A DNA stretch of 64,000 nucleotides from the NCBI RefSeq assembly GCF_013122565.1, contig NZ_CP053258.1; one strand, given 5' to 3'. Positions 1 to 64,000 of this stretch are shown here, in pieces; positions within the stretch are counted from its first letter, which is position 1, and every line of letters begins with the position of its first letter. The DNA comes from Escherichia coli (lineage in GTDB: Bacteria; Pseudomonadota; Gammaproteobacteria; Enterobacterales; Enterobacteriaceae). A program made the position numbers and the translations under genes. The notes beneath the pieces are model-generated. The model saw only the letters and a list, made by a program, of their open reading frames with translations, did no database searches and was not told the origin of the DNA.

Positions 1-930
1 CGTGTTGCTACTATCACCCTTAATCCGGCTTATGACCTTGTTGGTTTCTGCCCGGAAATTGAACGCGGCGAAGTGAACCTGGTGAAAACCACCGGTCTGC
101 ATGCGGCGGGTAAAGGCATCAACGTGGCCAAAGTATTAAAAGACCTGGGAATTGATGTCACCGTTGGCGGCTTCCTGGGTAAAGACAATCAGGATGGTTT
201 TCAGCAACTGTTCAGCGAGCTGGGCATTGCCAACCGTTTCCAGGTTGTACAGGGGCGCACCCGAATTAACGTTAAGCTGACGGAAAAAGACGGCGAAGTG
301 ACCGACTTCAACTTCTCGGGTTTTGAAGTCACTCCCGCCGACTGGGAACGCTTTGTGACTGATTCTCTGAGCTGGCTCGGTCAGTTCGATATGGTCTGTG
401 TCAGCGGAAGCTTACCGTCAGGCGTCAGCCCGGAAGCGTTCACCGACTGGATGACTCGCCTGCGTAGTCAGTGCCCTTGCATTATCTTTGATAGTAGCCG
501 TGAAGCGTTAGTAGCAGGTTTGAAAGCGGCACCGTGGTTGGTGAAACCTAACCGCCGCGAGCTGGAAATCTGGGCAGGCCGTAAACTGCCTGAAATGAAA
601 GATGTGATTGAAGCTGCGCATGCGCTGCGTGAACAAGGTATTGCGCATGTTGTTATTTCACTGGGTGCCGAAGGCGCGCTTTGGGTTAATGCCTCCGGCG
701 AATGGATCGCCAAACCACCGTCAGTCGATGTCGTAAGCACCGTTGGCGCAGGGGATTCTATGGTTGGTGGCCTGATTTATGGCTTGCTGATGCGTGAATC
801 CAGTGAACACACACTGCGTCTGGCGACAGCTGTTGCAGCCCTGGCGGTAAGTCAAAGCAATGTGGGTATTACCGATCGTCCGCAGTTGGCCGCAATGATG
901 GCGCGCGTCGACTTACAACCTTTTAACTGA
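1..930 (+). CDS. fruK: 1-phosphofructokinase FruK, 5' end outside window (first ~3 codons missing)
   Basis: Open frame from base 1 (RVATITLNPAYDLVGF...) through ORF-track 73..930; PfkB-family translation matches E. coli FruK from recall; stop TGA 928-930; fruA follows 16 nt downstream. Confidence 0.93.
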   Translation, partial: RVATITLNPAYDLVGFCPEIERGEVNLVKTTGLHAAGKGINVAKVLKDLGIDVTVGGFLGKDNQDGFQQLFSELGIANRFQVVQGRTRINVKLTEKDGEVTDFNFSGFEVTPADWERFVTDSLSWLGQFDMVCVSGSLPSGVSPEAFTDWMTRLRSQCPCIIFDSSREALVAGLKAAPWLVKPNRRELEIWAGRKLPEMKDVIEAAHALREQGIAHVVISLGAEGALWVNASGEWIAKPPSVDVVSTVGAGDSMVGGLIYGLLMRESSEHTLRLATAVAALAVSQSNVGITDRPQLAAMMARVDLQPFN

Positions 931-946
931 CAGCAGGAGAGGCATA

Positions 947-2638
947 ATGAAAACGCTGCTGATTATTGACGCTAATCTCGGTCAGGCACGCGCCTATATG
1001 GCGAAGACCCTGCTGGGCGCGGCGGCGCGAAAAGCAAAACTGGAAATCATCGACAATCCGAACGACGCTGAAATGGCGATTGTTCTCGGTGATTCCATCC
1101 CGAACGACAGCGCGCTGAACGGTAAAAATGTCTGGCTGGGCGATATTTCCCGGGCAGTTGCGCACCCTGAGCTGTTCCTGAGCGAAGCCAAAGGCCATGC
1201 GAAACCTTACACTGCGCCGGTCGCTGCGACAGCACCGGTTGCCGCCAGCGGTCCGAAACGCGTAGTTGCGGTGACTGCTTGCCCGACTGGCGTAGCACAC
1301 ACCTTTATGGCGGCTGAAGCCATTGAAACCGAAGCGAAAAAACGTGGCTGGTGGGTGAAAGTTGAAACCCGTGGTTCTGTTGGCGCGGGTAATGCAATCA
1401 CTCCAGAAGAAGTAGCCGCAGCGGATCTGGTGATTGTGGCGGCAGATATCGAAGTGGATCTGGCGAAATTTGCTGGTAAACCGATGTATCGTACCTCTAC
1501 CGGTCTGGCGCTGAAGAAAACCGCGCAGGAACTGGATAAAGCGGTTGCTGAAGCAACGCCGTATGAACCGGCGGGCAAAGCTCAAACGGCGACCTCTGAA
1601 GGTAAGAAAGAGAGTGCAGGCGCATACCGTCACTTGCTGACGGGCGTCTCTTACATGCTGCCGATGGTCGTTGCAGGTGGTCTGTGTATCGCGCTTTCTT
1701 TTGCTTTTGGTATCGAAGCGTTTAAAGAGCCGGGTACGTTGGCAGCGGCGCTGATGCAGATTGGTGGTGGTTCAGCCTTTGCGCTGATGGTGCCGGTACT
1801 GGCAGGTTACATTGCCTTCTCCATTGCCGATCGTCCGGGTCTCACGCCGGGTCTGATTGGCGGTATGCTGGCGGTCAGCACCGGTTCTGGCTTCATTGGC
1901 GGTATTATTGCGGGCTTCCTGGCTGGTTACATTGCGAAGTTAATCAGTACGCAACTGAAACTGCCACAGAGTATGGAGGCGCTGAAACCGATCCTGATCA
2001 TTCCGCTAATTTCCAGTCTGGTGGTCGGTCTGGCGATGATCTACCTGATCGGTAAACCGGTTGCTGGCATTCTCGAAGGGTTGACTCACTGGCTGCAGAC
2101 CATGGGGACTGCGAATGCGGTTCTGCTGGGGGCGATCCTCGGTGGCATGATGTGTACTGACATGGGCGGTCCGGTAAATAAAGCAGCGTACGCATTCGGT
2201 GTGGGTCTGCTGAGTACTCAAACCTATGGCCCGATGGCGGCGATTATGGCGGCAGGTATGGTGCCACCGCTGGCAATGGGTCTGGCAACAATGGTGGCGC
2301 GTCGCAAATTTGACAAAGCGCAGCAGGAAGGTGGCAAAGCCGCTCTGGTTCTTGGTCTGTGCTTTATTTCGGAAGGTGCAATTCCGTTTGCTGCTCGTGA
2401 TCCGATGCGTGTGCTGCCGTGCTGTATCGTGGGTGGGGCGCTGACTGGCGCAATCTCAATGGCGATTGGTGCGAAACTGATGGCACCGCACGGTGGTCTG
2501 TTTGTTCTACTGATCCCTGGCGCTATTACGCCTGTATTGGGTTACCTGGTAGCAATTATTGCCGGTACGCTGGTGGCGGGTTTGGCCTATGCCTTCCTGA
2601 AACGTCCGGAAGTGGACGCAGTAGCGAAAGCAGCGTAA
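947..2638 (+). CDS. fruA: PTS fructose-specific EIIB'BC component
   Basis: 563-aa ORF, ATG at 947 preceded by caggagagg RBS; translation matches FruA (two B domains plus membrane C domain). Confidence 0.95.
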   Translation: MKTLLIIDANLGQARAYMAKTLLGAAARKAKLEIIDNPNDAEMAIVLGDSIPNDSALNGKNVWLGDISRAVAHPELFLSEAKGHAKPYTAPVAATAPVAASGPKRVVAVTACPTGVAHTFMAAEAIETEAKKRGWWVKVETRGSVGAGNAITPEEVAAADLVIVAADIEVDLAKFAGKPMYRTSTGLALKKTAQELDKAVAEATPYEPAGKAQTATSEGKKESAGAYRHLLTGVSYMLPMVVAGGLCIALSFAFGIEAFKEPGTLAAALMQIGGGSAFALMVPVLAGYIAFSIADRPGLTPGLIGGMLAVSTGSGFIGGIIAGFLAGYIAKLISTQLKLPQSMEALKPILIIPLISSLVVGLAMIYLIGKPVAGILEGLTHWLQTMGTANAVLLGAILGGMMCTDMGGPVNKAAYAFGVGLLSTQTYGPMAAIMAAGMVPPLAMGLATMVARRKFDKAQQEGGKAALVLGLCFISEGAIPFAARDPMRVLPCCIVGGALTGAISMAIGAKLMAPHGGLFVLLIPGAITPVLGYLVAIIAGTLVAGLAYAFLKRPEVDAVAKAA

Positions 2639-2795
2639 TAAAAGGTGTGTTACAGGGCAGAAATTTCCTGCCCTGTATCATTGGATGAGCGCAAAGGGAA
2701 TGACCGGCTTATGAATGTAATTTTATGAATTTAAATGGTTTTATCTTTCAGTAGAAACCTGAAACGTTCATCAAACACTAAGGTTATTTCCTCAA

Positions 2796-2824
2796 GGGCA
2801 GATTATTTTCTGCCCTTTTTTATT
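2796..2824 (+). terminator. Intrinsic terminator downstream of fruBKA
   Basis: Stem gggcaga / tctgccc (2796-2802 / 2809-2815) with 6-nt loop, followed by T-run ttttttatt. Confidence 0.6.
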
Positions 2825-3061
2825 GTTCCTGTTCTGTGCATCCCGTCACAAATTCCTCGCTTTTGTAATTCAGGCATTTAATCGCATTTTGTGAGCCTGC
2901 TCAAATCTGCCCATTTTGCCTCTCTGGCGGTAATTTACTTTACGTAAAACATGCATACTATGAGCACATGTTTAAATATGAACACATGTTTAAACCGTCT
3001 TTGCAGTATCTATATTCTTGTGGATTGACAGGGTTGGTAATTTTTTACCAGAGGACGTGCT

Positions 3062-4003
3062 ATGCGCGAAAAGGATTATGTCGTAATTATAGGTTCGGCG
3101 AATATTGATGTCGCCGGATATTCACATGAATCATTAAATTATGCGGATTCAAATCCAGGTAAAATAAAATTTACGCCTGGTGGAGTCGGGCGCAATATTG
3201 CACAAAACCTGGCGTTGCTGGGGAATAAAGCCTGGCTACTTAGCGCAGTAGGCAGTGATTTTTATGGTCAATCGTTGCTAACGCAAACCAATCAATCTGG
3301 TGTTTATGTCGATAAATGCCTGATTGTGCCGGGAGAAAATACGTCGAGCTATTTATCATTACTCGATAATACCGGTGAAATGCTGGTTGCTATAAATGAC
3401 ATGAATATTAGCAACGCTATTACAGCTGAATATCTCGCACAGCACCGTGAATTTATTCAGAGGGCAAAGGTCATTGTCGCGGACTGTAATATCAGTGAAG
3501 AGGCACTGGCATGGATTCTGGATAATGCCGCCAACGTACCCGTATTTGTCGATCCTGTTTCCGCGTGGAAATGTGTCAAAGTGCGCGACCGTCTAAATCA
3601 GATCCACACTCTCAAACCAAACCGCCTTGAAGCGGAAACCCTGAGTGGGATTGCGCTGTCAGGGCGTGCAGATGTGGCAAAAGTTGCTGCCTGGTTCCAT
3701 CAACATGGCCTGAACCGACTGGTATTGAGCATGGGCGGCGACGGCGTTTATTACAGCGATATCAGCGGTGAAAGTGGCTGGTCTGCGCCGATCAAAACCA
3801 ATGTCATTAATGTTACCGGAGCGGGCGATGCCATGATGGCGGGGCTTGCTTCGTGTTGGGTAGACGGAATGCCGTTTGCCGAATCTGTTCGTTTCGCACA
3901 GGGATGTTCGTCAATGGCGCTCTCCTGTGAATACACCAATAACCCCGATTTATCGATTGCCAACGTTATATCGTTAGTGGAGAACGCAGAATGTCTGAAT
4001 TAA
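3062..4003 (+). CDS. psuK: Pseudouridine kinase (PfkB family)
   Basis: 313-aa ORF MREKDYVVIIGSANIDV...; matches E. coli YeiC/PsuK; 13-nt overlap with psuG start. Confidence 0.92.
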   Translation: MREKDYVVIIGSANIDVAGYSHESLNYADSNPGKIKFTPGGVGRNIAQNLALLGNKAWLLSAVGSDFYGQSLLTQTNQSGVYVDKCLIVPGENTSSYLSLLDNTGEMLVAINDMNISNAITAEYLAQHREFIQRAKVIVADCNISEEALAWILDNAANVPVFVDPVSAWKCVKVRDRLNQIHTLKPNRLEAETLSGIALSGRADVAKVAAWFHQHGLNRLVLSMGGDGVYYSDISGESGWSAPIKTNVINVTGAGDAMMAGLASCWVDGMPFAESVRFAQGCSSMALSCEYTNNPDLSIANVISLVENAECLN

Positions 4004-4929
4004 AAATTTCCCCTGAATTATTACAAATTTCCCCGGAAGTGCAGGACGCTTTAAAAAACAAAAAACCGGTTGTGGCGCTGGAATCGACCATTATTTCTCA
4101 CGGGATGCCGTTCCCACAAAATGCCCAGACCGCAATTGAAGTTGAAGAAACTATTCGTAAACAGGGCGCAGTACCTGCCACTATCGCCATTATTGGTGGC
4201 GTGATGAAAGTGGGTTTAAGCAAAGAAGAAATTGAATTACTGGGTCGTGAAGGGCATAACGTGACTAAAGTTAGTCGTCGCGATTTACCTTTTGTCGTTG
4301 CCGCCGGAAAAAATGGCGCAACCACCGTGGCTTCAACGATGATTATTGCGGCGCTTGCCGGAATTAAAGTATTTGCCACCGGCGGAATTGGTGGTGTTCA
4401 TCGCGGGGCGGAACATACCTTCGATATTTCTGCCGATTTGCAAGAACTGGCAAATACTAATGTCACCGTTGTTTGTGCCGGGGCGAAATCTATTCTCGAT
4501 TTAGGCTTAACTACCGAATATTTAGAAACTTTCGGTGTACCGCTAATTGGCTATCAGACCAAAGCGTTGCCTGCGTTTTTCTGCCGCACCAGCCCGTTTG
4601 ACGTCAGCATTCGTCTCGACAGCGCCAGTGAAATTGCCCGTGCAATGGCGGTGAAATGGCAAAGCGGGCTGAACGGTGGCCTCGTGGTAGCGAACCCGAT
4701 CCCGGAACAGTTTGCGATGCCGGAACAGACCATTAACGCTGCGATTGATCAGGCAGTGGCAGAAGCCGAAGAACAGGGAGTCATTGGTAAAGAAAGTACG
4801 CCATTCCTGCTGGCGCGCGTTGCTGAGCTGACCGGCGGTGACAGCCTGAAATCCAACATCCAGCTGGTGTTCAACAACGCCATTCTGGCGAGCGAAATTG
4901 CCAAAGAATATCAGCGTCTCGCGGGTTAA
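3991..4929 (+). CDS. psuG: Pseudouridine-5'-phosphate glycosidase
   Basis: 312-aa ORF MSELKISPELLQISPEVQDALKNKKPVVALESTIISHGMPFP...; matches YeiN/PsuG. Confidence 0.92.
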   Translation: MSELKISPELLQISPEVQDALKNKKPVVALESTIISHGMPFPQNAQTAIEVEETIRKQGAVPATIAIIGGVMKVGLSKEEIELLGREGHNVTKVSRRDLPFVVAAGKNGATTVASTMIIAALAGIKVFATGGIGGVHRGAEHTFDISADLQELANTNVTVVCAGAKSILDLGLTTEYLETFGVPLIGYQTKALPAFFCRTSPFDVSIRLDSASEIARAMAVKWQSGLNGGLVVANPIPEQFAMPEQTINAAIDQAVAEAEEQGVIGKESTPFLLARVAELTGGDSLKSNIQLVFNNAILASEIAKEYQRLAG

Positions 4930-5022
4930 TTTCTGACGGGCAGAAAGCCGTCGCCCGTACTCATCAAGCATACCAAAACCTGGCGCTGACGCCGGGTTTA
5001 CTGGCATGAAGGGAAAATCATT

Positions 5023-6273
5023 ATGGATATAATGAGAAGTGTTGTGGGGATGGTGGTGTTACTGGCAATAGCATTTCTGTTGTCAGTGAATAAAAAGAGC
5101 ATCAGTTTGCGCACGGTTGGAGCCGCACTGCTGCTGCAAATCGCTATTGGTGGCATCATGCTCTACTTCCCACCGGGAAAATGGGCAGTAGAACAGGCGG
5201 CATTAGGCGTTCATAAAGTGATGTCTTACAGTGATGCCGGTAGCGCCTTTATTTTTGGTTCGCTGGTTGGGCCGAAAATGGATGTCCTGTTTGACGGTGC
5301 GGGTTTTATCTTCGCCTTTCGCGTACTTCCGGCGATTATCTTCGTCACTGCGCTCATTAGTCTGCTGTACTACATTGGCGTGATGGGGCTGCTGATTCGC
5401 ATCCTTGGCAGCATTTTCCAGAAAGCCCTCAACATCAGCAAAATCGAATCTTTTGTCGCAGTCACCACTATTTTCCTCGGGCAAAATGAGATCCCGGCGA
5501 TCGTTAAACCGTTTATCGATCGCATGAATCGCAACGAGTTGTTTACCGCAATTTGTAGCGGGATGGCGTCCATTGCTGGTTCGATGATGATTGGTTATGC
5601 CGGAATGGGCGTACCAATTGACTACCTGTTAGCGGCATCGCTGATGGCGATCCCCGGCGGTATTTTGTTTGCACGTATTCTTAGCCCGGCAACCGAGCCT
5701 TCGCAGGTCACATTTGAAAATCTGTCGTTCAGCGAAACGCCGCCAAAAAGCTTTATCGAAGCGGCGGCGAGCGGTGCGATGACCGGGCTGAAAATCGCCG
5801 CTGGTGTGGCGACGGTGGTCATGGCGTTTGTCGCAATTATTGCGCTGATCAACGGCATTATCGGCGGAATTGGCGGCTGGTTTGGTTTTGCCAATGCCTC
5901 TCTGGAAAGTATTTTTGGCTATGTGCTGGCACCGCTGGCGTGGATCATGGGTGTGGACTGGAGTGATGCCAATCTTGCGGGTAGCCTGATTGGGCAGAAA
6001 CTGGCGATTAACGAATTCGTCGCTTACCTGAGTTTCTCCCCATACCTGCAAACGGGCGGCACGCTGGAAGTGAAAACCATTGCGATTATCTCCTTTGCGC
6101 TTTGTGGTTTTGCTAACTTTGGTTCTATCGGTGTTGTCGTTGGCGCATTTTCGGCTATTTCGCCAAAACGTGCTCCGGAAATCGCTCAGCTTGGTTTACG
6201 GGCGCTGGCAGCAGCAACGCTTTCCAACCTGATGAGCGCGACTATTGCCGGGTTCTTTATTGGTTTAGCTTGA
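5023..6273 (+). CDS. psuT: NupC-family nucleoside transporter (putative pseudouridine transporter)
   Basis: 416-aa polytopic membrane ORF; matches YeiM/PsuT; close paralogue of nupX at 8210. Confidence 0.9.
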   Translation: MDIMRSVVGMVVLLAIAFLLSVNKKSISLRTVGAALLLQIAIGGIMLYFPPGKWAVEQAALGVHKVMSYSDAGSAFIFGSLVGPKMDVLFDGAGFIFAFRVLPAIIFVTALISLLYYIGVMGLLIRILGSIFQKALNISKIESFVAVTTIFLGQNEIPAIVKPFIDRMNRNELFTAICSGMASIAGSMMIGYAGMGVPIDYLLAASLMAIPGGILFARILSPATEPSQVTFENLSFSETPPKSFIEAAASGAMTGLKIAAGVATVVMAFVAIIALINGIIGGIGGWFGFANASLESIFGYVLAPLAWIMGVDWSDANLAGSLIGQKLAINEFVAYLSFSPYLQTGGTLEVKTIAIISFALCGFANFGSIGVVVGAFSAISPKRAPEIAQLGLRALAAATLSNLMSATIAGFFIGLA

Positions 6274-6279
6274 GTTTTA

Positions 6280-6319
6280 TTGCCGGATGTACTCGCTTAT
6301 TAAGCGTTGCATCCGGCAA
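6280..6319. repeat. REP-like palindrome between convergent psuT and yeiL
   Basis: ttgccggatg ... gcatccggcaa inverted repeat immediately after psuT stop. Confidence 0.55.
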
Positions 6320-6340
6320 TCGCACTATTGCAAATAATAT

Positions 6341-7000
6341 TTACTGCATCATCCCGGAGAATTTATTCTCCGGGTCCATCTCCAGCGCCAGTCCTGACAA
6401 CTGCTTTCTGTTTTTAATTAGATATCCTTTCTTGCTTTTAATTAATAAACCGTCGTGAATGAATTGTGCGAGAACATATAAAAGATGTCGATAAGAAACG
6501 CCTAAATACTCTGCCGCTTGCGTATGCTTTTCGTGATAAAGATCACCTTCTTGTGAGAGTAATATAAATGCTGCCAGGCGATTCACTAACGGAAATGATT
6601 GATTCTGAGTTAAAGAAACAATATTACGATAATTTTTATGACTTAAGGTGACGCAAAGTTTTCGTAAAAATAGGGTGTCGTTTAATAACAGCGGACGGTA
6701 ATGTTTCATAGGGAGCGCAAGGCACCAACACTCTTCAATAGCCTGTACCGCACGCGGTTCATGGTCTTTATCGATTAACTCAATCTCACCAATAAAACAG
6801 GGGGCGGCAAAGAAATCGATCAGCGACACGCGACCATTAGCTAGCGTGGCGTAAAGCCTGGCGCGGCCTCGCGTCAGGTAAAACAGCCAGGACGGCTGTT
6901 GCCCTTCCTGCACAATGTAGTCACGCGCTAAAAAATGAAACAGCCGCGTATCGGCTGAAACATCCGTTAAAAAGCAATCCTTAAACGCGGATTCACTCAT
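6341..7000 (-). CDS. yeiL: CRP/FNR-family transcriptional regulator YeiL
   Basis: ORF-track 6341..7039 begins at a GTG; internal ATG at 7000 gives the 219-aa protein [14 protein letters not shown]... matching YeiL. Confidence 0.88.
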
Positions 7001-7168
7001 CAATTGCTGCTTAAGATCATTATTGTGGATTTCTTTCACGATGTTTATCCGCTATGAGATTTCTCATATTTAGCATACGTACGCTGTTGTTAAGATTCAA
7101 TCATCGGCCCGATCGAAATTTCTTTGCTGTAGAAAAAATAACGCAACTGGAAACAGAGGAAATAAACA

Positions 7169-8110
7169 ATGGAAAAGAGAAAAATTATTCTGGATTGTGA
7201 TCCGGGTCATGATGATGCTATTGCTATAATGATGGCGGCGAAACATCCGGCAATAGATTTATTAGGCATCACTATTGTAGCGGGTAATCAGACGCTTGAT
7301 AAAACATTAATTAATGGCCTGAATGTTTGCCAGAAACTGGAGATTAATGTTCCGGTTTATGCGGGGATGCCACAACCCATTATGCGGCAACAAATCGTTG
7401 CCGATAATATTCACGGTGATACCGGACTGGATGGCCCGGTATTCGAGCCGCTGACCCGCCAGGCAGAAAGCACTCATGCGGTGAAATACATCATTGATAC
7501 CCTGATGGCAAGCGATGGCGATATCACTCTGGTGCCGGTTGGTCCGCTTTCAAATATCGCGGTGGCAATGCGTATGCAACCCGCGATCCTGCCCAAAATC
7601 CGTGAAATTGTGCTAATGGGCGGCGCTTACGGTACAGGCAACTTCACGCCATCTGCCGAGTTCAACATCTTTGCTGACCCGGAAGCCGCACGCGTGGTGT
7701 TCACCTCCGGCGTTCCATTAGTGATGATGGGCCTCGATCTTACCAACCAGACCGTTTGCACCCCGGACGTGATTGCACGAATGGAAAGGGCAGGCGGCCC
7801 TGCCGGAGAGCTGTTCAGCGACATCATGAACTTCACTCTCAAAACCCAGTTCGAAAACTACGGCCTGGCTGGCGGCCCGGTGCACGACGCCACCTGCATC
7901 GGTTATCTGATTAACCCTGATGGCATTAAAACCCAGGAGATGTACGTCGAAGTGGACGTCAACAGTGGCCCTTGCTATGGGCGTACCGTCTGCGACGAGC
8001 TGGGCGTTCTTGGCAAGCCCGCTAATACCAAAGTCGGCATCACTATTGATACCGACTGGTTCTGGGGCTTAGTCGAAGAGTGCGTGCGCGGCTACATCAA
8101 AACCCATTAA
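7169..8110 (+). CDS. rihB: Pyrimidine-specific ribonucleoside hydrolase
   Basis: 313-aa ORF with N-terminal DCDPGHDD nucleoside-hydrolase motif; matches RihB/YeiK. Confidence 0.93.
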
Positions 8111-8209
8111 GTGTTGATAACAAGCCGGGTCAGTATCGCAAGATGCAGGCCCGGCTATTTCTGAGGGGCAGAAAGCCGTCGCCCAATATGACATGAAGAG
8201 ATAATCACT

Positions 8210-9460
8210 ATGGATGTCATGAGAAGTGTTCTGGGAATGGTGGTATTGCTGACGATTGCGTTTTTACTGTCAGTAAACAAGAAGAAGATCAGCCTGCGTA
8301 CCGTTGGCGCGGCGTTAGTGTTACAGGTCGTGATTGGCGGCATTATGCTTTGGTTACCGCCAGGGCGTTGGGTCGCTGAAAAAGTCGCTTTTGGCGTGCA
8401 TAAAGTGATGGCGTACAGCGACGCGGGTAGCGCATTTATCTTCGGTTCTCTGGTCGGACCGAAAATGGACACCTTATTTGATGGCGCAGGATTTATCTTT
8501 GGTTTCAGGGTGTTACCGGCAATTATCTTCGTCACCGCGCTGGTGAGTATTCTCTACTACATCGGTGTGATGGGGATCTTAATTCGCATTCTCGGCGGTA
8601 TCTTCCAGAAAGCATTAAATATCAGCAAGATCGAGTCATTCGTCGCGGTCACTACCATTTTCCTCGGGCAAAACGAAATTCCGGCGATCGTCAAACCCTT
8701 TATCGATCGTCTGAATCGCAATGAATTATTTACAGCGATTTGTAGTGGCATGGCCTCGATTGCTGGTTCGACAATGATTGGTTACGCCGCGCTGGGCGTG
8801 CCTGTGGAATATCTGCTGGCGGCATCATTAATGGCGATCCCTGGCGGGATCTTGTTTGCCCGCCTGTTAAGCCCGGCAACGGAATCTTCGCAGGTTTCCT
8901 TTAATAACCTCTCTTTCACCGAAACACCGCCAAAAAGCATTATTGAAGCCGCTGCGACAGGGGCAATGACCGGGCTGAAAATCGCCGCAGGTGTGGCGAC
9001 AGTAGTGATGGCATTTGTCGCCATCATTGCGTTAATTAACGGTATTATCGGCGGCGTTGGCGGCTGGTTTGATTTTGAACATGCCTCGCTGGAATCCATT
9101 TTAGGTTACCTGCTGGCCCTACTGGCGTGGGTGATGGGTGTTGACTGGAGTGATGCGAATCTTGCCGGGAGTTTGATTGGTCAGAAACTGGCAATAAATG
9201 AATTTGTCGCTTATCTCAATTTCTCACCCTATCTGCAAACAGCTGGCACTCTCGATGTTAAAACTGTGGCGATTATTTCCTTCGCGTTGTGCGGTTTCGC
9301 TAACTTTGGTTCTATCGGGGTAGTGGTGGGGGCGTTTTCTGCGGTTGCGCCACACCGCGCGCCGGAAATCGCCCAGCTTGGTTTACGTGCGCTGGCGGCG
9401 GCGACACTTTCTAACCTGATGAGCGCTACCATTGCCGGATTCTTTATTGGTTTAGCGTAG
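8210..9460 (+). CDS. nupX: NupC-family nucleoside permease
   Basis: 416-aa ORF, highly similar along its length to psuT; matches NupX/YeiJ. Confidence 0.9.
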   Translation: MDVMRSVLGMVVLLTIAFLLSVNKKKISLRTVGAALVLQVVIGGIMLWLPPGRWVAEKVAFGVHKVMAYSDAGSAFIFGSLVGPKMDTLFDGAGFIFGFRVLPAIIFVTALVSILYYIGVMGILIRILGGIFQKALNISKIESFVAVTTIFLGQNEIPAIVKPFIDRLNRNELFTAICSGMASIAGSTMIGYAALGVPVEYLLAASLMAIPGGILFARLLSPATESSQVSFNNLSFTETPPKSIIEAAATGAMTGLKIAAGVATVVMAFVAIIALINGIIGGVGGWFDFEHASLESILGYLLALLAWVMGVDWSDANLAGSLIGQKLAINEFVAYLNFSPYLQTAGTLDVKTVAIISFALCGFANFGSIGVVVGAFSAVAPHRAPEIAQLGLRALAAATLSNLMSATIAGFFIGLA

Positions 9461-9474
9461 CGCGCAATTTATGA

Positions 9475-9508
9475 GCCGGATAAGATGCGGTCAAGCGTCG
9501 AATCCGGC
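9475..9508. repeat. REP-like palindrome between convergent nupX and yeiI
   Basis: gccggataagatgcgg ... gaatccggc inverted repeat. Confidence 0.5.
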
Positions 9509-9515
9509 AACATTG

Positions 9516-10604
9516 TTACACCATTGGCACTAATGAAAGCGCGTTATCGGCAGACAGGGTAGGGTTGTTTAAGCTGCCGCTGGCGCGTGAAATTGCCGCG
9601 CAGGCCATCGCAAAACGGGCGCTGTCACGGAAATTGTTTCCCTCCAGAAAGCTATATACCAGGCCCGCCATAAAACCATCGTCAGCACCAAAACTGTCTA
9701 CTGTCGTATGCGCTGGTGCGGTCAGCAAAAATTGTTCTCCATCCTTTTCGCTGCAATAAACTGACTCATCGGGCAAATAAACAAACAGTTGCTGAACACC
9801 TTGCTGATGCAACGCATTCACTGCGGCATTACGGTCAACATCGCTGGTGATCGCCTGTCCCCATAAAATTTCCAGCTCCGGTAAAGTGGGTTTCAGGGTA
9901 TGAATATGCGCCAGCCAGTGTTTGATTTTGCCCGCTTTGAATTCTGAAACGGTATCGACAAACACCGGGATCTCATCAGCGAGGGTAAAGACCCATTCCA
10001 GCGCCTCGGCTGTCAGGTTGCAATCAGCCAGTACCACGCCCGCATGACGAAGTAAATCGCGCGACCCGTTCAGTAGTTGCGGTGTCAACTGTTCCAGCAG
10101 ATGGGTATCGTTAATCGCCAGCACGGTTTGATCGTCTCGATTGGCAATTGCCAGATACGTCGATGTGCTTTGACCATGCAAACGAACGCAGCCGGAGACA
10201 TTCACGCCGGCACGGCGCGTTTCTTCCAGGAGCATTTCGCCATAAAAGTCATCGCCAATCACTGAAAGCAAATGGACGTCGCGGCCTAACAGCGCCAGAT
10301 TGTGGGCGATATTGCGTCCAACGCCGCCCGCCGAGCAATGAATTGTACCGGGATGAGAAGCCGCTTGCGGGTAACGGATATCCGCCATCCCGCGAATATC
10401 CATATTGATTGTCCCCACCACTACGCAGTATTCCTGCTCGGTGAGAATGTAACCTTTGCCTTTAATCCGGCCTTTGCGCATTAAATCCATAATATGCGCC
10501 GCAACGCGCGAACGACTGATTTGCAGCATGTCCGCAATTTCGTTCTGCTGAATCAGCGGGTTACGCCGTAAAATTGCAAGGATCTCCTTTTCCCGGTTAT
10601 TCAT
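9516..10604 (-). CDS. yeiI: HTH-fused PfkB-family carbohydrate/nucleoside kinase (uncharacterised)
   Basis: 362-aa ORF: N-terminal winged-HTH-like segment (MNNREKEILAILRRNPLIQQNEIADMLQISRSRV) fused to a PfkB kinase domain paralogous to psuK; matches YeiI. Confidence 0.88.
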   Translation of the reverse strand: MNNREKEILAILRRNPLIQQNEIADMLQISRSRVAAHIMDLMRKGRIKGKGYILTEQEYCVVVGTINMDIRGMADIRYPQAASHPGTIHCSAGGVGRNIAHNLALLGRDVHLLSVIGDDFYGEMLLEETRRAGVNVSGCVRLHGQSTSTYLAIANRDDQTVLAINDTHLLEQLTPQLLNGSRDLLRHAGVVLADCNLTAEALEWVFTLADEIPVFVDTVSEFKAGKIKHWLAHIHTLKPTLPELEILWGQAITSDVDRNAAVNALHQQGVQQLFVYLPDESVYCSEKDGEQFLLTAPAHTTVDSFGADDGFMAGLVYSFLEGNNFRDSARFAMACAAISRASGSLNNPTLSADNALSLVPMV

Positions 10605-10606
10605 CT

Positions 10607-11464
10607 TCAGGCTACCGCTTTTTCAGTTTGTTGCGCTTTCAGCCAGGCGATCTCTTCTGCCCAGATATCCGGGTTGATGGTTTCAAGGATCAGCGGAATG
10701 CCGTCGAAACGGTCATCCTGCATGATCCAGCGGAACGCATCATGACCGATATTGCCTTCACCGAGGCTATGATGGCGGTCAACGCGGCTGCCAAAGGTGC
10801 TTTTCGCATCGTTAAGGTGCATCCCGCGCAGATACTTAAAGCCGACAATACGGGCAAAATCAGCGAACGTTTTCTCGCATTCGGCTGGAGTACGCAAATC
10901 ATACCCGGCAGCGAAAGCATGGCAGGTATCAATGCAGACGCCGACACGGGATTTATCTTCCACGCCGTCGATAATTGCCGCGAGATGTTCGAATTTAAAC
11001 CCTAAGTTACTACCCTGACCGGCGGTGTTTTCAATCACCGCGGTCACACCTTGAGTTTTATCCAGCGCAATGTTGATGGATTCGGCAATACGCGCAAGGC
11101 AATCCTCTTCTGAAATCTGCATCAGATGGCTGCCAGGGTGGAAGTTGAGCAAAGAAAGCTCCAGCTGTTCGCAACGCTGCATTTCATCTATAAAGGCATC
11201 GCGCGATTTTTCCAGAGCTTCAGTGACCGGATGTCCGAGGTTAATCAGATAGCTGTCGTGGGGAAGAATTTGCGCCGATGTGTAGTGATATTTTTCACAG
11301 GCGGCTTTGAATTCATCGATGGTTTGCGTCGTGAGCGGTGCGGCACGCCACTGACGTTGGTTTTTGGTGAACAAGGCAAACGCGGTTGCGTCGATTTCGG
11401 CGGCGCGAATTGCGGCATTTGCCAGACCGCCAGCAGCACTAACGTGCGCTCCAATGTATTTCAT
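10607..11464 (-). CDS. nfo: Endonuclease IV (AP endonuclease)
   Basis: 285-aa [24 protein letters not shown]...; matches Nfo; 2-nt gap to yeiI downstream on the same strand. Confidence 0.95.
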
Positions 11465-11537
11465 GCGAGGACTCCTGTTAAACCCGCTGGAGGAAAACGG
11501 TAATGATAGCGGGTTAACAGGAGCAAGATGTAGTGGT

Positions 11538-12587
11538 TTATGCGATGACGCTTTGAATCACATAGTTAATCGCACCACCACCAACAATCAGCCAGGCAAA
11601 CAGTACCAGTGCCATCAGCAGAGGTTTCGCCCCGGCTTTTTTCAGCGCGCTGACGTGAGTGGTCAGACCCAGCGCCGCCATCGCCATTGCCAGCAGGAAG
11701 GTATCCAGCGTTACCAGCATGTTCACCACGCTCTGCGGTAACAGGTGGAACGAGTTAAAGATGGCAACTACGATGAACAAGATGGCAAACCACGGAATAG
11801 TGATTTTGCTTTTCTCGCCGCTGTTCGCCCCAGACAGCTGTTTAACACGCGCCGCCAGCAGGATGAGGAACGGAGCCAGCATCATCACGCGCAGCATTTT
11901 GGAAATAACTGCTGCGTTTTCCGCATCCGGGCTGATGGCATGACCTGCCGCCACCACCTGCGCCACTTCGTGCACAGTAGAACCAATGTAGATACCGAAA
12001 GTTTCCGGACTAAACCATTGAGACATCAGCGGATATATCGCCGGGTAGAGGAAAATCGCGACGGTCCCGAAGATAACAACGGTTGCAACAGCCACGGTTA
12101 CTTTACTGGCTTCCGCTTTCACTACCGGCTCAGTCGCCAGTACCGCGGCAGCACCACAGATACTGCTACCGGCACCGATCAACCAGCTGGTGTGCTTATC
12201 CAGACCAAACACTTTCTGTCCCAGGAAGCAAGCCAGCAGGAAGGTACTGGACAGCGTCAACACGTCAATGATGATCCCACTGATACCGACATCGGCAATT
12301 TGCGAGAACGTCAGACGGAAGCCATAAAGAATGATACCCAGACGTAATAAATATTGCTTGGCAAACAGCACACCACCGTCACAGCTTTTCCAGATGTGCG
12401 GATAGATGGTGTTGCCTAAAACCATCCCCAACAAAATTGCGAGGGTGAGGGCACTAAACCCGGCACCCGCAACCGCGGGAATGGAACCACCCCACAGGGC
12501 GACCCCGGTGATAACTGCACTCAGGGCTAACCCCGGAATAAAATGCCACAGTGTACGATGTTGTTTCTGTAAGGTGATATTCGTCAT
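11538..12587 (-). CDS. yeiH: UPF0324 inner-membrane protein YeiH
   Basis: 349-aa polytopic membrane ORF matching YeiH; divergent from the LysR-type gene yeiE. Confidence 0.9.
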
Positions 12588-12640
12588 AACCCTCTCCTTT
12601 ATCCGGGCATAAGGTTACGACTAACTGGTTTAAAAATAAA

Positions 12641-12664
12641 ATTGATTATATATTTATAATCAAT
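12641..12664. promoter_or_regulatory. Perfect 24-bp palindrome in the yeiH/yeiE divergent promoter (putative LysR-type YeiE operator)
   Basis: ATTGATTATA-tatt-TATAATCAAT, 10-bp perfect arms; contains TATAAT hexamers on both strands; 22 nt upstream of the yeiE ATG. Confidence 0.45.
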
Positions 12665-12685
12665 CTTTATAAGTGGTAAGCGACT

Positions 12686-13567
12686 ATGCACATCACCCTC
12701 CGGCAGTTGGAAGTTTTTGCAGAAGTATTGAAAAGTGGATCAACCACCCAGGCGTCGGTGATGCTGGCGTTGTCGCAATCAGCAGTGAGCGCAGCCTTGA
12801 CCGACCTGGAAGGGCAGCTTGGCGTTCAACTGTTTGATCGCGTGGGGAAAAGACTGGTTGTTAATGAACACGGGCGGCTGCTCTATCCGCGTGCGTTGGC
12901 ACTGCTTGAACAGGCGGTTGAAATCGAACAACTGTTTCGTGAAGACAACGGCGCGATTCGTATCTATGCCAGTAGTACCATCGGTAACTACATTCTGCCT
13001 GCAGTCATTGCCCGTTATCGCCATGATTATCCGCAGTTGCCGATTGAACTTAGCGTTGGGAACAGCCAGGACGTGATGCAAGCGGTACTGGATTTCCGCG
13101 TTGATATTGGCTTTATTGAAGGACCGTGCCACAGCACTGAAATCATTTCTGAACCGTGGCTGGAAGACGAGCTGGTGGTTTTCGCCGCGCCGACTTCGCC
13201 GTTGGCCCGTGGTCCGGTCACCTTAGAACAGCTGGCCGCTGCGCCGTGGATCCTGCGTGAACGCGGTTCCGGCACGCGAGAGATTGTCGATTATCTGTTG
13301 CTGTCACATTTACCGAAGTTTGAGATGGCGATGGAATTAGGTAACTCCGAGGCAATCAAACATGCGGTGCGTCATGGGTTGGGAATTAGTTGCCTGTCGC
13401 GACGGGTGATTGAAGATCAATTGCAGGCAGGCACATTAAGTGAAGTTGCGGTCCCTCTGCCGCGCCTGATGCGTACGTTGTGGCGTATACATCATCGGCA
13501 AAAACACCTTTCCAACGCGCTACGGCGCTTCCTGGACTATTGCGATCCCGCGAATGTCCCGCGTTAA
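12686..13567 (+). CDS. yeiE: LysR-family transcriptional regulator YeiE
   Basis: 293-aa ORF with N-terminal LysR HTH ([42 protein letters not shown]); matches YeiE. Confidence 0.92.
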
Positions 13568-13771
13568 GTTGCTGTACAAGAACATGCTGGTGCTGTGTCG
13601 ATTTCGTGACGCAGCGCCCTCAGCATGCATTCGCCAGAAAAGAGATTGGCTGCTTTACTTATAATCCCTGGGCGATCATGAAGGTGTCTTATAACCGTGC
13701 ATTTCTGCCGGAAGGATTGCCAATCGTCTGCTACAATCGCGCCTCATTTTTAAGATGGATAGCATTTTTGT

Positions 13772-15241
13772 ATGGTTTCCGAAACTAAAACCACAGAAGC
13801 GCCGGGCTTACGCCGTGAATTAAAGGCGCGTCACCTGACGATGATTGCCATTGGCGGTTCCATCGGTACAGGTCTTTTTGTTGCCTCTGGCGCAACGATT
13901 TCTCAGGCAGGTCCGGGCGGGGCATTGCTCTCGTATATGCTGATTGGCCTGATGGTTTACTTCCTGATGACCAGTCTCGGTGAACTGGCTGCATATATGC
14001 CGGTTTCCGGTTCGTTTGCCACTTATGGTCAGAACTATGTTGAAGAAGGCTTTGGCTTCGCGCTGGGCTGGAACTACTGGTACAACTGGGCGGTGACTAT
14101 CGCCGTTGACCTGGTTGCAGCTCAGCTGGTCATGAGCTGGTGGTTCCCGGATACACCGGGCTGGATCTGGAGTGCGCTGTTCCTCGGCGTTATCTTCCTG
14201 CTGAACTACATCTCAGTTCGTGGCTTTGGTGAAGCGGAATACTGGTTCTCACTGATCAAAGTCACGACAGTTATTGTCTTTATCATCGTTGGCGTGCTGA
14301 TGATTATCGGTATCTTCAAAGGCGCGCAGCCTGCGGGCTGGAGCAACTGGACAATCGGCGAAGCGCCGTTTGCTGGTGGTTTTGCGGCGATGATCGGCGT
14401 AGCTATGATTGTCGGCTTCTCTTTCCAGGGAACCGAGCTGATCGGTATTGCTGCAGGCGAGTCCGAAGATCCGGCGAAAAACATTCCACGCGCGGTACGT
14501 CAGGTGTTCTGGCGAATCCTGTTGTTCTATGTGTTCGCGATCCTGATTATCAGCCTGATTATTCCGTACACCGATCCGAGCCTGCTGCGTAACGATGTTA
14601 AAGACATCAGCGTCAGTCCGTTCACCCTGGTGTTCCAGCACGCGGGTCTGCTCTCTGCGGCGGCGGTGATGAACGCAGTTATTCTGACGGCGGTGCTGTC
14701 AGCAGGTAACTCCGGTATGTATGCGTCTACTCGTATGCTGTACACCCTGGCGTGTGACGGTAAAGCGCCGCGCATTTTCGCTAAACTGTCGCGTGGTGGC
14801 GTGCCGCGTAATGCGCTGTATGCGACGACGGTGATTGCCGGTCTGTGCTTCCTGACCTCCATGTTTGGCAACCAGACGGTATACCTGTGGCTGCTGAACA
14901 CCTCCGGGATGACCGGTTTTATCGCCTGGCTGGGGATTGCCATTAGCCACTATCGCTTCCGTCGCGGTTACGTATTGCAGGGACACGACATTAACGATCT
15001 GCCGTACCGTTCAGGTTTCTTCCCATTGGGGCCGATCTTCGCATTCATTCTGTGTCTGATTATCACTTTGGGCCAGAACTACGAAGCGTTCCTGAAAGAT
15101 ACCATCGACTGGGGCGGCGTAGCGGCAACGTATATTGGTATCCCGCTGTTCCTGATTATTTGGTTCGGCTACAAGCTGATTAAAGGAACTCACTTCGTAC
15201 GTTACAGCGAAATGAAGTTCCCGCAGAACGATAAGAAATAA
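13772..15241 (+). CDS. lysP: Lysine-specific permease (APC family)
   Basis: 489-aa ORF MVSETKTTEAPGLRRELKARHLTMIAIGG...; matches LysP. Confidence 0.95.
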   Translation: MVSETKTTEAPGLRRELKARHLTMIAIGGSIGTGLFVASGATISQAGPGGALLSYMLIGLMVYFLMTSLGELAAYMPVSGSFATYGQNYVEEGFGFALGWNYWYNWAVTIAVDLVAAQLVMSWWFPDTPGWIWSALFLGVIFLLNYISVRGFGEAEYWFSLIKVTTVIVFIIVGVLMIIGIFKGAQPAGWSNWTIGEAPFAGGFAAMIGVAMIVGFSFQGTELIGIAAGESEDPAKNIPRAVRQVFWRILLFYVFAILIISLIIPYTDPSLLRNDVKDISVSPFTLVFQHAGLLSAAAVMNAVILTAVLSAGNSGMYASTRMLYTLACDGKAPRIFAKLSRGGVPRNALYATTVIAGLCFLTSMFGNQTVYLWLLNTSGMTGFIAWLGIAISHYRFRRGYVLQGHDINDLPYRSGFFPLGPIFAFILCLIITLGQNYEAFLKDTIDWGGVAATYIGIPLFLIIWFGYKLIKGTHFVRYSEMKFPQNDKK

Positions 15242-15261
15242 GTTTCCTCCCTTCCTTGCTA

Positions 15262-15288
15262 AGCCCTCTCAACCGAGAGGGCTTTTTC
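15262..15288 (+). terminator. Intrinsic terminator of lysP
   Basis: Stem agccctctc / gagagggct with aacc loop, then TTTTT. Confidence 0.8.
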
Positions 15289-15336
15289 AATTCCATTTCC
15301 CTGACAAATCATGCGGATATAAAATTTAACATTTGG

Positions 15337-15366
15337 ATTGATAATTGTTATCGTTTGCATTATCGT
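15337..15366 (+). promoter_or_regulatory. Fur box in the cirA promoter
   Basis: attgATAATTGTTATCgtttgcATTATCg: overlapping GATAAT/ATTATC hexamers typical of Fur sites, about 170 nt upstream of the cirA ATG. Confidence 0.7.
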
Positions 15367-15533
15367 TACGCCGCAATCAAAAAAGGCTGACAAATCAGAG
15401 GCTGTTCCGGCTTTCTGGGATGATCACCTGCATACAAATAAGTCCACCGCGATGCTGCCGTACGCAAGGGGACGTGAAGAAGATGTGAGCGATAACCCAT
15501 TTTATTTTCGTAGTTACCTCATGGAGATATGGA

Positions 15534-17513
15534 ATGTTTAGGTTGAACCCTTTCGTACGGGTCGGGCTGTGTTTGTCCGCTATTTCTTGTGCATGGCCTG
15601 TGTTAGCGGTCGATGATGATGGCGAAACGATGGTTGTCACTGCATCTTCCGTTGAACAAAACCTTAAAGATGCACCTGCCAGTATCAGCGTCATTACCCA
15701 GGAAGACCTGCAGCGAAAACCGGTACAGAATCTGAAGGATGTCCTCAAAGAAGTGCCTGGCGTACAACTGACGAACGAAGGGGATAACCGTAAGGGCGTT
15801 AGTATTCGTGGTCTGGACAGCAGCTATACCCTGATTCTTGTCGACGGTAAACGCGTTAACTCCCGCAATGCCGTCTTCCGCCACAATGATTTCGATCTGA
15901 ACTGGATCCCGGTCGATTCCATCGAACGTATTGAAGTGGTTCGTGGCCCGATGTCGTCGCTGTACGGTTCCGATGCGCTCGGCGGTGTTGTGAATATCAT
16001 CACCAAAAAAATCGGTCAGAAATGGTCGGGTACCGTTACCGTCGATACCACCATTCAGGAACATCGCGATCGCGGTGATACCTATAACGGTCAGTTCTTT
16101 GCCAGCGGACCATTAATTGACGGTGTGCTGGGAATGAAAGCTTACGGCAGCCTGGCAAAACGTGAAAAGGATGATCCGCAAAACTCAACGACCACCGATA
16201 CTGGAGAAACGCCGCGTATTGAAGGATTCTCCAGCCGCGACGGCAATGTCGAATTTGCCTGGACACCGAATCAAAATCACGATTTTACTGCCGGATACGG
16301 TTTCGACCGTCAGGATCGTGATTCCGACTCGCTGGACAAAAACCGCCTGGAACGCCAGAACTACTCCGTCAGCCATAATGGGCGTTGGGATTACGGCACC
16401 AGCGAACTGAAATACTACGGTGAGAAAGTCGAGAACAAAAACCCTGGCAACAGCAGCCCGATAACTTCCGAAAGCAATACGGTCGACGGCAAATACACGT
16501 TGCCGCTGACGGCGATTAATCAGTTTCTCACAGTTGGCGGTGAATGGCGTCACGACAAACTTAGCGATGCGGTGAACCTGACCGGGGGAACCAGCTCCAA
16601 AACGTCTGCCAGCCAGTACGCGCTGTTTGTGGAAGATGAATGGCGGATCTTCGAGCCGCTGGCGCTGACGACCGGCGTACGTATGGACGATCATGAAACC
16701 TACGGTGAACACTGGAGTCCGCGTGCCTACCTGGTTTATAACGCCACCGACACCGTAACGGTGAAAGGGGGCTGGGCGACGGCATTTAAAGCGCCTTCTC
16801 TGTTGCAACTTAGCCCTGACTGGACGAGCAATTCCTGCCGTGGCGCATGTAAGATTGTGGGTAGCCCGGATCTGAAACCAGAAACCAGCGAAAGTTGGGA
16901 GCTGGGGCTTTACTATATGGGTGAAGAAGGCTGGCTGGAAGGGGTTGAATCCAGCGTTACCGTTTTCCGTAACGATGTGAAAGATCGCATCAGCATCAGC
17001 CGTACGTCTGACGTCAATGCTGCACCGGGCTACCAAAACTTTGTCGGTTTTACAGCGGGCGGTGTGCCGGTATTCAGCTACTACAACGTTAACAAAGCAC
17101 GTATTCAGGGCGTGGAAACCGAACTGAAAATTCCGTTCAACGATGAATGGAAACTGTCACTCAACTACACCTACAACGATGGTCGTGATGTCAGCAACGG
17201 CGAAAATAAACCGCTATCCGATCTGCCGTTCCATACTGCTAACGGTACGCTGGACTGGAAACCGCTGGCGCTGGAAGACTGGTCATTCTATGTTTCTGGT
17301 CACTATACCGGGCAGAAACGAGCCGACAGCGCGACGGCTAAAACACCGGGCGGTTATACCATCTGGAATACCGGCGCGGCCTGGCAGGTGACCAAAGATG
17401 TCAAACTGCGCGCAGGCGTGCTGAACCTTGGCGACAAGGATCTCAGTCGTGACGACTACAGCTATAACGAAGACGGACGTCGTTACTTTATGGCAGTGGA
17501 TTATCGCTTCTGA
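15534..17513 (+). CDS. cirA: TonB-dependent catecholate siderophore / colicin I receptor
   Basis: 659-aa ORF with signal peptide, TonB box (ETMVVTAS) and C-terminal ...AVDYRF; matches CirA. Confidence 0.95.
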
Positions 17514-17520
17514 TGAGAAG

Positions 17521-17547
17521 ATGCCCGGCGCGGATCCTGCCGGGCAT
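17521..17547. terminator. GC-rich hairpin between convergent cirA and the island transporter (possible bidirectional terminator, no U-tract)
   Basis: atgcccggc gcggatcct gccgggcat: 9-bp perfect stem. Confidence 0.35.
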
Positions 17548-17571
17548 AATGCCAGAAATTCGGTTCTGGAT

Positions 17572-18894
17572 TTATAACCGATGAAATTTTGCCAGTAAGG
17601 CCAGTGAAAATGTTGTCAGCAAAATGGTAATGACGGCGTAAATATACACGCCTGACCATTCCCAACTGTTTTTCACCATAATAACTGGAAGCCCTGCCAT
17701 TGCCGCGCCTACATAACTAAATAAGCCCCTGAACCCAGTAATGGAACCTGCCGCATCTTTATGCGTAACATCAAGACATCCGACAGCGAATAACATATGT
17801 GGTCCATATAATGCAAACCCCATGATTGTAAAAAGAATAGCCGTTAATGTGTAGGAGACGTCCTGCACCAGCGGCACGAGAACGATGCAAATACATAAGG
17901 CGATGGCAAACATTAATCCGGTCATCCAGCGGTTACTTTTAAACATAAAATCGGACAAGTACCCCGCCAGTAATCCCCCTGCAAGTCCACCTGCTTCAAA
18001 CCAGGATATAATGGAGTTCGCTTTAATCAGGCTCCAGTTATGAACCTGAGAATAATAAATTTGTGGCCAGTCATTGAGGATGGTGCGTGCAATATAGACT
18101 GACATATCCCCGAGGATAATCAGCCAAACTAATGGGTTGGTAAGAATATATTTAATGAAAATTTGCCAAAAACTCAGATCTACCGGGCTTGCTTTAACTT
18201 GTGCAAGTTCTGTCGGGTCGTTGCGCCACTTACCTACGTTAGGCAAACCGAGTGTGCCAGGACGATCTTTAATCGTAAACAGGGCAACAACCCCCATAAT
18301 CAGCGATATTACACCCGGAACATAAAAGCCCATTTTCCAGCTGCCACTAAAAGCAATGGCAAAGCTTGTCAGGAGAGGCGCAAGACTACCGCCAATATTA
18401 TGCGCCGCTTCAACAACTGCCCACCAGCGCCCGCGTTCATTTTTAGAAAACCACGAGGCCATAATTTTTGCCATCGGCGGAAAACTGGTACCCTGAAGAA
18501 TAGCATTAAGGCTATACAGGATATAGAACGCAGCAACGCTGTCTGAAAAACCGAAAAGAATGTTAACAATACCGACGCCAATAAGTACGGGGCCGGTCAT
18601 TGCGCGTGGGTTAATTTTATCGACTAACATGCCCCCTACAAACTTCATGGAGCCATAAAGAATGTAAAAGACCGACGACATGATAGCGAAATCTTGTGCG
18701 GTTAATGACGTATCCGTCAACATCGCCGGCATGGCCGCAGAGAAATTCTTGCGGGTTAAATAAAATACGGCATAAGAGATAAATACAGAGGTGATGATTT
18801 CAATACGAAATTTTTTATAAGTATGATCAACTTCTTCTTTCGGTTTGACCACTGGTTGGTCGGCCTGGCTGAAAATAAATTTTTTCAAGCTCAT
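17572..18894 (-). CDS. Organophosphate:phosphate antiporter family MFS transporter (GlpT/UhpT/PgtP-like); accessory
   Basis: 440-aa 12-TM ORF; N-terminal VDHTYKKFRIEII and YLTRKNF, WFSKNERGRWWAVVEAAHNIGG and YGPHMLF closely parallel GlpT/PgtP signature regions recalled from E. coli/Salmonella; RBS aaggaaa before the ATG. Confidence 0.8.
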   Translation of the reverse strand: MSLKKFIFSQADQPVVKPKEEVDHTYKKFRIEIITSVFISYAVFYLTRKNFSAAMPAMLTDTSLTAQDFAIMSSVFYILYGSMKFVGGMLVDKINPRAMTGPVLIGVGIVNILFGFSDSVAAFYILYSLNAILQGTSFPPMAKIMASWFSKNERGRWWAVVEAAHNIGGSLAPLLTSFAIAFSGSWKMGFYVPGVISLIMGVVALFTIKDRPGTLGLPNVGKWRNDPTELAQVKASPVDLSFWQIFIKYILTNPLVWLIILGDMSVYIARTILNDWPQIYYSQVHNWSLIKANSIISWFEAGGLAGGLLAGYLSDFMFKSNRWMTGLMFAIALCICIVLVPLVQDVSYTLTAILFTIMGFALYGPHMLFAVGCLDVTHKDAAGSITGFRGLFSYVGAAMAGLPVIMVKNSWEWSGVYIYAVITILLTTFSLALLAKFHRL

Positions 18895-18926
18895 CGTGAG
18901 TTTCCTTTTCTGTGAACCTTATGGTG

Positions 18927-19814
18927 CTATAGTTTTTCTTCTATAAAAAAGAGAAGCGACTCGAAACCATTAAAATTAATCTGGTTAGTAACTTTTTCCC
19001 GGGTTTTAGGTTTTGCTTTCCATGCCACGCCATACCCGGCATGCAGAAGCATAGGAATATCATTAGCGCCATCTCCGCAGGCAATGATGTTTTCACGACA
19101 AATAGATAACTCTGTCGCCAAATTTATCAGGGTTTGCTTTTTCTTTTCTGCATTCATAATGGGAAAGGTAATTTTGTCAGTTAATAGATCTTCCTGAATG
19201 CGTACAGAGTTAGAAAATGCAAAATCAAGTTGATATTTTTCTTTTAATCTCTCAGTAAAAATATCTAAACCGCCGGATATAATTGCCGTCTTGAATCCTT
19301 TTTCTTTAAGAATGGGAAGAATAGTTTTAAGACCTGGTGAAAGGGTCATCTGTTCACAAACCTGATGCAATATATCTTTATGTGTTCCTTTAAGCATGCC
19401 AATTCGGCGGGTAAAACTGGTATCAAAATCGATTTTTCCTTCCATCGCTTCACGGGTCAGCGCGGTGATTTTTTCAGAGATCCCGAGTCTACGGGCTATT
19501 TCATCGACGCCTTCCTCTTCAACAAAGGTGGAATCCATATCAAAGGCAATAATTCCCTCAGCCGGTAAGTCCGTAGGTTTGCGGAAAAAATCAAAATGAT
19601 GATGATCAGCACGGTGACGTAAACCAGCATAAAAATCAGGATTGGTTACATCATCTGTTAATACTAGCTTTAGATACTCTTTATTTATTTGCTCACTGTA
19701 ATTCGTTGTTAACGAAAACACCGAGGATGAAACCTTTAAATGTTGCAAATAATGTTCCAGACATTTTTTGGTGATGTCGATGCCTGTTGGCGACAAGAAA
19801 TAAATAATCGTCAT
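18927..19814 (-). CDS. Phosphoserine-phosphatase-like HAD hydrolase (SerB paralogue); accessory
   Basis: 295-aa ORF with HAD motif I FDMDSTF, EAMEGKIDFDTSFTRRIGMLKG and GDGANDIPML...AWKAKPK closely paralleling E. coli SerB catalytic-domain motifs; no signal peptide. Confidence 0.8.
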   Translation of the reverse strand: MTIIYFLSPTGIDITKKCLEHYLQHLKVSSSVFSLTTNYSEQINKEYLKLVLTDDVTNPDFYAGLRHRADHHHFDFFRKPTDLPAEGIIAFDMDSTFVEEEGVDEIARRLGISEKITALTREAMEGKIDFDTSFTRRIGMLKGTHKDILHQVCEQMTLSPGLKTILPILKEKGFKTAIISGGLDIFTERLKEKYQLDFAFSNSVRIQEDLLTDKITFPIMNAEKKKQTLINLATELSICRENIIACGDGANDIPMLLHAGYGVAWKAKPKTREKVTNQINFNGFESLLFFIEEKL

Positions 19815-20023
19815 TTACCGCTCCTTTTTATCTGCAATGATTATAATAAGGTTTCGTAGCGGCTGATGTATCTAACAATCACAGTTGTGAATGTTAAATA
19901 AAAGATAAAAAAGTGCTTTTTTTGATACCCTGAAATAATAAGATACTAAAAGTACCATTTTTGATACCTTTGCCAGGATATAACGAATAACGAGTTTCAA
20001 CGTTGAAGGAATCATTTACAAAA

Positions 20024-21376
20024 ATGGAAAGCTGCTTAGATATATTCAAGATAGTTATAGGTCCATCCAGTTCCCGCACTGTCGGGCCAATGCGTGCGGC
20101 TTATAATTTTGTCTCACAATTGAAACAGCGAGAAATGTTACCTTTGTTGCGGAAAATTGATGTCGAACTTTATGGCGCACTGTCATTAAGCCGCAAGTGC
20201 CATAATGTTGATGTGGCGATTTATCTCGGTTTGCAAGGTCACTTACCTGACAGCGTTGATATCCGCATGGAAATGTCCGCCATCAGGCGTGCGGAAACTG
20301 AGGCGACGCTGGAAGTTATGCCTGGTGTCAACGTTGGTGTAGCCATTATTTCTAATCCACAGGCGCACCCGGGGCATCCTTATGCGATGACATTTCGTGC
20401 CAGAGATGACTGGTTTACGCTTTATGAAGAAACCTGCTTTTCTGTCGGCGACGGTCAGGTTCAAAAAGCGGGAGAGGCGATGATTCCCTCCTCAGTCACT
20501 CCACATCCTTTTGAATTCCAGAACGCAAACGAATTATTAAAACTTTGTCAGCAAAACGGATTATCTGTTGCGGCATTAATGATGAAAAACGAACTACACT
20601 GCCAGACTTCTGATTTTTTGCATGACGATCTCAATAAAAAATGGGAAGTAATGAAGGATGCGGTCTATCGCGGGATGCATACAGAGGGATTACTTCCTGG
20701 TCCGTATCAGGTTAACCGTCGTGCCTGTGCTTTATATAAATCGTTGCAGGCAAAGGGGTTTACCAATGACTTCCTGACTACGATCAATTGGGTCAATACT
20801 TTTGCCATTGCGGTGAGCGAAGAAAATGCTGCAGGTGGACGCGTCGTGACAGCACCCACCAACGGCGCGAGCGGTATTATCCCGGCCGTACTGTGTTGGT
20901 ATGACAAATTCATTCACGAGCTTGATACTTACTCCGTTACCCGCTTTTTTCTGACCGCCGGTGCCATAGCCATTCTGTTCAAAAAAAATGCCTCTATTCT
21001 GGGGTCTGAAGTTGGATGTCAGGGGGAAATAGGCGTTGCCAGTTCAATGGCGGCAGCAGGATTAGCAGAACTTATGGGCGGGTCAGTGACTCAGGTACTC
21101 AGCGCGGCAGAAATTGCGATGGAACACCATTTAGGTTTGACCTGTGATCCAGTTGGCGGGCAGGTACAAATTCCTTGTATTGAACGAAATGCTATTTCAG
21201 CCGTGAAAGCTATCAACGCAACGACGATGGCTTTGAGTCGCATAAGCGAGCCGTGCATTACGCTGGATGAGATAATTTCCGCGATGTATGAAACCGGAAA
21301 GGATATGAGCGCTAAATACCGGGAAACTTATCATGGCTGTCTTAGCAAATTGCAGCCAAGAAAAAAGGACGCGTAA
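20024..21376 (+). CDS. L-serine dehydratase (Fe-S, SdaA/SdaB/TdcG family paralogue); accessory
   Basis: ORF-track 20003..21376 starts at a TTG; ATG at 20024 ([23 protein letters not shown]...) aligns with the SdaA N-terminus [23 protein letters not shown]; conserved [25 protein letters not shown] and LTCDPV..GQVQ.PCIERNA blocks. Confidence 0.85.
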
Positions 21377-21377
21377 G

Positions 21378-21767
21378 ATGAAATACAATACCATGAATAA
21401 CAACGAAATTATTTTATCTCTGTGCGCACGTATTAAAGAAACGCGGATCTCATTATCATTGACCCAGCAGCAGTTAGCCGATCGTGCATTGGTGGGCATT
21501 GCAACGGTCAAGCGGATTGAAAAGGGGGGAAGTTTAAATCTTGATACCCTCATTTCTCTTCTGCGCGCGCTGAATAAATTGCAAAATCTCGATGCCATAT
21601 TGTTCGAAGCAGAAATGCGTAATTTCAATGAAAATACTTCCAGCGGCGAAGGGGCAGGGCGACTTCAGGTGCGCCAGCAACTGACAGATTTAAACCAGAA
21701 GTCTCCAGCCCCGCACGCAGATGACCGTGATTTTAGTACGGCGCTGGAAAATACTCTTTGCTGGTGA
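21378..21767 (+). CDS. XRE-family (Cro/CI-type HTH) transcriptional regulator; accessory
   Basis: ORF-track 21333..21767; ATG at 21378 (MKYNTMNNNEIILSLCARIKETRISLSLTQQQLADRALVGIATVKRIEKGG) begins 1 nt after the dehydratase stop; typical HTH_XRE signature. Confidence 0.75.
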   Translation: MKYNTMNNNEIILSLCARIKETRISLSLTQQQLADRALVGIATVKRIEKGGSLNLDTLISLLRALNKLQNLDAILFEAEMRNFNENTSSGEGAGRLQVRQQLTDLNQKSPAPHADDRDFSTALENTLCW

Positions 21768-22637
<870 letters not shown>

Positions 22638-22861
22638 TCATCATACCGTTTATTCAATGTGCTGTGAGTAACTTTCACTTCCGTATTTGCATAACGATGT
22701 TTTAACATCTGCTGATGAAAGGCAGCGGCAATTACAATAATTATCGCTGTGAATACTGGATTATGTGCGCCGCCTCACGCACAATAATCAGGCTGTAAAT
22801 CAGCTTAATAACTTTGCCCCCACGCAGGGCGGAGGCGTCACACCTGCAGGAGAAATCATAA

Positions 22862-23530
22862 ATGCCATCACTCAGTAAAGAAGCGGCCCTGGTTCATGAA
22901 GCGTTAGTTGCGCGAGGACTGGAAACACCGCTGCGCCCGCCCGTGCATGAAATGGATAACGAAACGCGCAAAAGCCTTATTGCTGGTCATATGACCGAAA
23001 TCATGCAGCTGCTGAATCTCGACCTGGCTGATGACAGTTTGATGGAAACGCCGCATCGCATCGCTAAAATGTATGTCGATGAAATTTTCTCCGGTCTGGA
23101 TTACGCCAACTTCCCGAAAATCACCCTCATTGAAAACAAAATGAAGGTCGATGAAATGGTCACCGTGCGCGATATCACTCTGACCAGTACCTGTGAACAC
23201 CATTTTGTTACCATCGATGGCAAAGCGACGGTGGCTTATATCCCGAAAGATTCGGTGATCGGTCTGTCAAAAATTAACCGTATCGTGCAGTTCTTTGCCC
23301 AGCGTCCGCAGGTGCAGGAACGTCTGACGCAGCAAATTCTTATTGCGCTACAAACGCTGCTGGGCACCAATAACGTGGCTGTCTCTATCGACGCGGTGCA
23401 TTACTGCGTGAAGGCGCGTGGCATCCGCGATGCAACCAGTGCCACGACAACGACCTCTCTTGGTGGATTGTTCAAATCCAGTCAGAATACGCGCCACGAG
23501 TTTCTGCGCGCTGTGCGTCATCACAACTGA
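22862..23530 (+). CDS. folE: GTP cyclohydrolase I
   Basis: 222-aa [27 protein letters not shown]...; matches FolE. Confidence 0.95.
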
Positions 23531-23546
23531 TTAAAAGGCAGGAACC

Positions 23547-24704
23547 ATGGAGCGCAACGTCACGCTCGATTTTGTTCGCGGCGTCGCCATTCTGGGGATC
23601 CTGCTATTAAACATCAGCGCCTTTGGGCTACCAAAGGCGGCTTATCTCAATCCCGCCTGGTACGGCGCTATTACGCCGCAGGATGCATGGACCTGGGCAT
23701 TTCTCGATCTCATCGGCCAGGTGAAATTCCTCACGCTTTTTGCGCTGCTGTTTGGTGCTGGCCTGCAAATGTTGCTGCCCCGTGGCAGACGCTGGATCCA
23801 GTCGCGGTTAACGCTGTTAGTCTTGCTGGGCTTTATTCACGGTTTATTGTTCTGGGACGGCGATATTCTGCTGGCTTACGGGCTGGTGGGCTTAATCTGC
23901 TGGCGGCTGGTGCGCGATGCGCCATCGGTAAAAAGCCTGTTTAATACAGGCGTCATGCTTTATCTGGTGGGGCTTGGCGTTTTGCTGTTATTGGGGCTGA
24001 TTTCCGACAGCGAGACCAGCCGCGCCTGGACGCCGGATGCATCGGCTATTTTGTATGAAAAATACTGGAAGCTTCACAGCGGCGTTGAAGCGATCAGTAA
24101 TCGTGCCGATGGTGTTGGCAACAGTTTACTGGCACTGGGCGCACAGTATGGCTGGCAACTGGCTGGGATGATGCTCATTGGTGCGGCGCTGATGCGCAGC
24201 GGCTGGCTGAAAGGGCAGTTCAGCTTACGTCACTATCGTCGTACTGGTTTTGTGCTGGTGGCGATTGGGGTGACCATTAACCTTCCTGCCATCGCCCTGC
24301 AATGGCAGCTGGACTGGGCGTATCGCTGGTGTGCCTTCTTACTTCAGATGCCGCGGGAACTGAGTGCGCCGTTTCAGGCGATTGGCTATGCGTCGCTGTT
24401 TTATGGCTTCTGGCCGCAATTGAGCCGCTTTAAGCTGGTGCTGGCGATCGCCTGCGTCGGACGGATGGCGCTGACCAACTATCTATTGCAAACGCTGATT
24501 TGTACCACGCTTTTTTATCACCTCGGTTTGTTTATGCAGTTTGACCGTCTGGAATTGCTGGCGTTTGTTATTCCGGTATGGCTGGCTAATATCCTCTTCT
24601 CTGTTATCTGGCTGCGTTACTTCCGCCAGGGGCCGGTGGAATGGCTCTGGCGTCAGTTAACTTTGCGTGCTGTCGGACCGACAATATCTAAAACATCAAG
24701 ATAA
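23547..24704 (+). CDS. yeiB: DUF418-family inner-membrane protein YeiB
   Basis: 385-aa polytopic membrane ORF matching YeiB. Confidence 0.88.
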   Translation: MERNVTLDFVRGVAILGILLLNISAFGLPKAAYLNPAWYGAITPQDAWTWAFLDLIGQVKFLTLFALLFGAGLQMLLPRGRRWIQSRLTLLVLLGFIHGLLFWDGDILLAYGLVGLICWRLVRDAPSVKSLFNTGVMLYLVGLGVLLLLGLISDSETSRAWTPDASAILYEKYWKLHSGVEAISNRADGVGNSLLALGAQYGWQLAGMMLIGAALMRSGWLKGQFSLRHYRRTGFVLVAIGVTINLPAIALQWQLDWAYRWCAFLLQMPRELSAPFQAIGYASLFYGFWPQLSRFKLVLAIACVGRMALTNYLLQTLICTTLFYHLGLFMQFDRLELLAFVIPVWLANILFSVIWLRYFRQGPVEWLWRQLTLRAVGPTISKTSR

Positions 24705-24845
24705 CGATCTGGATCACATTCGTTAACAAAACGGCTGTAACCGTTTCCATTGCTGTGACTCGATTCACGAAGTCCTGTAGTCAGTGCTGACAAAATAGCC
24801 GCCAGCAAGCAGTCATTTACTGCAATCTCATAACAGGTAGTGAAT

Positions 24846-25886
24846 ATGATCACCATTCGTGATGTAGCGCGTCAGGCTGGCGTCTCTGTGGCAACGGTTT
24901 CCCGGGTGCTCAATAACAGCACGCTGGTCAGTGCCGACACGCGTGAAGCAGTAATGAAAGCCGTGAGTGAGCTGGATTATCGGCCAAACGCCAATGCCCA
25001 GGCGCTGGCAACTCAGGTTAGCGATACCATTGGCGTGGTGGTGATGGACGTTTCTGATGCGTTTTTCGGCGCGCTGGTAAAAGCGGTGGATCTGGTCGCC
25101 CAGCAGCATGAGAAATACGTGCTAATCGGCAATAGCTATCATGAAGCGGAAAAAGAGCGTCACGCTATTGAGGTGTTAATTCGCCAGCGTTGTAATGCGT
25201 TGATTGTTCACTCAAAAGCATTGAGTGACGATGAACTGGCACAATTTATGGATAACATTCCCGGTATGGTGTTAATCAACCGCGTTGTGCCGGGGTACGC
25301 CCATCGTTGCGTTTGCCTGGATAATCTCAGCGGTGCCCGAATGGCGACGCGCATGTTGCTGAATAACGGTCATCAACGTATTGGTTATCTTTCTTCCAGC
25401 CACGGCATTGAAGATGACGCCATGCGTAAAGCAGGCTGGATGAGTGCGTTGAAAGAGCAGGATATTATTCCGCCGGAAAGCTGGATTGGCACTGGTACGC
25501 CGGACATGCCGGGCGGTGAGGCGGCGATGGTTGAACTGCTGGGGCGCAATCTACAACTTACCGCTGTATTTGCTTATAACGACAATATGGCCGCTGGCGC
25601 ACTGACAGCATTAAAAGATAATGGCATTGCGATTCCGTTACATCTCTCAATCATCGGTTTCGATGATATTCCCATCGCCCGTTACACCGACCCGCAATTA
25701 ACGACCGTGCGTTATCCCATTGCTTCAATGGCTAAATTAGCCACCGAACTGGCCTTGCAGGGGGCAGCAGGCAATATTGATCCTCGTGCCAGCCACTGTT
25801 TTATGCCGACGTTAGTGCGTCGTCATTCTGTCGCAACTCGCCAGAATGCGGCGGCGATCACTAACTCAACAAATCAGGCGATGTAA
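24846..25886 (+). CDS. galS: LacI/GalR-family galactose isorepressor
   Basis: ORF-track 24840 is a GTG; ATG at 24846 gives 346-aa [25 protein letters not shown]... matching GalS. Confidence 0.92.
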
Positions 25887-25898
25887 CCGCTTTCAATC

Positions 25899-25914
25899 TG
25901 TGAGTGATTTCACA
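25899..25914 (+). promoter_or_regulatory. Consensus CRP site in the mgl control region
   Basis: TGTGA-gtgatt-TCACA, perfect CRP half-sites; lies just after the galS stop and upstream of mglB; an adjacent GalR/GalS-operator-like sequence tgtaaccgctttca overlaps the galS stop. Confidence 0.55.
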
Positions 25915-26165
25915 GTATCTTAACAATGTGATAGCTATGATTGCACCGTTTTAACGTTGTAACCCGTATGTAACAGTGAATAATCACTTTCACCGAGGTA
26001 ATAGCGTCATAACAACAATTAAAGCCGTTTTCTGGAGCGTTACCGGGCATGGAAGAACGAATTTTAAAAAGTAAGCTTCGGCGTTCAGTAACACTTCATT
26101 AACTCTACTGCCCCGCCGAGCATTTATCTCAAGCACTACCCTGCATAAGAAAAACCGGAGATACC

Positions 26166-27164
26166 ATGAATAAGAAGGTGTTAACCCTGTCTGCTGTGAT
26201 GGCCAGCATGTTATTCGGTGCCGCTGCACACGCTGCTGATACTCGCATTGGTGTAACAATCTATAAGTACGACGATAACTTTATGTCTGTAGTGCGCAAG
26301 GCTATTGAGCAGGATGCGAAAGCCGCGCCAGATGTTCAGCTGCTGATGAATGATTCTCAGAATGACCAGTCCAAGCAGAACGATCAGATCGACGTATTGC
26401 TGGCGAAAGGGGTGAAGGCACTGGCAATCAACCTGGTTGACCCAGCAGCTGCGGGTACGGTGATTGAGAAAGCGCGTGGGCAAAACGTGCCGGTGGTTTT
26501 CTTCAACAAAGAACCGTCTCGTAAGGCGCTGGATAGCTACGACAAAGCCTACTACGTTGGCACTGACTCCAAAGAGTCCGGCATTATTCAGGGCGATTTG
26601 ATTGCTAAACACTGGGCGGCGAATCAGGGATGGGATCTGAATAAAGACGGTCAGATTCAATTCGTACTACTGAAAGGTGAGCCGGGCCATCCGGATGCAG
26701 AAGCACGTACCACTTACGTGATTAAAGAGCTGAACGACAAAGGCATCAAAACTGAACAGTTACAGTTAGATACCGCTATGTGGGATACCGCTCAGGCGAA
26801 AGATAAGATGGACGCCTGGCTGTCTGGCCCGAACGCCAACAAAATCGAAGTGGTTATCGCCAACAACGATGCGATGGCAATGGGCGCGGTAGAAGCACTG
26901 AAAGCACACAACAAGTCCAGCATTCCGGTGTTTGGCGTCGATGCTCTGCCAGAAGCGCTGGCGCTGGTGAAATCCGGTGCACTGGCGGGCACCGTACTGA
27001 ACGATGCTAACAACCAGGCGAAAGCGACCTTTGATCTGGCGAAAAACCTGGCCGATGGCAAAGGTGCGGCTGATGGCACCAACTGGAAAATCGACAACAA
27101 AGTGGTCCGCGTACCTTATGTTGGCGTAGATAAAGACAACCTGGCTGAATTCAGCAAGAAATAA
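26166..27164 (+). CDS. mglB: Periplasmic galactose/glucose-binding protein
   Basis: 332-aa ORF with signal peptide [23 protein letters not shown]; matches MglB. Confidence 0.95.
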
Positions 27165-27224
27165 GACTGATTGGGCGCAGTCTATTACTGCGCCCTTATT
27201 GTATGACCAACAAGGTAAAATTAT

Positions 27225-28745
27225 ATGGTCAGCTCAACGACTCCGTCCTCCGGGGAATACTTGTTGGAAATGAGCGGTATCAACAAGTCCTTTCCTGGTG
27301 TTAAGGCACTTGATAACGTTAATTTAAATGTCCGGCCACATTCTATCCATGCATTAATGGGGGAAAACGGCGCAGGAAAATCAACATTATTAAAATGCCT
27401 GTTTGGTATTTATCAAAAAGACTCCGGCACCATTTTATTCCAGGGTAAAGAGATCGATTTCCATTCTGCAAAAGAAGCCCTGGAAAATGGTATTTCGATG
27501 GTACACCAGGAGTTAAACCTGGTATTACAACGTTCGGTGATGGATAACATGTGGCTGGGGCGATATCCCACCAAAGGCATGTTTGTCGATCAGGACAAAA
27601 TGTACCGCGAAACCAAAGCGATTTTTGACGAACTGGATATTGATATCGATCCGCGTGCGCGCGTCGGCACATTATCCGTTTCGCAAATGCAGATGATCGA
27701 AATCGCCAAAGCGTTTTCCTATAACGCGAAAATTGTGATTATGGATGAACCGACTTCTTCGTTAACCGAAAAAGAGGTCAATCATCTGTTCACTATTATT
27801 CGTAAATTAAAAGAGCGCGGCTGCGGTATTGTTTATATCTCGCATAAAATGGAAGAAATCTTCCAGTTATGTGATGAAGTTACCGTATTGCGCGACGGTC
27901 AGTGGATCGCTACCGAACCGTTGGCAGGGCTGACGATGGATAAGATCATCGCCATGATGGTTGGGCGTTCTCTTAACCAGCGTTTCCCTGACAAAGAAAA
28001 CAAGCCGGGCGAAGTCATCCTCGAGGTGCGTAACCTGACGTCACTGCGCCAGCCGTCGATCCGTGATGTCTCGTTTGATCTGCATAAAGGGGAGATCCTC
28101 GGTATTGCCGGTCTGGTGGGGGCGAAACGTACCGATATTGTTGAGACGTTATTTGGTATTCGCGAGAAATCGGCTGGCACCATTACGTTGCACGGCAAAA
28201 AGATCAATAACCATAATGCCAATGAAGCCATAAACCACGGATTTGCTCTGGTAACTGAGGAGCGCCGCTCAACGGGAATTTATGCCTATCTGGATATTGG
28301 TTTTAACTCGTTAATTTCCAATATTCGCAACTACAAAAACAAAGTTGGTTTACTGGATAACTCGCGGATGAAAAGCGATACCCAGTGGGTGATTGATTCG
28401 ATGCGGGTAAAAACGCCGGGGCATCGGACGCAAATTGGTTCGCTCTCAGGTGGTAATCAGCAAAAGGTGATTATTGGGCGCTGGCTACTAACGCAACCGG
28501 AAATATTAATGCTCGATGAACCGACGCGCGGTATTGATGTCGGGGCGAAGTTTGAGATCTATCAGTTAATTGCCGAACTGGCGAAGAAAGGCAAAGGGAT
28601 TATTATTATCTCCTCTGAAATGCCTGAGTTGTTAGGGATAACAGACCGTATTCTGGTCATGAGCAACGGTCTCGTTTCCGGAATTGTCGACACAAAAACA
28701 ACAACGCAAAACGAAATTCTGCGTCTTGCGTCTTTGCACCTTTAA
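27225..28745 (+). CDS. mglA: Galactose/methyl-galactoside ABC transporter ATP-binding protein (duplicated ABC domains)
   Basis: 506-aa ORF with two Walker A motifs (GENGAGKST; GLVGAKRT); matches MglA. Confidence 0.95.
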
Positions 28746-28760
28746 GATTAGGGGCTTCCC

Positions 28761-29771
28761 ATGAGTGCGTTAAATAAGAAAAGTTTTCTTACTTACCTGA
28801 AAGAGGGCGGTATTTACGTCGTTCTTTTAGTTTTGCTGGCGATTATTATTTTCCAGGACCCAACATTTTTAAGTCTGTTGAACTTAAGTAATATTCTCAC
28901 CCAGTCATCGGTGCGTATTATTATCGCGCTCGGTGTGGCAGGGTTAATTGTCACCCAGGGGACCGACCTTTCTGCAGGTCGCCAGGTGGGGCTGGCGGCA
29001 GTAGTAGCGGCGACGTTATTGCAGTCCATGGATAACGCCAACAAAGTGTTCCCGGAAATGGCGACGATGCCGATTGCGCTGGTTATTCTGATTGTCTGTG
29101 CCATTGGTGCGGTGATCGGTTTGATCAACGGTCTGATTATCGCTTATCTCAACGTGACGCCGTTCATTACCACGCTCGGCACGATGATCATCGTCTATGG
29201 CATCAACTCGCTCTATTACGACTTTGTCGGGGCGTCGCCGATTTCTGGTTTCGACAGTGGCTTCTCTACCTTTGCTCAGGGCTTTGTCGCGCTGGGGAGT
29301 TTCCGTCTCTCTTACATCACCTTCTACGCGTTGATTGCGGTGGCGTTCGTCTGGGTGTTGTGGAACAAAACCCGCTTCGGTAAGAACATTTTTGCCATTG
29401 GCGGTAACCCGGAAGCGGCAAAAGTATCTGGTGTCAACGTCGGCCTGAACCTGCTGATGATCTACGCGTTGTCTGGCGTGTTCTATGCCTTTGGCGGGAT
29501 GTTAGAAGCCGGACGTATCGGCTCTGCCACCAACAACCTCGGCTTTATGTATGAGCTGGATGCTATCGCGGCGTGCGTGGTAGGCGGTGTATCGTTCAGC
29601 GGCGGTGTGGGGACGGTGATTGGCGTGGTGACCGGGGTAATTATTTTTACCGTCATCAACTATGGCCTGACGTATATCGGCGTAAACCCATACTGGCAGT
29701 ACATCATCAAAGGGGCGATTATTATCTTCGCCGTAGCGCTGGATTCACTGAAATACGCGCGTAAGAAGTGA
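28761..29771 (+). CDS. mglC: Galactose/methyl-galactoside ABC transporter permease
   Basis: 336-aa membrane ORF matching MglC. Confidence 0.95.
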   Translation: MSALNKKSFLTYLKEGGIYVVLLVLLAIIIFQDPTFLSLLNLSNILTQSSVRIIIALGVAGLIVTQGTDLSAGRQVGLAAVVAATLLQSMDNANKVFPEMATMPIALVILIVCAIGAVIGLINGLIIAYLNVTPFITTLGTMIIVYGINSLYYDFVGASPISGFDSGFSTFAQGFVALGSFRLSYITFYALIAVAFVWVLWNKTRFGKNIFAIGGNPEAAKVSGVNVGLNLLMIYALSGVFYAFGGMLEAGRIGSATNNLGFMYELDAIAACVVGGVSFSGGVGTVIGVVTGVIIFTVINYGLTYIGVNPYWQYIIKGAIIIFAVALDSLKYARKK

Positions 29772-29785
29772 TGTAATTGTGGATA

Positions 29786-29832
29786 TTGCCGGATGCGCTG
29801 CATCCGGCAATCGGTGCCAAATGCCGGATGCG
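29786..29832. repeat. REP element(s) between convergent mglC and preA
   Basis: Perfect palindrome ttgccggatgc-gct-gcatccggcaa, then a second partial gccggatgcg copy. Confidence 0.6.
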
Positions 29833-29841
29833 TCTCTGGTT

Positions 29842-31077
29842 TTACAACGTTACCGGGTGTTCTTTCTCTCCCTTCTTAAACTTCACTTCTCCGAGATCAA
29901 TACAACCCACCGGGCAGACGTGACCACAAAGCAGACAACCCACACATTTCTCGGTATTACAATGCGGTGTGCGGGTTTTCTCGCTCCATTCCATCGCCTG
30001 GTGACCGCCGTCGTAACAGGAAATATAACAGCGTCCACAGCCAACACATTTATCAAGATTGATACGGGGATAGACAATATAACTGCGGTCTAAATCTTCC
30101 GCCGGGACAATATTGTTATTCGCCAGACCTACCATCTCCTGCAACGAATCAAATCCCTGATCGGCGAGATAATGCGATAACCCGCTCGCCATATCTTCTA
30201 CGATGCGATAGCCGTACTGCATAATGCCGGTGGTGACCTGTAACGTTGCTGCGCCGAGCAATAAAAACTCCGCCGCATCCTCCCAGGTTTCAATACCGCC
30301 GATACCGCTGATTGGGAAATCGCGCAGTTCTGGATGGGTGCGCATTTGCTGAATGAAGCGCAGGGCGATCGGTTTTACCGCTTTACCGGAATATCCGGAA
30401 ATACTCGATTTTCCGTTAACGATCGGCATACCGATTTTCTGATTAAGATCGATATTGGTGATGGATTTAACGGTGTTAATCGCCGCAATGCCATCTGCGC
30501 CGCCGCGCTTCGCCGCCAGCGCCACTTCGCACATATCACCGATATTCGGCGTCATCTTCGCCAGCATTGGCAGCGTGGAACCCCGTTTCACTGCCCGACA
30601 ATATTTTTCTACCAGCTCCGGGCTTTGCCCGACATCGCTACCCATCGCATGAGAAGTCATTTGCGGACAGGAGAAGTTGCACTCGATCATATCCGCGCCA
30701 GCTTCTTGCACCAGGCGCGCCAGCTCCTCCCATTGCTGCTCATTTTCCCCCATGATCGAAGCGATCAATACTTTGTCCGGGTAATCTTCCTTCAGCCGAC
30801 GCAGGGCGGCCAGATTCTCTTCCAACGGATGTTCAGCAATCTGCTCCATATTTTTGAAGCCGATAAAACCGGTATCTTCTTTCACCAGATGATCAAAACG
30901 CGGCGAGACTTCGTTGGCGATAAAAAAGCCGATCGTTTTAAACACCACACCGCCCCAACCTGTGTCGTAGGCTTTGGCACACATCTCATAGCAGTTGCCT
31001 ACCGGCGAAGAAGAGAGGCAGAATGGGTTGGGAAACTTCACGCCGCAAAAAGTAATCGAAAGATCTTTCGTTAACAT
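29842..31077 (-). CDS. preA: NAD-dependent dihydropyrimidine dehydrogenase subunit PreA
   Basis: ORF-track 29842..31083; start moved to the second Met (31077) to give 411-aa [19 protein letters not shown]...; C-terminal 4Fe-4S ferredoxin cysteine motifs; matches PreA/YeiA. Confidence 0.9.
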
Positions 31078-32309
31078 GAGCAAGCTCCCTCTAAATAGTG
31101 ATGAATCGCCTCGGCGGCTTCTTTCCCGGTTTTCACGGCATAGACCACGGTTTTGTCACCCTCAACAATATCGCCAGCAGCAAAGACTTGCGGATCGCGG
31201 GTCTGATAATTTTGTGTTTTGATGGTGTTACGCTGCGGCTCTAACTCCGCAAAGGCATCCAGTCTGGCATGCTGACCGACGGCGAGAATAATTTTATCTG
31301 CCACCATCGTCAGTTCGCCCGATAACCGTACATGCTTAAACGTGACTTTATTGCCTTCCACGGCTACTGGCGTGAATCCATCGATGATCGAAACGCCCAG
31401 CTCCCGGGCGCTGGCAAACTCTTTTTCGCTTGCCGGAAACTCATCTAACTCTTCACGCGCTACGCAAGTTACCGCCTGACAGCCGAGAACTTTCAGCGTG
31501 CTGGCTACGTCCATCGCGACATCACCGCCGCCGATAATTAATGCGCTTTGTGGAATGCTGATATCGCCTTGCGCCTGTCGTGCACGTTGCAGGAAGTCGA
31601 CGGCAATCTCAACGTCGCTATGCTCAAACAGCGGTAGCCCGGAACCGCTTGATAACCCCACGGTGACCAGTACCGCGCGGTTTTCCGCTTTCAGTTGCTC
31701 CAGGGTGAGTGTTTTACCGACTTCGTTGTTGCACTTAATGGTCACGCCCATTTTTTCAATACGGGCGATTTCTGCATCCAGCACTGATTGCGGTAACCGA
31801 AATTGCGGAATACCGTTACGCAACCAGCCACCGGGGTGCGCTTCTTTCTCATAAATCGTGACGTCATAACCCTGGTTTGTTAGCGTCACACTGGCCTGCA
31901 ATCCGGCAGGACCTGCGCCAATAATCGCGACTTTGCCGAGCGTTTTAGTACCGGGCTGATAAATTTCCATCCCGGTTTGTTGTTCAAAATCAGTAACAAA
32001 ACGCTGTAAGCGGCCGATATCAATGGGAGCATCAACACCGGCACGGGTACAACCGCTTTGGCATAATTTCTCCGTCGGGCACACTCTGGCACAAACGGCA
32101 CCGAGGGCATTATTTTCGCGAATTGTCTCGGCAGCGCCTTTAAAATTACGAAAGTAGATTGAGCGAATAAATTTCCCCGGATCGGTCTGTGCCGGGCAAG
32201 CCTGACTACAGGGAGCGTCGTGACATAATAAACAGCGAGAGGCTTCTTTAATCGCCAGTAAAGGCGTAAAAGCCGGAGTGAGTTCATCCAGATAATTTTG
32301 TTGCGGCAT
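31071..32309 (-). CDS. preT: NAD-dependent dihydropyrimidine dehydrogenase subunit PreT
   Basis: 412-aa ORF with GAGPAG dinucleotide-binding motif; matches PreT/YeiT; overlaps preA start. Confidence 0.9.
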
Positions 32310-32401
32310 GTGATCTTCCTTAATGCTATGAGTAATTAAGGCGAACGCTAAATAAATATTGCGTGCTGATATTAAGGCTATGCGCGTGGGGAAATTTAAA
32401 C

Positions 32402-32417
32402 TGTGAAAGGATTCACA
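32402..32417 (-). promoter_or_regulatory. Consensus CRP site upstream of preTA
   Basis: TGTGA-aaggat-TCACA, about 90 bp upstream of the preT start. Confidence 0.45.
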
Positions 32418-32502
32418 AATAGCTGCGGTTCAGAATGTTATATCCGCAGCTTATTGAGTGAAGTAATAATTATTCTCAATAATTAACAGAAAAGAGAAAA
32501 TA

Positions 32503-34498
<1,996 letters not shown>

Positions 34499-34554
34499 GG
34501 CGTTGCCTCATAATCATGTAATGGGATAACAGTTTACGAACCCGTTATGGCTTT

Positions 34555-34627
34555 ATATGTGATCTGAATCTCATTAATTATGCAACGCGTGAAACTTACA
34601 TCAAAAATGCGCGACGCATCGCAAATT
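34555..34627 (-). promoter_or_regulatory. cdd promoter region with tandem CRP-like sites (CytR/CRP-regulated)
   Basis: TGTGAtctgaaTCTCA at 34558-34573 and a second CRP-like element tgcgcgacgcatcgcaaa near 34608-34625, in the 129-bp region upstream of cdd. Confidence 0.5.
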
Positions 34628-35754
<1,127 letters not shown>

Positions 35755-35956
35755 TTAATTCGTAAAACGTGCTACCGATCACATTAAGAAATCAGCGCTT
35801 ATTTTTTCGCTCCCCGGTATTACGCAATGAGCAGCGAACTCAGGCATACATCAAGCATAGAGAGGGATTGCAGTTTGCAGCAATCCCTCTTTGCAGACCT
35901 TTAATCCGCTGACCATCGGCGCTAACATAGCGCCTCATTTTTTTGCGGGTGATGAT

Positions 35957-36907
35957 ATGCGTGTGTTACTGGCACCGATGGAGGGAGTGCTTGACTCTCT
36001 GGTGCGTGAATTGCTGACCGAAGTTAACGACTACGATCTGTGCATCACCGAGTTCGTCCGCGTGGTGGATCAACTGCTGCCGGTAAAAGTTTTTCATCGC
36101 ATTTGCCCTGAGCTACAAAACGCCAGCCGGACACCATCCGGTACGCTGGTGCGCGTGCAGTTGTTGGGTCAGTTCCCACAATGGCTGGCAGAGAACGCCT
36201 CCCGTGCGGTGGAATTAGGTTCCTGGGGCGTGGATCTCAATTGCGGCTGCCCGTCGAAAACGGTTAACGGTAGCGGCGGCGGCGCGACGTTACTCAAAGA
36301 TCCTGAACTCATCTACCAGGGTGCAAAAGCGATGCGTGAAGCTGTACCGGCGCATTTGCCCGTCAGCGTGAAAGTGCGTCTGGGCTGGGACAGCGGTGAG
36401 AAGAAATTTGAAATCGCCGATGCGGTTCAACAGGCTGGCGCTACGGAGCTGGTGGTGCATGGGCGGACGAAAGAGCAGGGTTACCGCGCGGAGCATATTG
36501 ACTGGCAGGCGATTGGTGAGATTCGCCAGCGGCTGAATATTCCGGTGATTGCCAACGGTGAAATCTGGGACTGGCAGAGCGCGCAACAATGCATGGCGAT
36601 CAGCGGCTGCGACGCAGTGATGATTGGTCGCGGGGCGCTCAATATTCCCAACCTGAGCCGGGTAGTAAAATATAACGAACCGCGAATGCCGTGGCCGGAG
36701 GTGGTTGCTTTGCTGCAAAAATATACCCGTCTGGAAAAGCAGGGCGATACCGGGTTATATCACGTAGCGCGGATTAAACAGTGGTTGAGTTATTTGCGTA
36801 AAGAATACGCTGAAGCAACAGAATTATTTCAGCATGTTCGGGTGTTGAATAATTCCCCTGATATTGCAAGGGCTATTCAGGCAATTGATATCGATAAGCT
36901 GCGATAA
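35957..36907 (+). CDS. dusC: tRNA-dihydrouridine(16) synthase
   Basis: ORF-track starts at a TTG (35891); ATG at 35957 gives [19 protein letters not shown]... matching DusC. Confidence 0.9.
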
Positions 36908-37294
36908 TAGTGGAATCGCAGCTTATCAGAGACAATGAATCGCTTATTCAGCTTCATCATCTTGTTGCGCTCCTTTCATGAACTAAGCCATATATTGCCA
37001 CTGGCGCAAGGAGCGCGCAGGGGGAGGACAATCGCCTCCTCCCCCTGCACCCCCGGGCTCTGGCGAACAAAATCGCCGCTGCGCGGTACCTTCAGCTTAT
37101 CCCCTTCGGCTACCGGGTCGGGCGCGAGGTAACGTCCTTGTAAGACGCGCCCTCAGCCCACATCCATGTGGGCTGTCCCGGCCTTCGGGGAACGCTTCAG
37201 CGATTTTGACGCCACCAACACCGGAGCTGTTTGCAAATCAAGTACACAAAATATCTAGTTCCTGACCTGACAACTTATATGCCATATCTGATTT

Positions 37295-37378
37295 TTAAAA
37301 TATCATCTTAAATACGCCAGTCACCACCAGTAGCCCAATCAGGAAAATAATCAATACAGCCCAGAGTATAATTTTCAT
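37295..37378 (-). CDS. yohP: Small membrane protein YohP (27 aa)
   Basis: Hand translation of the minus strand: MKIILWAVLIIFLIGLLVVTGVFKMIF*, a single hydrophobic helix; below the ORF-track size cut-off; matches YohP from recall. Confidence 0.75.
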   Translation of the reverse strand: MKIILWAVLIIFLIGLLVVTGVFKMIF

Positions 37379-37601
37379 TGGCGTTCCTTTATTTGTGAGT
37401 GCTGAATAAGTATAGGAAAAAACGAAGCCCTTTGCCGTTATCCATAAACGATTAAGATAAATCGGAAGATATCATTCACTTAGTGTATATTTTTCTGGAT
37501 ATGTCGTTTTATTGCTACTGATGTATTGCCACGCGAAACTAAAAAATATATCGCAACACACGGTAATCTCCCCGCACCTTTTCTTACCTGATTATTCCCC
37601 C

Positions 37602-39038
37602 ATGAATCGTGATTCCTTTTATCCAGCCATCGCCTGTTTTCCGCTGTTACTGATGCTGGCCGGATGTGCGCCTATGCATGAAACCCGCCAGGCGTTAAGC
37701 CAGCAAACGCCCGCTGCACAAGTTGACACCGCATTACCCACGGCGCTGAAAAATGGTTGGCCAGACAGCCAATGGTGGCTGGAGTATCACGATAATCAAC
37801 TCACTTCATTAATTAACAATGCACTACAGAACGCACCGGATATGCAGGTGGCTGAACAGCGCATTCAGCTAGCTGAAGCCCAGGCGAAGGCAGTTGCTAC
37901 TCAGGATGGTCCGCAGATCGACTTTTCTGCGGATATGGAGCGGCAAAAAATGTCGGCAGAAGGGCTAATGGGGCCGTTTGCTCTGAACGATCCGGCCGCA
38001 GGTACGACCGGTCCGTGGTACACCAACGGAACTTTTGGCTTAACGGCGGGCTGGCATCTCGATATCTGGGGAAAGAATCGGGCGGAGGTTACTGCCCGCC
38101 TGGGTACGGTTAAAGCACGGGCGGCGGAACGCGAGCAAACCCGCCAATTGCTGGCTGGCAGCGTAGCCCGCCTGTACTGGGAGTGGCAAACCCAGGCGGC
38201 GTTAAACACGGTCTTGCAGCAAATAGAAAAAGAGCAGAACACCATTATCGCGACCGATCGCCAGCTATATCAGAACGGGATTACTTCTTCAGTTGAAGGT
38301 GTGGAAACCGATATTAATGCCAGCAAAACCCGGCAGCAGCTCAACGATGTCGCGGGGAAAATGAAAATTATTGAGGCACGGTTAAGCGCACTTACAAATC
38401 ACCAGACAAAGTCATTGAAGCTTAAACCGGTCGCGTTGCCGAAAGTGGCAAGCCAGCTTCCTGATGAACTGGGGTACTCCTTACTGGCCCGGCGGGCAGA
38501 TTTGCAGGCGGCGCACTGGTACGTTGAGTCATCGTTAAGCACCATTGATGCGGCGAAAGCGGCATTTTATCCTGACATCAACCTGATGGCCTTCCTGCAA
38601 CAGGATGCGTTGCACTTAAGCGATCTGTTCCGTCATTCCGCGCAGCAAATGGGCGTTACGGCAGGCCTGACGCTACCCATTTTCGATAGTGGTCGTCTTA
38701 ACGCAAACCTCGATATCGCAAAAGCCGAAAGCAACTTGTCTATCGCCAGCTACAACAAAGCAGTGGTTGAAGCGGTGAATGACGTGGCGCGGGCAGCCAG
38801 TCAGGTTCAGACACTGGCGGAGAAAAACCAGCATCAGGCGCAAATTGAGCGCGATGCCTTGCGTGTGGTAGGTCTTGCGCAGGCGCGCTTTAACGCGGGC
38901 ATCATTGCTGGTTCCCGTGTCAGCGAAGCCAGAATCCCGGCGCTGCGTGAGCGGGCCAATGGCCTGTTATTGCAAGGGCAGTGGCTGGATGCCTCCATTC
39001 AACTCACTGGTGCGTTGGGCGGGGGTTACAAACGCTGA
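37602..39038 (+). CDS. mdtQ: Outer-membrane efflux lipoprotein (NodT/OprM family), apparently intact
   Basis: ORF-track 37512..39038 is one continuous frame; ATG at 37602 gives MNRDSFYPAIACFPLLLMLAGC (lipobox LAGC); 478 aa. Confidence 0.8.
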   Translation: MNRDSFYPAIACFPLLLMLAGCAPMHETRQALSQQTPAAQVDTALPTALKNGWPDSQWWLEYHDNQLTSLINNALQNAPDMQVAEQRIQLAEAQAKAVATQDGPQIDFSADMERQKMSAEGLMGPFALNDPAAGTTGPWYTNGTFGLTAGWHLDIWGKNRAEVTARLGTVKARAAEREQTRQLLAGSVARLYWEWQTQAALNTVLQQIEKEQNTIIATDRQLYQNGITSSVEGVETDINASKTRQQLNDVAGKMKIIEARLSALTNHQTKSLKLKPVALPKVASQLPDELGYSLLARRADLQAAHWYVESSLSTIDAAKAAFYPDINLMAFLQQDALHLSDLFRHSAQQMGVTAGLTLPIFDSGRLNANLDIAKAESNLSIASYNKAVVEAVNDVARAASQVQTLAEKNQHQAQIERDALRVVGLAQARFNAGIIAGSRVSEARIPALRERANGLLLQGQWLDASIQLTGALGGGYKR

Positions 39039-39090
39039 TGATATGCGCCTTCTATACTTAACGTTTATTCAGCGTTAAGTGGAGAACTCG

Positions 39091-39852
39091 ATGGCACAGG
39101 TCGCGATTATTACCGCCTCCGATTCGGGGATCGGCAAAGAGTGCGCGTTATTACTGGCGCAGCAGGGGTTTGATATTGGCATTACCTGGCACTCAGATGA
39201 AGAAGGGGCAAAAGATACCGCGCGTGAGGTGGTTAGCCATGGCGTACGTGCGGAGATCGTGCAACTGGATCTCGGCAATCTGCCAGAAGGTGCGCAGGCG
39301 CTGGAGAAACTCATTCAACGGCTGGGGCGTATTGATGTGCTGGTGAATAATGCGGGTGCAATGACCAAAGCGCCGTTTCTTGATATGGCTTTCGATGAGT
39401 GGCGCAAGATTTTTACCGTTGATGTTGATGGTGCATTTTTATGCTCGCAAATTGCTGCCCGTCAGATGGTGAAACAAGGGCAGGGCGGTCGCATCATCAA
39501 CATTACGTCGGTACATGAACATACACCGTTGCCGGATGCCAGCGCCTACACAGCCGCTAAACATGCGCTCGGCGGGTTAACCAAAGCGATGGCGCTGGAG
39601 CTGGTCAGGCATAAGATTTTGGTGAACGCAGTCGCACCTGGGGCGATCGCTACGCCAATGAACGGCATGGATGATAGCGACGTGAAGCCCGACGCGGAGC
39701 CTTCGATTCCTCTGCGGCGTTTTGGCGCAACGCATGAGATTGCCAGCCTGGTGGTGTGGCTTTGTTCGGAGGGCGCAAATTACACCACCGGGCAGTCGTT
39801 GATAGTGGATGGCGGCTTTATGTTGGCGAATCCGCAGTTCAACCCAGAATAG
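39091..39852 (+). CDS. yohF: SDR-family oxidoreductase YohF
   Basis: ORF-track starts at a GTG (39079); ATG at 39091 gives 253-aa MAQVAIITASDSGIGKECAL... (TGxxxGIG motif); matches YohF. Confidence 0.9.
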   Translation: MAQVAIITASDSGIGKECALLLAQQGFDIGITWHSDEEGAKDTAREVVSHGVRAEIVQLDLGNLPEGAQALEKLIQRLGRIDVLVNNAGAMTKAPFLDMAFDEWRKIFTVDVDGAFLCSQIAARQMVKQGQGGRIINITSVHEHTPLPDASAYTAAKHALGGLTKAMALELVRHKILVNAVAPGAIATPMNGMDDSDVKPDAEPSIPLRRFGATHEIASLVVWLCSEGANYTTGQSLIVDGGFMLANPQFNPE

Positions 39853-39893
39853 CGCAGTGAGGTGCGTGGTTATTTCAATGGGGAATATTTTGG

Positions 39894-39957
39894 TAGGCAT
39901 GGTAAGACGCGCCAGCAACGCATCAGGCATGTTGGATGCGGCGCGAGCGCCTTACCC
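39894..39957. repeat. REP-like GC-rich palindromic element between convergent yohF and yohD
   Basis: ggtaagacgcgcc ... ggcgcgagcgccttacc imperfect inverted repeats. Confidence 0.45.
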
Positions 39958-39969
39958 AAGGCAATGGTT

Positions 39970-40548
39970 TTACGCCTGATTATCCGGCTTTTTCTTCCCG
40001 CGCCGTTTCAGCCACCAGCGCACGCCTACCACCAGAACCACGACCAGAATCAACCAGACCCAGTGCTTCAAATGCTGATCGAGATTGTGCAACCACGGCG
40101 CAATCACCTGACCACCAGCGTAACCGATAGTGGTAAAAATCAACGCCCAGGCAAATGCGCCGAGGATATTCAGTGGCAGAAAGATTTTCGGCGGCAGCTG
40201 GCTGGCACCAATCAGCGTCGGGCCAATCACCCTAAAGCCATACATAAAACGCGTACCAATGACAAACAGATACGGATGGCGTTGGATAAGTTTCTGCGCC
40301 CGCTCAATTTTATCCTGATGTTTCGAGAAACGGCGTAACAGCTTGCCGCCAAACCGCCGTCCGCACAGATAGAGCACCTGGTCGCCAATCATGCCGCCAA
40401 GCGCTACAGAAAGTACCACCAGCGGGAACTTTAATAGCTCCTGATGTGCCGCAACGCCTCCCAGCAAAGTCACGGTTTCACCTTCCGCCAGGCTACCGAT
40501 CACCAGCGCGGCATAACCATATTGTGAGATGAGTGTATTGAGATCCAT
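39970..40548 (-). CDS. yohD: DedA-family inner-membrane protein YohD
   Basis: ORF-track 39970..40584; internal ATG at 40548 gives 192-aa MDLNTLISQYGYAALVIGSLAEG... Confidence 0.88.
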   Translation of the reverse strand: MDLNTLISQYGYAALVIGSLAEGETVTLLGGVAAHQELLKFPLVVLSVALGGMIGDQVLYLCGRRFGGKLLRRFSKHQDKIERAQKLIQRHPYLFVIGTRFMYGFRVIGPTLIGASQLPPKIFLPLNILGAFAWALIFTTIGYAGGQVIAPWLHNLDQHLKHWVWLILVVVLVVGVRWWLKRRGKKKPDNQA

Positions 40549-40717
40549 AGGCCAGTCTGTCTCCCTTTGGTTGTCTGTAAGCATACACCCTGTGAATCAT
40601 TCACGCTGAAAAAGGACATACATCAGACGGTGCAAATTACATGGGTGAACAAAAAATAATCACAAGCTGGCTTATACTTGAACTGTCAGGTTCATGAACT
40701 CACAACAAGGGGGCGGT

Positions 40718-41305
40718 ATGAGCCATGTCTGGGGACTGTTTTCTCATCCCGATCGTGAAATGCAGGTGATTAATCGCGAAAACGAAACGATTTCTCACCA
40801 TTACACCCACCACGTTTTGCTGATGGCGGCGATTCCGGTGATTTGCGCCTTCATTGGCACTACACAGATTGGCTGGAATTTTGGCGATGGCACTATCCTG
40901 AAGTTATCCTGGTTTACCGGACTGGCGCTGGCTGTCTTGTTTTACGGCGTTATGCTGGCTGGGGTTGCGGTGATGGGGCGGGTCATCTGGTGGATGGCGC
41001 GTAATTATCCGCAGCGTCCGTCACTTGCGCACTGCATGGTCTTCGCGGGCTACGTTGCAACTCCGCTGTTTTTAAGCGGTCTGGTGGCGCTCTACCCGCT
41101 GGTCTGGTTGTGCGCGCTGGTCGGCACGGTGGCACTGTTTTACACCGGTTACCTGCTTTACCTTGGTATTCCGAGCTTCCTGAATATCAACAAAGAGGAA
41201 GGCCTTAGCTTCTCCAGTTCGACGCTGGCGATTGGCGTGCTGGTGCTGGAAGTGCTTCTCGCCCTAACCGTTATACTATGGGGCTACGGTTATCGTTTGT
41301 TCTAG
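40718..41305 (+). CDS. yohC: Yip1-family inner-membrane protein YohC
   Basis: ORF-track 40694..41305; ATG at 40718 after aagggggcgg gives 195-aa MSHVWGLFSHPDREMQVINREN... Confidence 0.88.
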   Translation: MSHVWGLFSHPDREMQVINRENETISHHYTHHVLLMAAIPVICAFIGTTQIGWNFGDGTILKLSWFTGLALAVLFYGVMLAGVAVMGRVIWWMARNYPQRPSLAHCMVFAGYVATPLFLSGLVALYPLVWLCALVGTVALFYTGYLLYLGIPSFLNINKEEGLSFSSSTLAIGVLVLEVLLALTVILWGYGYRLF

Positions 41306-41478
41306 AAAGTTCTTTTGCGTTGCATTGCTGGCGTAAATGTCAGCAATGCAGCATTTCCTCACGATTCTCCTTTGACGATCGCACTTTTTGCTCGTTATGA
41401 TGGCGTCGCTAGCCTCAGTAAATCCTTACTCCGGCGGTGCGCAACCCGTGCGCGTGAACCACTATCTGAATGCTCATC

Positions 41479-42411
41479 ATGCCGAAATTTCGAGTTTCTT
41501 TATTTAGCCTGGCCCTTATGCTGGCTGTGCCTTTTGCACCGCAGGCCGTTGCGAAAACGGCAGCCGCTACCACCGCTTCACAACCGGAAATTGCCTCCGG
41601 TAGCGCGATGATTGTTGATCTGAATACTAACAAAGTGATCTATTCGAACCACCCGGATCTGGTGCGTCCGATTGCGTCTATCAGCAAATTAATGACCGCG
41701 ATGGTTGTGCTGGATGCACGACTGCCGCTGGATGAAAAACTAAAAGTGGATATCAGCCAGACGCCGGAGATGAAAGGGGTCTATTCGCGCGTACGACTGA
41801 ATAGCGAAATCAGCCGTAAAGATATGCTGTTGCTGGCGCTGATGTCTTCAGAAAACCGCGCGGCGGCAAGCCTTGCGCACCATTATCCCGGTGGTTACAA
41901 AGCCTTTATTAAGGCAATGAATGCGAAAGCGAAATCGCTCGGAATGAACAACACGCGCTTTGTTGAACCTACCGGATTGTCGGTGCATAACGTTTCAACT
42001 GCCCGTGACTTAACCAAACTGCTCATTGCCAGCAAACAATATCCGTTGATCGGTCAGTTAAGTACTACCCGGGAAGATATGGCAACCTTCTCTAACCCGA
42101 CGTATACGCTGCCGTTCCGCAATACTAATCATCTGGTGTATCGCGATAACTGGAATATCCAGCTAACCAAAACCGGCTTTACCAATGCGGCGGGCCATTG
42201 TCTGGTGATGCGTACGGTTATCAATAATAAACCGGTGGCGCTGGTAGTGATGGACGCGTTTGGCAAATATACCCATTTTGCCGATGCCAGCCGCCTGCGT
42301 ACCTGGATTGAAACCGGTAAAGTGATGCCTGTTCCGGCAGCAGCGTTGAGCTATAAAAAACAAAAAGCCGCCCAAATGGCGGCGGCGGGGCAGACGGCAC
42401 AGAACGATTAA
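41479..42411 (+). CDS. pbpG: D-alanyl-D-alanine endopeptidase (PBP7)
   Basis: ATG at 41479 gives 310-aa [25 protein letters not shown]...; SxxK motif SISK; matches PbpG. Confidence 0.92.
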
Positions 42412-42414
42412 GAG

Positions 42415-42595
42415 TAGGCAGGATAAGGCGTTTACGCCGCATCCGGCATTCGGAGCACAATGCCTGATGCGATGTTTGCGCATCTTATCAGGCCTACAAA
42501 CGTGACGCGTCCGTAGGCAGGATAAGGCGTTCACGCCGCATCCGGCATCCGGTGCACGCTGGCTGATAAGATGCTTGCGCATCTTATCAGGACTC
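42415..42595. repeat. BIME/REP cluster between convergent pbpG and dld
   Basis: Two copies of gcaggataaggcgtt(t/c)acgccgcatccggcat plus repeated gcgcatcttatcagg units. Confidence 0.75.
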
Positions 42596-42622
42596 CATCT
42601 GCATCATGGCATCCAGCCGTAT

Positions 42623-44338
42623 TTACTCCACTTCCTGCCAGTTTTTCCGCTTACTGGTTTTACCGATCCCCGGATTCATACTGTTGGTCGGATCGTTCTC
42701 GCGATAAAACTTCTGCAACGTCTCCGGTGCTTTATACAAATGACCGACGTTATGCTCGGCAGGGTATTGTGCGCCGCGCTGCTGTAGCAGTTCCAGCATC
42801 TGTTCTTTCAACGCATGCACATCCACGCCTTTTTTAACGATGTAATCCTGATGGAAGACATAGCACATAAAATGGCCGTAATAGAGCTTGTGCACCAGCT
42901 GGCTGTCGATCTCCGGCGGTAAATGCTCATACCATTCGGTGTCGTTACGCCGCAGAGCGATATCCAGCGCCAGAATGTCTTCGACTTCATCGGAATGCAC
43001 CGCCTGATAACGAATTGCTGCGCCCGCAGCGGCGAAACGGTGTAAAAACGCTTTGCTGCCTTCCTCCGGCGTACAGACAAAGAAATCGCCCTCGGCCTGT
43101 TTGAAATAATCCACCAGCCACGATTTGGCTTCACCAACGCCATCGCCCGCCATTTTTAACAGCAGATGATGCTCGTATTTATCGCGCCAGTTTTTCATGC
43201 GCGGCGGTAAATGGCTGGGGAACAGGTGACCGAATTTTTGCATCGCACGGTCAGTAAAATGCGGACGGAAGAATTTCACTTTCTCCAGCATCGCATCGGT
43301 GCGTCCCTTGAGATTAAAGAAGAACGGCATCTTATCGGTGCCTAACTTATCAATCATCAGGAAGGTGTCTTTGCCGTATTTTTCCGCAATATCGTAGATA
43401 TCCCGGTGCATATATTCCCCGGCAACCGGCAGATTTTCGAAGTTAGCCAGAATATGACGGCGGATTTCGGTCAGCACTTCCGGCTGGTTGGTGCCGATAT
43501 AAAACACCTGCTGATTTTTTTCCGCTTCGAAGGTATCAAGACGTACTGCAAAGACGGCCAGCTTCCCGGCGCAACCAGACGATTCAAATAACCGATCCGG
43601 ATCGGCGTTATAACGTGCGGGCGTGTCGGCTTCAATATCACGAACGCGGTGGACATAGTCATAATCGTGGGCGTGACGACCATCGTGACGCACATCGTCA
43701 TCTTTGATGCGATCGTCATCCAGCTTGCTAAGGATCTGCTCCGGCGTTTCGCCCAGATCAATCCCCAGATGGTTCACCAGCGTCAGTTTGCCATCTTCAT
43801 TTATACGCGCGAATAACGACATTTCGGTATACGCCGGGCCACGTTGCACCAGCGAGCCGCCGGAGTTGTTACAAATACCGCCGATAACCGATGCGCCAAT
43901 GCACGATGAACCAATCACCGAGTGCGGTTCGCGTCCCAGCGGTTTGAGGGCTTTTTCCAGCGAATAGAGCGTGGTGCCCGGATAGGCCAGCACCTGTTCG
44001 CCCTTGCCAAGAACGTGCAGCTTGTCGAGACGCAGGGTGCTGATGATCACGATATCGCGATCATAATCGTTACCGTTTGGCGTCGATCCTTCGGTCAGGC
44101 CTGTATTGGCAGCCTGCATCAGAATAATTTTGTCGGCGGTGACGCAGGCTTTCAGCACCCGCCACAATTCCAGTAGTGAGCCAGGGAAAACGACAGCCAG
44201 CGCGTCGCCCTGACCAGAACGGAAGCCCTTGCGATAGCGGGCCGTTTTTGCGGGATCGGTGAGCAGGTGTGAATGACCGACCAGACGGGCAAGTTCATTC
44301 AAAAAGGCTTTATTATCAGTTGTTGTCATGGAAGACAT
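42623..44338 (-). CDS. dld: FAD-dependent D-lactate dehydrogenase (membrane-associated)
   Basis: ORF-track starts at a GTG (44371); ATG at 44338 gives 571-aa MSSMTTTDNKAFLNELARLVG... matching Dld. Confidence 0.93.
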   Translation of the reverse strand: MSSMTTTDNKAFLNELARLVGHSHLLTDPAKTARYRKGFRSGQGDALAVVFPGSLLELWRVLKACVTADKIILMQAANTGLTEGSTPNGNDYDRDIVIISTLRLDKLHVLGKGEQVLAYPGTTLYSLEKALKPLGREPHSVIGSSCIGASVIGGICNNSGGSLVQRGPAYTEMSLFARINEDGKLTLVNHLGIDLGETPEQILSKLDDDRIKDDDVRHDGRHAHDYDYVHRVRDIEADTPARYNADPDRLFESSGCAGKLAVFAVRLDTFEAEKNQQVFYIGTNQPEVLTEIRRHILANFENLPVAGEYMHRDIYDIAEKYGKDTFLMIDKLGTDKMPFFFNLKGRTDAMLEKVKFFRPHFTDRAMQKFGHLFPSHLPPRMKNWRDKYEHHLLLKMAGDGVGEAKSWLVDYFKQAEGDFFVCTPEEGSKAFLHRFAAAGAAIRYQAVHSDEVEDILALDIALRRNDTEWYEHLPPEIDSQLVHKLYYGHFMCYVFHQDYIVKKGVDVHALKEQMLELLQQRGAQYPAEHNVGHLYKAPETLQKFYRENDPTNSMNPGIGKTSKRKNWQEVE

Positions 44339-44533
44339 TTTCCACTCCTTGTGGTGGCGAAAAAATATCACAAACTAGAATAGCGCCTTGTATGACAATT
44401 CAGCGAGTGAATATTTTGAAAATTCAGACAATAAACTGAGCATTCTTTTTCTCTCTCCATCATGCTTATGGCAAACTACGGTTTTTGCACCATTTTCGCT
44501 GCCACGTCGGGCAACAAAGGAAGAAAAATCCAT

Positions 44534-46831
44534 ATGAAATGGCTATGTTCAGTAGGAATCGCGGTGAGTCTGGCCCTGCAGCCAGCACTGGCGGATGATT
44601 TATTCGGTAACCATCCATTAACGCCTGAAGCGCGGGATGCGTTCGTCACCGAACTGCTTAAGAAAATGACAGTTGATGAGAAAATTGGTCAGCTGCGCTT
44701 AATCAGCGTCGGCCCGGATAACCCGAAAGAGGCGATCCGCGAGATGATCAAAGACGGTCAGGTTGGGGCGATTTTCAATACCGTAACCCGTCAGGATATC
44801 CGCGCCATGCAGGATCAGGTGATGGAATTAAGCCGCCTGAAAATTCCTCTTTTCTTTGCTTACGACGTGCTGCACGGTCAGCGCACGGTGTTCCCGATTA
44901 GCCTCGGTCTGGCCTCGTCTTTTAACCTCGATGCAGTAAAAACGGTCGGACGTGTCTCTGCTTATGAAGCGGCAGATGATGGCCTGAATATGACCTGGGC
45001 ACCGATGGTCGATGTCTCGCGCGATCCGCGCTGGGGACGTGCTTCCGAAGGTTTTGGCGAAGATACGTATCTCACCTCAACAATGGGTAAAACCATGGTG
45101 GAAGCGATGCAGGGTAAAAGCCCGGCAGATCGCTACTCGGTGATGACCAGCGTCAAACACTTTGCCGCATACGGCGCGGTAGAAGGCGGTAAAGAGTACA
45201 ACACCGTCGATATGAGTCCGCAGCGCCTGTTTAATGATTATATGCCGCCGTACAAAGCGGGGCTGGACGCAGGCAGCGGCGCGGTGATGGTGGCGCTGAA
45301 CTCGCTGAACGGCACGCCAGCCACCTCCGATTCCTGGCTGCTGAAAGATGTTCTGCGCGACCAGTGGGGCTTTAAAGGCATCACCGTTTCCGATCACGGT
45401 GCAATCAAAGAGCTGATTAAACATGGCACGGCGGCAGACCCGGAAGATGCGGTGCGCGTGGCGCTGAAATCCGGAATCAACATGAGCATGAGCGACGAGT
45501 ACTACTCGAAGTATCTGCCTGGGTTGATCAAATCTGGCAAAGTGACGATGGCAGAGCTGGACGATGCTGCCCGCCATGTACTGAACGTTAAATATGATAT
45601 GGGGTTGTTTAACGACCCATACAGCCATTTGGGGCCGAAAGAGTCTGACCCGGTGGATACCAATGCCGAAAGCCGCCTGCACCGTAAAGAAGCGCGTGAA
45701 GTGGCGCGTGAAAGCCTGGTGTTGCTGAAAAACCGTCTCGAAACGTTACCGCTGAAAAAATCGGCCACCATTGCGGTGGTTGGGCCACTGGCGGACAGTA
45801 AACGTGACGTGATGGGCAGCTGGTCCGCAGCCGGTGTTGCCGATCAATCCGTGACCGTACTGACCGGGATTAAAAATGCCGTCGGTGAAAACGGTAAAGT
45901 GCGGTACGCCAAAGGGGCGAACGTTACCAGTGACAAAGGCATTATCGATTTCCTGAATCAGTATGAAGAAGCGGTCAAAGTCGATCCGCGCTCGCCGCAA
46001 GAGATGATTGATGAAGCGGTGCAGACTGCGAAACAATCTGATGTGGTGGTGGCTGTGGTCGGTGAAGCACAAGGCATGGCGCACGAGGCCTCCAGCCGTA
46101 CCGATATCACTATTCCGCAAAGCCAACGTGACTTGATTGCGGCGCTGAAAGCCACTGGTAAACCGCTGGTGCTGGTGCTGATGAACGGGCGTCCGCTGGC
46201 GCTGGTGAAAGAAGATCAGCAGGCTGATGCGATTCTGGAAACCTGGTTTGCGGGGACTGAAGGCGGTAATGCAATTGCCGATGTATTGTTTGGCGATTAC
46301 AACCCGTCCGGCAAGCTGCCAATGTCCTTCCCGCGTTCTGTCGGGCAGATCCCGGTGTACTACAGCCATCTGAATACCGGGCGTCCGTATAATGCCGACA
46401 AGCCGAACAAATACACTTCGCGTTATTTTGATGAGGCTAACGGGGCGCTGTATCCGTTCGGCTATGGTCTGAGCTATACCACTTTCACCGTCTCTGATGT
46501 GAAACTTTCTGCGCCGACCATGAAGCGTGACGGTAAAGTAACTGCCAGCGTGCAGGTGACGAACACCGGTAAGCGCGAAGGGGCGACGGTAGTCCAGATG
46601 TACTTGCAGGATGTGACGGCTTCCATGAGCCGTCCAGTGAAGCAGCTGAAAGGCTTTGAGAAAATCACCCTGAAGCCGGGCGAAACTCAGACCGTCAGCT
46701 TCCCGATTGATATCGAGGCGCTGAAGTTCTGGAATCAGCAGATGAAATATGACGCCGAGCCTGGCAAGTTCAATGTCTTTATCGGCACTGATTCCGCACG
46801 CGTTAAGAAAGGCGAGTTTGAGTTGCTGTAA
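44534..46831 (+). CDS. bglX: Periplasmic beta-glucosidase (GH3)
   Basis: ORF-track 44462..46831; ATG at 44534 gives 765-aa protein with signal peptide MKWLCSVGIAVSLALQPALA; matches BglX. Confidence 0.93.
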   Translation: MKWLCSVGIAVSLALQPALADDLFGNHPLTPEARDAFVTELLKKMTVDEKIGQLRLISVGPDNPKEAIREMIKDGQVGAIFNTVTRQDIRAMQDQVMELSRLKIPLFFAYDVLHGQRTVFPISLGLASSFNLDAVKTVGRVSAYEAADDGLNMTWAPMVDVSRDPRWGRASEGFGEDTYLTSTMGKTMVEAMQGKSPADRYSVMTSVKHFAAYGAVEGGKEYNTVDMSPQRLFNDYMPPYKAGLDAGSGAVMVALNSLNGTPATSDSWLLKDVLRDQWGFKGITVSDHGAIKELIKHGTAADPEDAVRVALKSGINMSMSDEYYSKYLPGLIKSGKVTMAELDDAARHVLNVKYDMGLFNDPYSHLGPKESDPVDTNAESRLHRKEAREVARESLVLLKNRLETLPLKKSATIAVVGPLADSKRDVMGSWSAAGVADQSVTVLTGIKNAVGENGKVRYAKGANVTSDKGIIDFLNQYEEAVKVDPRSPQEMIDEAVQTAKQSDVVVAVVGEAQGMAHEASSRTDITIPQSQRDLIAALKATGKPLVLVLMNGRPLALVKEDQQADAILETWFAGTEGGNAIADVLFGDYNPSGKLPMSFPRSVGQIPVYYSHLNTGRPYNADKPNKYTSRYFDEANGALYPFGYGLSYTTFTVSDVKLSAPTMKRDGKVTASVQVTNTGKREGATVVQMYLQDVTASMSRPVKQLKGFEKITLKPGETQTVSFPIDIEALKFWNQQMKYDAEPGKFNVFIGTDSARVKKGEFELL

Positions 46832-46840
46832 TGCTTTAGT

Positions 46841-46900
46841 AAGGGCGCGACGTTTGCGCCCTTTGTAGGCCGGATAAGGCGCTCGCGCCGCATCCGGCAG
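46841..46900 (+). terminator. bglX terminator hairpin followed by a REP unit
   Basis: Stem aagggcgc / gcgccctt with 7-nt loop, then taggccggataaggcgctcgcgccgcatccggcag REP. Confidence 0.6.
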
Positions 46901-47041
46901 GAAACGCCGGACCGAATATGCCTCTTAAGTATTTATCTGATTCTGCAACTGATTCCTTCCGCTCAGGCTAACCCCGCCATTATCAACTATGCTTTTCTCT
47001 TAATTCGCTGAAAACAACAGTAAAAGAATGAGGAAAGCATC

Positions 47042-47959
47042 ATGCCACTCTTAAAGCTCTGGGCAGGTTCACTGGTTATGTTGGCAGCCGTGAGCCTGCC
47101 GCTACAGGCGGCTTCCCCCGTTAAAGTCGGTTCAAAAATCGATACCGAAGGCGCGCTGCTCGGCAACATCATCTTGCAGGTACTCGAAAGCCACGGCGTA
47201 CCGACGGTGAATAAAGTGCAACTCGGAACGACTCCTGTGGTGCGCGGGGCGATTACTTCCGGTGAACTGGATATCTATCCGGAATATACCGGCAATGGCG
47301 CTTTCTTCTTTAAAGATGAAAACGATGCAGCGTGGAAAAATGCCGGGCAGGGCTACGAGAAAGTCAAAAAGCTCGATGCGGAGCACAACAAGTTAATCTG
47401 GCTGACGCCCGCACCTGCGAATAACACCTGGACCATCGCCGTGCGTCAGGATGTGGCAGAGAAAAACAAACTCACTTCGCTTGCTGACCTGAGTCGTTAT
47501 CTGAAAGAGGGCGGAACCTTCAAACTGGCAGCCTCGGCAGAGTTTATCGAACGCGCCGATGCCTTACCCGCGTTTGAAAAAGCCTACGACTTTAAACTCG
47601 ATCAGGATCAGTTACTGTCACTGGCCGGTGGCGACACGGCGGTAACGATTAAAGCCGCTGCCCAGCAAACTTCTGGCGTTAATGCCGCAATGGCTTACGG
47701 CACTGACGGTCCGGTCGCGGCGCTGGGGCTGCAAACCTTAAGCGATCCGCAAGGCGTGCAACCTATCTACGCGCCTGCACCAGTAGTGCGTGAATCGGTG
47801 TTGAAGGAATATCCGCAAATGGCACAGTGGCTACAGCCAGTCTTCGCCAGCCTCGATGCAAAAACATTGCAGCAACTGAATGCCAGCATTGCAGTGGAAG
47901 GACTGGATGCCAAAAAAGTGGCTGCCGACTACCTGAAACAAAAAGGGTGGACGAAGTAA
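47042..47959 (+). CDS. osmF: Glycine betaine ABC transporter periplasmic binding protein
   Basis: 305-aa ORF with signal peptide MPLLKLWAGSLVMLAAVSLPLQAA; matches OsmF/YehZ. Confidence 0.93.
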   Translation: MPLLKLWAGSLVMLAAVSLPLQAASPVKVGSKIDTEGALLGNIILQVLESHGVPTVNKVQLGTTPVVRGAITSGELDIYPEYTGNGAFFFKDENDAAWKNAGQGYEKVKKLDAEHNKLIWLTPAPANNTWTIAVRQDVAEKNKLTSLADLSRYLKEGGTFKLAASAEFIERADALPAFEKAYDFKLDQDQLLSLAGGDTAVTIKAAAQQTSGVNAAMAYGTDGPVAALGLQTLSDPQGVQPIYAPAPVVRESVLKEYPQMAQWLQPVFASLDAKTLQQLNASIAVEGLDAKKVAADYLKQKGWTK

Positions 47960-47965
47960 TTTCCC

Positions 47966-49123
47966 GTGACTTATCTACGTATTAATCCTGTTCTGGCGCT
48001 GCTGCTGTTGCTGACGGCAATCGCAGCGGCGCTGCCGTTTATCAGTTACGCGCCTAATCGTTTAGTCTCGGGTGAAGGGCGACATCTCTGGCAGCTGTGG
48101 CCGCAAACGATCTGGATGCTGGTGGGCTTTGGTTGCGCCTGGCTGACAGCCTGTTTTATTCCCGCTAAAAAAGGCAGCATTTTTGCACTCATTCTGGCGC
48201 AATTCGTCTTCGTATTGCTGGTGTGGGGAGCTGGAAAGGCGGCGACCCAACTGGCGCAAAATGGCAGTTCGCTGGCGCGTACCAGCCTCGGCAGTGGTTT
48301 CTGGCTGGCTGCCGCGCTGGCATTGCTGGCCTGTAGCGATGCCATCCGCCGAATCTCCACGCATCCGCTGTGGCGCTGGTTGTTGCATATGCAGATTGCC
48401 ATTATTCCGCTGTGGTTGCTGTACTCCGGCATGCTTAACGATCTCTCACTAATGAAAGAATACGCCAACCGTCAGGATGTGTTTGACGACGCGCTGGCAC
48501 AACATCTGACGTTGCTGTTTGGTGCGGTGCTGCCTGCGTTAGTGATTGGTGTGCCGTTGGGCATCTGGTGCTACTTTTCCACTGCGCGGCAGGGGGCAAT
48601 TTTTTCTCTGTTCAATGTCATTCAGACCGTGCCTTCGGTAGCGCTTTTTGGCCTGTTGATTGCGCCGCTTGCCGCGCTGGTTACGGCCTTTCCGTGGCTG
48701 GGGAAGCTCGGCATAGCAGGAACCGGAATGACACCCGCACTGATTGCGCTGGTGCTCTATGCCTTGCTGCCGCTGGTGCGCGGCGTGGTAGTCGGTTTGA
48801 ACCAGATCCCGCGCGATGTGCTGGAGAGCGCCAGAGCGATGGGCATGAGCGGGGCGCAGCGATTCCTGCATGTTCAGTTACCACTGGCGTTACCGGTATT
48901 TCTGCGCAGCCTGCGGGTGGTGATGGTGCAAACTGTAGGTATGGCGGTGATTGCGGCGTTAATCGGCGCAGGCGGTTTTGGTGCGCTGGTTTTCCAGGGG
49001 CTGCTAAGCAGCGCCATTGATTTAGTGTTGCTGGGGGTGATCCCGGTAATTGTTCTGGCGGTGCTTACCGACGCGCTGTTCGATTTGCTTATCGCACTGC
49101 TGAAGGTGAAACGTAATGATTGA
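47966..49123 (+). CDS. yehY: Glycine betaine ABC transporter permease
   Basis: 385-aa membrane ORF (GTG start at 47966) matching YehY. Confidence 0.88.
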
Positions 49124-50042
49124 ATTTAGCCATGTCAGCAAACTGTTCGGCGCACAAAAAGCCGTTAACGATCTCAATCTCAATTTTCAGGAAGGGAGTT
49201 TTTCGGTGCTGATTGGCACATCTGGTTCCGGCAAATCCACCACCCTGAAAATGATTAATCGCCTGGTGGAGCATGACAGCGGAGAGATCCGCTTTGCCGG
49301 AGAAGAAATTCGTTCGCTGCCAGTACTGGAGTTGCGCCGCCGGATGGGCTATGCCATTCAATCTATTGGCCTGTTCCCCCACTGGAGCGTGGCGCAAAAC
49401 ATCGCTACCGTGCCGCAATTGCAAAAATGGTCGCGGGCGCGGATTGACGATCGTATCGACGAATTAATGGCGCTACTGGGGCTGGAGTCAAATTTGCGTG
49501 AGCGTTATCCGCATCAGCTTTCCGGTGGTCAGCAGCAACGTGTGGGAGTGGCGCGCGCACTGGCTGCCGATCCGCAAGTCTTACTGATGGATGAACCCTT
49601 TGGCGCACTGGACCCGGTAACGCGCGGCGCGTTGCAACAAGAGATGACGCGCATTCACCGTTTGCTGGGGCGCACTATTGTGCTGGTCACTCATGATATT
49701 GATGAGGCGCTACGGCTGGCAGAACATCTGGTATTGATGGATCGCGGTGAAGTGGTGCAGCAGGGCAATCCGCTGACGATGCTGACTCGTCCGGCGAATG
49801 ATTTTGTCCGCCAGTTTTTTGGACGTAGTGAACTGGGTGTGCGCCTGCTTTCGTTACGTAGTGTGGCGGATTACGTGCGTCGCGAAGAACGAGCAGAAGG
49901 TGAGGCACTGGCAGAAGAGATGACGCTACGCGATGCGCTCTCTCTGTTTGTCGCGCGGGGATGCGAGGTGCTGCCGGTGGTGAACATGCTGGGCCAGCCT
50001 TGCGGCACGCTGCATTTTCAGGATCTGCTGGTGGAGGCGTAA
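49116..50042 (+). CDS. yehX: Glycine betaine ABC transporter ATP-binding protein
   Basis: 308-aa ORF with Walker [10 protein letters not shown] and signature LSGGQQQR; overlaps yehY by 8 nt. Confidence 0.93.
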
Positions 50043-50046
50043 ACGT

Positions 50047-50778
50047 ATGAAGATGTTGCGCGATCCGCTGTTCTGGCTCATTGCTCTGTTTGTGGCACTG
50101 ATTTTCTGGCTGCCTTACAGCCAGCCGCTGTTTGCTGCCTTGTTCCCACAACTGCCACGACCCGTTTATCAGCAAGAAAGTTTTGCAGCTCTGGCACTGG
50201 CTCATTTCTGGCTGGTGGGAATTTCGAGTTTGTTTGCGGTGATCATTGGTACTGGTGCCGGAATTGCAGTCACTCGCCCGTGGGGCGCGGAATTTCGCCC
50301 ACTGGTGGAAACTATTGCCGCCGTTGGGCAGACTTTTCCGCCTGTCGCAGTGCTGGCGATTGCTGTTCCGGTGATCGGCTTTGGTCTGCAACCAGCGATT
50401 ATCGCCTTGATCCTGTACGGCGTGCTGCCCGTCCTGCAGGCGACACTTGCCGGGCTGGGAGCGATTGATGCCAGCGTGACAGAAGTTGCGAAGGGTATGG
50501 GAATGAGTCGTGGTCAGCGACTGCGTAAGGTCGAGCTACCGCTGGCGGCTCCGGTGATTCTGGCGGGCGTGCGAACTTCGGTGATTATCAACATTGGTAC
50601 GGCGACAATCGCCTCAACGGTAGGGGCCAGCACGCTGGGTACGCCCATCATCATCGGGCTTAGCGGATTTAATACCGCGTATGTGATCCAGGGGGCGTTA
50701 CTGGTGGCACTGGCGGCGATCATCGCAGACCGCCTGTTTGAAAGGCTGGTGCAGGCGCTTAGCCAGCACGCAAAATAA
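50047..50778 (+). CDS. yehW: Glycine betaine ABC transporter permease
   Basis: 243-aa membrane ORF matching YehW. Confidence 0.92.
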
Positions 50779-50866
50779 AGGTATAACCTGCGAGCATGAC
50801 GCCACCAATTCCGCCTAACGCCATAAACAGGAACAGGGCGATGACCCCAATTTTAGCTATGCGCAT
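50759..50866 (-). CDS. yohO: Small membrane protein YohO (35 aa)
   Basis: Hand translation of the minus strand: [35 protein letters not shown], preceded by aaggag SD; 3' end overlaps the yehW stop region convergently; absent from the ORF track. Confidence 0.7.
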
Positions 50867-50925
50867 AATGCACTCCTTATGTTAACGAAAGGATTGTACA
50901 GTAAAGCGCATTTGTTAACGAATCA

Positions 50926-51657
50926 TTAAATGCCGAGTGGGAAAATATCATGGCCTTGTTCTTGCCAACTGGTGAGTTGCTGCTGTTGGGCGGAGGTTCG
51001 ATTTTCACCGCACCACACCAGCAATGTACGGCCTTCGAATAGTTCAGGGCGTAGTTGATTGAGCGAGTGGGCGAGGACATCAATGCGCCATCCTTGTTGA
51101 CTGGCAATCCAGCCCTCCAGCCACAGACGGGTGGTATCCTGAATATTCCAGCCAACCACCAGCGCATCTTTACCCTGTTTTTTACGTGCCGAAGCCAGAC
51201 AAATGGCGATGTAGTTGATCAGTACGCCGTCGAGGATCGCCAGCAGCGCCTGGAGAGTCGGTTGTTGGCACTGAAGCCGTCGGCGCAGAGGAATAAACAG
51301 ATGCGTGGTGAGTGTCTGGGCGGGGTAATCCTGACCGCGCTCTTTGATCCACGTTCGCAGGCTATGCAGATTGCCGCTTTGCAGGTAAGTCAGTAATGTT
51401 TCTTGCTGATCGCGCCAGCCGTTCTGCACATCAACATTTTCATTACTGAGCAGCACTTTTACTTTGCTGACCTGCACGCCGTTGTCGATCCAGCGTTTGA
51501 TCTCGCGGATCCGGTCAATATCGGCATCGTTGAACAGCCGATGACCGCCGTCTGTCCGTTGCGGTTTCAGCAATCCGTAACGCCTCTGCCACGCGCGTAA
51601 CGTGACAGGGTTAATATCACAAAGCAACGCCACTTCACCAATTGTGTAAAGCGCCAT
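50926..51657 (-). CDS. mlrA: MerR-family transcriptional regulator MlrA (curli/csgD activator)
   Basis: 243-aa ORF MALYTIGEVALLCDINPVTLRAWQRRYGLL... (MerR HTH); matches MlrA. Confidence 0.93.
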   Translation of the reverse strand: MALYTIGEVALLCDINPVTLRAWQRRYGLLKPQRTDGGHRLFNDADIDRIREIKRWIDNGVQVSKVKVLLSNENVDVQNGWRDQQETLLTYLQSGNLHSLRTWIKERGQDYPAQTLTTHLFIPLRRRLQCQQPTLQALLAILDGVLINYIAICLASARKKQGKDALVVGWNIQDTTRLWLEGWIASQQGWRIDVLAHSLNQLRPELFEGRTLLVWCGENRTSAQQQQLTSWQEQGHDIFPLGI

Positions 51658-51878
51658 CGTCTCACCCTTGCTCGCGAGGTCCCGGTTTAACTTTAGACGC
51701 AGTTTTGCGAACCAGGTAGTTTTGCCCGTTTTTTGTGCATCTATAGGGTGATTTTATTTTTGCCAGGCGATTTTGAGTGATCGTACTCACGAATTCTCAT
51801 TTTTCTGCAAGAGTTCAAAGAAAGTTAAACGCAGGCAATGTATGTTACGCGTTTTAAAGGGAAGTGTGGTTTGCGGGT

Positions 51879-53564
51879 ATGTACGATTTTAATCTGGTGT
51901 TGCTGCTGCTTCAGCAGATGTGCGTTTTTTTAGTCATTGCATGGTTAATGAGTAAAACGCCATTATTCATACCGTTAATGCAGGTCACGGTTCGTCTGCC
52001 GCATAAATTTCTCTGCTACATCGTCTTTTCCATCTTCTGCATCATGGGCACCTGGTTTGGGTTGCACATTGACGATTCTATTGCCAATACCCGTGCGATA
52101 GGCGCGGTAATGGGCGGCTTACTCGGCGGTCCGGTCGTCGGTGGACTGGTTGGTCTGACCGGCGGGTTACATCGATATTCGATGGGGGGCATGACCGCGT
52201 TAAGTTGCATGATCTCGACCATCGTTGAAGGATTGCTCGGCGGCCTGGTACACAGCATCCTGATCCGCCGCGGGCGCACTGATAAAGTCTTTAACCCCAT
52301 TACCGCCGGTGCCGTCACGTTCGTCGCTGAAATGGTGCAAATGTTGATCATCCTGGCAATCGCCCGACCTTATGAAGATGCGGTGCGTCTGGTGAGTAAT
52401 ATTGCTGCGCCAATGATGGTCACCAATACCGTCGGCGCGGCGCTGTTTATGCGTATATTGCTCGATAAACGCGCGATGTTTGAAAAATACACTTCAGCTT
52501 TTTCTGCCACTGCGCTGAAAGTGGCGGCCTCGACGGAAGGCATTTTGCGTCAGGGGTTTAACGAAGTGAACAGCATGAAAGTGGCACAGGTGCTGTATCA
52601 GGAGCTGGATATTGGTGCAGTCGCGATTACCGATAGAGAGAAATTGCTGGCCTTTACCGGAATTGGTGACGACCACCATTTACCCGGCAAACCGATTTCT
52701 TCGACTTACACCTTAAAAGCGATTGAAACCGGTGAAGTGGTCTACGCTGATGGCAACGAAGTACCTTATCGTTGCTCTTTGCATCCGCAATGCAAACTGG
52801 GGTCGACGCTGGTAATTCCGTTGCGTGGTGAAAATCAGCGGGTGATGGGCACCATCAAATTGTATGAAGCCAAAAACCGTTTATTCAGTTCAATCAACCG
52901 CACGCTGGGCGAGGGGATTGCGCAACTGCTTTCGGCGCAGATCCTCGCCGGGCAATATGAGCGGCAAAAAGCGATGCTCACCCAGTCAGAGATCAAACTG
53001 CTTCACGCCCAGGTGAACCCCCATTTTTTGTTTAATGCGCTTAACACCATTAAAGCGGTGATCCGTCGCGACAGCGAACAGGCCAGCCAGCTGGTGCAGT
53101 ATCTTTCCACTTTTTTCCGCAAAAACTTAAAGCGGCCTTCGGAGTTTGTTACTCTCGCCGACGAAATTGAACATGTGAATGCTTATCTGCAAATTGAAAA
53201 GGCGCGCTTCCAGTCGCGGTTGCAGGTCAACATTGCTATTCCGCAAGAATTATCCCAGCAGCAATTGCCCGCGTTTACCCTGCAACCGATAGTGGAAAAC
53301 GCCATTAAACATGGGACATCACAACTGCTGGATACAGGGCGAGTGGCAATCAGCGCCCGACGTGAGGGGCAACATTTGATGCTGGAGATCGAAGACAATG
53401 CCGGTTTGTATCAACCGGTAACCAATGCCAGTGGGCTGGGGATGAATCTGGTGGATAAGCGTTTACGTGAACGGTTTGGCGATGACTATGGGATAAGCGT
53501 CGCCTGTGAGCCTGATAGTTACACCCGAATAACGTTACGACTACCATGGAGGGACGAGGCATGA
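51879..53564 (+). CDS. btsS: LytS-type sensor histidine kinase (pyruvate-responsive BtsS)
   Basis: ORF-track starts at a GTG (51864); ATG at 51879 gives 561-aa [15 protein letters not shown]...; 5TM-LytS N-terminus, GAF and His-kinase blocks. Confidence 0.9.
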
Positions 53565-54280
53565 TTAAAGTCTTAATTGTCGATGATGAACCGTTAGCAC
53601 GGGAGAACCTGCGCGTATTTTTGCAGGAGCAGAGCGATATTGAAATCGTTGGAGAGTGTTCAAACGCCGTGGAAGGGATCGGCGCGGTGCATAAACTGCG
53701 CCCGGATGTGCTGTTTCTCGATATCCAGATGCCGCGCATCAGTGGTCTGGAAATGGTGGGGATGCTTGACCCGGAACATCGCCCGTATATTGTTTTTCTC
53801 ACCGCGTTTGACGAATACGCCATTAAAGCCTTTGAAGAACATGCCTTTGATTATCTGCTGAAGCCAATTGATGAAGCGCGACTGGAGAAAACGCTGGCGC
53901 GTTTGCGGCAGGAACGCAGCAAGCAGGATGTTTCGCTGTTACCGGAAAATCAACAGGCGCTGAAATTTATCCCTTGTACGGGGCATAGTCGGATTTATTT
54001 GCTGCAAATGAAAGATGTGGCATTTGTCAGCAGTCGGATGAGCGGTGTCTACGTTACCAGCCACGAAGGGAAAGAGGGCTTTACCGAATTGACATTACGT
54101 ACCCTGGAAAGTCGTACACCACTACTGCGCTGCCATCGTCAGTATCTGGTTAACCTCGCGCATTTACAGGAGATTCGTCTGGAAGATAACGGCCAGGCCG
54201 AGTTGATTTTGCGTAATGGCTTAACCGTGCCGGTCAGCCGCCGTTATCTGAAAAGCTTAAAAGAGGCGATTGGCCTGTAA
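53561..54280 (+). CDS. btsR: LytTR-family response regulator BtsR
   Basis: ATG at 53561 (ATGA overlap with btsS stop) gives 239-aa [18 protein letters not shown]... Confidence 0.92.
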
Positions 54281-54326
54281 AAGACTGCTAAAATGGCTTT
54301 TTGCCTCATCAACACCTGAAGGCCTC

Positions 54327-54797
54327 ATGCTAAGTAACGATATTCTGCGCAGCGTGCGCTACATTTTGAAAGCCAATAATAATGACCTGGTGCGTATTCT
54401 GGCGCTGGGTAATGTCGAAGCCACCGCGGAACAGATCGCCGTCTGGCTACGTAAAGAAGACGAAGAGGGTTTTCAGCGTTGTCCGGACATTGTTTTGTCG
54501 TCATTCCTCAATGGCCTGATTTATGAAAAACGCGGCAAGGATGAGTCTGCTCCGGCACTGGAGCCGGAACGTCGCATTAATAACAACATCGTGCTGAAAA
54601 AATTACGCATCGCGTTTTCGCTGAAAACCGATGACATTCTGGCGATCCTCACCGAACAGCAGTTCCGCGTTTCGATGCCGGAAATTACAGCGATGATGCG
54701 CGCACCGGATCATAAAAACTTCCGCGAATGCGGCGATCAATTTTTACGTTATTTTCTGCGTGGACTGGCAGCGCGCCAGCATGTGAAGAAAAGCTAA
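54327..54797 (+). CDS. yehS: DUF1456-family protein YehS
   Basis: ORF-track 54270..54797; ATG at 54327 after tgaagg RBS gives 156-aa MLSNDILRSVRYILKANNNDLV... Confidence 0.85.
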   Translation: MLSNDILRSVRYILKANNNDLVRILALGNVEATAEQIAVWLRKEDEEGFQRCPDIVLSSFLNGLIYEKRGKDESAPALEPERRINNNIVLKKLRIAFSLKTDDILAILTEQQFRVSMPEITAMMRAPDHKNFRECGDQFLRYFLRGLAARQHVKKS

Positions 54798-54837
54798 GAC
54801 GGGTATGGCGGCCATGCGAAACATGGCCGCCGACAGA

Positions 54838-55299
54838 TTATTTCACTTCTTTAAAACCAGCGGCTTTCATCACCAGTTCCATTTGCGCCATAGTGATACC
54901 TTTTTTGGCATCTTCAGCAGAAACGTTGATTCCTGAAATACCCTGCAGGGCTTTAAAATCCACTTTTTCCATATCGATAGTCACGTTTTCCTGCGCGTAG
55001 GTATCGGTATAGGTTAATTTTTCTTCAACACCCTCGATGTTTTTGTATTTGGCGCTTAACGGCTCAAGTGTCTTGGCAGCATCTTCTTTGGTGGTTGCAC
55101 CAATGGAGGCAAATTGAATTTTGGTTTCAGAAGATTGCTTAAGCACCTTGTCACCTTTGTAGATATAGGTAATGGCAATTTCAGTGCCGTTCAGATTGGC
55201 GCTGAATTTCTTCGATTCTTCTTTGTCACCGCAGCCAGCAAGAGAGAAAACCAGAACAGATGCAACAACAAGGGAAAACAGCTTATTGAAAGCCTTCAT
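54838..55299 (-). CDS. yehR: Lipoprotein YehR
   Basis: ATG at 55299 gives 153-aa MKAFNKLFSLVVASVLVFSLAGC (lipobox). Confidence 0.88.
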   Translation of the reverse strand: MKAFNKLFSLVVASVLVFSLAGCGDKEESKKFSANLNGTEIAITYIYKGDKVLKQSSETKIQFASIGATTKEDAAKTLEPLSAKYKNIEGVEEKLTYTDTYAQENVTIDMEKVDFKALQGISGINVSAEDAKKGITMAQMELVMKAAGFKEVK

Positions 55300-55423
55300 G
55301 TAAAACTCCATTTTATTTAATCAAGGAACTGGTGACTCTCACCAGGGGCTATATAGGATATGCCTAATACCGTGGCGTGAGCAGTCCGGAACTGGAGTAG
55401 AACTCTTAGTAAAAAGCACTATT

Positions 55424-57424
55424 TCATCCTTTTTGCTGAAGCATGGGGAATAATTGTTCGCACAGCAAAACACCGTTATTCATTGCTTCTACCCGTGCCT
55501 CGCTTTCTGTATTACGAAATTGTCCCAACACATGTGCCAGCCGATAAAAAACCACCGCGGTGAGGTCATTCGCCAGCAACTCTGCCTGACCAATAGCACT
55601 CTGTTCCTGATAGCGCCAGCCGTTATGGAGCAGTTGAATAAGTAACGCCTGGCAGCGCATCAGCAACTGATGAGCAGTAGACGGCACAGGCAGAACGCTG
55701 GCAGAAGGTAGCGGTGCCACAGGCGCAGTTTCTGCGTCCAGCGCCCAGGCGCGGGTTTTTGTCATCATTACCCGTGGTTCCAGTGTCAATTGCCCATCAA
55801 CAAAACTGACAAAGCCAGAAACCAGACACACGGGGTCCTCTGTTTGTTGCAAAAGCGCCGCCATGCGTTCAACGGCATAAGGCGCGCTGGCTGAGGCTGG
55901 TAGGGATAACGTCAGCACATTATCTTCCCCTTCGCCGCTAATGACCTGCGCATCCAGTGTCTGGCGGCTGCTATCCCAACCAAGCGAAATACACTCCGCT
56001 ACCGGCAGAATAAATAAGTTATCGACCTGGTTGAGTGGTCGTATGCAGGCGGGGGGACGCTGGCGTAAATATTCCCGCAAAGCCACAATGCCCGGCTGGC
56101 GCAACGGCGCGCTCAACATTTGCCAGGCGTCTGGCGACAACGGCACAACGCTGCTTAAGCGGTTGCGGGTAGCTAACAGCAGCTCGCCATCGGCACTGCG
56201 TTTTGCTGCTTGTGAAACAATTTGCCCACCTGCCAGTGCGCCAGCCTGAAAACTAAACAGCCGACGTTTTGCCGCGGGAGCGTTTTCTTGTTCGCTTCTC
56301 GGCCAACTACGCGAAAGATGCAAAATACTGCCGGTGTCGGGATCGGTGAACCAGATGCGTAAACCATACTGCTCAATATCCTGCCAGCAACGCATACCTA
56401 AAGACACCAGCCGCAGATGATCAAGCTTTGCTTCTCCGGCAATGCCAGCGCCAACGACCGTGCGCCACGGCACAGGAGGAACTTCACCGATACTGTCGCG
56501 CCGGGCCATCTCTTGTGCGCAATTTAATCGACTGTTTAATGCCGCAAGCTGACGTAAGCATTCTCCGGCATGATAGTGGCTGGCGCGGGCGTGGAAGGCA
56601 TCAACGCTGGCGCGCAGTTGCCGTAGCGATTCACTCACCCATCGCCAGTTGCAGCGTTCCGCCGCCTGCTGTGCGCGGCTGAAAGCGGCCTCGTAATGGA
56701 TTGGCGGCTGGCTGATGCCGCCCAGCCATAATGCCTGACTTAATTGCTGAACATATTGACGACACGCGTTGCCCTCTTCGCTGGCAAACGGATCGTCAGA
56801 TGATGTGACGTGTTCGCTGCGCATCTGCCAGATTAAATGAGTAAATTCCGCTTGCTGAGTTTTTGCCTCGACGAAGGCCTGCACAGCCAGTACGACATGT
56901 TCGCAAAGTGTGCCGTCAATACAATCACAACGGGCGAAACGAATACTGCTGCGGGAATAAAAACGCACATCGCTCATCGGTAAGCGGGCAGAGGGAATTT
57001 CGCCCGGCGTACAGAACAACTCAATGGTGATGCCTTTAGCGACCAACGCCTGTGCGCGTTTGCGGGTGGCATCGGGAAGGGTAGCCAGTTCTTCCAGCCA
57101 GATTGCCGGATCCCACTCTTCTTCTTTTTCCGTGGGCTGAACGGTGGCACAAAGTCGTTGATAACTTAACACCAGCATAACGCGATGACGGCACATGCCG
57201 CTGGCCCCGCAGGTGCACTGAGCCTCTTTCAGTGCCTGACCGTTCGCCAGCTGGGTACGGACACCGTCACTGAAGGTGGCGATTAAAGCGCCGTTCTCAT
57301 GGCTGATTTCCGGGACGTTGCCATTTTCCAGTTCCTTAAGGCTGCGCTTAACAAAACCGGCATTGCTTAACGCCGTCAGTGCCTGCGGTGTCAGTTCTAA
57401 TAATTCCGGGCGTAGTGAATTCAT
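55424..57424 (-). CDS. yehQ: SWIM zinc-finger protein YehQ
   Basis: ORF-track 55424..57448; start placed at the ATG at 57424, which forms an ATGA overlap with the yehP stop; contains CxC...CxH SWIM-type motifs (CTCGASGMCRHRV; CDCIDGTLCEHVV). Confidence 0.8.
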   Translation of the reverse strand: MNSLRPELLELTPQALTALSNAGFVKRSLKELENGNVPEISHENGALIATFSDGVRTQLANGQALKEAQCTCGASGMCRHRVMLVLSYQRLCATVQPTEKEEEWDPAIWLEELATLPDATRKRAQALVAKGITIELFCTPGEIPSARLPMSDVRFYSRSSIRFARCDCIDGTLCEHVVLAVQAFVEAKTQQAEFTHLIWQMRSEHVTSSDDPFASEEGNACRQYVQQLSQALWLGGISQPPIHYEAAFSRAQQAAERCNWRWVSESLRQLRASVDAFHARASHYHAGECLRQLAALNSRLNCAQEMARRDSIGEVPPVPWRTVVGAGIAGEAKLDHLRLVSLGMRCWQDIEQYGLRIWFTDPDTGSILHLSRSWPRSEQENAPAAKRRLFSFQAGALAGGQIVSQAAKRSADGELLLATRNRLSSVVPLSPDAWQMLSAPLRQPGIVALREYLRQRPPACIRPLNQVDNLFILPVAECISLGWDSSRQTLDAQVISGEGEDNVLTLSLPASASAPYAVERMAALLQQTEDPVCLVSGFVSFVDGQLTLEPRVMMTKTRAWALDAETAPVAPLPSASVLPVPSTAHQLLMRCQALLIQLLHNGWRYQEQSAIGQAELLANDLTAVVFYRLAHVLGQFRNTESEARVEAMNNGVLLCEQLFPMLQQKG

Positions 57425-58557
57425 GACTGAAGATTCTCCGCAAGCCATGATGCCAGCTCGCCCGGTGTCATGGCGGCTATTTGTGCGCCGATATTAACCA
57501 GCGCCTGGGCCGTATCGTGGTCATAGCAGGGTGTTGCGTTGCTATCGAGCGCCGCCAGTCCCAGCACTTTGATGCCGCTCTGGACACACTTTTTCACCTG
57601 ATGCGTCAGCAATGATGATGAACCCCCTTCGTAAAAATCGCTCACGAGGATAATGACGCTTTTTGCTGGTTGTTCAATAAGTTGCCGACCATACTCCACG
57701 GCACTGGCGATATTGGTCCCGCCACCCAACTGTACTTTCATTAATAACTCTACCGGATCGGCAACGTCTGCCGTGAGATCAACGACGCTTGTGTCAAACG
57801 CCACCAGATGGGTACGAATGCCGGGTAACTGCCACAAACAGGCCGCCATCACCGCAGAGTGGATCACCGAATCGACCATCGAGCCGCTTTGATCAACCAG
57901 TAAGACCAGTTGCCATTGTTCGCTTTGGCGTTTAATGCGGCTGTTAAAGCGGGGGGATTCGATATACAACTTGCCGTGTTGCGGGTGCCAGTGTTGCAGG
58001 TTGGCGCGCAGAGTACTTTTGAAATCAAAGTTTCGCGCCAGTGGAATAAATGAGCGGCGACGGCGATCGCGGACACCAGAAAAAGCCTGACGAACCTCCT
58101 TTGCCAGTTGTGCCATAATTTCTTCCACAACCTGGCGCACTATCCGGCGGGCGGCAGCCAGTACTTCGGGATTCATCAGATGTTTGGTGTGCAAAACGGC
58201 GCGTAGCAGGCTTTCAGAAGGCTGCATACGTTCCAGCACGTCGAGATTTGTCACCACATCTTCAATGCCGTAGCGCAGTACGGCATCGCTTTCCAGCCGC
58301 TCAATCACCTGTTGCGGAAACAGCGTGTGAATACTGTTGATCCACTCAGGAGTGGTGAGATTTGAGCCACCTAATCCACCGGAGCGTTCACCACGCTGGA
58401 GCCGTTCAGGATCGCGCCCATACAGCCACTCCAGCGCGTGGTCTATCTGCCGGGCGTTGTCATCCAGCCCACAAAGCGTCGTTTCTGCCGCTTCGCCAAG
58501 AATTAATCGCCAGCGTTGTAGTTCACGGGTGGTCAGAAGATCGTTCAGTTCAGACAT
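57421..58557 (-). CDS. yehP: von Willebrand factor A (VWA) domain protein YehP
   Basis: ORF-track 57421..58785; internal ATG at 58557 gives 378-aa MSELNDLLTTRELQRW...; MIDAS motif LVLLVDQSGSM. Confidence 0.88.
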   Translation of the reverse strand: MSELNDLLTTRELQRWRLILGEAAETTLCGLDDNARQIDHALEWLYGRDPERLQRGERSGGLGGSNLTTPEWINSIHTLFPQQVIERLESDAVLRYGIEDVVTNLDVLERMQPSESLLRAVLHTKHLMNPEVLAAARRIVRQVVEEIMAQLAKEVRQAFSGVRDRRRRSFIPLARNFDFKSTLRANLQHWHPQHGKLYIESPRFNSRIKRQSEQWQLVLLVDQSGSMVDSVIHSAVMAACLWQLPGIRTHLVAFDTSVVDLTADVADPVELLMKVQLGGGTNIASAVEYGRQLIEQPAKSVIILVSDFYEGGSSSLLTHQVKKCVQSGIKVLGLAALDSNATPCYDHDTAQALVNIGAQIAAMTPGELASWLAENLQS

Positions 58558-60829
58558 GGAAAACTCCCCAGTGTTGCAGCGATGCCAGTGCCTGCTGTTC
58601 GAGTTGTTGATGATGTGCAATGGCTTGTGGTGGACAATGCAACGGCATTTGCAGAGCCGAAACGGGAAGTTGCGCCAGTTGATAATGTTCAAGCACCTGA
58701 TGCGCCAGCGTCCCGCGTTCTCGTGGCGGTAGCCAGGCCATCGCCGCGCGTAAATCGGGCAGGGCATTGATAAAATCGGCATCACTTAGTTGATTTAAAT
58801 GACTGCTGAAACCGGCGATAAATGCCGGCTGACAAGCCAGTTGATGACGGGCTAATGCCAGCAAACCGTGCAGCGCCTCGCCGGATTGGGCCGGGGATAA
58901 CTGCGTCAGCATTGTCAGCGCCGCTTCGGCACTAGCGTTGGGATGTTCCAGACGCATCAGTGCGCCAAGAGTCGCGCCGCGATCCAGCGCCGGGGCATGA
59001 ATCGCCTGACTGCGGCGCTCCAGTAAGGCTACCGCCGCAGAAAGCGAAACGCCGGATAAGTTAACGCCGCTATGTAGATCGCGCAGGATATGGCAAAGCG
59101 CTTGCCAGCTATGCAGGTGAGCGTGAAACTCCTTTTCATCCGGTCTGCCGTTGGATTCACACAGCCACAGCGTGCGATCGATAGCCGCGCATAACGTCGT
59201 TTGTAATATCTGCGCGCCTTGCATACCGCTAATTTCATCCAGCCGCCATAAGGCATATAGCACTTCCAGCGCCTGGCCCATTTCGGCAAATTGATTTTCC
59301 TGGGCGATTAATAATGTGAGTTGTTCCAGTAATTGCTCACTAAAGCTCGCCAGGCCCGCTAACGCCGCCTGGCTAAGACATGCGGTAATGCTGCCGATTC
59401 CACCCGCGTCCAGCATATCGGCTTCTAATTTATTGCGTGCGGCTTCCTGGAGTGTTGCACCAAAGCAGGCGGCCTCAATCAATGCCGCATGCTGGCTAAG
59501 CGGGCGGGTTAATTTCCAGCGTTCTTCACCGTTGCCTGCAAGTGTCAGTGTACTTCCCTGCTGGCGTACAATCCCTGGGATCTCCAGTATTGCCAGCCGA
59601 TGTAACACCTGACTTTGCGCTAGTCCATTGGGGTTAAAGCGATTTAAGGTAAGCTGCGCCGGAAGAGAGATTCCGGTACGTTCCAGTTCGCAGGTGACAT
59701 CTTTTGGCAGAGGCGGTTGTGGCGTGGAGGGGGCAAGTTTACCGAATCCGTCACCCGCTAATGTGTCTATCAACGTTAGCAGAATCGGATCGGTATCGGG
59801 ATGAATAACTCCGCGATAGCTCCACGGCAACGGCGCGTTCAAGGCTTCTTTAATCAGCGAGCCTGCTATGGCATCCAGCCAGTCAGTGCGTAACGGTAGT
59901 GTATGACCGCGCAACTGTGCCAGCGCCATCACATGCAGATGAGCGGCAGCCATATCAGCGGTAGAAGCGGGCAATTTGTGCTGGCGCAAACGGGCAAGGA
60001 TAGTTTTTAGCAGTTGTTCACCGGCCTGCTGTAAGCCCCACTGCCAGCACCAGTTTTGCCAGACCGGGGCAGGCATACCGGAAAGGTATCCAGCCAGCAC
60101 ATCAAGGCGCTTTTCACTGTAGGGGGTGAGATAACAACCTGTAACGGCATCTGCCAGCGACGGCAATTCTGGCGTGTTAATTTCCTGCGGACATTCGCGC
60201 CACATTTTTGCCAGTGCCGGAGCGTGCCAGCCACCGCAGACAACTAACACGTCGCCATTATTTTGCTGCATCGCCCATCCAATCCAGCGGGCCATAAAGG
60301 CTTCGCGCTGACGATTGAGTGCATCGCCGAGGAAATCGCCCCGCAGTTGGGCAAAATAGTGCGCCAGTGCAGAGGGTAATGCAGTTCGCTGGCTTTCATC
60401 TTCGAACAAGTGATCCCACAGGGTATCGCTGTTATCCATGCGGGTGGCACGCAGCAGCAAGGTCTGGCTTTCCTCTTGCGTATCAGGCGAATCGTCCTCT
60501 TCTTCACTCTGTGCCCAGCAAGGCAAATCGATGAAGTAAGTTTGTGCCTGAATACGACGAGCGGCTTGTAGCGCCTGCCACTCCGGCGAAAATTCAGCAA
60601 ATGGCGTCCAGGCACCACGCCCGGGGGCTGCACCGTCCTGATACTGGCAATAACTGTAAATAGCTACCGGAAGCTGGTGGGCTAAAAACAGTTCGTCTAC
60701 CCGGTCATTAAAATCAGCCGGGCCTTCAATCAACACGTATCGTGGCCGCTGGCTTTCGATTAACGATTTCACCAGCCGGGCGCAGGCCGGACTATGATGC
60801 CGGATGCCGACAATTAACAGCTCGCTCAT
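58550..60829 (-). CDS. yehM: Large uncharacterised protein YehM
   Basis: ORF-track 58550..60997; internal ATG at 60829 gives 759-aa MSELLIVGIRHHSPACARLV... Confidence 0.85.
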   Translation of the reverse strand: MSELLIVGIRHHSPACARLVKSLIESQRPRYVLIEGPADFNDRVDELFLAHQLPVAIYSYCQYQDGAAPGRGAWTPFAEFSPEWQALQAARRIQAQTYFIDLPCWAQSEEEDDSPDTQEESQTLLLRATRMDNSDTLWDHLFEDESQRTALPSALAHYFAQLRGDFLGDALNRQREAFMARWIGWAMQQNNGDVLVVCGGWHAPALAKMWRECPQEINTPELPSLADAVTGCYLTPYSEKRLDVLAGYLSGMPAPVWQNWCWQWGLQQAGEQLLKTILARLRQHKLPASTADMAAAHLHVMALAQLRGHTLPLRTDWLDAIAGSLIKEALNAPLPWSYRGVIHPDTDPILLTLIDTLAGDGFGKLAPSTPQPPLPKDVTCELERTGISLPAQLTLNRFNPNGLAQSQVLHRLAILEIPGIVRQQGSTLTLAGNGEERWKLTRPLSQHAALIEAACFGATLQEAARNKLEADMLDAGGIGSITACLSQAALAGLASFSEQLLEQLTLLIAQENQFAEMGQALEVLYALWRLDEISGMQGAQILQTTLCAAIDRTLWLCESNGRPDEKEFHAHLHSWQALCHILRDLHSGVNLSGVSLSAAVALLERRSQAIHAPALDRGATLGALMRLEHPNASAEAALTMLTQLSPAQSGEALHGLLALARHQLACQPAFIAGFSSHLNQLSDADFINALPDLRAAMAWLPPRERGTLAHQVLEHYQLAQLPVSALQMPLHCPPQAIAHHQQLEQQALASLQHWGVFHV

Positions 60830-60839
60830 GCATCTTTCC

Positions 60840-61928
60840 TCACGGCAGGCGGTGGCGGGCTTGATAATAAGCCTGCCAGTGAGCTTCTTTATGTGTGGCG
60901 ACTCGCTGTTCGAAGTAACGGCGCAGACGAGCGCGATCTTCTTCGTTATCTTTGACGATGGTTCCGGCAATACAGTCCACCAGATCGGCTGGCTCACCTG
61001 CGCGATTCGCTAAAAACCAGGCGCGGACGCCCACAGCGTGGGCCACGTTCACGGCTTCAGCGGTGGACATAATCGCTGTTAGTGTATCCATTGACGTTTT
61101 CTTTTCGCCGTTGGCACGCAGATCGCGGAAGGTGCGGACCAGTAACTCCAGTACCGCGTCAGGCACTTTATGCGGAATACCGCTATGGGCCAGCAAACGC
61201 GCCGAAGCACTGGCGACCAGTTCCAGCTCCTGAGCGAAATCCATAATCGGAAAGACAGTTTCAAAATCGAAGCGACGCTTTAGCGCAGCACTCATCTCAT
61301 TGACGCCGCGATCGCGCGTATTGGCAGTGGCAATAATATTAAAGCCTTCCCGCGCATAGAGTTGACTGGCTTCACCAGTGAGTTCCGGCACCGTCATCAC
61401 CCTGTCAGAAAGCATACCTAACAGACAGTCTTGCACTTCCAGCGGTGTACGCGTTATCTCTTCAAAACGGACGATTTTGCCGTCGCGCATTCCCTGGTAA
61501 AGCGGGGCAGGGACCAGCGCTTCCGTTGATGGACCATGATTGATAAGCAGAGCGTAGTTCCAGCCGTACTTGATTTGATCTTCAGTGGTAGATGCGCCGC
61601 CCTGGATGGTTAACCCGGCATCGCCGCTAATAGCGGTTGCCAGTAATTCAGACAGGAGAGATTTTGCGGTGCCCGGTTCCCCCACCAACATCAAACCGCG
61701 CCCGGTGGCAAGAGTGACTAACATACGTTCGACAGCAGAGGGACTAATCACGACTTTACGGCTAATATTTTGCGCGCTATCGCCAAGGATAAAAGCACGT
61801 GCCGCAGGCAAACTTAACTGCCAACCGGGCGGGCAAGGTGCGTTATCATTTTGTTTTAATTTTGCCAGTTCATCGGCGTATAACACAGCGGCAGGCGGAC
61901 GCTGCAGATGATTATTCTGCGGTGACAT
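60840..61928 (-). CDS. yehL: MoxR-like AAA+ ATPase YehL
   Basis: ORF-track 60840..61994; internal ATG at 61928 gives 362-aa MSPQNNHLQRPPAAVLYADEL...; Walker A GEPGTAKS. Confidence 0.88.
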   Translation of the reverse strand: MSPQNNHLQRPPAAVLYADELAKLKQNDNAPCPPGWQLSLPAARAFILGDSAQNISRKVVISPSAVERMLVTLATGRGLMLVGEPGTAKSLLSELLATAISGDAGLTIQGGASTTEDQIKYGWNYALLINHGPSTEALVPAPLYQGMRDGKIVRFEEITRTPLEVQDCLLGMLSDRVMTVPELTGEASQLYAREGFNIIATANTRDRGVNEMSAALKRRFDFETVFPIMDFAQELELVASASARLLAHSGIPHKVPDAVLELLVRTFRDLRANGEKKTSMDTLTAIMSTAEAVNVAHAVGVRAWFLANRAGEPADLVDCIAGTIVKDNEEDRARLRRYFEQRVATHKEAHWQAYYQARHRLP

Positions 61929-62037
61929 ATATTCATCCCTGAAATGTATTAATGAAATAAACGATATTTTACGCGCAATAAATGTTTGGTGCATTAGTTG
62001 TTTGAGCGAAAAATATCTGGAAAGCAGATCACAGTAA

Positions 62038-62120
62038 ATAAAAAAACCTGCTGGTGAGGCAGGTTCTTTTATTTACTACAGTGACGCTAACTTGCTGATT
62101 GTGCAACATTTCGTACCAAC
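62038..62120 (-). ncRNA. orzO: OrzO-like type I antitoxin sRNA (about 83 nt)
   Basis: Minus-strand promoter (-35 TTGCAA at 62150-55, 17-bp spacer, -10 TATAAT as reverse complement of 62127-32); 5' region complementary to the zorO 5' UTR; ends at hairpin aacctgc-tggtgag-gcaggtt (62045-62065) followed on the minus strand by TTTTTTT. Confidence 0.7.
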
Positions 62121-62126
62121 GAATAA

Positions 62127-62177
62127 ATTATAACCATATCCACACTCCATTGCAATTCAGTGAGTGAGATTTATAAT
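62127..62177. promoter_or_regulatory. Overlapping divergent promoters of orzO (-) and zorO (+) sharing one -35 hexamer
   Basis: Palindromic TTGCAA (62150-55) serves as -35 for +strand -10 TATAAT (62172-77, 16-bp spacer) and -strand -10 TATAAT (62127-32, 17-bp spacer). Confidence 0.65.
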
Positions 62178-62358
62178 CCTGCCCGTTGGGAGGTTGTGCC
62201 GGATCGGACCAATTTTAAGTCCTGGCTGCCGGACGGGTGGTGCCGCAGGCGGTGCCCTGATCCGGAGAGCAACGTTTCGTACCAACATACGTAAACCAGT
62301 ATCGACAGGCAGTGTAAGGGTAAGGTGCTGGTGTTGCGCTCCTTAATAAGGAGAGCGG

Positions 62359-62448
62359 ATGGACACGCTGACACAAAAGTTAACCGTGCTCATTGCCGTA
62401 CTGGAGTTATTAGTGGCTCTGTTACGGTTGATTGATTTGTTGAAGTAA
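62359..62448 (+). CDS. zorO: Type I toxin ZorO (29-aa hydrophobic peptide)
   Basis: Hand translation MDTLTQKLTVLIAVLELLVALLRLIDLLK*; strong SD aaggag 5 nt upstream; about 174-nt 5' UTR from the predicted TSS; matches my recollection of ZorO from E. coli O157:H7. Confidence 0.85.
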   Translation: MDTLTQKLTVLIAVLELLVALLRLIDLLK

Positions 62449-62469
62449 CGGGCAAATTGAAACGCATCT

Positions 62470-62496
62470 AAGGGGGAATACCGTTTCCCCCTTTAA
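62470..62496 (+). terminator. Terminator hairpin after zorO
   Basis: Stem aagggggaa / ttccccctt with 6-nt loop, short T tail. Confidence 0.55.
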
Positions 62497-62645
62497 TAAA
62501 ATGATTACATCTTCCATTAATTCACCCGATAACTTTTTTCATATTTATAAATTCATCGATTTTATAATCAACGTACTATTTGGCCGGGATGTGAATAATC
62601 ATGGTGGGCTATTGGCGAAAAATATCTGGAAAGTAGATCGCAGAA

Positions 62646-62729
62646 AATAAAAGAACCTGCTGGTGAGGCAGGTTCTTTTATTTACTACTTTGATGTTAAG
62701 TTACTGATAGTGCAACATGGCATCTCAAC
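62646..62729 (-). ncRNA. orzP: OrzP-like type I antitoxin sRNA
   Basis: Same architecture as orzO: -35 TTGCAA 62759-64, -10 reverse complement of 62736-41, hairpin 62654-62674 plus T-run on the minus strand. Confidence 0.65.
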
Positions 62730-62735
62730 GAACGA

Positions 62736-62786
62736 ATTATAACCACCTCGGGGCCGTGTTGCAATTAAGATAATGAGATTTATAAT
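62736..62786. promoter_or_regulatory. Overlapping divergent promoters of orzP (-) and zorP (+)
   Basis: Shared TTGCAA (62759-64); +strand TATAAT 62781-86; -strand TATAAT reverse complement of 62736-41. Confidence 0.6.
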
Positions 62787-62967
62787 CCTGACTGTTGGGA
62801 AGTTGCGCCGGATCGAACCCATTTCAAGTCCTGGCTACCGGACGGGTGGTGCCGCAGGTAGTGCTCTGATCCGGAGTGCAACATGGCGACTCAACATACG
62901 TAAACCAGTATCGACAGGCAGTGTAAGGGTAAGGTGCTGGTGTTGCGCTCCTTAATAAGGAGAGCGG

Positions 62968-63057
62968 ATGGACACGCTGACAAAAAAGTTAACCGTGCTC
63001 ATTGCCGTACTGGAGTTATTAGTGGCTCTGTTACGGTTGATTGATTTGTTGAAGTAA
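62968..63057 (+). CDS. zorP: Type I toxin ZorP (29 aa; one substitution, Q6K, relative to the upstream copy)
   Basis: Hand translation MDTLTKKLTVLIAVLELLVALLRLIDLLK*; identical SD and context to zorO. Confidence 0.85.
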   Translation: MDTLTKKLTVLIAVLELLVALLRLIDLLK

Positions 63058-63078
63058 CGGGCAAATTGAAACGCATCT

Positions 63079-63105
63079 AAGGGGGAATACCGTTTCCCCC
63101 TTTAA
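63079..63105 (+). terminator. Terminator hairpin after zorP
   Basis: Same aagggggaa / ttccccctt hairpin as after zorO. Confidence 0.55.
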
Positions 63106-63110
63106 TAAAG

Positions 63111-63238
63111 CTATACTCGTCATACTTCAAGTTGCATGTGCTGCGACTGCGTTCGTTCACCCCGGTCACTTACTTTAGTAAGCTCCTGGGAATTCACTCG
63201 CTTATCGCCTTCCTGCAACTTGAATTATTTAGAGTATA
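63111..63238. repeat. ERIC (IRU) enterobacterial repetitive intergenic consensus element
   Basis: Reverse complement of 63150-63198 reads gtgaattcccaggagcttactaaagtaagtgaccggggtgaacgaac, matching the ERIC core GTGAATCCCCAGGAGCTTACATAAGTAAGTGACTGGGGTGAGCG; terminal inverted repeats ctatactcgtcatacttcaagttgca / tgcaacttgaat...agagtata. Confidence 0.85.
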
Positions 63239-63541
63239 TTATTCTATTTCTTGGTTGAATATATTCTGTAGTTCGCGATTAAAAATTGCTATTACCGTTT
63301 CAGGTGATTCACCTCGTAATTTCCGCTCATCAATACACTCATCTCTTATATAAATCAACGCATCATTTATTTGCGGGTCGGCATCATTAAATGTTGGATG
63401 TAGCCGGAATCGCTCCAGCCGGTAGACGGAACCTGTAAATAATTCAGAGCATTTATGGATCTCAAGTCTGAAGGAAAACGGATCTTCAGGTACAGGGACC
63501 TCATAATCGTAAATAGCAACCAGCTCTTTTTGCACGATCAT
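63239..63541 (-). CDS. yehK: Small uncharacterised protein (YehK-like)
   Basis: 100-aa ORF MIVQKELVAIYDYEVPVPEDPF...; the position between yehI and yehL corresponds to yehK in K-12; identity by synteny only. Confidence 0.5.
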   Translation of the reverse strand: MIVQKELVAIYDYEVPVPEDPFSFRLEIHKCSELFTGSVYRLERFRLHPTFNDADPQINDALIYIRDECIDERKLRGESPETVIAIFNRELQNIFNQEIE

Positions 63542-63600
63542 CGCTTTCCCGTTGGTAAGTCGTGTTGAAAACGGGCAGTCGCATCACTGCCCGTTGTGTT

Positions 63601-64000
63601 TTAATGGAAAATGACGTCGGGTGCGCTTAACGCCTCACTCAAATCAAACACATCAAGTTCGGCAAAAGTGACGGATTTATTGTCACGGTACACTCGAAGA
63701 GAACGGAAGCTCATTAACGCTTTGCTATCAACATTGTAGTGGTTAAAACCGGGTGAAAACTTAAGGACCAGCCGGTACTCGCCCAGGTCATAGACAAATG
63801 CATCCTCATAGCCTGACTCCCAGCCTTTGTATCGCATTCCCATAAGCTGCCCAACGGTAGCGGATTTACCTTCCCAGCGAGTCAGGCTGTTACTGGTTGA
63901 CTCGTCAGGTGTGAGCAGCACCGTGCGGCGCGACAACTGGCGAAAAGGCGGCATAATTTCGTAATCGGCAAAAAGCTGTGCAAATTCACTGCGCATTTCT
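63601..64000 (-). CDS. yehI: 3' end of a large ORF continuing beyond the window (likely YehI, DUF4132 family)
   Basis: Open frame on the minus strand from the window edge down to the stop at 63601 (...FDLSEALSAPDVIFH*); assignment by synteny with K-12 yehI-yehK-yehL. Confidence 0.5.
   Translation of the reverse strand, partial: EMRSEFAQLFADYEIMPPFRQLSRRTVLLTPDESTSNSLTRWEGKSATVGQLMGMRYKGWESGYEDAFVYDLGEYRLVLKFSPGFNHYNVDSKALMSFRSLRVYRDNKSVTFAELDVFDLSEALSAPDVIFH

Follow-up and report, generated by a model that had tools for sequence, protein, structure and literature searches.

A 209-bp gap between two divergent operons raises a simple question in this E. coli sequence: what is a repeated, AT-rich motif doing there, and which protein would read it? 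The stretch of DNA that we analysed, 64 kb in all and called the window here, carries a cluster of four genes between cirA and yeiG. Leftward from the gap run a SerB-like gene and then an MFS transporter gene; rightward run sda and then xre. The gap itself (19815-20023) is the whole non-coding interval from the ATG of a 295-aa minus-strand ORF to the ATG of a 450-aa plus-strand ORF. The original prediction, made from the sequence of the window, described a strongly AT-rich control region lying between two divergent operons, and both parts of that description are borne out. The region is the full intergenic gap of the four-gene cluster, and its GC content is 0.31, compared with 0.33-0.50 in the cluster and about 0.50-0.58 in the flanking core genes. 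The features on which the argument draws are listed here from left to right.

17572..18894, minus strand: MFS transporter of the organophosphate:phosphate antiporter type (UhpC/PgtP/GlpT-like, by NCBIfam), 440 aa
18927..19814, minus strand: SerB-like HAD phosphoserine phosphatase, 295 aa, first gene of the leftward operon
19840..19847, minus strand: ATTATAAT, predicted -10 element of the leftward serB-like/MFS promoter; column identity 0.93
19878..19898, no strand assigned: conserved block ATCACAGTTGTGAATGTTAAA; column identity 0.89, with TCACA at 19879-19883 invariant in 10/10 orthologues
19909..19928, plus strand: box 1, putative distal operator, AAAAGTGCTTTTTTTGATAC; matrix score 25.0, column identity 0.86 (10 orthologues)
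19929..19947, no strand assigned: spacer between the boxes, including a third GATAC; column identity 0.58, constrained in length and free in sequence
19948..19967, plus strand: box 2, putative proximal operator, AAAAGTACCATTTTTGATAC; matrix score 29.5, column identity 0.90 (10 orthologues)
19996..20007, no strand assigned: perfect 12-bp palindrome TTCAACGTTGAA, just upstream of the sda start and outside the conserved element
20024..21376, plus strand: L-serine ammonia-lyase (L-serine dehydratase) of the Fe-S type, 450 aa, first gene of the rightward operon
21378..21767, plus strand: XRE-family regulator, 129 aa (HTH_3, 2.9e-9), proposed binder of the boxes

The SerB-like protein matches TIGR00338 (serB) at 2.6e-62, over the curated cut-off (NCBIfam), matches the HAD families of Pfam, and is annotated as serB in RefSeq E. 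coli. The Sda protein matches TIGR00720 (sda_mono) at 1e-163, again over the cut-off, and carries the SDH_alpha and SDH_beta domains (Pfam). The MFS protein is like UhpT/UhpC, PgtP and GlpT in scoring strongly against these families (NF008661 UhpC, 2e-126; TIGR00881 PgtP, 1.5e-101; GlpT, 2.9e-82), but every score lies under the equivalog cut-offs, and it differs from them in being under neither a two-component system (Uhp, Pgt) nor GlpR. The combination of MFS, SerB-like and Sda proteins suggests the uptake and breakdown of a phosphorylated serine compound, and flags the four-gene cluster as a candidate phosphoserine-type uptake and degradation route. The xre start codon lies 1 nt past the sda stop codon in the window, and 1-11 nt past it or in an overlap of a few nt in the orthologues; among the loci compared, xre is invariably within the regulated cluster or adjoins it.

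A conserved pair of boxes in the divergent gap

Two copies of the 11-mer TTTTTGATACC, 39 bp apart from start to start, had been pointed out in the gap. They are present at 19919-19929 and 19958-19968, and the exact 11-mer occurs in these two places only in the whole 64-kb window. A repeat search extends them: the 11-mers are the 3' ends of a 21-nt repeat at 19909-19929 and 19948-19968 (AAAAGTGCTTTTTTTGATACC and AAAAGTACCATTTTTGATACC), identical at 18/21 positions. Dinucleotide-preserving shuffles of the 209 bp yield an exact non-overlapping repeat of at least 11 nt in 1.2% of cases, and an 18/21 repeat in 0.05% (P about 0.0005). That the two 11-mers match perfectly is a trait of this strain: six other E. 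coli have a copy 2 that ends in GATATC and a copy 1 that ends in GATACC or GATACT, with GTAC, not GTGC, in its left part. The kept unit is the degenerate 20-mer AAAaGTATnnTTTTTGATAy, rather than the 11-mer, which marks its best-preserved part. A third gatac, which the original prediction placed between the two copies as part of an evenly spaced operator set, is indeed present at 19942-19946, but it is lost outside E. coli, with a different sequence in Salmonella, Citrobacter and Scandinavium, and we dropped it as a part of the element. The evenly spaced triplet, which depends on this third copy, is accordingly not conserved.

Close relatives of the XRE protein form a narrow set, comprising Citrobacter, Salmonella enterica subsp. 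arizonae/diarizonae, Scandinavium and metagenomes. All of the loci fetched from them have the same four genes in the same arrangement, with identities to the window proteins of 59-62% for the SerB-like protein, 73-76% for Sda, 72-75% for XRE and 91-92% for the MFS protein. Ten non-redundant orthologous intergenic regions, drawn from E. coli, Salmonella arizonae, Citrobacter, Scandinavium and three metagenome contigs, were used for phylogenetic footprinting. Conservation across these ten regions falls into five blocks: the serB-like ribosome-binding site, ATTATAAT, ATCACAGaTGTGAATGTTAAA, box 1 and box 2. Column identity reaches 0.86 in box 1 and 0.90 in box 2, against 0.58 in the spacer and 0.53 in the remainder of the region. 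Measured from the serB-like ATG, every orthologue has the start of box 1 at 103-105 nt and that of box 2 at 142-144 nt, and the distance from box to box is 39 or 40 bp in all of the Enterobacteriaceae sequences compared (14/14). The stretch from box 2 to the sda ATG varies in both length and sequence. This footprint points to purifying selection on the boxes relative to the surrounding non-coding DNA. The reading of the repeat as an operator thus gains from the comparison, in that sequence, position and spacing are kept while the spacer diverges, but the unit is a 20-bp imperfect palindrome and not the 11-mer first proposed.

The palindromic part of the consensus box is an imperfect 16-bp core, GTAT-N8-ATAC, which in box 2 extends to GTATCA-N4-TGATAC. 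Box 2 of the window has the core GTACCA-N4-TGATAC (19952-19967), in which 10/16 core positions and 5/6 outer pairs are self-complementary, where random AT-rich sequence gives 4.7 of the 16. The boxes of Orbaceae (Gilliamella and Zophobihabitans) have a mean of 11/16 against the same random value. Box 1 has a less perfect core, GTGC-N8-ATAC (19913-19928), with a strong right half, TTTGATAC, and a weak left half; in E. coli this left half is poor (GTGC/GTAC), and 4-6 of the 16 core positions are self-complementary. Such dyad symmetry is in keeping with binding by an HTH dimer. A 20-nt matrix whose training set was confined to the Enterobacteriaceae boxes of these clusters separates the pair well from the rest of the 64-kb window, where the next best site scores 9.7 against 25.0 and 29.5.

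The box pair beside distant XRE homologues

More distant loci were chosen by XRE protein similarity alone, through a genome scan seeded with XRE peptides. Homologues at 36-50% identity are found in Mangrovibacter, Budvicia, Limnobaculum, Leminorella, Erwinia oleae, Zophobihabitans and many Gilliamella. In these loci xre is convergent with an operon of an sdaC-like permease gene and sda, the permease being of the Trp_Tyr_perm/HAAAP type where Pfam matched; Erwinia oleae is the exception, with sda about 3 kb off and other genes between. Twelve of the 20 distant loci, among them loci of Gilliamella and Budviciaceae, carry a matrix pair 38-41 bp apart and in the same orientation, always upstream of the permease gene that heads the sdaC-like/sda operon. 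The matrix found no such pair in 54 unrelated loci of the same fetch (0/54, about 520 kb), in block shuffles, or in the 5.5-kb sdaC-sdaB locus of K-12, which has no xre neighbour and whose best score, 4.6, lies outside the sdaC upstream region. At the chosen threshold, eight of the 20 distant loci have no matrix pair; inspection by eye finds box-like sequences in most of these eight, either degenerate, in the opposite orientation or at a different spacing, and up to four box-like sequences in Budviciaceae. In Gilliamella, about 113 and 152 nt separate the starts of the two boxes (TAAAGTATCAATTTTGATAC) from the permease ATG, and their orientation relative to the leftward operon matches that in the window; the pair lies upstream of this leftward operon, and no rightward gene of the system is present. 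Across taxa, the box pair appears to be co-inherited with the gene of its cognate regulator.

The reverse test, in which a stringent exact box-pair pattern was run against metagenomes, returned 21 loci. Three of them are orthologous Salmonella arizonae-like clusters, and the other 18 are unrelated, consisting of phage-like iterons (one GC-rich phage-like contig), marine phage-like contigs and a eukaryotic satellite. The requirement for an exact match caused the pattern to miss Gilliamella. Because unrelated metagenome loci share it, the box-pair pattern is not diagnostic on its own.

The structure model of the XRE protein has five helices in residues 8-88, at high confidence (pLDDT about 90), and a predicted disordered tail in residues 90-129. 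Two features are invariant in 17/17 aligned homologues: GIATIKR[IV]E, in the third model helix (residues 41-48), and a C-terminal Trp. We take the GIATIKR.E helix to occupy the recognition-helix position of XRE-family folds, and its invariance would be in line with the unchanged TATCA/TGATA half-site of the boxes. The protein has no sensor or ligand-binding domain, as Pfam and NCBIfam match the HTH alone and the model adds the disordered tail. Lacking such a domain, it may read a signal through this disordered, Trp-terminated tail, for instance by contact with a protein partner. The best NCBIfam match is to the Y4mF/HipB-type subfamily, below its cut-off, and the nearest solved sequences are small XRE proteins (HipB(Lp) 8ezt, HipB 9u9g and 434 Cro). 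Neither NCBIfam nor Pfam has a name for this family.

We consider it likely that the two repeats are the operator pair of the XRE regulator encoded at 21378-21767. The original prediction had proposed the same binder, and it stands as the best candidate, with the same pair found beside distant XRE homologues; the case is one of association. This link of the boxes to XRE is guilt by association, strong but circumstantial, and it is the conservation of the box pair from E. coli to honeybee-gut bacteria, beside XRE and serine genes, that makes an XRE pair look very probable.

Promoters and competing readings of the boxes

In 19700-20150, a strict consensus scan found nothing that qualifies as a canonical sigma-70 promoter. 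The leftward -10 (TATAAT or TACAAT, 19845 to 19840), which has a weak and variable -35, is the sole promoter candidate found at one alignment column in 10/10 orthologues. With this -10, leftward transcription would begin near 19833; relative to that start, the TCACA block would occupy about -45 to -65, and the centres of the boxes would fall at about -87.5 and -126.5. For the rightward operon, a matrix scan gives no promoter position common to all ten orthologues. The TTGATA of box 2 (19961-19966) is a 5/6 match to the -35 hexamer in the rightward direction, and a -10-like hexamer lies 16-17 bp downstream of it in 5/10 orthologues. The rightward promoter could have its -35 within box 2 or, alternatively, a TAAAAT-like -10 that abuts box 1. 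In both cases a box would cover the core promoter, the place classically taken by a repressor or an autoregulator.

The conserved block at 19878-19898 is probably the site of a second factor or a promoter element. At the equivalent place between promoter and boxes, Gilliamella has AAAGTGATCnnnATCACA, a CRP site that is close to perfect and has its centre about 41.5 nt upstream of the start predicted from a TGnTATCAT -10; the Gilliamella boxes would then lie near -96 and -136 of that predicted start. The best placements of the CRP site TGTGA-N6-TCACA in the whole intergenic region of the window reach 7/10 and do not include the invariant TCACA, by a count of core matches and not a full matrix, where the criterion is typically at least 8/10 core matches. 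As a lead only, GTTAAATAAAAGATA (19893-19907), in the neighbouring conserved block, is ArcA-like, with 12/15 positions matching the consensus. The 12-bp palindrome at 19996..20007 is absent from other genera and invariant in 7 E. coli.

The main competitor to an XRE operator pair, and in our judgement an unlikely one, is that the boxes are sites of another chromosomal factor common to Enterobacterales and Orbales (CRP/FNR-family, IHF, Lrp, ArcA or H-NS), with XRE binding elsewhere or not here at all. Such a factor would suit a region this rich in AT (GC 0.31). FNR has TTGAT as its half-site and the IHF consensus begins with WATCAA, a genuine CRP site adjoins the Gilliamella boxes, and the metagenome loci show that the half-site is found in unrelated systems too. 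Compared by eye with consensus sequences, however, the boxes give no good match to CRP, FNR, IHF, Lrp or the Pho box. The halves of the FNR site TTGAT-N4-ATCAA are inverted in the boxes, and the TTR of the IHF site WATCAANNNNTTR is missing. Moreover, the sdaC promoter region of K-12, which is under global factors, has no box, and the matrix pairs are confined, among the loci scanned, to those with an XRE homologue. Less probable again is that the repeats are core-promoter elements, either a duplicated -35 (TTGATA) or an extended -10 (TGnTAyyyT) with a UP-like T-tract, making tandem sda promoters. Here the 5/6 agreement of TTGATA with TTGACA counts in favour, as do the resemblance of TGATAT/TGATAC followed by TAT.. 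to an extended -10 and the -10-like hexamer 16-17 bp past box 2 in 5/10 orthologues. Yet a hexamer would need far less than the 20 bp that are kept, among them the dyad partner GTAT and the 5' A-run; in Gilliamella the operon downstream of the pair is leftward, and the system has no rightward gene there; and the strict scan found nothing canonical. The operator and core-promoter roles are compatible, because an operator over a -35 is the usual design of a repressor, and an overlap of box 2 with a -35 is likely.

Two further readings carry very little weight against an operator pair. A chance or recently duplicated repeat in an AT-rich spacer, without function, could appeal to the 1.2% of shuffles that contain an exact 11-mer repeat and to the strain-specific nature of the perfect identity, but the full 18/21 repeat is far rarer in the shuffles (P about 0.0005), and the boxes are kept over five genera and two other families while the spacer diverges, so that this reading is effectively refuted. 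We give just as small a chance to an RNA element, a leader structure or riboswitch in a long sda 5' UTR. Reading ATTATAAT on the plus strand would bring the boxes into the transcript, but Rfam gives no match at E up to 1, and the predicted fold of 19905-20030 is no better than that of shuffles (z = 0.28); an RNA element was rejected on these two results, and the Gilliamella boxes, moreover, are upstream of an operon on the opposite strand.

A possible mechanism and the origin of the locus

If the boxes are the operators of XRE, one HTH dimer would occupy each 16-bp core (GTAT-N8-ATAC, with TATCA/TGATA half-sites, a T-rich centre and a 5' A-tract). The fixed centre-to-centre distance of 39-40 bp is about four turns of A-tract-rich DNA, which suggests that two dimers act together, and they may be coupled cooperatively or through DNA bending. 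Because box 2 overlaps the likeliest rightward -35, occupancy would repress sda-xre and so autoregulate the regulator. The pair, at about -87/-126 from the leftward promoter and upstream of the second conserved site, may in addition modulate the serB-like/MFS operon, and a serine- or phosphoserine-derived signal would relieve repression. As to the direction of control, our guess tips only slightly towards repression over activation, because the upstream position relative to the leftward promoter suits an activator equally well. At -87/-126 of the sole robustly conserved promoter, which is the leftward one, the boxes lie far upstream and not in the classical position of a repressor.

More tentatively, and at somewhat less than even chance, we suggest that the regulator belongs to an unnamed, ancient XRE family for serine catabolism, spread over Enterobacteriaceae, Budviciaceae and Orbaceae and marked by a two-operator design, and that it was recruited to a previously undescribed phosphoserine-type pathway. 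The hosts of the recruited pathway would be E. coli, Citrobacter and Salmonella arizonae. In it, the organophosphate antiporter would import a phosphorylated serine compound, most simply O-phospho-L-serine, the SerB paralogue would dephosphorylate it, and the serine would be deaminated to pyruvate. If this is true, the pathway would give carbon, nitrogen and phosphate out of one substrate.

Several known systems share parts of this design. Lambda OR (cI/Cro) and 434 likewise have a small HTH_3 protein, multiple operators between divergent units and a regulator encoded in the operon that it controls, and they bind dyads of 14-17 bp whose half-sites resemble TATCA/TGATA, the half-site of the lambda consensus being TATCACCGC. 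However, lambda OR has three adjacent sites about 23 bp apart, whereas the two sites here are 39-40 bp apart, are predicted, and belong to a metabolic cluster and not a prophage. Unlike lambda cI, the XRE protein is without a C-terminal oligomerisation/cleavage domain and has a disordered tail in its place. HipB/antitoxin-type XRE proteins resemble it in joining a short HTH to a disordered C-terminal tail and in having TATC...GATA dyads repeated in each promoter. HipB operators have the form TATCC-N8-GGATA, with several per promoter, and differ from the boxes in spacing, with TATC-N10-GATA in place of the TATC-N6-GATA found here. Furthermore, no toxin gene is adjacent here, and the neighbours are catabolic.

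Among serine genes, the sdaCB, sdaA and tdc genes of E. coli K-12 are regulated by CRP, Lrp and TdcA. The K-12 sda genes encode the same Fe-S L-serine dehydratase family, and in Gilliamella the XRE-linked sdaC-like/sda genes come with a CRP site as well. In contrast, K-12 sdaCB has neither an adjacent xre nor a box, and the boxes would therefore mark a separate, dedicated regulatory layer. The dsdC-dsdXA genes form a variable D-serine locus of E. coli, with a LysR-type regulator, a transporter and a deaminase. Like the cluster here, this locus is an accessory one for serine catabolism, carried by some E. coli only, with a dedicated regulator on a divergent intergenic region, but its regulator is of the LysR type, its substrate is D-serine, and its chromosomal site and operator type are different.

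Taken alone, the control region is standard, with two putative operators between divergent operons. Its interest lies in the pairing of a motif, AAAaGTATnnTTTTTGATAy twice at 39-40 bp, and its likely targets with an uncharacterised XRE family to which both are now assigned, and whose hosts are gut Enterobacterales and bee-gut Orbaceae. In the searchable literature we found no description of the cluster, of the cirA-yeiG site, of an XRE regulator of sdaC/sda or of genes for phosphoserine uptake or catabolism. Both the operator and the pathway ideas are open to simple experiments.

The cluster and its gap are low in GC relative to the flanks, as would be expected of a horizontally acquired island silenced by H-NS. 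The original prediction had called H-NS silencing likely; with AT-richness as its basis, H-NS binding at DNA of 31% GC is plausible. The original prediction also treated the cluster as an island, a description that the comparison does not support. The cluster adjoins yeiG-folE in E. coli, in Salmonella arizonae/diarizonae, in four Citrobacter species, in C. koseri and in Scandinavium. Outside E. coli, it is only in Salmonella and Scandinavium that a true cirA (77-87% identical) stands on the other flank; its place in Citrobacter and C. koseri is taken by a TonB-dependent receptor that is 36-42% identical and on the opposite strand. Between cirA and yeiG in the window there are just four metabolic and regulatory genes and no mobility genes, and the junctions, read by eye against the empty site of K-12 (where cirA and yeiG are just 31 bp apart, a stretch that holds a terminator hairpin), show no repeats. 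The same yeiG-folE neighbour across genera, with neither mobility genes nor junction repeats seen, fits a locus that is old and differentially lost, or that is exchanged by homologous recombination through its flanks, and not a recent foreign insertion. The folE-yeiB stretch of the window is up to 99.1% identical to E. coli. The four-gene cluster is present in 89 of 5426 complete E. coli genomes (1.6%), always on the chromosome and in a single copy per genome, and the E. coli copies of the region diverge among themselves by up to 6%. In C. koseri the cluster is apparently common, with the XRE protein indexed on 472 contigs.

Gene content, divergence and junctions of the cluster

The cluster (17572-21376) encodes an organophosphate-antiporter-type MFS transporter, a SerB paralogue and an L-serine dehydratase (Sda) together, a combination which suggests that a phosphorylated serine compound is taken up, dephosphorylated and then deaminated. 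Our literature search found no description of such an MFS/SerB/L-serine dehydratase cluster. The cluster's L-serine ammonia-lyase is annotated as frameshifted in E. coli 90-3040 (comparison locus L002, 3326-4679), where the remaining three cluster genes are intact.

The genes of the cluster have diverged unevenly between E. coli and Salmonella/Citrobacter (window 17572-21767 against loci L007-L012). Identity is 91-92% for the MFS transporter, 59-62% for the SerB-like protein, 73-76% for Sda and 72-75% for the XRE protein, with the neighbours YeiG (87-91%) and FolE (95-96%) as references. The high identity of the transporter reflects either unusually strong constraint on it or recombinational exchange of that part of the cluster.

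At the corresponding position in K-12, the gap between cirA and yeiG is just 31 bp and holds a terminator hairpin, whose sequence is altered in the window (17514-17571). At the other end, the stop codons of the XRE gene and yeiG abut with zero spacer (21767-21768), and the last codons of yeiG differ from those of K-12.

Elements flanking the proposed operator pair

Apart from the predicted operator boxes of the XRE protein, the following elements were found in the divergent region:

19878-19898: block ATCACAGTTGTGAATGTTAAA, strongly conserved among orthologues
19893-19907: GTTAAATAAAAGATA, which resembles an ArcA box
19996-20007: perfect 12-bp palindrome TTCAACGTTGAA, in the interval from box 2 to the start of sda

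The TCACA of the conserved block is invariant in all 10 orthologues. Gilliamella carries a near-perfect CRP site at the equivalent position; in the window itself the block is not a CRP site by its count of core matches (at most 7/10). The palindrome overlaps the probable ribosome-binding region and is invariant among 7 E. coli; it is not present in the other genera compared.

Box-like sequences elsewhere

The next-best matches to the box matrix in the window lie within the serB-like coding region, and half-site sequences also occur in a metagenome contig:

19418-19442, minus strand: score 12.4 (25-nt matrix), with ATTTTGATACC inside it at 19419-19429
19535-19559, minus strand: scores 10.3 (25-nt matrix) and 9.7 (20-nt matrix)
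L095, about 750-960 (contig JACCDG011115735.1, GC 0.65): several AT-rich repeats (A/G)GTATCAAAAnTGATAC

The matches within the serB-like gene are probably due to chance. The repeats of the GC-rich contig, which share the half-site of the boxes, sit within an ORF directly upstream of a DnaB-like helicase gene, and by sequence they look like phage or plasmid replication-origin iterons.

The XRE protein and its distant relatives

The C-terminal third of the XRE protein (21378-21767), residues 90-129, is predicted to be disordered. Across 17 homologues this tail is poorly conserved except for a basic R.R motif and a Trp at or near the C-terminus, the latter invariant in 17/17. In these features it resembles the kind of antitoxin tail that folds on its partner.

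Distant XRE homologues (36-50% identity) occur in Gilliamella, Zophobihabitans and Budviciaceae (L013-L032), their genes lying tail-to-tail with an sdaC-like permease/sda operon (for example, L024 5986-9516 and L018 6001-9682). The upstream regions in Budviciaceae hold up to four box-like sites, arranged as two pairs.

Follow-up and report, generated by a model that had tools for sequence, protein, structure and literature searches.

The window analysed here, a stretch of 64,000 nucleotides of Escherichia coli DNA, carries an accessory cassette of four genes (positions 17572–21767, 4.2 kb) between cirA and yeiG. Two genes are read leftward: the first (18927–19814, minus strand) encodes a SerB-type phosphoserine phosphatase paralogue of 295 aa, here called SerB2, and the second (17572–18894, minus strand) encodes a 440-aa MFS transporter of the organophosphate:phosphate antiporter (OPA) family, recognised by the Pfam model MFS_1. 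Divergent from them, on the plus strand, lie the gene for a 450-aa homologue of the Fe–S (type 2, single-chain) L-serine dehydratases (20024–21376) and a gene for a 129-aa XRE/HTH_3 regulator (21378–21767), the stop codon of which abuts the stop codon of yeiG. The same four genes are found in the same order in Salmonella, eight Citrobacter species, Scandinavium, E. whittamii and two further lineages. The genomic surroundings are different in one of these two lineages; the location between cirA and yeiG is shared by Salmonella, Citrobacter, Scandinavium and E. whittamii. Purifying selection acts on each of the four genes (dN/dS 0.015–0.22). The operon layout is ordinary.

The preliminary description had called the dehydratase gene a fourth paralogue of this enzyme in E. 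coli, and a survey of 5426 complete genomes bears this out. The genes sdaA (5424 genomes), sdaB (5425) and tdcG (5393) are each present in at least 99.4% of them; the accessory gene occurs in only 89, or about 1.6%. The pair of accessory dehydratase and small regulator is real and already annotated: in E. coli carrying the island, the RefSeq pipeline PGAP predicts a protein of 450 aa, a gap of 1 nt and a protein of 129 aa, which are the same two gene models.

A mechanically called open reading frame (20003–21376, 457 aa) extends further upstream and opens with an in-frame TTG (20003–20005, plus strand), which we rejected as initiation codon in favour of the ATG at 20024–20026. The stop codon is a TAA at 21374–21376, and a Shine-Dalgarno-like AGGA (20007–20010, plus strand) precedes the ATG by 13 nt. 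The positions of TTG, ATG and AGGA given in the preliminary description were verified in the sequence, and its preference for the ATG is upheld by comparison with related loci. All 19 of these, from at least 10 species, start the dehydratase at the codon equivalent to 20024 (a TTG in C. youngae), which is the sole start conserved among them, and RefSeq also uses ATG 20024. The N-terminus predicted from this ATG matches those of SdaA, SdaB and TdcG (MIS...) residue for residue. Furthermore, in an alignment of eight loci conservation starts exactly at the ATG, and the DNA directly upstream of it is not conserved. Initiation at TTG 20003 would yield a 457-aa product; this codon is the first start of the open frame, and some automated gene callers adopt it, as seen in one large protein cluster (P0001). 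Nevertheless, the TTG is restricted to Escherichia alleles and lacks a conserved counterpart, the AGGA sits 3′ of it, and in four lineages (Scandinavium, Citrobacter sp. On2M, C. koseri and locus L011) no in-frame start precedes the ATG before a stop codon is reached. We regard a start at the TTG as highly improbable. With the ATG as start, the Shine-Dalgarno sequence of the dehydratase is badly positioned, as its distance of 13 nt is unusually long and exceeds the spacing typical of E. coli. Salmonella, C. freundii and Scandinavium likewise have a purine-rich block 10–13 nt upstream of the ATG. The ATG is covered by an inverted repeat of 9 perfectly matching nt (19955–19963/20019–20027), which was considered as a pairing element of the 5′ untranslated region. 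It was dismissed, as the fold has a z-score of −0.6 and the pairing is by inspection not conserved in Salmonella and Citrobacter.

The open reading frame is far beyond chance, and its family membership is well defined. The protein matches TIGR00720 (L-serine ammonia-lyase, single chain) with 545 bits against a cutoff of 345, carries SDH_beta (133 bits) and SDH_alpha (282 bits) in one polypeptide and evolves with a dN/dS of 0.06–0.14. The nearest solved structure is the Legionella enzyme 4RQO (E = 5e-108, residues 3–441 aligned). An alignment with SdaA, SdaB and TdcG had been proposed as a check of the Fe–S ligand cysteines, and all three are in place: C332, C374 and C385 (C-X41-C-X10-C) are invariant in 15 sequences of the island clade and 109 canonical ones. 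H60 is conserved and is the equivalent of His61 of the Legionella enzyme lpLSD, which is described as the catalytic base in the literature (PMC12647591). S15–S17, T19 and D63 are retained as well.

In its sequence, the enzyme is nevertheless not a plain SdaA-type copy and forms a clade of its own. It is 50–53% identical to each of SdaA, SdaB and TdcG, which share 73–77% among themselves, and it fails the equivalog cutoffs for SdaA and SdaB by far (NF011614, 509 vs. 873 bits; NF011598, 464 vs. 942 bits). The clade has 21 fixed substitutions at sites invariant in the 109 canonical enzymes, including lpLSD. Five of these changes (H19R, T57S, G58R, G60C, T63V), found in none of the 109 canonical sequences, are located in the GPSSSH loop or no more than four residues away from His61, and an arginine is introduced by two of them (H19R and G58R). 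As a consequence, the GPSSSH and TGKGHxTD loops are not kept and read GPSSSR and SRKCHNVD; in addition HENGM is replaced by HPYAM, so that R18, S56, R57, C59, V62 and HPYAM serve as clade markers. Only 1 of 15 sequences of the island clade has a cysteine among its last five residues, compared to 103 of 108 canonical ones, and the protein in the window ends with ...KLQPRKKDA. According to the same publication (PMC12647591), the fourth iron of 4RQO has as its ligand Cys458 at the C-terminus, which acts as an intrinsic competitive inhibitor. Because of the 21 altered positions and the loss of the C-terminal cysteine, L-serine may not be the substrate of this enzyme, or not the only one. The remodelled loops and the missing cysteine could instead go along with another substrate, such as a β-substituted amino acid or O-phosphoserine, or with an activation behaviour differing from that of SdaA, SdaB and TdcG. 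On the other side stand the match to the general equivalog TIGR00720, the complete set of cluster cysteines and the retained residues listed above, and distant relatives of the XRE regulator accompany canonical serine dehydratases. Moreover, a SerB-type phosphatase is encoded next door, which makes L-serine the obvious intermediate. We consider an enzyme other than an ordinary L-serine deaminase rather unlikely. No enzymology for this dehydratase was found in our literature search.

At the junction of the two rightward genes (21374–21380, plus strand) the TAA of the dehydratase at 21374–21376 is followed by a single G (21377) and the ATG of the regulator (21378–21380), exactly as previously read. 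An AAGGA (21365–21369, plus strand) within the last dehydratase codons serves as Shine-Dalgarno sequence of the regulator at a distance of 8 nt from its ATG. The stop-to-start distance ranges from −23 to +4 nt in the 19 loci, with values of +1, +4, −11 and −23, and a purine-rich ribosome-binding site is located inside the 3′ end of the dehydratase gene in all of them. The start codon of the regulator is ATG, GTG or TTG in the same alignment column and is followed by the conserved K-Y/F-N/H-T-M-N-N; an alternative ATG at 21333 was discarded since it is missing in four lineages. A scan inside the operon revealed no promoter- or terminator-like site above background between the two genes.

Close spacing of stop and start together with a downstream Shine-Dalgarno sequence inside the upstream reading frame is the arrangement by which a coupled pair is recognised, and translational coupling, as suggested in the preliminary description, is plausible from this geometry. 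Fresh initiation at the regulator's own Shine-Dalgarno sequence accounts for the junction equally well. The genes may simply be packed in an operon and the regulator translated independently, regardless of translation of the dehydratase, with a good Shine-Dalgarno sequence at a favourable distance. In enterobacteria, adjacent genes of an operon very often overlap slightly or are separated by short gaps. Since the geometry varies from a 1-nt gap to a 23-nt overlap and no conserved hairpin covers the regulator start, coupling is not needed to explain the junction. In the window, the AUG of the regulator falls into a predicted stem, with a z-score of only −1.4, and RNAalifold detected no conserved RNA structure over the regulator start in seven loci; RNA structure at the junction was for this reason discarded as evidence for coupling. 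Nevertheless, none of the 19 loci has a gap wider than 4 nt despite saturated synonymous divergence, as expected if the proximity itself is selected. Independent translation of the regulator is a serious possibility, to which we give somewhat less than an even chance.

The regulator is assigned by its HTH_3 domain (PF01381, 37.5 bits against a gathering score of 23, residues 19–66), and its C-terminal half is conserved in the alignment (GRLQVRQ...ALE..LCW). An assignment as HipB/Y4mF-type antitoxin was rejected: the score for TIGR03070 is 41.6 bits against a cutoff of 71.65, and no toxin gene is adjacent, the neighbours being the dehydratase gene and yeiG. No ligand-binding domain is recognisable in the protein. 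The proposal that the regulator adjusts its own expression in response to pathway flux found no supporting evidence in the analysis. Homologues with 38–41% identity over the full length adjoin canonical sdaC-sdaB-like operons in a member of the Budviciaceae (locus L029) and in a metagenomic sequence (L030). The contig of a third homologue (L031) ends just past the XRE gene and contributes nothing on neighbours.

The 209 bp between serB2 and the dehydratase gene (19815–20023) are AT-rich (GC about 0.37) and contain blocks conserved across genera in the eight aligned loci. The block ATTATAAT (19840–19847), a palindromic −10-like hexamer about 25 nt from the serB2 start, is conserved in all eight and is a putative promoter element. 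A promoter scan of the region found no strong sigma-70 consensus promoter. Further into the region lies a TCACA-GT-TGTGA inverted repeat (19879–19890), in which the TCACA is invariant across genera in the alignment. It was considered as a CRP site and rejected by inspection, as the spacing does not fit TGTGA-N6-TCACA, and the conserved motifs were likewise dismissed as CRP, FNR or Pho-box sites because of misfitting spacing or half-sites. The region further harbours two copies of a 21-nt direct repeat on the plus strand. The first, AAAAGTGCTTTTTTTGATACC (19909–19929), is conserved across genera, and the second (19948–19968) includes the quasi-palindrome GTACCA-TTTT-TGATAC (19952–19967) and is a candidate operator of the XRE regulator. 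The motif TTTTTGATAC occurs twice in the 64-kb window, both times in the divergent region, compared to 0.18 expected occurrences. In Salmonella and three Citrobacter loci a perfect TATCA-N4-TGATA is found at the position of the second copy. Upstream of the sdaC-sdaB-like operon of L029 two TATCA-N4-TGAT palindromes are present (0.17 expected per 14 kb), and this palindrome is thus common to the promoter regions of both the cassette and the sdaC-sdaB-like operon; it is absent at L030.

Among NCBIfam models, the transporter gives its best matches to UhpC, PgtP, GlpT and UhpT, and all of them remain under the cutoff; scores and cutoffs for the characterised OPA models are 422/564, 340/408, 277/633, 216/750 and 195/497 bits. 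The protein is 92% identical between E. coli and Salmonella (dN/dS 0.015). To our knowledge, no characterised OPA transporter carries phosphoserine. SerB2, on the other hand, evolves fast (63% identity between E. coli and Salmonella). It passes TIGR00338, the SerB equivalog, with 210 bits against a cutoff of 144, and it is a full-length relative (E = 2e-115) of PDB entry 4EZE, which was deposited just as 'HAD-like hydrolase'. In the alignment with the phosphoserine phosphatase of M. jannaschii (1F5S), D91, D93, E100, M123, F129 and R136 of SerB2 correspond to D11, D13, E20, M43, F49 and R56, residues which we take to contact phosphoserine and to function in substrate binding in the structures of that enzyme.

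From this gene content, the cassette probably imports and breaks down phosphoserine. The substrate could also be a different organophosphate, for example phosphothreonine, a phosphoglycerate or another amino-alcohol phosphate, with SerB2 acting as a broader HAD phosphatase. The proximity of the transporter to the UhpC and PgtP models at scores under every cutoff, the generic name of the PDB entry and the rapid evolution of SerB2 would agree with this. The match of SerB2 to the SerB equivalog and the preserved phosphoserine-contacting residues argue against it, as does the nature of the partner enzyme, a serine dehydratase homologue. In addition, Photobacterium lutimaris has a 68%-identical homologue of the transporter directly upstream of a different, independent SerB-type phosphatase. 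A substrate other than phosphoserine seems unlikely to us.

We favour, with moderate confidence, an account which combines translation of the dehydratase from ATG 20024, a coupled or adjacent XRE regulator, control of the divergent cassette by this regulator, and import and breakdown of phosphoserine. Dehydratase and regulator would share a transcript that originates in the 209-bp region between the divergent operons. Translation of the regulator would use the AAGGA in the 3′ end of the dehydratase gene, with ribosomes coming directly from termination at the TAA or initiating afresh, and in both modes the output of regulator would follow transcription of the operon. The regulator would bind to the TTTTTGATAC repeats and the TATCA-N4-TGATA palindrome, 57–115 nt upstream of the dehydratase ATG, and would thereby control both divergent operons, including its own synthesis. 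The antiporter would bring in O-phosphoserine or a close analogue, SerB2 would hydrolyse the imported O-phosphoserine to L-serine and phosphate, and the dehydratase would convert serine to pyruvate and ammonium. More tentatively, and with less confidence than in the account as such, we propose that the cassette constitutes a dedicated route for O-phosphoserine import and catabolism (antiporter, SerB2, dehydratase) that has not been described before. This route would rely on a specialised dehydratase clade lacking the autoinhibitory C-terminal cysteine and having remodelled loops at the catalytic histidine, and it would be run by a small XRE subfamily tied to Fe–S serine dehydratase genes and acting on TATCA-N4-TGATA operators.

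Our literature search found no paper on the function of this locus. L-Serine catabolism is reported to benefit gut enterobacteria in the inflamed intestine. A review describes L-serine as a resource which E. coli uses to grow and for its virulence (PMC13168631). Two screens provide weak hints: transposon insertions in STM2195 were depleted in S. Typhimurium grown in LB (15th–17th percentile; PMC3487940), and mutants in STM14_2709, which is the dehydratase gene by its gene order, were slightly fitter under iron restriction (PMC9308263). If the proposed function is correct, a self-contained route from phosphoserine to carbon, nitrogen and phosphorus would exist in the majority of Salmonella and Citrobacter and in about 1.6% of the complete genomes of E. 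coli, with phosphoproteins and phospholipid breakdown as possible sources of phosphoserine. The dehydratase would then represent a natural Fe–S enzyme variant on which the role proposed for the C-terminal cysteine 'tail' could be studied. The orphan OPA transporter and the orphan structure 4EZE would each gain a candidate for a first substrate, and the XRE proteins would be candidates for a family of regulators of serine dehydratase operons. If it is wrong, the locus is no more than an accessory operon, already annotated, in which the stop/start junction is routine.

Like UhpC, UhpT, GlpT and PgtP, the transporter has the MFS_1 fold and finds its best profile matches in these OPA families, but it stays below the cutoff of every characterised subfamily and is very strongly conserved. 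SerB2 shares the HAD-IB fold, the DxDST motif and the conserved substrate-contact residues with SerB, 1F5S and 4EZE. It differs in being a second, accessory copy of 295 aa with a divergent N-terminal part of 85 residues, and in its linkage, which is with a transporter and a catabolic enzyme and not with serine biosynthesis. The sdaCB-type loci L029 and L030 resemble the cassette in having the same XRE subfamily beside a gene for an Fe–S serine dehydratase. Their dehydratase, however, is canonical (68–72% identity to SdaA, GPSSSH and C-terminal cysteine present), the transporter is SdaC-like, a phosphatase is lacking and the regulator gene is convergent rather than co-transcribed.

The dehydratase itself has SDH_beta and SDH_alpha, equal length, collinear N-termini, the C-X41-C-X10-C motif, the His61 equivalent and the match to TIGR00720 in common with E. 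coli SdaA, SdaB and TdcG. It differs from them by its identity of 50–53%, the 21 clade-fixed substitutions and the lack of a cysteine near the C-terminus, by its partners, which are a phosphatase, an antiporter and an XRE regulator instead of SdaC or tdc genes, and by its accessory occurrence (89 of 5426 genomes). The cluster cysteines 343, 385 and 396 and His61 of the L. pneumophila enzyme 4RQO all have counterparts in the accessory dehydratase. In contrast to 4RQO, the tail of the island clade is basic and free of cysteine, and its codons double as the ribosome-binding site of the regulator.

Direct reading of the sequence bore out every sequence detail of the preliminary description. The mechanical ORF (20003-21376, plus strand) is opened by a TTG at 20003, an in-frame ATG lies at 20024 with an AGGA (20007-20010) 13 nt upstream, and the TAA stop of the dehydratase (21374-21376) is followed by one G and the regulator ATG at 21378. 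A well-placed Shine-Dalgarno sequence, AAGGA (21365-21369, plus strand), which that description did not contain, precedes the regulator ATG by 8 nt. Starting from ATG 20024 the dehydratase comprises 450 aa with SDH_beta and SDH_alpha domains (Pfam). It scores 545 bits against the NCBIfam L-serine ammonia-lyase equivalog TIGR00720 (cutoff 345) and is matched by the L-serine dehydratase of Legionella pneumophila (lpLSD, PDB 4RQO; E = 5e-108). The ORF 3′ of it encodes an HTH_3/XRE protein of 129 aa (Pfam). RefSeq models in island-bearing E. coli genomes describe the identical pair with a gap of 1 nt; the stop/start junction is ordinary operon anatomy and is annotated already.

Comparison of gene order shows that the conserved unit is a four-gene cassette, not the gene pair. 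The E. coli-like chromosome of the window has the order lysP-cirA-[insert]-yeiG-folE-yeiB-galS-mglB, with flanks that match complete E. coli genomes at up to 99.1% identity. In K-12 the stop codons of cirA and yeiG are just 31 nt apart. The insert spans 4.2 kb with a GC content of 0.37-0.48, compared to 0.52-0.55 in the flanks. It carries genes for an OPA-family MFS transporter (17572-18894) and a SerB-type phosphatase, SerB2 (18927-19814), both on the minus strand, which a divergent region of 209 bp separates from the dehydratase and XRE genes on the plus strand. Of 5426 complete E. coli genomes, 89 have the insert (85 intact, 4 cut by IS1), in each case on the chromosome and at the cirA-yeiG site. 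In the same genomes sdaA, sdaB and tdcG are near-universal (5424, 5425 and 5393, respectively); cassette-bearing E. coli thus almost certainly have four homologues, as the designation "fourth paralogue" had implied. The four genes, their order and their site are retained in Salmonella enterica (STM2195-STM2198, assigned by position), S. arizonae, S. diarizonae, eight Citrobacter species, Scandinavium and Escherichia whittamii. In one further lineage (L009) the cassette adjoins yeiG and the other flank has different genes, and in another (L011) it lies in another genomic context. Purifying selection acts on each of the four genes (dN/dS 0.015-0.22).

Some features of individual loci were also recorded. 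The cassette has decayed in some strains (loci L006 and L025; hits H91-H93). Four E. coli genomes have IS1 insertions and deletions. A C. freundii copy has its regulator shortened to 77 aa by an IS4-family insertion, with an IS110 element on the left, and the transporter gene appears frameshifted in the C. koseri type strain. In most Citrobacter (L005, L018-L021, L023-L025) the left neighbour is not the cirA orthologue; it is another TonB-dependent receptor in opposite orientation, about 36% identical to CirA. The window allele (17572-21767) is 94.9-97.9% identical to the 89 E. coli copies, 97.9% being the best value, and its SerB2 and regulator share 81% and 96% of amino acids with the E. whittamii copy, so that allelic diversity of the cassette is marked and uneven. 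The regulator stop TGA (21765-21767) abuts the convergent yeiG stop (21768-21770) with no gap; a 12-nt overlap of these genes is seen in Salmonella and Scandinavium. As island-bearing and island-free yeiG alleles differ in their last 2-3 codons, the right boundary lies inside yeiG. The left boundary (17514-17571) is in the loop of the terminator hairpin of cirA, whose left arm GCCCGGCG is common to K-12 while the remainder differs. No direct repeats flanking the island were visible in the boundary comparison with K-12.

The choice of ATG 20024 over TTG 20003 as dehydratase start was upheld. When eight loci are aligned, conservation starts exactly at ATG-GAA-AGY-TGY, and the DNA 5′ of it is unalignable. 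The same codon serves as start in 19 of 19 loci, C. youngae having TTG at this position, a change which is tolerated at an initiation codon. TTG 20003 is confined to Escherichia alleles; no alternative in-frame start precedes the upstream stop in Scandinavium, Citrobacter sp. On2M, C. koseri or L011. The ambiguity is real for software only: one large automated protein cluster (P0001) begins at the TTG and has 457 aa, while PGAP takes the ATG. The spacing of 13 nt between AGGA and ATG is long. Since Salmonella, C. freundii and Scandinavium have similar purine blocks 10-13 nt upstream, the initiation region is atypical, yet consistent across these genera. A perfect 9-nt inverted repeat (19955-19963 / 20019-20027; CCATTTTTG / CAAAAATGG) covers the start codon with its second arm; the predicted fold of this region was no better than those of shuffled sequences.

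The distance from the dehydratase stop to the regulator start takes four values among 19 loci: +1 nt in Escherichia and L009, +4 nt in Salmonella, C. koseri and L011, −11 nt in Scandinavium and one Citrobacter, and −23 nt in most Citrobacter. Throughout, the regulator start (ATG, GTG or TTG) occupies one alignment column, the following codons keep K-Y/F-N/H-T-M-N-N with synonymous changes, and a purine-rich Shine-Dalgarno sequence lies 5-10 nt upstream within the dehydratase coding sequence. Proximity plus an internal Shine-Dalgarno sequence are thus conserved, which is classical coupling anatomy; the precise geometry, however, has drifted, and no feature makes dependence obligatory. ATG 21333, an alternative in-frame start for the regulator, is missing in four lineages. 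Between the two genes no promoter-like or terminator-like signal was found, which fits the proposed co-transcription. In the window the regulator AUG lies inside a predicted stem, the fold being no better than shuffles (z = −1.4), and no RNA structure at the junction is conserved across genera. On this comparative basis translational coupling, as proposed in the preliminary description, is plausible and slightly favoured. The C-terminal tail of the enzyme is variable and basic (QPRKKDA, QPRKRG, QPRKRGGMHEISHHE) and is for the most part the translated ribosome-binding site of the regulator.

The whole XRE protein is conserved, including a C-terminal half without known domain; its nearest solved relative, 4GHJ, is weakly matched (E = 2e-4). 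Full-length homologues (38-41% identical) come from L029, a Budviciaceae genome, and L030, a contig of metagenomic origin, where the XRE gene immediately adjoins, in convergent orientation, a canonical sdaC-sdaB-like operon. The dehydratase encoded there is 68-72% identical to SdaA, with GPSSSH and the C-terminal cysteine, and the accompanying permease matches SdaC at 80-85% identity. With its gene next to dehydratase genes both here and in the cassette, this XRE subfamily is linked in two architectures to genes for Fe-S serine dehydratases. Systematic R→C, A→V, S→F/L, T→I and H→Y replacements mark P0204, which the database search gave as a homologue of the Salmonella regulator. C-to-T conversion, e.g. 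through bisulfite treatment or damage of the DNA behind the source reads, would give this pattern, and P0204 is probably not a real variant.

Two copies of a 21-nt direct repeat lie in the divergent control region, at 19909-19929 and 19948-19968; the core of the repeat, TTTTTGATAC, is found nowhere else within the 64 kb (expected 0.18). The second copy forms GTACCA-TTTT-TGATAC, and at the equivalent position Salmonella and three Citrobacter loci have a perfect TATCA-N4-TGATA. L029 has two more copies of the palindrome 5′ of sdaC (expected 0.17); in L030 it is absent. The repeat and palindrome are a reasonable candidate for the operator of the XRE regulator. If bound there, the regulator would control its own operon, which makes autoregulation plausible. 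That autoregulation responds to pathway flux, as had been suggested, is unsupported, as nothing points to flux sensing by the regulator. Three of six matches to GTATCA-N4-TGATAC in the window fall in the cassette; two of these, with 2 mismatches each, at 20111-20126 (dehydratase coding sequence) and 21532-21547 (regulator coding sequence) may be auxiliary operator sites or chance.

Several lines suggest that phosphoserine is probably the substrate of the cassette. SerB2 passes the SerB equivalog (TIGR00338) and has a full-length relative in PDB 4EZE, deposited with a generic name. It retains the nucleophile motif and the counterparts of the phosphoserine-contacting residues of the M. jannaschii enzyme. 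The transporter stays under the cutoffs of UhpC, PgtP, GlpT and UhpT. It is the most conserved cassette gene (92% identity between E. coli and Salmonella, dN/dS 0.015), compared to 63-74% for SerB2, dehydratase and regulator and 87-88% for the flanking CirA and YeiG. In Photobacterium lutimaris a transporter homologue (68% identical) lies directly 5′ of another SerB-type phosphatase (34% identical to SerB2; TIGR00338, 243 bits), with no dehydratase or XRE gene at this locus; this independent pairing supports a phosphoserine-type substrate. In the simplest predicted pathway, phosphoserine would be imported in exchange for phosphate, SerB2 would hydrolyse it to serine, and the dehydratase would deaminate serine to pyruvate and ammonium. 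No paper on such a route for the cassette was found in the literature. Published transposon-sequencing data give two weak hints: STM2195 insertions are depleted in S. Typhimurium grown in LB (15th-17th percentile; PMC3487940), and mutants of STM14_2709, which gene order identifies as the dehydratase, have a slight fitness gain at the highest dose of dipyridyl (log2 +1.1, p = 0.026; PMC9308263).

The dehydratase belongs to the general family (TIGR00720) and falls outside the SdaA and SdaB orthologous groups. Its clade is narrow: identity to the window protein is 67-98% among its members and drops abruptly to 53-54% in the next relatives. The Fe-S ligand cysteines (C332, C374, C385), which were to be checked by alignment, are all retained, as are the serine triplet, T19, H60 and D63. 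At 21 positions invariant in 109 canonical sequences and the Legionella enzyme the clade has fixed substitutions, among them H19R, T57S, G58R, G60C, T63V, HENGM to HPYAM, S337L, A339S, R412T, K427E, T431A and S447Y. These may change substrate or regulation alone.

Overall, the observation is confirmed and its earlier interpretation partly supported. The comparisons add a conserved cassette with a predicted phosphoserine route, an atypical dehydratase clade, and a dehydratase-linked XRE subfamily with a candidate operator. Route, clade and subfamily are testable leads of moderate interest and constitute no new kind of system. The cassette dehydratase is 50-53% identical to SdaA, SdaB and TdcG, whereas these three share 73-77% with each other. 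Of 108 canonical sequences, 103 carry a cysteine at or close to the C-terminus, whereas just 1 of 15 from the island clade does. According to the lpLSD study (PMC12647591), His61 is the catalytic base, and the C-terminal cysteine is a ligand of the fourth iron and acts as an intrinsic inhibitor. The cassette dehydratase has the counterpart of the former, H60, and, in contrast to lpLSD, lacks the inhibitory cysteine.

Follow-up and report, generated by a model that had tools for sequence, protein, structure and literature searches.

Where two genes on opposite strands end on adjacent bases, it is natural to ask whether the arrangement records the arrival of one of them, whether it does something for their expression, or whether it is simply an old neighbourhood that happens to leave nothing in between. 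This question is raised by a small regulator gene and yeiG, which meet tail to tail within a 64,000-nt stretch of the Escherichia coli genome (NCBI RefSeq assembly GCF_013122565.1, contig NZ_CP053258.1; referred to here as the window), and for which a preliminary description had favoured the first of these answers. The reading considered likely here is that the two form an ordinary tail-to-tail pair with flush stop codons, inherited or fixed early in the Escherichia-Citrobacter-Salmonella-Scandinavium group, and that the junction does not stem from a recent insertion.

The two genes and their junction

The elements that meet at the junction are the following.

21378 to 21767, + strand: XRE-family HTH regulator gene, 129 aa, with a match to HTH_3 (PF01381) and ending ...ENTLCW-TGA
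21765 to 21767, + strand: regulator stop codon, TGA in 11 of 11 species-level genomes
21768 to 22604, - strand: yeiG, S-formylglutathione hydrolase (YeiG/FghA), 278 aa, with matches to TIGR02821 and PF00756
21768 to 21770, - strand: yeiG stop codon, flush with the regulator stop; TAA or TGA elsewhere, at the same position in 8 of 11

The regulator stop codon TGA can be read directly in the sequence at 21765-21767 (+), while the yeiG stop codon TAA (-), which appears as TTA on the + strand, occupies 21768-21770; the genes face each other tail to tail on opposite strands, the intergenic distance is 0 nt, and the sequence runs ...gctggTGA directly into TTAttcctgtaaata... That the two stop codons touch, as first described, is borne out by the sequence, the list of open reading frames and the RefSeq annotations alike, CDS ends on adjacent bases being found also in the RefSeq annotation of five E. 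coli genomes that carry the same cluster of genes (of which more below). The regulator start used here, 21378, is the RefSeq-style start of those five genomes, whereas the mechanical open reading frame begins at 21333 and would encode 144 aa.

Both members of the pair are backed as protein-coding by family matches and by conserved homologs, so that this is a genuine case of two coding genes at a distance of 0 nt or less, i.e. a convergent abutting or overlapping pair. The regulator matches HTH_3 (PF01381) with 37 bits against a cut-off of 23 (2.9e-9), while its C-terminal part of about 60 aa gave no family match in the domain search; its terminal Trp and the position of its stop are invariant across 17 homologs. 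YeiG reaches 392 bits against a cut-off of 281.7 on TIGR02821, over residues 2-275, and thus qualifies as a full-length match. In comparisons with other genera the bias of substitutions towards codon position 3 reaches the 3' ends of both genes. An artificial extension of the regulator reading frame up to yeiG was also considered and is ruled out, since the C-terminal pattern ...E-x-x-x-x-W-stop is kept in all homologs.

How common the arrangement is, and how it varies between species

A zero gap between convergent genes is in itself statistically unremarkable, and belongs to a known and fairly common class. The window contains eight convergent pairs, of which the regulator and yeiG alone lack a spacer, the rest being 40-211 nt apart; in E. 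coli as a whole 58 convergent overlaps have been counted, with about 20% of the genes involved having an intrinsic terminator, and such overlaps arise by mutation of stop codons (PMC2174442). The pairs of that survey resemble the present one in lying on opposite strands with 3' ends that meet and no spacer, and in mostly being without intrinsic terminators; stop loss, moreover, also made the 12-nt overlaps found in Salmonella and Scandinavium (see below). They differ from it in that the frequent class there is a 4-nt overlap (CTAA, TTAA, CTAG or TTAG), whereas here the distance is exactly 0, and in that one partner here is part of a cluster that some E. coli carry and others lack. Spacer-less convergent pairs being both common and well described, the junction as such carries little mechanistic weight.

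How it has fared in other species is more informative. A scan using one genome per species found 11 species-level genomes with the cluster beside yeiG, namely E. whittamii, S. arizonae, S. diarizonae, C. portucalensis, C. youngae, C. koseri, C. werkmanii and four further Citrobacter species. The gap is 0 in eight of these (TGA followed by TTA or TCA), and in the other three (S. arizonae, S. diarizonae and ‘Citrobacter sp. 18056’/Scandinavium) there is a 12-nt overlap, the yeiG stop having been lost and its reading frame continuing through the stop and Trp codons of the regulator to a TAA. The sole positive gap, of 21 nt, belongs to a genome of S. enterica subsp. enterica in which a premature TAA cuts the regulator short. 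This truncated regulator is 118 aa long (L014 6001-6357), and the protein cluster P0014 has 32 member sequences. In several Citrobacter species the flush stops read TGATCA, a perfect palindrome with a Dam site (GATC) within it, the corresponding E. coli sequence being TGATTA.

It is the conservation of the abutment, and not the zero gap itself, that exceeds chance. Even so, a function cannot be read from the conservation of the zero gap alone: purifying selection acts on both C-termini and deletions destroy a stop, so that the only neutral change of length is an insertion at one bond. On this argument the zero gap would be mutationally ‘frozen’, a single phosphodiester bond making up the whole of the neutral target, with loss of the yeiG stop, leading to the 12-nt overlap of Salmonella and Scandinavium, as the alternative route. 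The switching between TAA and TGA and the overlaps due to stop loss are what the stop-codon-mutation model of convergent overlaps predicts (PMC2174442).

The gene cluster beside yeiG and its age

Four genes sit between cirA and yeiG, and the regulator is the last gene of an sdaA-like/regulator operon. The further elements are listed here.

15534 to 17513, + strand: cirA
17514 to 17571: convergent spacer between cirA and the MFS transporter gene, with two strong hairpins (folding z = -3.65/-3.48)
17572 to 18894, - strand: MFS transporter, UhpC/PgtP/GlpT-like, 440 aa, resembling organophosphate:phosphate antiporters
18927 to 19814, - strand: SerB-like phosphoserine phosphatase paralog, 295 aa (TIGR00338, 210 bits against 144)
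19815 to 20023: divergent promoter region of the serB-like and sdaA-like genes, with conserved twin 21-nt motifs and a conserved palindrome
20024 to 21376, + strand: SdaA-like L-serine ammonia-lyase paralog, 450 aa (TIGR00720, 545 bits against 345)

In the preliminary description the junction was that of an acquired operon. Put in its strongest form, such an account would have a horizontally acquired island enter exactly where yeiG ends, with the flush stops as a scar of the insertion that forces read-through and antisense interference. Three things speak for it. The GC content, 38-47% in the cluster and 51-54% in the flanks, is atypical in the way looked for in an island; a search of 5,426 complete E. 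coli genomes found only 85 that hold at least 80% of the cluster and 89 that hold some of it; and the junction has no terminator. However, the same cluster with the same flush junction recurs at this locus across four genera or more, and the signatures that normally accompany integration are missing: a scan around the cluster revealed no tRNA, a repeat search revealed neither direct repeats on the two sides of the segment nor an inverted repeat where the stops meet, and searches of the four cluster genes against PHROGs and protein families revealed no phage or mobility function, so that there is neither integrase nor IS element nor any other mobility machinery to point to.

The synteny between genera is extensive. 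Regulator homologs of 65-78% identity occur in Citrobacter, Salmonella and Scandinavium, and the four genes stand in unchanged order, with yeiG-folE-yeiB-galS-mglB after them and a TonB receptor on the other side, in C. koseri, C. freundii, S. enterica subsp. diarizonae and subsp. enterica, Scandinavium and two metagenomic contigs. Between E. coli and the other genera the nucleotide identity of the cluster genes is 64-79%, and that of the flanks (yeiG, folE, yeiB, galS) 74-88%; since the cluster has diverged at least as much as the flanks, there has been no recent transfer between genera, and the age of the cluster in these lineages is at least that of the flanks. The GC content of the cluster is below that of the flanks in every genus, Citrobacter, Salmonella and Scandinavium included, which implies that any acquisition was ancient. 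Taken as a recent event, therefore, the ‘acquired operon’ is contradicted both by the recurrence of the same cluster, locus and flush or overlapping junction in Citrobacter, Salmonella, Scandinavium and E. whittamii, and by a divergence between genera no smaller than that of the flanks, together with the lack of tRNA, repeats and mobility genes. The insertion account is largely refuted by this cross-genus synteny and must be rated very improbable.

A few further observations on the distribution may be recorded. The cluster is common across Citrobacter (472 contigs are on record for the regulator protein of C. koseri alone), present in Salmonella and Scandinavium, and rare in E. coli. In C. koseri and C. 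freundii the TonB-dependent receptor to the left of the cluster (L007, L009 1-1858) is on the strand opposite to that of E. coli cirA. Scandinavium (L013 7366-8514) has an extra MFS gene that separates yeiG from folE, and the distance between these two is similarly enlarged in ‘Citrobacter sp. 18056’. Mangrovibacter, Budvicia, Limnobaculum, Leminorella and Gilliamella have a regulator of about 40% identity lying convergent with an sdaA-like gene (about 51%) across a spacer of at least 60 nt; these distant pairs imply that the association of the regulator with a serine dehydratase is far older than the cluster adjacent to yeiG, and their spacers imply that the lack of any gap is peculiar to the junction with yeiG.

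Within E. coli the copies of the cluster diverge from one another by up to 5.2%, and some are decaying. In strain MB53 an IS1 has taken the place of the regulator and of the 3' half of the sdaA-like gene; CFS3246 has one where most of the serB-like and sdaA-like genes would be. The element is IS1A, with adjacent deletions, in both cases: in MB53 (L038 4384-5081) the MFS gene is also frameshifted and the regulator lost, while in CFS3246 and 35 (L039 2748-3445) the serB-like and sdaA-like genes are lost and the abutment of the regulator and yeiG is kept. Erosion by IS1 indicates that loss of the cluster from E. coli is ongoing, which again runs against the insertion account, and judging by the comparison of genomes the cluster is most likely ancestral and was lost in most E. 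coli. The pair itself would then go back to the common ancestor of Escherichia, Citrobacter, Salmonella and Scandinavium, or have been fixed very early there, with the cluster as an old, low-GC syntenic block beside yeiG that most E. coli would have lost. The inheritance need not have been vertical, as homologous recombination between relatives through the conserved flanks could also have moved the cluster. The value of the comparison is mainly corrective, in that what was called an island junction is an old, conserved arrangement, and the cluster a long-standing presence/absence polymorphism.

The boundary of the polymorphic segment and the C-terminus of YeiG

Comparison of the two states of the locus places the boundary rather precisely.

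17531 to 21775: polymorphic segment, 4,245 nt, which takes in the last 8 nt of yeiG
21768 to 21775, - strand: last 8 nt of yeiG, co-segregating with the cluster; TTATTCCT here against TCACTTCA in cluster-free strains

In a two-state alignment the common sequence runs as far as ...GATGCCCGGCG (17530) and resumes at GTAAATA (21776), positions 17531-21775 being replaced in cluster-free genomes by 22 nt (AACCGGGCGGACTT + TCACTTCA). When a 156-nt query across the junction was run against the whole E. coli collection, 89 genomes matched it end to end and about 5,240 from query base 87, which is 21776. The junction had been placed at the exact 3' end of yeiG, and this proves to be wrong by a small margin: homology with the roughly 5,240 cluster-free genomes begins at 21776, 8 nt inside yeiG. 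The alignment with the K-12 cirA-yeiG region that had been suggested for placing the insertion point also gives a break inside yeiG, the two alleles using different stop codons. The position of this break is a further point against the insertion account.

What the polymorphic segment carries, then, is the last two codons of yeiG together with its stop, and the C-terminus of YeiG differs according to whether the cluster is present. The last two codons and the stop read CAGGAATAA (QE*) with the cluster against CTGAAGTGA (LK*) without it, the protein ending ...AQYLQE-TAA in cluster-bearing strains and ...AQYLLK-TGA in cluster-free ones. Every cluster-bearing Escherichia mismatches K-12 at positions 2, 4, 6 and 8 of the yeiG 3' end; the four differences thus fall on alternate bases (window 21768-21775; L002 2745-2752). 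In genomes of the K-12 type, 31 nt with a single hairpin (GCCCGG-CGAA-CCGGGC) separate the cirA stop from the yeiG stop TGA, and for 6 nt of this spacer, GGACTT, no source was identified in the cluster-bearing sequence. On the preferred reading, the 22-nt remnant with its hairpin would be what joins cirA to yeiG after loss of the cluster.

The end of yeiG is also informative about ancestry. Cluster-bearing Citrobacter have TCACTTCAG (YLLK*), identical to K-12, which makes YLLK* the ancestral state and YLQE or YLRE the derived one; the latter is common to all cluster-bearing Escherichia (E. coli, E. whittamii). The history within Escherichia is, as far as these sequences reveal it, not one of simple retention, the cluster-bearers sharing a derived yeiG end while the cluster-free strains keep a Citrobacter-like YLLK. 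In the body of the gene the picture varies between strains. In RMDEC465 (L005) and E400634 (L006) yeiG is about 9% diverged from that of other E. coli and (at 5750-6586) shares many variant sites with E. whittamii (L018 3391-4227), which suggests that it may be either introgressed or part of a very old haplotype around the cluster, while in the window and in L001 it is 98-99% K-12-like until 8 nt from its end. Taken together, the yeiG pattern suggests one of two histories. In one, the polymorphism would be very old, and recombination would have evened out the flanks as far as the boundary; in the other, the source would be a diverged Escherichia lineage, by introgression.

A rather different history has accordingly to be considered, in which the Escherichia ancestor lost the cluster (and kept YLLK*), E. 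coli regained it by homologous recombination from an E. whittamii-like lineage, and the flanks were later replaced up to the boundary; the abutment itself would still be ancient. The derived yeiG end TTATTCC(T/C) shared by all cluster-bearing Escherichia, set beside the TCACTTCA shared by cluster-free E. coli and Citrobacter, speaks for this, as do the divergent, E. whittamii-like yeiG of RMDEC465 and E400634 and the K-12-like yeiG of the window and L001 with its abrupt change at 8 nt from the end. However, the divergence among E. coli copies of the cluster reaches the 5.2% noted above, the SerB and SdaA paralogs of E. whittamii are only 81-88% identical to those of E. coli, no close donor has been identified, and a long-lived presence/absence polymorphism would give the same pattern. 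Loss followed by regain is on this evidence a possible but somewhat doubtful history.

Termination and predicted read-through at the junction

The preliminary description noted that there is no room for a terminator between the two stops, and this holds in a wider sense, since beyond the 0-nt gap itself both the consensus scan and folding come up empty for about 120 nt past each stop. The scan for consensus terminators and promoters over 17300-23000 gave nothing at the junction, with counts at or below shuffle expectation, and within 21600-21900 it gave no terminator-like site, so that there is no bidirectional terminator of consensus type in that interval. The roughly 120 nt past each stop fold no more stably than shuffled sequence (z = -0.30 and -0.77), while the same procedure gave z = -3.65/-3.48 for the cirA/MFS spacer and z = -3.18/-1.90 for the K-12 cirA/yeiG spacer, both used as positive controls. 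An Rfam scan of 17000-23000 at E<=1 returned two sub-threshold chance matches to eukaryotic families, in the sdaA-like gene, and nothing else.

The hairpins of the two states are related, the left arm of those in the cirA/MFS spacer being common to the single K-12 hairpin that serves cirA and yeiG. With just one hairpin in the spacer of cluster-free strains, yeiG shares cirA's hairpin there as a two-way terminator; in cluster-bearing strains the hairpin remains with cirA, and yeiG is left without an intrinsic terminator. Given neither spacer nor terminator structure, each transcript must end inside the opposite gene, and given no stem-loop, termination must be imprecise and/or Rho-dependent. 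Windows with C/G ratios of 1.4-2.2, a heuristic for Rho, begin some 180-300 nt past each stop and fall within roughly +180 to +320 nt on either side, with peaks of 2.1-2.2 at about +200 to +300; these would be compatible with Rho acting on untranslated read-through RNA. Head-on polymerase collisions may be a second factor, having been reported to add to termination at convergent pairs, with a stem-loop required for defined positions (bioRxiv 10.1101/2022.10.23.513370).

On the preferred reading, that of an old tail-to-tail pair, the sdaA-like/regulator and yeiG transcripts would each extend into the opposite gene as untranslated antisense RNA, Rho and/or head-on collision would probably stop both, and the outcome would be short complementary 3' ends with, at the very most, a slight damping of each gene by the other that depends on expression. 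Read-through and some antisense overlap at the junction are thus plausible, and the apparent age of the arrangement shows that the abutment is at least well tolerated. One point of comparison is mscL-arfA in E. coli, where antisense regulation of convergent genes through overlapping 3' UTRs has reportedly been found; the likeness is that the genes converge and that transcripts complementary at their 3' ends are expected, while the difference is that any regulatory role for the predicted regulator/yeiG overlap is hypothetical. Bidirectional terminators with programmed collisions (bioRxiv 10.1101/2022.10.23.513370) are also comparable, in being convergent and in that head-on encounters are to be expected if both genes are expressed. 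That model fits the cluster-free cirA/yeiG spacer, which has one GC-rich hairpin in 31 nt, but the regulator and yeiG have neither the spacer nor the stem-loop that is needed to position collisions.

It might be argued that the flush junction has been selected, transcription of the induced serine-catabolic operon into yeiG (or the reverse) making a conserved link by way of antisense RNA, RNase III or collision, through which the expression of S-formylglutathione hydrolase would be tied to the activity of the cluster. None of the 11 species has a spacer, a terminator is missing in both directions, and antisense transcription from the 3' end of a gene produces graded repression and can tune expression (PMC4731013). 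However, the tiny neutral target for changes of length explains the conservation more simply, and the junction tolerates the TAA/TGA switch, the 12-nt overlap and, with a truncated regulator, the 21-nt gap; most E. coli, moreover, manage yeiG without the cluster, and the junction offers no conserved structure and no Rfam match. Selection for the flush junction is thus highly unlikely. Even less is to be expected of the narrower proposal that the missing spacer is functional, in the sense that transcription of the operon (putatively one for phosphoserine or serine catabolism), when induced, would enter yeiG and lower S-formylglutathione hydrolase by collision or antisense, or the reverse, although if this were true the junction would tie serine and one-carbon metabolism to formaldehyde detoxification, with folE next door. 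What the locus could more modestly provide is a natural test case for termination of two genes with neither terminator nor spacer between them.

The neighbouring genes

The uncharacterised cluster of transporter, SerB, SdaA and regulator genes is probably a more rewarding target than the junction, and no paper on this locus or cluster was found in the literature. Its transporter falls under the cut-off of every named family (422 bits against 564 for the UhpC subfamily). From its composition the cluster looks like a module for uptake and catabolism of an organophosphate, and one might guess at phosphoserine -> serine -> pyruvate + ammonia as the pathway. The stop of the sdaA-like gene lies 1 nt before the ATG of the regulator, which makes co-transcription of the two likely, and transcription of the + strand towards yeiG presumably starts within 19815-20023. 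This promoter region holds twin 21-nt motifs at 19909-19929 and 19948-19968, direct copies of AAAAGTNC(N)TTTTTGATACC placed 39 nt apart, and just upstream of them a palindrome, ATCACAGNTGTGAAT (the whole lying within 19877-19968). Both the twin motifs and the palindrome are kept in E. whittamii, Citrobacter, Salmonella and Scandinavium (seven sequences from four genera), and they are candidate operators for the regulator.

On the far side of the cluster, cirA is 659 aa long here, as it is in RMDEC465 (L005), E400634 (L006) and MB53, and 663 aa in K-12, S3 and others. The difference in length is in frame, and lies about 450-490 nt before the stop, where an ungapped comparison with K-12 breaks down.

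What the first reader, a model, noticed from the sequence alone, without database searches (positions are those of the whole stretch)
25899..32417. Two textbook-perfect CRP sites (TGTGA-N6-TCACA) upstream of mglBAC and preTA
TGTGAgtgattTCACA at 25899-25914 and TGTGAaaggatTCACA at 32402-32417 both match the consensus half-sites exactly. The mgl site fits known cAMP-CRP control. The preTA site predicts catabolite control of pyrimidine reduction.
Basis: seen in the sequence. Interest (0 to 1): 0.3.

Follow-up and report, generated by a model that had tools for sequence, protein, structure and literature searches.

The report
Known CRP sites at mglB and preT
The two perfect cAMP-receptor-protein (CRP) binding sites are real and evolutionarily conserved, but both are already catalogued E. 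coli sites, so glucose-dependent control of the galactose transporter mglBAC and the uracil reductase preTA is established knowledge rather than a new prediction.

Summary
TGTGA-N6-TCACA occurs exactly twice in the 64-kb window, at 25899-25914 and 32402-32417, against 0.05 expected by chance.

The window is E. coli chromosome: galS-mglBAC on the + strand and preA-preT-yeiS-sanA-cdd on the - strand. Site 1 lies upstream of mglB and site 2 lies 100.5 nt upstream of the preT ATG.

Both sites are already curated. The RegulonDB list reprinted by Shimada et al. 2011 gives mglBAC (activator, -41.5) and yeiTA, the old name of preTA (activator, -57.5). Their Genomic SELEX recovered both loci as CRP-bound in vitro.

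New here:
- In 22 Escherichia, Citrobacter and Pseudocitrobacter sequences, all 10 half-site bases of the preT site are invariant.
- A weak -10-like hexamer, TAGCCT, sits at a fixed spacing that puts CRP at -41.5.
- A published K-12 5'-end cluster maps CRP to -39.5 to -44.5.
- preTp is therefore most likely a class II CRP promoter, not -57.5.

In a position-weight-matrix scan the two sites rank only 5th and 6th in the window. About 41% of E. coli genomes carry an ERIC-like insertion in the preT leader; the window does not.

Verdict: ordinary and already known.

The parts
25899..25914 (.). CRP site of the mglBAC promoter (TGTGAGTGATTTCACA), class II
   Evidence: Exact consensus. The regulatory region is identical to K-12 across the site and promoter. 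RegulonDB entry mglBAC, activator, -41.5, plus a SELEX-chip peak.
25882..25895 (.). GalR/GalS operator-like element (TGTAACCGCTTTCA), overlapping the galS stop codon and ending 3 bp before the CRP site
   Evidence: The pattern TGTAANCGNTTNCA matches exactly at only two places in the window, here and at 24736-24749 in the galS promoter. Assignment to GalR/GalS rests on established knowledge of the gal regulon.
25936..25941 (+). Probable -10 hexamer (TATGAT) of mglBp
   Evidence: Read from the sequence. The position fits CRP at -41.5 and the mapped 5' end.
25946..25948 (+). mglB transcription start region
   Evidence: 25948 follows from the RegulonDB -41.5 position. 25946-25947 follow from the Romero 2014 5' end RVS_(III)-2238590 transferred to the window.
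26166..29771 (+). mglB, mglA and mglC (galactose/methyl-galactoside ABC transporter)
   Evidence: ORFs. Annotation of matching E. coli records.
32402..32417 (.). CRP site of the preTA (yeiTA) promoter; TGTGAATCCTTTCACA on the preT strand
   Evidence: Exact consensus. RegulonDB entry yeiTA, activator, and a SELEX-chip peak at yeiS/yeiTA. All 10 half-site bases are invariant in 22 sequences from three genera.
32375..32380 (-). Proposed -10 hexamer TAGCCT of preTp (bases 30-35 after the CRP site centre)
   Evidence: Present at that spacing in 21 of 22 orthologous sequences and shifted by 1 nt in the other. It places CRP at -41.5. This is an inference, not tested by mutation.
32365..32370 (-). Probable preT transcription start region (about 59-nt leader)
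   Evidence: Romero 2014 5'-end cluster 2231993-2231998 (U00096.2), transferred via K-12 to the window. The bases here are identical between K-12 and the window.
32318..32341 (-). Conserved inverted repeat CCTTAAT-N10-ATTAAGG in the preT leader; the 3' arm overlaps the ribosome-binding site AAGGAAG
   Evidence: The arms are conserved in all 22 sequences; Pseudocitrobacter has CTTTAAT, which still allows a G-U pair. The fold is not more stable than shuffles, z = 0.25. Function is unknown.
32422..32450 (-). Inverted repeat GCTGCGG-N15-CCGCAGC after yeiS, followed by TATTTGTG; a possible yeiS/sanA terminator directly upstream of the CRP site
   Evidence: Read from the sequence and conserved within Escherichia. 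The terminator scan did not call it because its loop exceeds 8 nt.
29842..32309 (-). preT (31071-32309) and preA (29842-31083), the NAD-dependent dihydropyrimidine dehydrogenase subunits
   Evidence: ORFs. Annotation of matching records.

Best explanation
Both sequences are genuine binding sites for cAMP-CRP, and each activates the adjacent promoter when glucose is scarce.

At mglB the site is centred at about -41.5, a class II position: CRP replaces a -35 element and contacts RNA polymerase directly. It sits 3 bp downstream of a GalR/GalS operator, so transcription needs both cAMP-CRP and relief of GalS/GalR repression by galactose.

At preT the single site also most likely works as a class II activator. 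It lies a fixed 29 bases upstream of a conserved but weak -10 hexamer, TAGCCT. There is no -35 element, and the mapped mRNA 5' end falls 40-45 bases after the site centre. preTA, which reduces uracil and thymine, is thereby switched on together with the neighbouring CRP-dependent nucleoside-catabolism gene cdd.

Status of each step:
- Shown: the sequence, its conservation and its spacing.
- Taken from the literature: in vitro CRP binding, curation as an activator, and the 5'-end position.
- Inferred: the class II mechanism at preT and the physiological logic.
For: - Exact consensus occurs twice against 0.05 expected.
- The genes were identified by 95-99% identity to 5425 E. coli genomes and their annotation.
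- RegulonDB entries exist for mglBAC (-41.5) and yeiTA (activator), and Genomic SELEX peaks exist at both intergenic regions.
- The mgl regulatory region is identical to K-12 across the site and promoter.
- The preT site is retained with 10/10 half-site bases in 22 sequences of Escherichia, Citrobacter and Pseudocitrobacter. Only 36 of 163 other non-coding columns are invariant, and the spacer varies among ATCCTT, ATCTTT, AACCTT and ATAGAT.
- TAGCCT sits at bases 30-35 after the site centre in 21/22 sequences. By contrast, the distance from site to ATG ranges from 99.5 to 271.5 nt.
- Romero 2014 lists a forward-strand 5' end at 2231993-2231998 (U00096.2). This puts CRP at -39.5 to -44.5. The same table gives -39.5/-40.5 for mglB and -40.5 to -43.5 for cdd, both known class II promoters.
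- No sigma-70 -35/-10 pair is found on the preT strand, as expected for an activator-dependent promoter.
Against: - The RegulonDB snapshot places the preT site at -57.5, not -41.5.
- The Romero 5' end is 'Class III': a leading edge of transcription that was not enriched by TAP treatment, so it is less secure than a Class I start.
- Converting U00096.2 to U00096.3 coordinates (+1978) relies on my recollection of the sequence revisions. It is only loosely cross-checked against another table.
- TAGCCT matches TATAAT at only 3 of 6 positions.
- By matrix score both sites are no better than the best chance hit in a shuffled window.
- No in vivo crp/cya expression data for preTA could be retrieved.
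Confidence: 0.75

Rival explanations
1. The preT site is a functional CRP activator site but acts from -57.5, as curated in RegulonDB. It would use a -10 such as TACATT (K-12), in a class I-like or intermediate arrangement.
For: The RegulonDB entry reprinted in Shimada 2011 Table S4 gives yeiTA, activator, -57.5. K-12 has TACATT at the position this implies.
Against: The implied -10 is not conserved. The window has CACGCA there, and the Citrobacter sequences cannot be aligned in that stretch. -57.5 is off the helical phase of canonical class I sites (-61.5, -71.5). The ERIC-like insertions found in 41% of E. coli genomes land almost exactly at that proposed start. The only 5'-end data retrieved map 14-18 nt further upstream.
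Confidence: 0.15
2. The preT site binds CRP but does not control preTA. It could be a chromosome-organising or 'spare' site, or a roadblock to read-through from sanA-yeiS.
For: Many CRP-bound sites in genome-wide studies have no measured transcriptional effect (general knowledge). The site directly follows a terminator-like hairpin after yeiS.
Against: The spacing to a -10-like hexamer is fixed across three genera, while everything downstream varies in length. A transcript 5' end lies at the class II distance. The site is curated as an activator.
Confidence: 0.05
3. preTA belongs to the CytR regulon like its neighbour cdd. CytR would be sandwiched between two CRP dimers, so the site would mediate nucleoside-responsive repression as well as activation.
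For: preTA acts on pyrimidines and lies two genes from cdd, whose promoter has tandem CRP sites at -42.5 and -92.5 (window 34558-34573 and 34608-34623).
Against: No second CRP-like site lies upstream of preT in Escherichia; the next-best matrix scores are 8.2 bits or less and far away. The 9-10-bit hits in some Citrobacter sequences lie 74 bp from the main site, not about 50 bp.
Confidence: 0.03
4. The two perfect matches are chance occurrences without function.
For: Their matrix scores (15.0 and 14.3 bits) fall within the range of the best hit in shuffled windows (mean 13.8, sd 1.4).
Against: The exact pattern is expected 0.05 times and is seen twice. Both matches lie in promoter-bearing intergenic regions. 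Both are recorded as CRP-bound in vitro. The preT site is invariant across genera.
Confidence: 0.01

Closest known systems
E. coli K-12 mglBAC promoter (RegulonDB: CRP activator site at -41.5, with GalS/GalR repression)
   Same: The window sequence is identical to K-12 from the galS stop codon through the CRP site, the -10 and the start region. The 16-mer is the one in RegulonDB.
   Different: Nothing in the promoter. There are four substitutions further down the 218-nt leader.
E. coli K-12 yeiTA (= preTA) promoter (RegulonDB: CRP activator site, listed at -57.5; Genomic SELEX peak yeiS/yeiTA)
   Same: Same intergenic region and same half-sites. The site-to-ATG distance is 100.5 nt in the window and 101.5 nt in K-12.
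   Different: One spacer base differs (window ATCCTT, K-12 ATCTTT). The stretch that would hold the -10 of a -57.5 promoter differs (window CACG-CAAT, K-12 TACATTAT). My analysis favours -41.5 over the curated -57.5.
Class II CRP-dependent promoters with a neighbouring specific regulator (galP1, galS, cdd CRP-1)
   Same: A single CRP dimer is centred near -41.5 and overlaps the -35 position. The -10 is weak and there is no -35. The galS promoter in this window repeats the mglB arrangement, with an operator at 24736-24749 and a CRP site at 24754-24769.
   Different: No operator for a specific regulator has been identified at preTp. The only other conserved elements there are the TAGCCTT block and the leader inverted repeat.

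Membership tests
cAMP-CRP binding site (E. coli CRP regulon) | Palindromic 16-bp core TGTGA-N6-TCACA within a 22-bp site | tested here: met
   Both sites match 10/10 half-site bases. Matrix scores are 15.0 and 14.3 bits, ranks 5 and 6 in the window.
cAMP-CRP binding site (E. coli CRP regulon) | cAMP-dependent binding of CRP protein to the DNA | not testable with these tools
   Reported for K-12: Genomic SELEX-chip peaks at yeiS/yeiTA and mglBAC/galS (Shimada 2011). The window's preT site differs from the tested allele by one spacer base.
cAMP-CRP binding site (E. coli CRP regulon) | Conservation of the site in orthologous promoters | tested here: met
   preT: half-sites invariant in 22 sequences of three genera. 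mglB: compared with K-12 only, identical.
cAMP-CRP binding site (E. coli CRP regulon) | CRP/cAMP dependence of transcription in vivo | not testable with these tools
   mglBAC and yeiTA are both curated as 'activator'. The primary expression data for preTA could not be retrieved; Zheng 2004 is not held.
Class II CRP-dependent promoter | Site centred near -41.5 relative to the transcription start, overlapping the -35 region | tested here: met
   mglB: -41.5 in RegulonDB, and -39.5/-40.5 from the Romero 5' end. preT: -39.5 to -44.5 from the Romero 5'-end cluster. Caveats: this is a Class III 5' end, and the coordinate conversion is partly from memory.
Class II CRP-dependent promoter | A -10 element at the matching distance and no functional -35 | tested here: met
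   preT: TAGCCT at bases 30-35 after the site centre in 21/22 orthologues, and no -35/-10 pair found on that strand. mglB: TATGAT at 25936-25941.
Class II CRP-dependent promoter | Dependence on CRP activating regions AR1 and AR2 | not testable with these tools
   Requires CRP mutants.
Class I CRP-dependent promoter | Site centred at -61.5, -71.5, -82.5 or -92.5, upstream of a complete core promoter | tested here: not met
   The curated -57.5 is out of phase. The -10 it implies is not conserved, and the mapped 5' ends lie elsewhere.
CytR-regulated promoter (tandem CRP sites) | Two CRP sites about 50 bp apart flanking a CytR operator | tested here: not met
   There is only one credible CRP site upstream of preT. 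For contrast, cdd in the same window has sites at 34558-34573 and 34608-34623.

The most novel reading that the evidence does not exclude
The curated geometry of the preTA promoter (-57.5) is wrong, and it is really a class II CRP promoter with an unusual, strictly conserved -10, TAGCCT. In addition, the ERIC-like insertion present in the preT leader of about 41% of E. coli genomes changes preTA expression. If so, both diet (glucose, acting through cAMP-CRP) and strain background would set how fast gut E. coli inactivates the anticancer drug 5-fluorouracil, a regulatory layer not mentioned in the two preTA drug-metabolism papers I checked.
Probability: 0.3. Interest if true: 0.35.

Novelty: already known. 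Interest (0 to 1): 0.1.

Why it matters
As a discovery it matters little, because both sites are in RegulonDB and were re-found by Genomic SELEX in 2011. Two modest points remain.

First, the evidence gathered here suggests the database position for the preTA site (-57.5) should be -41.5. That would change the predicted activation mechanism from an out-of-phase arrangement to a standard class II one.

Second, PreTA is the enzyme by which gut E. coli inactivates 5-fluorouracil. Neither of the two preTA drug-metabolism papers I searched mentions CRP or the promoter, and one of them does not mention glucose either. Catabolite control, and the common ERIC insertion in the leader, are cheap and testable sources of variation in that activity.

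Tried and rejected
Literature searches that led nowhere:
- Zheng et al. 2004 (CRP regulon profiling) is not held. The primary source behind RegulonDB's yeiTA entry therefore could not be identified; my guess of Zheng 2004 or Hollands 2007 is from memory and unverified.
- The stored Cappable-seq supplements contain no start site near preT and may be truncated.
- The Latif 2018 ChIP-exo supplements list mglBAC but not preT.
- Kim 2018 and the Rend-seq paper have no held supplements.
- The CRPBSFinder paper, the EAEC ChIP-seq preprint, the ROSE paper and two preTA drug-metabolism papers say nothing about CRP at preT.
- No paper in the library combines preTA with CRP other than Shimada 2011.

Ideas tested and set aside:
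- TAATAT (bases 36-41 after the site centre) as the -10. It is not conserved in Citrobacter or Pseudocitrobacter, and it predicts a start outside the mapped cluster.
- The leader hairpin as a stable regulatory RNA. Its fold is no better than shuffles (z = 0.25), there are no compensatory changes, and there is no Rfam match.
- A CytR-type tandem arrangement at preT.
- The matrix scan as proof of significance. The scores are within the chance range for a 64-kb window.
Full report
**1. Observation**

They are the only exact matches to TGTGA-N6-TCACA in the window. Dinucleotide-preserving shuffles give a mean of 0.05 matches, and none of 100 shuffles gave two. With one mismatch allowed there are eight matches against 1.77 expected.

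**2. Context**

The stretch 25000-33500 matches 5425 of 5426 complete E. coli genomes at 95-99% identity. ORFs and annotation give this layout:

| Gene | Coordinates | Strand |
|---|---|---|
| galS | 24840-25886 | + |
| mglB | 26166-27164 | + |
| mglA | 27225-28745 | + |
| mglC | 28761-29771 | + |
| preA | 29842-31083 | - |
| preT | 31071-32309 | - |
| yeiS | 32503-32742 | - |
| sanA | 32745-33464 | - |
| cdd | 33614-34498 | - |

Site 1 starts 13 nt after the galS stop codon, and its centre is 259.5 nt upstream of the mglB ATG. Site 2 is in the 193-bp yeiS-preT spacer, 100.5 nt upstream of the preT ATG. It follows directly after an inverted repeat (32422-32450) that looks like the yeiS terminator.

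**3. Both sites are already known**

Shimada et al. [quoted passage not shown] Their Table S4 reprints RegulonDB's CRP sites:
- mglBAC, activator, -41.5, TGTGAGTGATTTCACA
- yeiTA, activator, -57.5, TGTGAATCTTTTCACA
- galS at -42.5
- cdd at -42.5 and -92.5

Their SELEX-chip peak list has entries for yeiS/yeiTA and mglBAC/galS carrying the same motifs. The window is identical to K-12 across the mgl site and promoter. At the preT site it differs from K-12 by one spacer base.

**4.

I built a symmetrised 22-bp matrix from 49 RegulonDB sites in that table, leaving out the sites that lie in this window. I scanned the window with it. The ranking is:

| Rank | Coordinates | Locus | Score (bits) |
|---|---|---|---|
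| 1 | 34558-34573 | cdd CRP-1 | 21.3 |
| 2 | 35768-35783 | dusC/yohJ | 18.0 |
| 3= | 6532-6547 | (rihB/yeiL SELEX peak) | 15.4 |
| 3= | 2890-2905 | (pscK/fruA SELEX peak) | 15.4 |
| 5 | 32402-32417 | preT | 15.0 |
| 6 | 25899-25914 | mglB | 14.3 |
| 7 | 51776-51791 | (yehU/mlrA SELEX peak) | 13.8 |

The two perfect-half-site sequences are therefore not the top hits. The best score in shuffled windows averages 13.8 (sd 1.4). All seven top hits do coincide with SELEX-chip peaks in Shimada's list. Perfect half-sites are not the same as an optimal site, because spacer and flanks count.

**5. Conservation of the preT site**

A scan of one genome per species with the PreT protein returned 19 orthologous loci: Escherichia coli, E. 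albertii, E. whittamii, unnamed Escherichia, many Citrobacter, and Pseudocitrobacter. Together with K-12, strain PE164 and the window this makes 22 sequences.
- Every one has TGTGA-N6-TCACA upstream of preT, and all ten half-site bases are invariant.
- The spacer varies among ATCCTT, ATCTTT, AACCTT and ATAGAT.
- In the 18 sequences without large insertions, 12 of 16 site columns are invariant, against 36 of 163 other non-coding columns.

**6. Promoter geometry at preT**

The alignment shows a second invariant block, TAGCCTT. The hexamer TAGCCT occupies bases 30-35 after the centre of the CRP site in 21 of 22 sequences, and 29-34 in the other. The distance from the site to the ATG, by contrast, ranges from 99.5 to 271.5 nt. 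A -10 hexamer at that position puts the start at about base 42 and CRP at -41.5, the class II position.

TAGCCT keeps T1, A2 and T6 of TATAAT. No -35/-10 pair is detectable on that strand, which fits an activator-dependent promoter.

The -10 implied by RegulonDB's -57.5 is TACATT in K-12. It reads CACGCA in the window and is not conserved in Citrobacter.

Independent support comes from Romero et al. 2014 (PMC4681348). Their supplementary list of E. coli 5' ends (reference U00096.2) has three relevant entries:
- FWD_(III)-2231993, spanning 2231993-2231998
- RVS_(III)-2238590, which corresponds to mglB
- FWD_(III)-2229839, which corresponds to cdd

I added 1978 to convert to U00096.3. That offset is the sum of the sequence revisions upstream of this locus, recalled from my own knowledge, and it is only loosely consistent with the mglBAC unit end given in another table. 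The conversion places CRP at:
- -39.5 to -44.5 for preT
- -39.5/-40.5 for mglB
- -40.5 to -43.5 for cdd

The last two are accepted class II promoters, which calibrates the method. One caveat: 'Class III' means a leading edge of transcription without TAP enrichment, so it is less secure than a Class I start.

In window coordinates the proposed -10 is 32375-32380, the start region is 32365-32370, and the leader is about 59 nt.

**7. The mglB promoter**

The GalR/GalS operator-like pattern TGTAANCGNTTNCA has only two exact matches in the window. One is at 25882-25895, ending 3 bp before the mglB CRP site and overlapping the galS stop codon. The other is at 24736-24749, just before the galS CRP site at 24754-24769. 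TATGAT at 25936-25941 fits as the -10.

The working model comes from established knowledge of the gal regulon. CRP at -41.5 recruits RNA polymerase, and GalS/GalR bound immediately upstream interfere unless galactose is present.

**8. How it most likely works**

- cAMP-CRP binds both sites when glucose is absent.
- At mglB this is textbook class II activation, gated by GalS/GalR.
- At preT a single CRP dimer at about -41.5 substitutes for a -35 element and activates a promoter with a weak -10.
- preTA would then be co-expressed with cdd and the other CRP-dependent nucleoside-scavenging genes. This last point is an inference.
- No second CRP site is present upstream of preT, so CytR-type control is unlikely.

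**9. Side observations**

- The genomes closest to the window carry a 125-bp insertion between the promoter and the preT ribosome-binding site. Its core (CCCCAGGAGCTTACATAAGTAAGTGACTGGGG) looks like an ERIC element, judged from memory of the consensus.
- A query spanning the insertion is covered at 80% or more in 2202 of 5425 E. coli genomes. The remaining genomes, including K-12, BL21 and the window strain, lack the insertion.
- Related insertions of about 68-170 bp occur in E. albertii and two other Escherichia loci.
- The leader contains a conserved inverted repeat, CCTTAAT-N10-ATTAAGG, whose 3' arm overlaps the ribosome-binding site. Its predicted stability is unremarkable (z = 0.25) and Rfam has no match.

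**10. Verdict**

The only additions are a probable correction of the curated position, from -57.5 to -41.5, and the leader polymorphism. Interest is low.

Noticed in passing
window ~32354-32355 (insertion point); L001 10397-10521 region; also L004, L005, L007: Many E. coli strains carry a 125-bp ERIC-like repeat inserted in the preT leader, between the proposed start site and the ribosome-binding site. It is present in 2202 of 5425 complete genomes and absent from the window, K-12 and BL21. Variants of about 68-170 bp occur in E. albertii and other Escherichia. The effect on preTA expression is unknown.
   Followed up: partly
window 32318-32341 (- strand): A conserved inverted repeat, CCTTAAT-N10-ATTAAGG, lies in the preT leader, and its 3' arm overlaps the ribosome-binding site AAGGAAG. 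The arms are conserved in 22 sequences, with one G-U-compatible change in Pseudocitrobacter. A further CCTTAA copy lies inside the TAGCCTTAA block. The fold is not unusually stable (z = 0.25).
   Followed up: partly
window 32352 versus 32365-32370: RegulonDB (2011 snapshot) places the yeiTA CRP site at -57.5. The conserved -10-like hexamer and a published 5'-end cluster both point to about -41.5 instead. This may be a database position worth correcting.
   Followed up: yes
window 34558-34573, 34608-34623, 35768-35783, 6532-6547, 2835-2850, 2890-2905, 51776-51791: Other CRP sites in the window score as high as or higher than the two flagged ones: cdd CRP-1 and CRP-2, dusC/yohJ, rihB/yeiL, two in the pscK/fruA region, and yehU/mlrA. 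All coincide with published Genomic SELEX peaks.
   Followed up: partly
window 24736-24769 and 25882-25914: The galS and mglB promoters share one module: a GalR/GalS operator-like 14-mer followed 3-4 bp later by a CRP site. These are the only two exact operator-pattern matches in the window. The mglB operator overlaps the galS stop codon.
   Followed up: partly
window 29772-29841: The mglC-preA spacer between these convergent genes is 70 bp in the window and in strain PE164 but 242 bp in K-12. K-12 therefore carries about 170 bp extra here, content not examined.
   Followed up: no
window 33576-33613: A sub-threshold Rfam match to naRNA4 (31.4 bits against a gathering score of 59.5) lies in the sanA-cdd spacer. 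It is most likely a REP-type repeat.
   Followed up: no

Follow-up and report, generated by a model that had tools for sequence, protein, structure and literature searches.

A perfect 13-bp hairpin across the dusC stop codon in one of two Escherichia dusC-yohP spacer alleles: a possible protective stem-loop of the dusC message

A perfect inverted repeat that runs across the stop codon of a gene, with no U-tract behind it, raises the question of what such a structure is for. Here we consider an element of this kind at the 3' end of dusC, within a stretch of 64,000 nucleotides of Escherichia coli DNA that was analysed as a whole and is referred to below as the window. The region around 36.9 kb of the window is the E. 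coli dusC-yohP-mdtQ locus, with yohJ/yohK upstream. The two genes that enclose the hairpin are:

35957 to 36907, + strand: dusC, tRNA dihydrouridine(16) synthase, assigned by RefSeq homology and translation; an allele of 316 amino acids with the end ...AIDIDKLR.
37295 to 37378, - strand: yohP, the gene for a small membrane protein of 27 amino acids, convergent with dusC.

An earlier note on this DNA described the element as a perfect 12-bp inverted repeat with an 11-nt loop containing the dusC TAA. The positions given there for the arms, gataagctgcga (36893-36904) and tcgcagcttatc (36916-36927), are exact, and the TAA is indeed found at 36905-36907. However, T36905 and A36915 form an additional pair, so that the perfect stem is one pair longer, at 13 bp (36893-36905 with 36915-36927), and the loop is 9 nt. 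The stop codon therefore spans the junction between stem and loop, and an in-frame TAG comes directly after it. Six of the 13 pairs are G-C. The parts of the hairpin are:

36893 to 36905, + strand: left arm, made up of the last four dusC codons (GAT AAG CTG CGA, encoding D K L R) and the T of the stop codon.
36906 to 36914, + strand: loop, AATAGTGGA, comprising the last two bases of the TAA and then the in-frame TAG.
36915 to 36927, + strand: right arm, ATCGCAGCTTATC, which is non-coding and bears most of the natural variation (for example C36922T, in 805 genomes).

The palindrome is real and not a product of chance. Its predicted RNA folding energies on the + and - strands are -20.3 and -21.1 kcal/mol, with a z-score of about -6, and none of 200 shuffles folded equally well. 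A count of perfect inverted repeats with arms of 12 bp or longer and loops of 3-20 nt gave five places across the 64 kb, where a dinucleotide shuffle gave 0.085; for 13 bp the count was two, where 0.02 would be expected. A further perfect 12-bp hairpin lies at 37017-37048, within the GC-rich repeat described below (GCAGGGGGAGGA...), and two more are found at 29785-29811 and 42563-42590; one of these has REP-like sequence (ATTGCCGGATGC...), and the other reads CTGATAAGATGC...GCATCTTATCAG. It is worth adding that a perfect 17-bp hairpin is found elsewhere in the window (62645-62683), between the two copies of a tandem duplication that covers 62006-63058, with a spacing of 609 bp and 86-92% identity. 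Each copy carries a 29-codon hydrophobic frame, MDTLT[Q/K]KLTVLIAVLELLVALLRLIDLLK, and the duplication resembles the type I toxin-antitoxin pair of the zorO/orzO type in pathogenic E. coli.

For a stem at the end of a gene, the first function to be considered is termination. The stem itself is within the range for an intrinsic terminator (G+C-rich, about 5-14 bp; here 13 bp with 6 G-C pairs, at -20.3 kcal/mol), but the U-run is absent. Beyond the stem the + strand continues with AGAGACAAU and the - strand with GAUAUCAAU, neither of which has a U-run, and a terminator scan returned 0 terminator-like sites in the dusC-yohP spacer, both in this allele and in the allele of K-12. These results bear out the earlier statement that the hairpin has no U-tract and is no classical terminator.

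The hairpin element is single-copy, with one place per genome and no second copy in the window, which rules it out as a REP/BIME repeat. A comparison with Rfam at permissive thresholds gave matches at chance level only (for example mir-599 at 17.9 bits, where the gathering score is 94). The hairpin does, however, have a repeat as its neighbour:

36947 to 37218, no strand assigned: GC-rich multi-copy repeat, with a median of 4 places per genome, 88% identical to the flipped copy in the K-12 allele.

The homologous core of this repeat starts at 36947, so that the hairpin is 20 nt outside it, and the putP-efeU copy of the repeat is free of the hairpin. The proposal that the hairpin is part of the repeat is thereby ruled out; it is an allele-specific flank. 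The putP-efeU copy, which is plasmid-borne (locus L088, 2415-2555), is shorter: a central stretch of ~125 bp that contains both AYGGAY-type hairpins is missing from it, and the repeat is therefore modular. When compared with the Rfam family TwoAYGGAY, the repeat core gives a match that is reproducible and full-length but sub-threshold (26-31 bits, with a gathering score of 43), located at 37070-37209 in the window (- strand) and at 1763-1914 in the K-12 allele (locus L002, + strand). In the fold, one hairpin loop has AUGGAU and a second loop contains GGA; its direction is that of yohP in the hairpin allele and that of dusC in the K-12 allele. The curated K-12 record carries no annotation of the repeat. 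Two rearrangements of the repeat were also seen: in E. coli SMS-3-5 (locus L007, ~820-1251) an IS110-family transposase element is inserted within the repeat of a K-12-type spacer, and the E. albertii type strain (locus L010, 1200-1290) has lost a stretch that begins in the left part of the repeat and reaches into yohP, so that it appears to have no intact yohP.

The spacer between dusC and yohP exists in two forms. Out of 5426 complete E. coli genomes, 2002 (37%) have the window-type spacer through the hairpin, and the other 63%, including K-12, do not have the hairpin. Strains of the hairpin type include B2 (ST131, Nissle 1917, PMV-1), ST648, O26, O111 and O157:H7. K-12, BL21, HS and SMS-3-5 are among the remainder, and in these the match to the window ends at about 36894-36900, with divergence thereafter. 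DusC has the C-terminus ...DIEKL in the K-12 type as against ...DIDKLR in the hairpin type. The exchanged stretch is:

36898 to 37293, no strand assigned: allele-specific dusC-yohP cassette; K-12-like strains have another cassette in its place.

The spacers are ~395 bp long in both alleles and have in common a core of ~272 bp, which is 88% identical and in opposite orientation. The flanks between this core and the genes, including the right arm of the hairpin, align between the two alleles no better than shuffled sequence, in either orientation. A simple inversion of the whole spacer is thus unsupported, the 272-bp core being the only part that is demonstrably flipped. In the K-12 allele the last codons can pair with a downstream T-run, at only -6.9 kcal/mol and no better than shuffles. 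Given this, and the unalignable flanks, we dropped the idea that the K-12 allele shares the outer stem through compensatory changes. Both types of spacer cross species, the hairpin type being present in E. albertii, E. whittamii, E1V33 and E69 and the K-12 type in MOD1-EC7003. The earlier note had made conservation in close relatives part of the test of its proposal, and here the picture is divided: the hairpin is missing from the K-12-type majority of E. coli, and it is kept in the remaining 37%, in E. albertii, in E. whittamii and in two more Escherichia lineages. The two-allele spacer with its flipped repeat is more unusual than the hairpin itself.

Variants of the hairpin were counted by exact-match searches among the 2002 carrier genomes, as follows:

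Hairpin sequence of the window: 37 genomes.
Perfect stem, with A36928T directly outside it: 1109 genomes.
C36922T: 496 genomes.
C36922T together with A36894G (O157 type): 309 genomes.
Other hairpin variants: 51 genomes.

The stem is perfect in 1146 of these 2002 genomes (57%), and a further 40% have one or two changes that create G·U pairs. Both C36922T and A36894G give a G·U pair on the + (dusC) strand and an A·C mismatch on the - strand, and the variant stems have energies of -17.3 to -18.3 kcal/mol on the + strand, compared with -10.5 to -15.7 kcal/mol on the - strand. Among the rare E. coli variants are one with a mismatch (PEC408) and one with a 4-nt duplication, GATA, in the loop (TUM13936).

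This asymmetry is relevant to the possibility that the hairpin acts on the - strand, either as the 3' end or a structure of a transcript that runs from yohP or the GC-rich repeat toward dusC, or as part of the mRNA of an antisense frame:

36885 to 36968, - strand: 27-codon antisense frame, with AAGGAG 7 nt before the ATG, extending across the hairpin and into the last part of dusC.

The perfect version of the stem is equally stable in that direction (-21.1 kcal/mol), in the hairpin allele the repeat has its TwoAYGGAY-like fold on the - strand, and the antisense frame with its ribosome-binding site, unbroken in most Escherichia carriers, crosses the hairpin. However, the changes present in 805 genomes weaken the stem precisely on this strand, to the energies just given, and a promoter scan of both alleles found none pointing toward the hairpin. 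The frame has no NCBIfam match and is broken by frameshifts in E. albertii and TUM13936, and it was rejected as a gene on these grounds. We consider a - strand role to be very unlikely.

The same changes in the arms break the symmetry of the DNA, which leaves the earlier suggestion of a protein-binding palindrome unsupported. A wider form of this idea is that the hairpin is a DNA-level site for protein binding or recombination, connected with the way in which the repeat cassette next to it was inserted or inverted. It would account for the point at which the alleles diverge, 36898, being inside the left arm, for the recurrence of the motif CAGCTTATC at the left end of the repeat and again within it, and for the fact that the same repeat has received an IS110-family element in SMS-3-5. 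Against this, the symmetry is lost in frequent variants, the hairpin is single-copy, and it stands outside the repeat and is missing from the putP-efeU copy; moreover, arms of 13 bp around a spacer of 9 bp do not resemble the usual operator sites. Such a DNA site is in our view highly unlikely.

The comparison can be extended to other Escherichia. The hairpin of Escherichia sp. E1V33 is identical, that of E. whittamii and strain E69 has one mismatch and one G·U pair, and that of E. albertii, in which the inner helix is shortened, has a compensatory change from A-U to G-C and one A·C mismatch. Over nine distinct Escherichia sequences, 96.6% of the pair cells are paired; one pair is compensatory, four vary to G·U only, and three have a mismatch. 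The covariation score is not significant, being reached by 55 of 500 shuffles. One-sided transitions are biased 4 to 1 toward G·U, which is also non-significant, and three of these four are C-to-T, the commonest mutation. Conservation of the right arm does not exceed that of its surroundings, 2 of its 13 positions being changed in E. whittamii as against 9% for the cassette, and more in E. albertii. Taken together, the variation leans toward an RNA stem on the dusC strand, and stops short of proving selection.

Outside the genus, 80 species-level relatives were compared. The last residues of DusC vary freely across them. In Citrobacter amalonaticus, C. sedlakii, Salmonella and Enterobacter quasihormaechei the gap between dusC and yohP is 32-103 nt and is filled by one terminator or REP hairpin; in Escherichia the gap is 346-397 nt. 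Three Citrobacter species (loci L014, L015 and L025) have a strong hairpin around the dusC stop, with different arms and no U-run. The loops of these hairpins start with TAATAGG, which resembles TAATAGTGG of the window, and their inner helix, CGGCCA/TGGCCG, is similar to the stem of the C. amalonaticus terminator, CGGCCAC/GTGGCCG. In Pectobacterium the dusC stop is enclosed by GGTGAGC...GCTCACC, with a U-rich tail. We infer from these sequences that placing a stem at the stop of dusC is a solution that recurs. The short similarities further suggest that the E. coli hairpin may be descended from an old dusC/yohP terminator, whose U-tract was lost when the spacer expanded.

These comparisons also bear on the possibility that the hairpin is a neutral quasi-palindrome with no function. 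Its right arm would then have come from local duplication or template switching beside the mobile repeat, so as to complement the last dusC codons, and would now be decaying slowly. The arm, GAATCGC-AGCTTATCA, does indeed look like a partial copy of GAATCGC-TTATTC-AGCTTCATCA, which is 24 nt downstream. The arms have evolved at least as fast as their flanks, covariation is non-significant, most E. coli do not have the hairpin, and one strain has a mismatch and another the 4-nt loop duplication, all of which agree with such a history. On the other hand, the stem persists at -13.8 kcal/mol or better in at least four Escherichia species-level lineages, the common variants without exception preserve pairing on the + strand, with one change being compensatory, and stop-spanning dusC hairpins recur in other genera. 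A neutral origin with no function is a serious rival, if less likely than not.

The existence, strength, uniqueness, allele distribution and variation pattern of the stem are established. As to its function, the best explanation, to which we give a probability of roughly 0.45, is that the dusC mRNA ends in it as a U-less protective stem-loop, a type already described in Rho-dependent transcripts. Dar and Sorek (2018; PMC6061677) reported that stable stem-loops without a following U-run, and with a mild downstream enrichment of C over G, shield Rho-dependent transcripts from PNPase and RNase II. The dusC hairpin is likewise a stable stem-loop with no U-rich follow-on, and beyond it there is:

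36928 to 37005, + strand: untranslated spacer directly 3' of the hairpin, a putative Rho-loading region.

The composition of these 78 nt is 26% C and 17% G, a C/G ratio of 1.54, which is in the 93rd percentile of 78-nt windows and is therefore a mild and non-specific feature. Transcription of dusC would continue beyond the stop codon and would be terminated further downstream, probably through Rho loading on this C-rich, G-poor untranslated stretch, or at the highly structured GC-rich repeat. Exonucleases acting from 3' to 5' would digest the RNA as far as the base of the 13-bp stem, and the outcome would be a defined and protected 3' end a few bases past 36927, and a longer-lived dusC message. 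Because the left arm consists of the last four codons, with the stop reaching into the loop, the stem would form only after the last ribosome departs.

A 3' stabilising stem was one of three ideas put forward in the earlier note, and it is the one favoured here, on account of its position at the end of the message, the pairing kept on the + strand only, the C-rich and G-poor 78 nt, and the existence of a published class, although the covariation is non-significant. The proposal of an RNase III site fares less well. Typical RNase III substrates are double-stranded almost without interruption over about two helical turns, or some 20 bp and upward. The dusC stem is perfectly double-stranded but at 13 bp is below this length, and the folds show no coaxial extension of the helix; that RNase III processes the 3' region of dusC at this site is accordingly extremely unlikely.

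The annotation and literature searched contain nothing on this hairpin, and that literature nothing on the dusC 3' end or the GC-rich repeat. Those supplements of K-12 3'-end mapping studies that were covered name neither dusC nor yohP. A Term-seq dataset exists for O157:H7 Sakai (PRJNA601151), a strain of the type whose hairpin allele has two G·U pairs. The hairpin appears to be a new example of an ordinary, known type of feature, and is dispensable in most E. coli. If the protective stem-loop is correct, it provides another case in which an E. coli message without a classical terminator gains a defined and protected end. The gene dusC, which serves tRNA modification, is non-essential, and any direct effect on the cell is therefore likely to be minor. 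The natural pair of alleles, one with a strong stem and the other with almost none, could nevertheless be used to gauge the value of such a stem. A more ambitious proposal is that the two alleles constitute an old system across Escherichia, in which the TwoAYGGAY-like repeat of ~272 bp is placed in the dusC 3' region (K-12 type) or in the yohP 3' region (hairpin type), with a strong stem insulating the dusC message in the hairpin type only, and with different regulation of the stress-induced YohP or of dusC as the result. We regard this as distinctly unlikely.

Finally, the hairpin can be set beside the known systems that it most resembles. Bidirectional intrinsic terminators between convergent genes occupy the same position relative to dusC and yohP, but the E. 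coli hairpin has no U-tract on either strand, a 9-nt loop and G-C at only 6 of its 13 pairs. REP/BIME elements that stabilise mRNA 3' ends are also palindromes at the end of a gene that can potentially block exonucleases; the dusC hairpin differs in being single-copy, in having no REP consensus and in being half coding. With template-switch quasi-palindromes it shares a perfect inverted repeat in which the second arm complements nearby sequence, beside a local partial duplication, although that category describes an origin and not a function. From the class of Dar and Sorek (PMC6061677) it differs in that the stem includes the final codons and part of the stop, and in that it is found in only one of two alleles. 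It agrees with that class in its stability, in its position where a gene ends and in the absence of a U-run, and the sequence behind it has a mild, non-specific excess of C over G.
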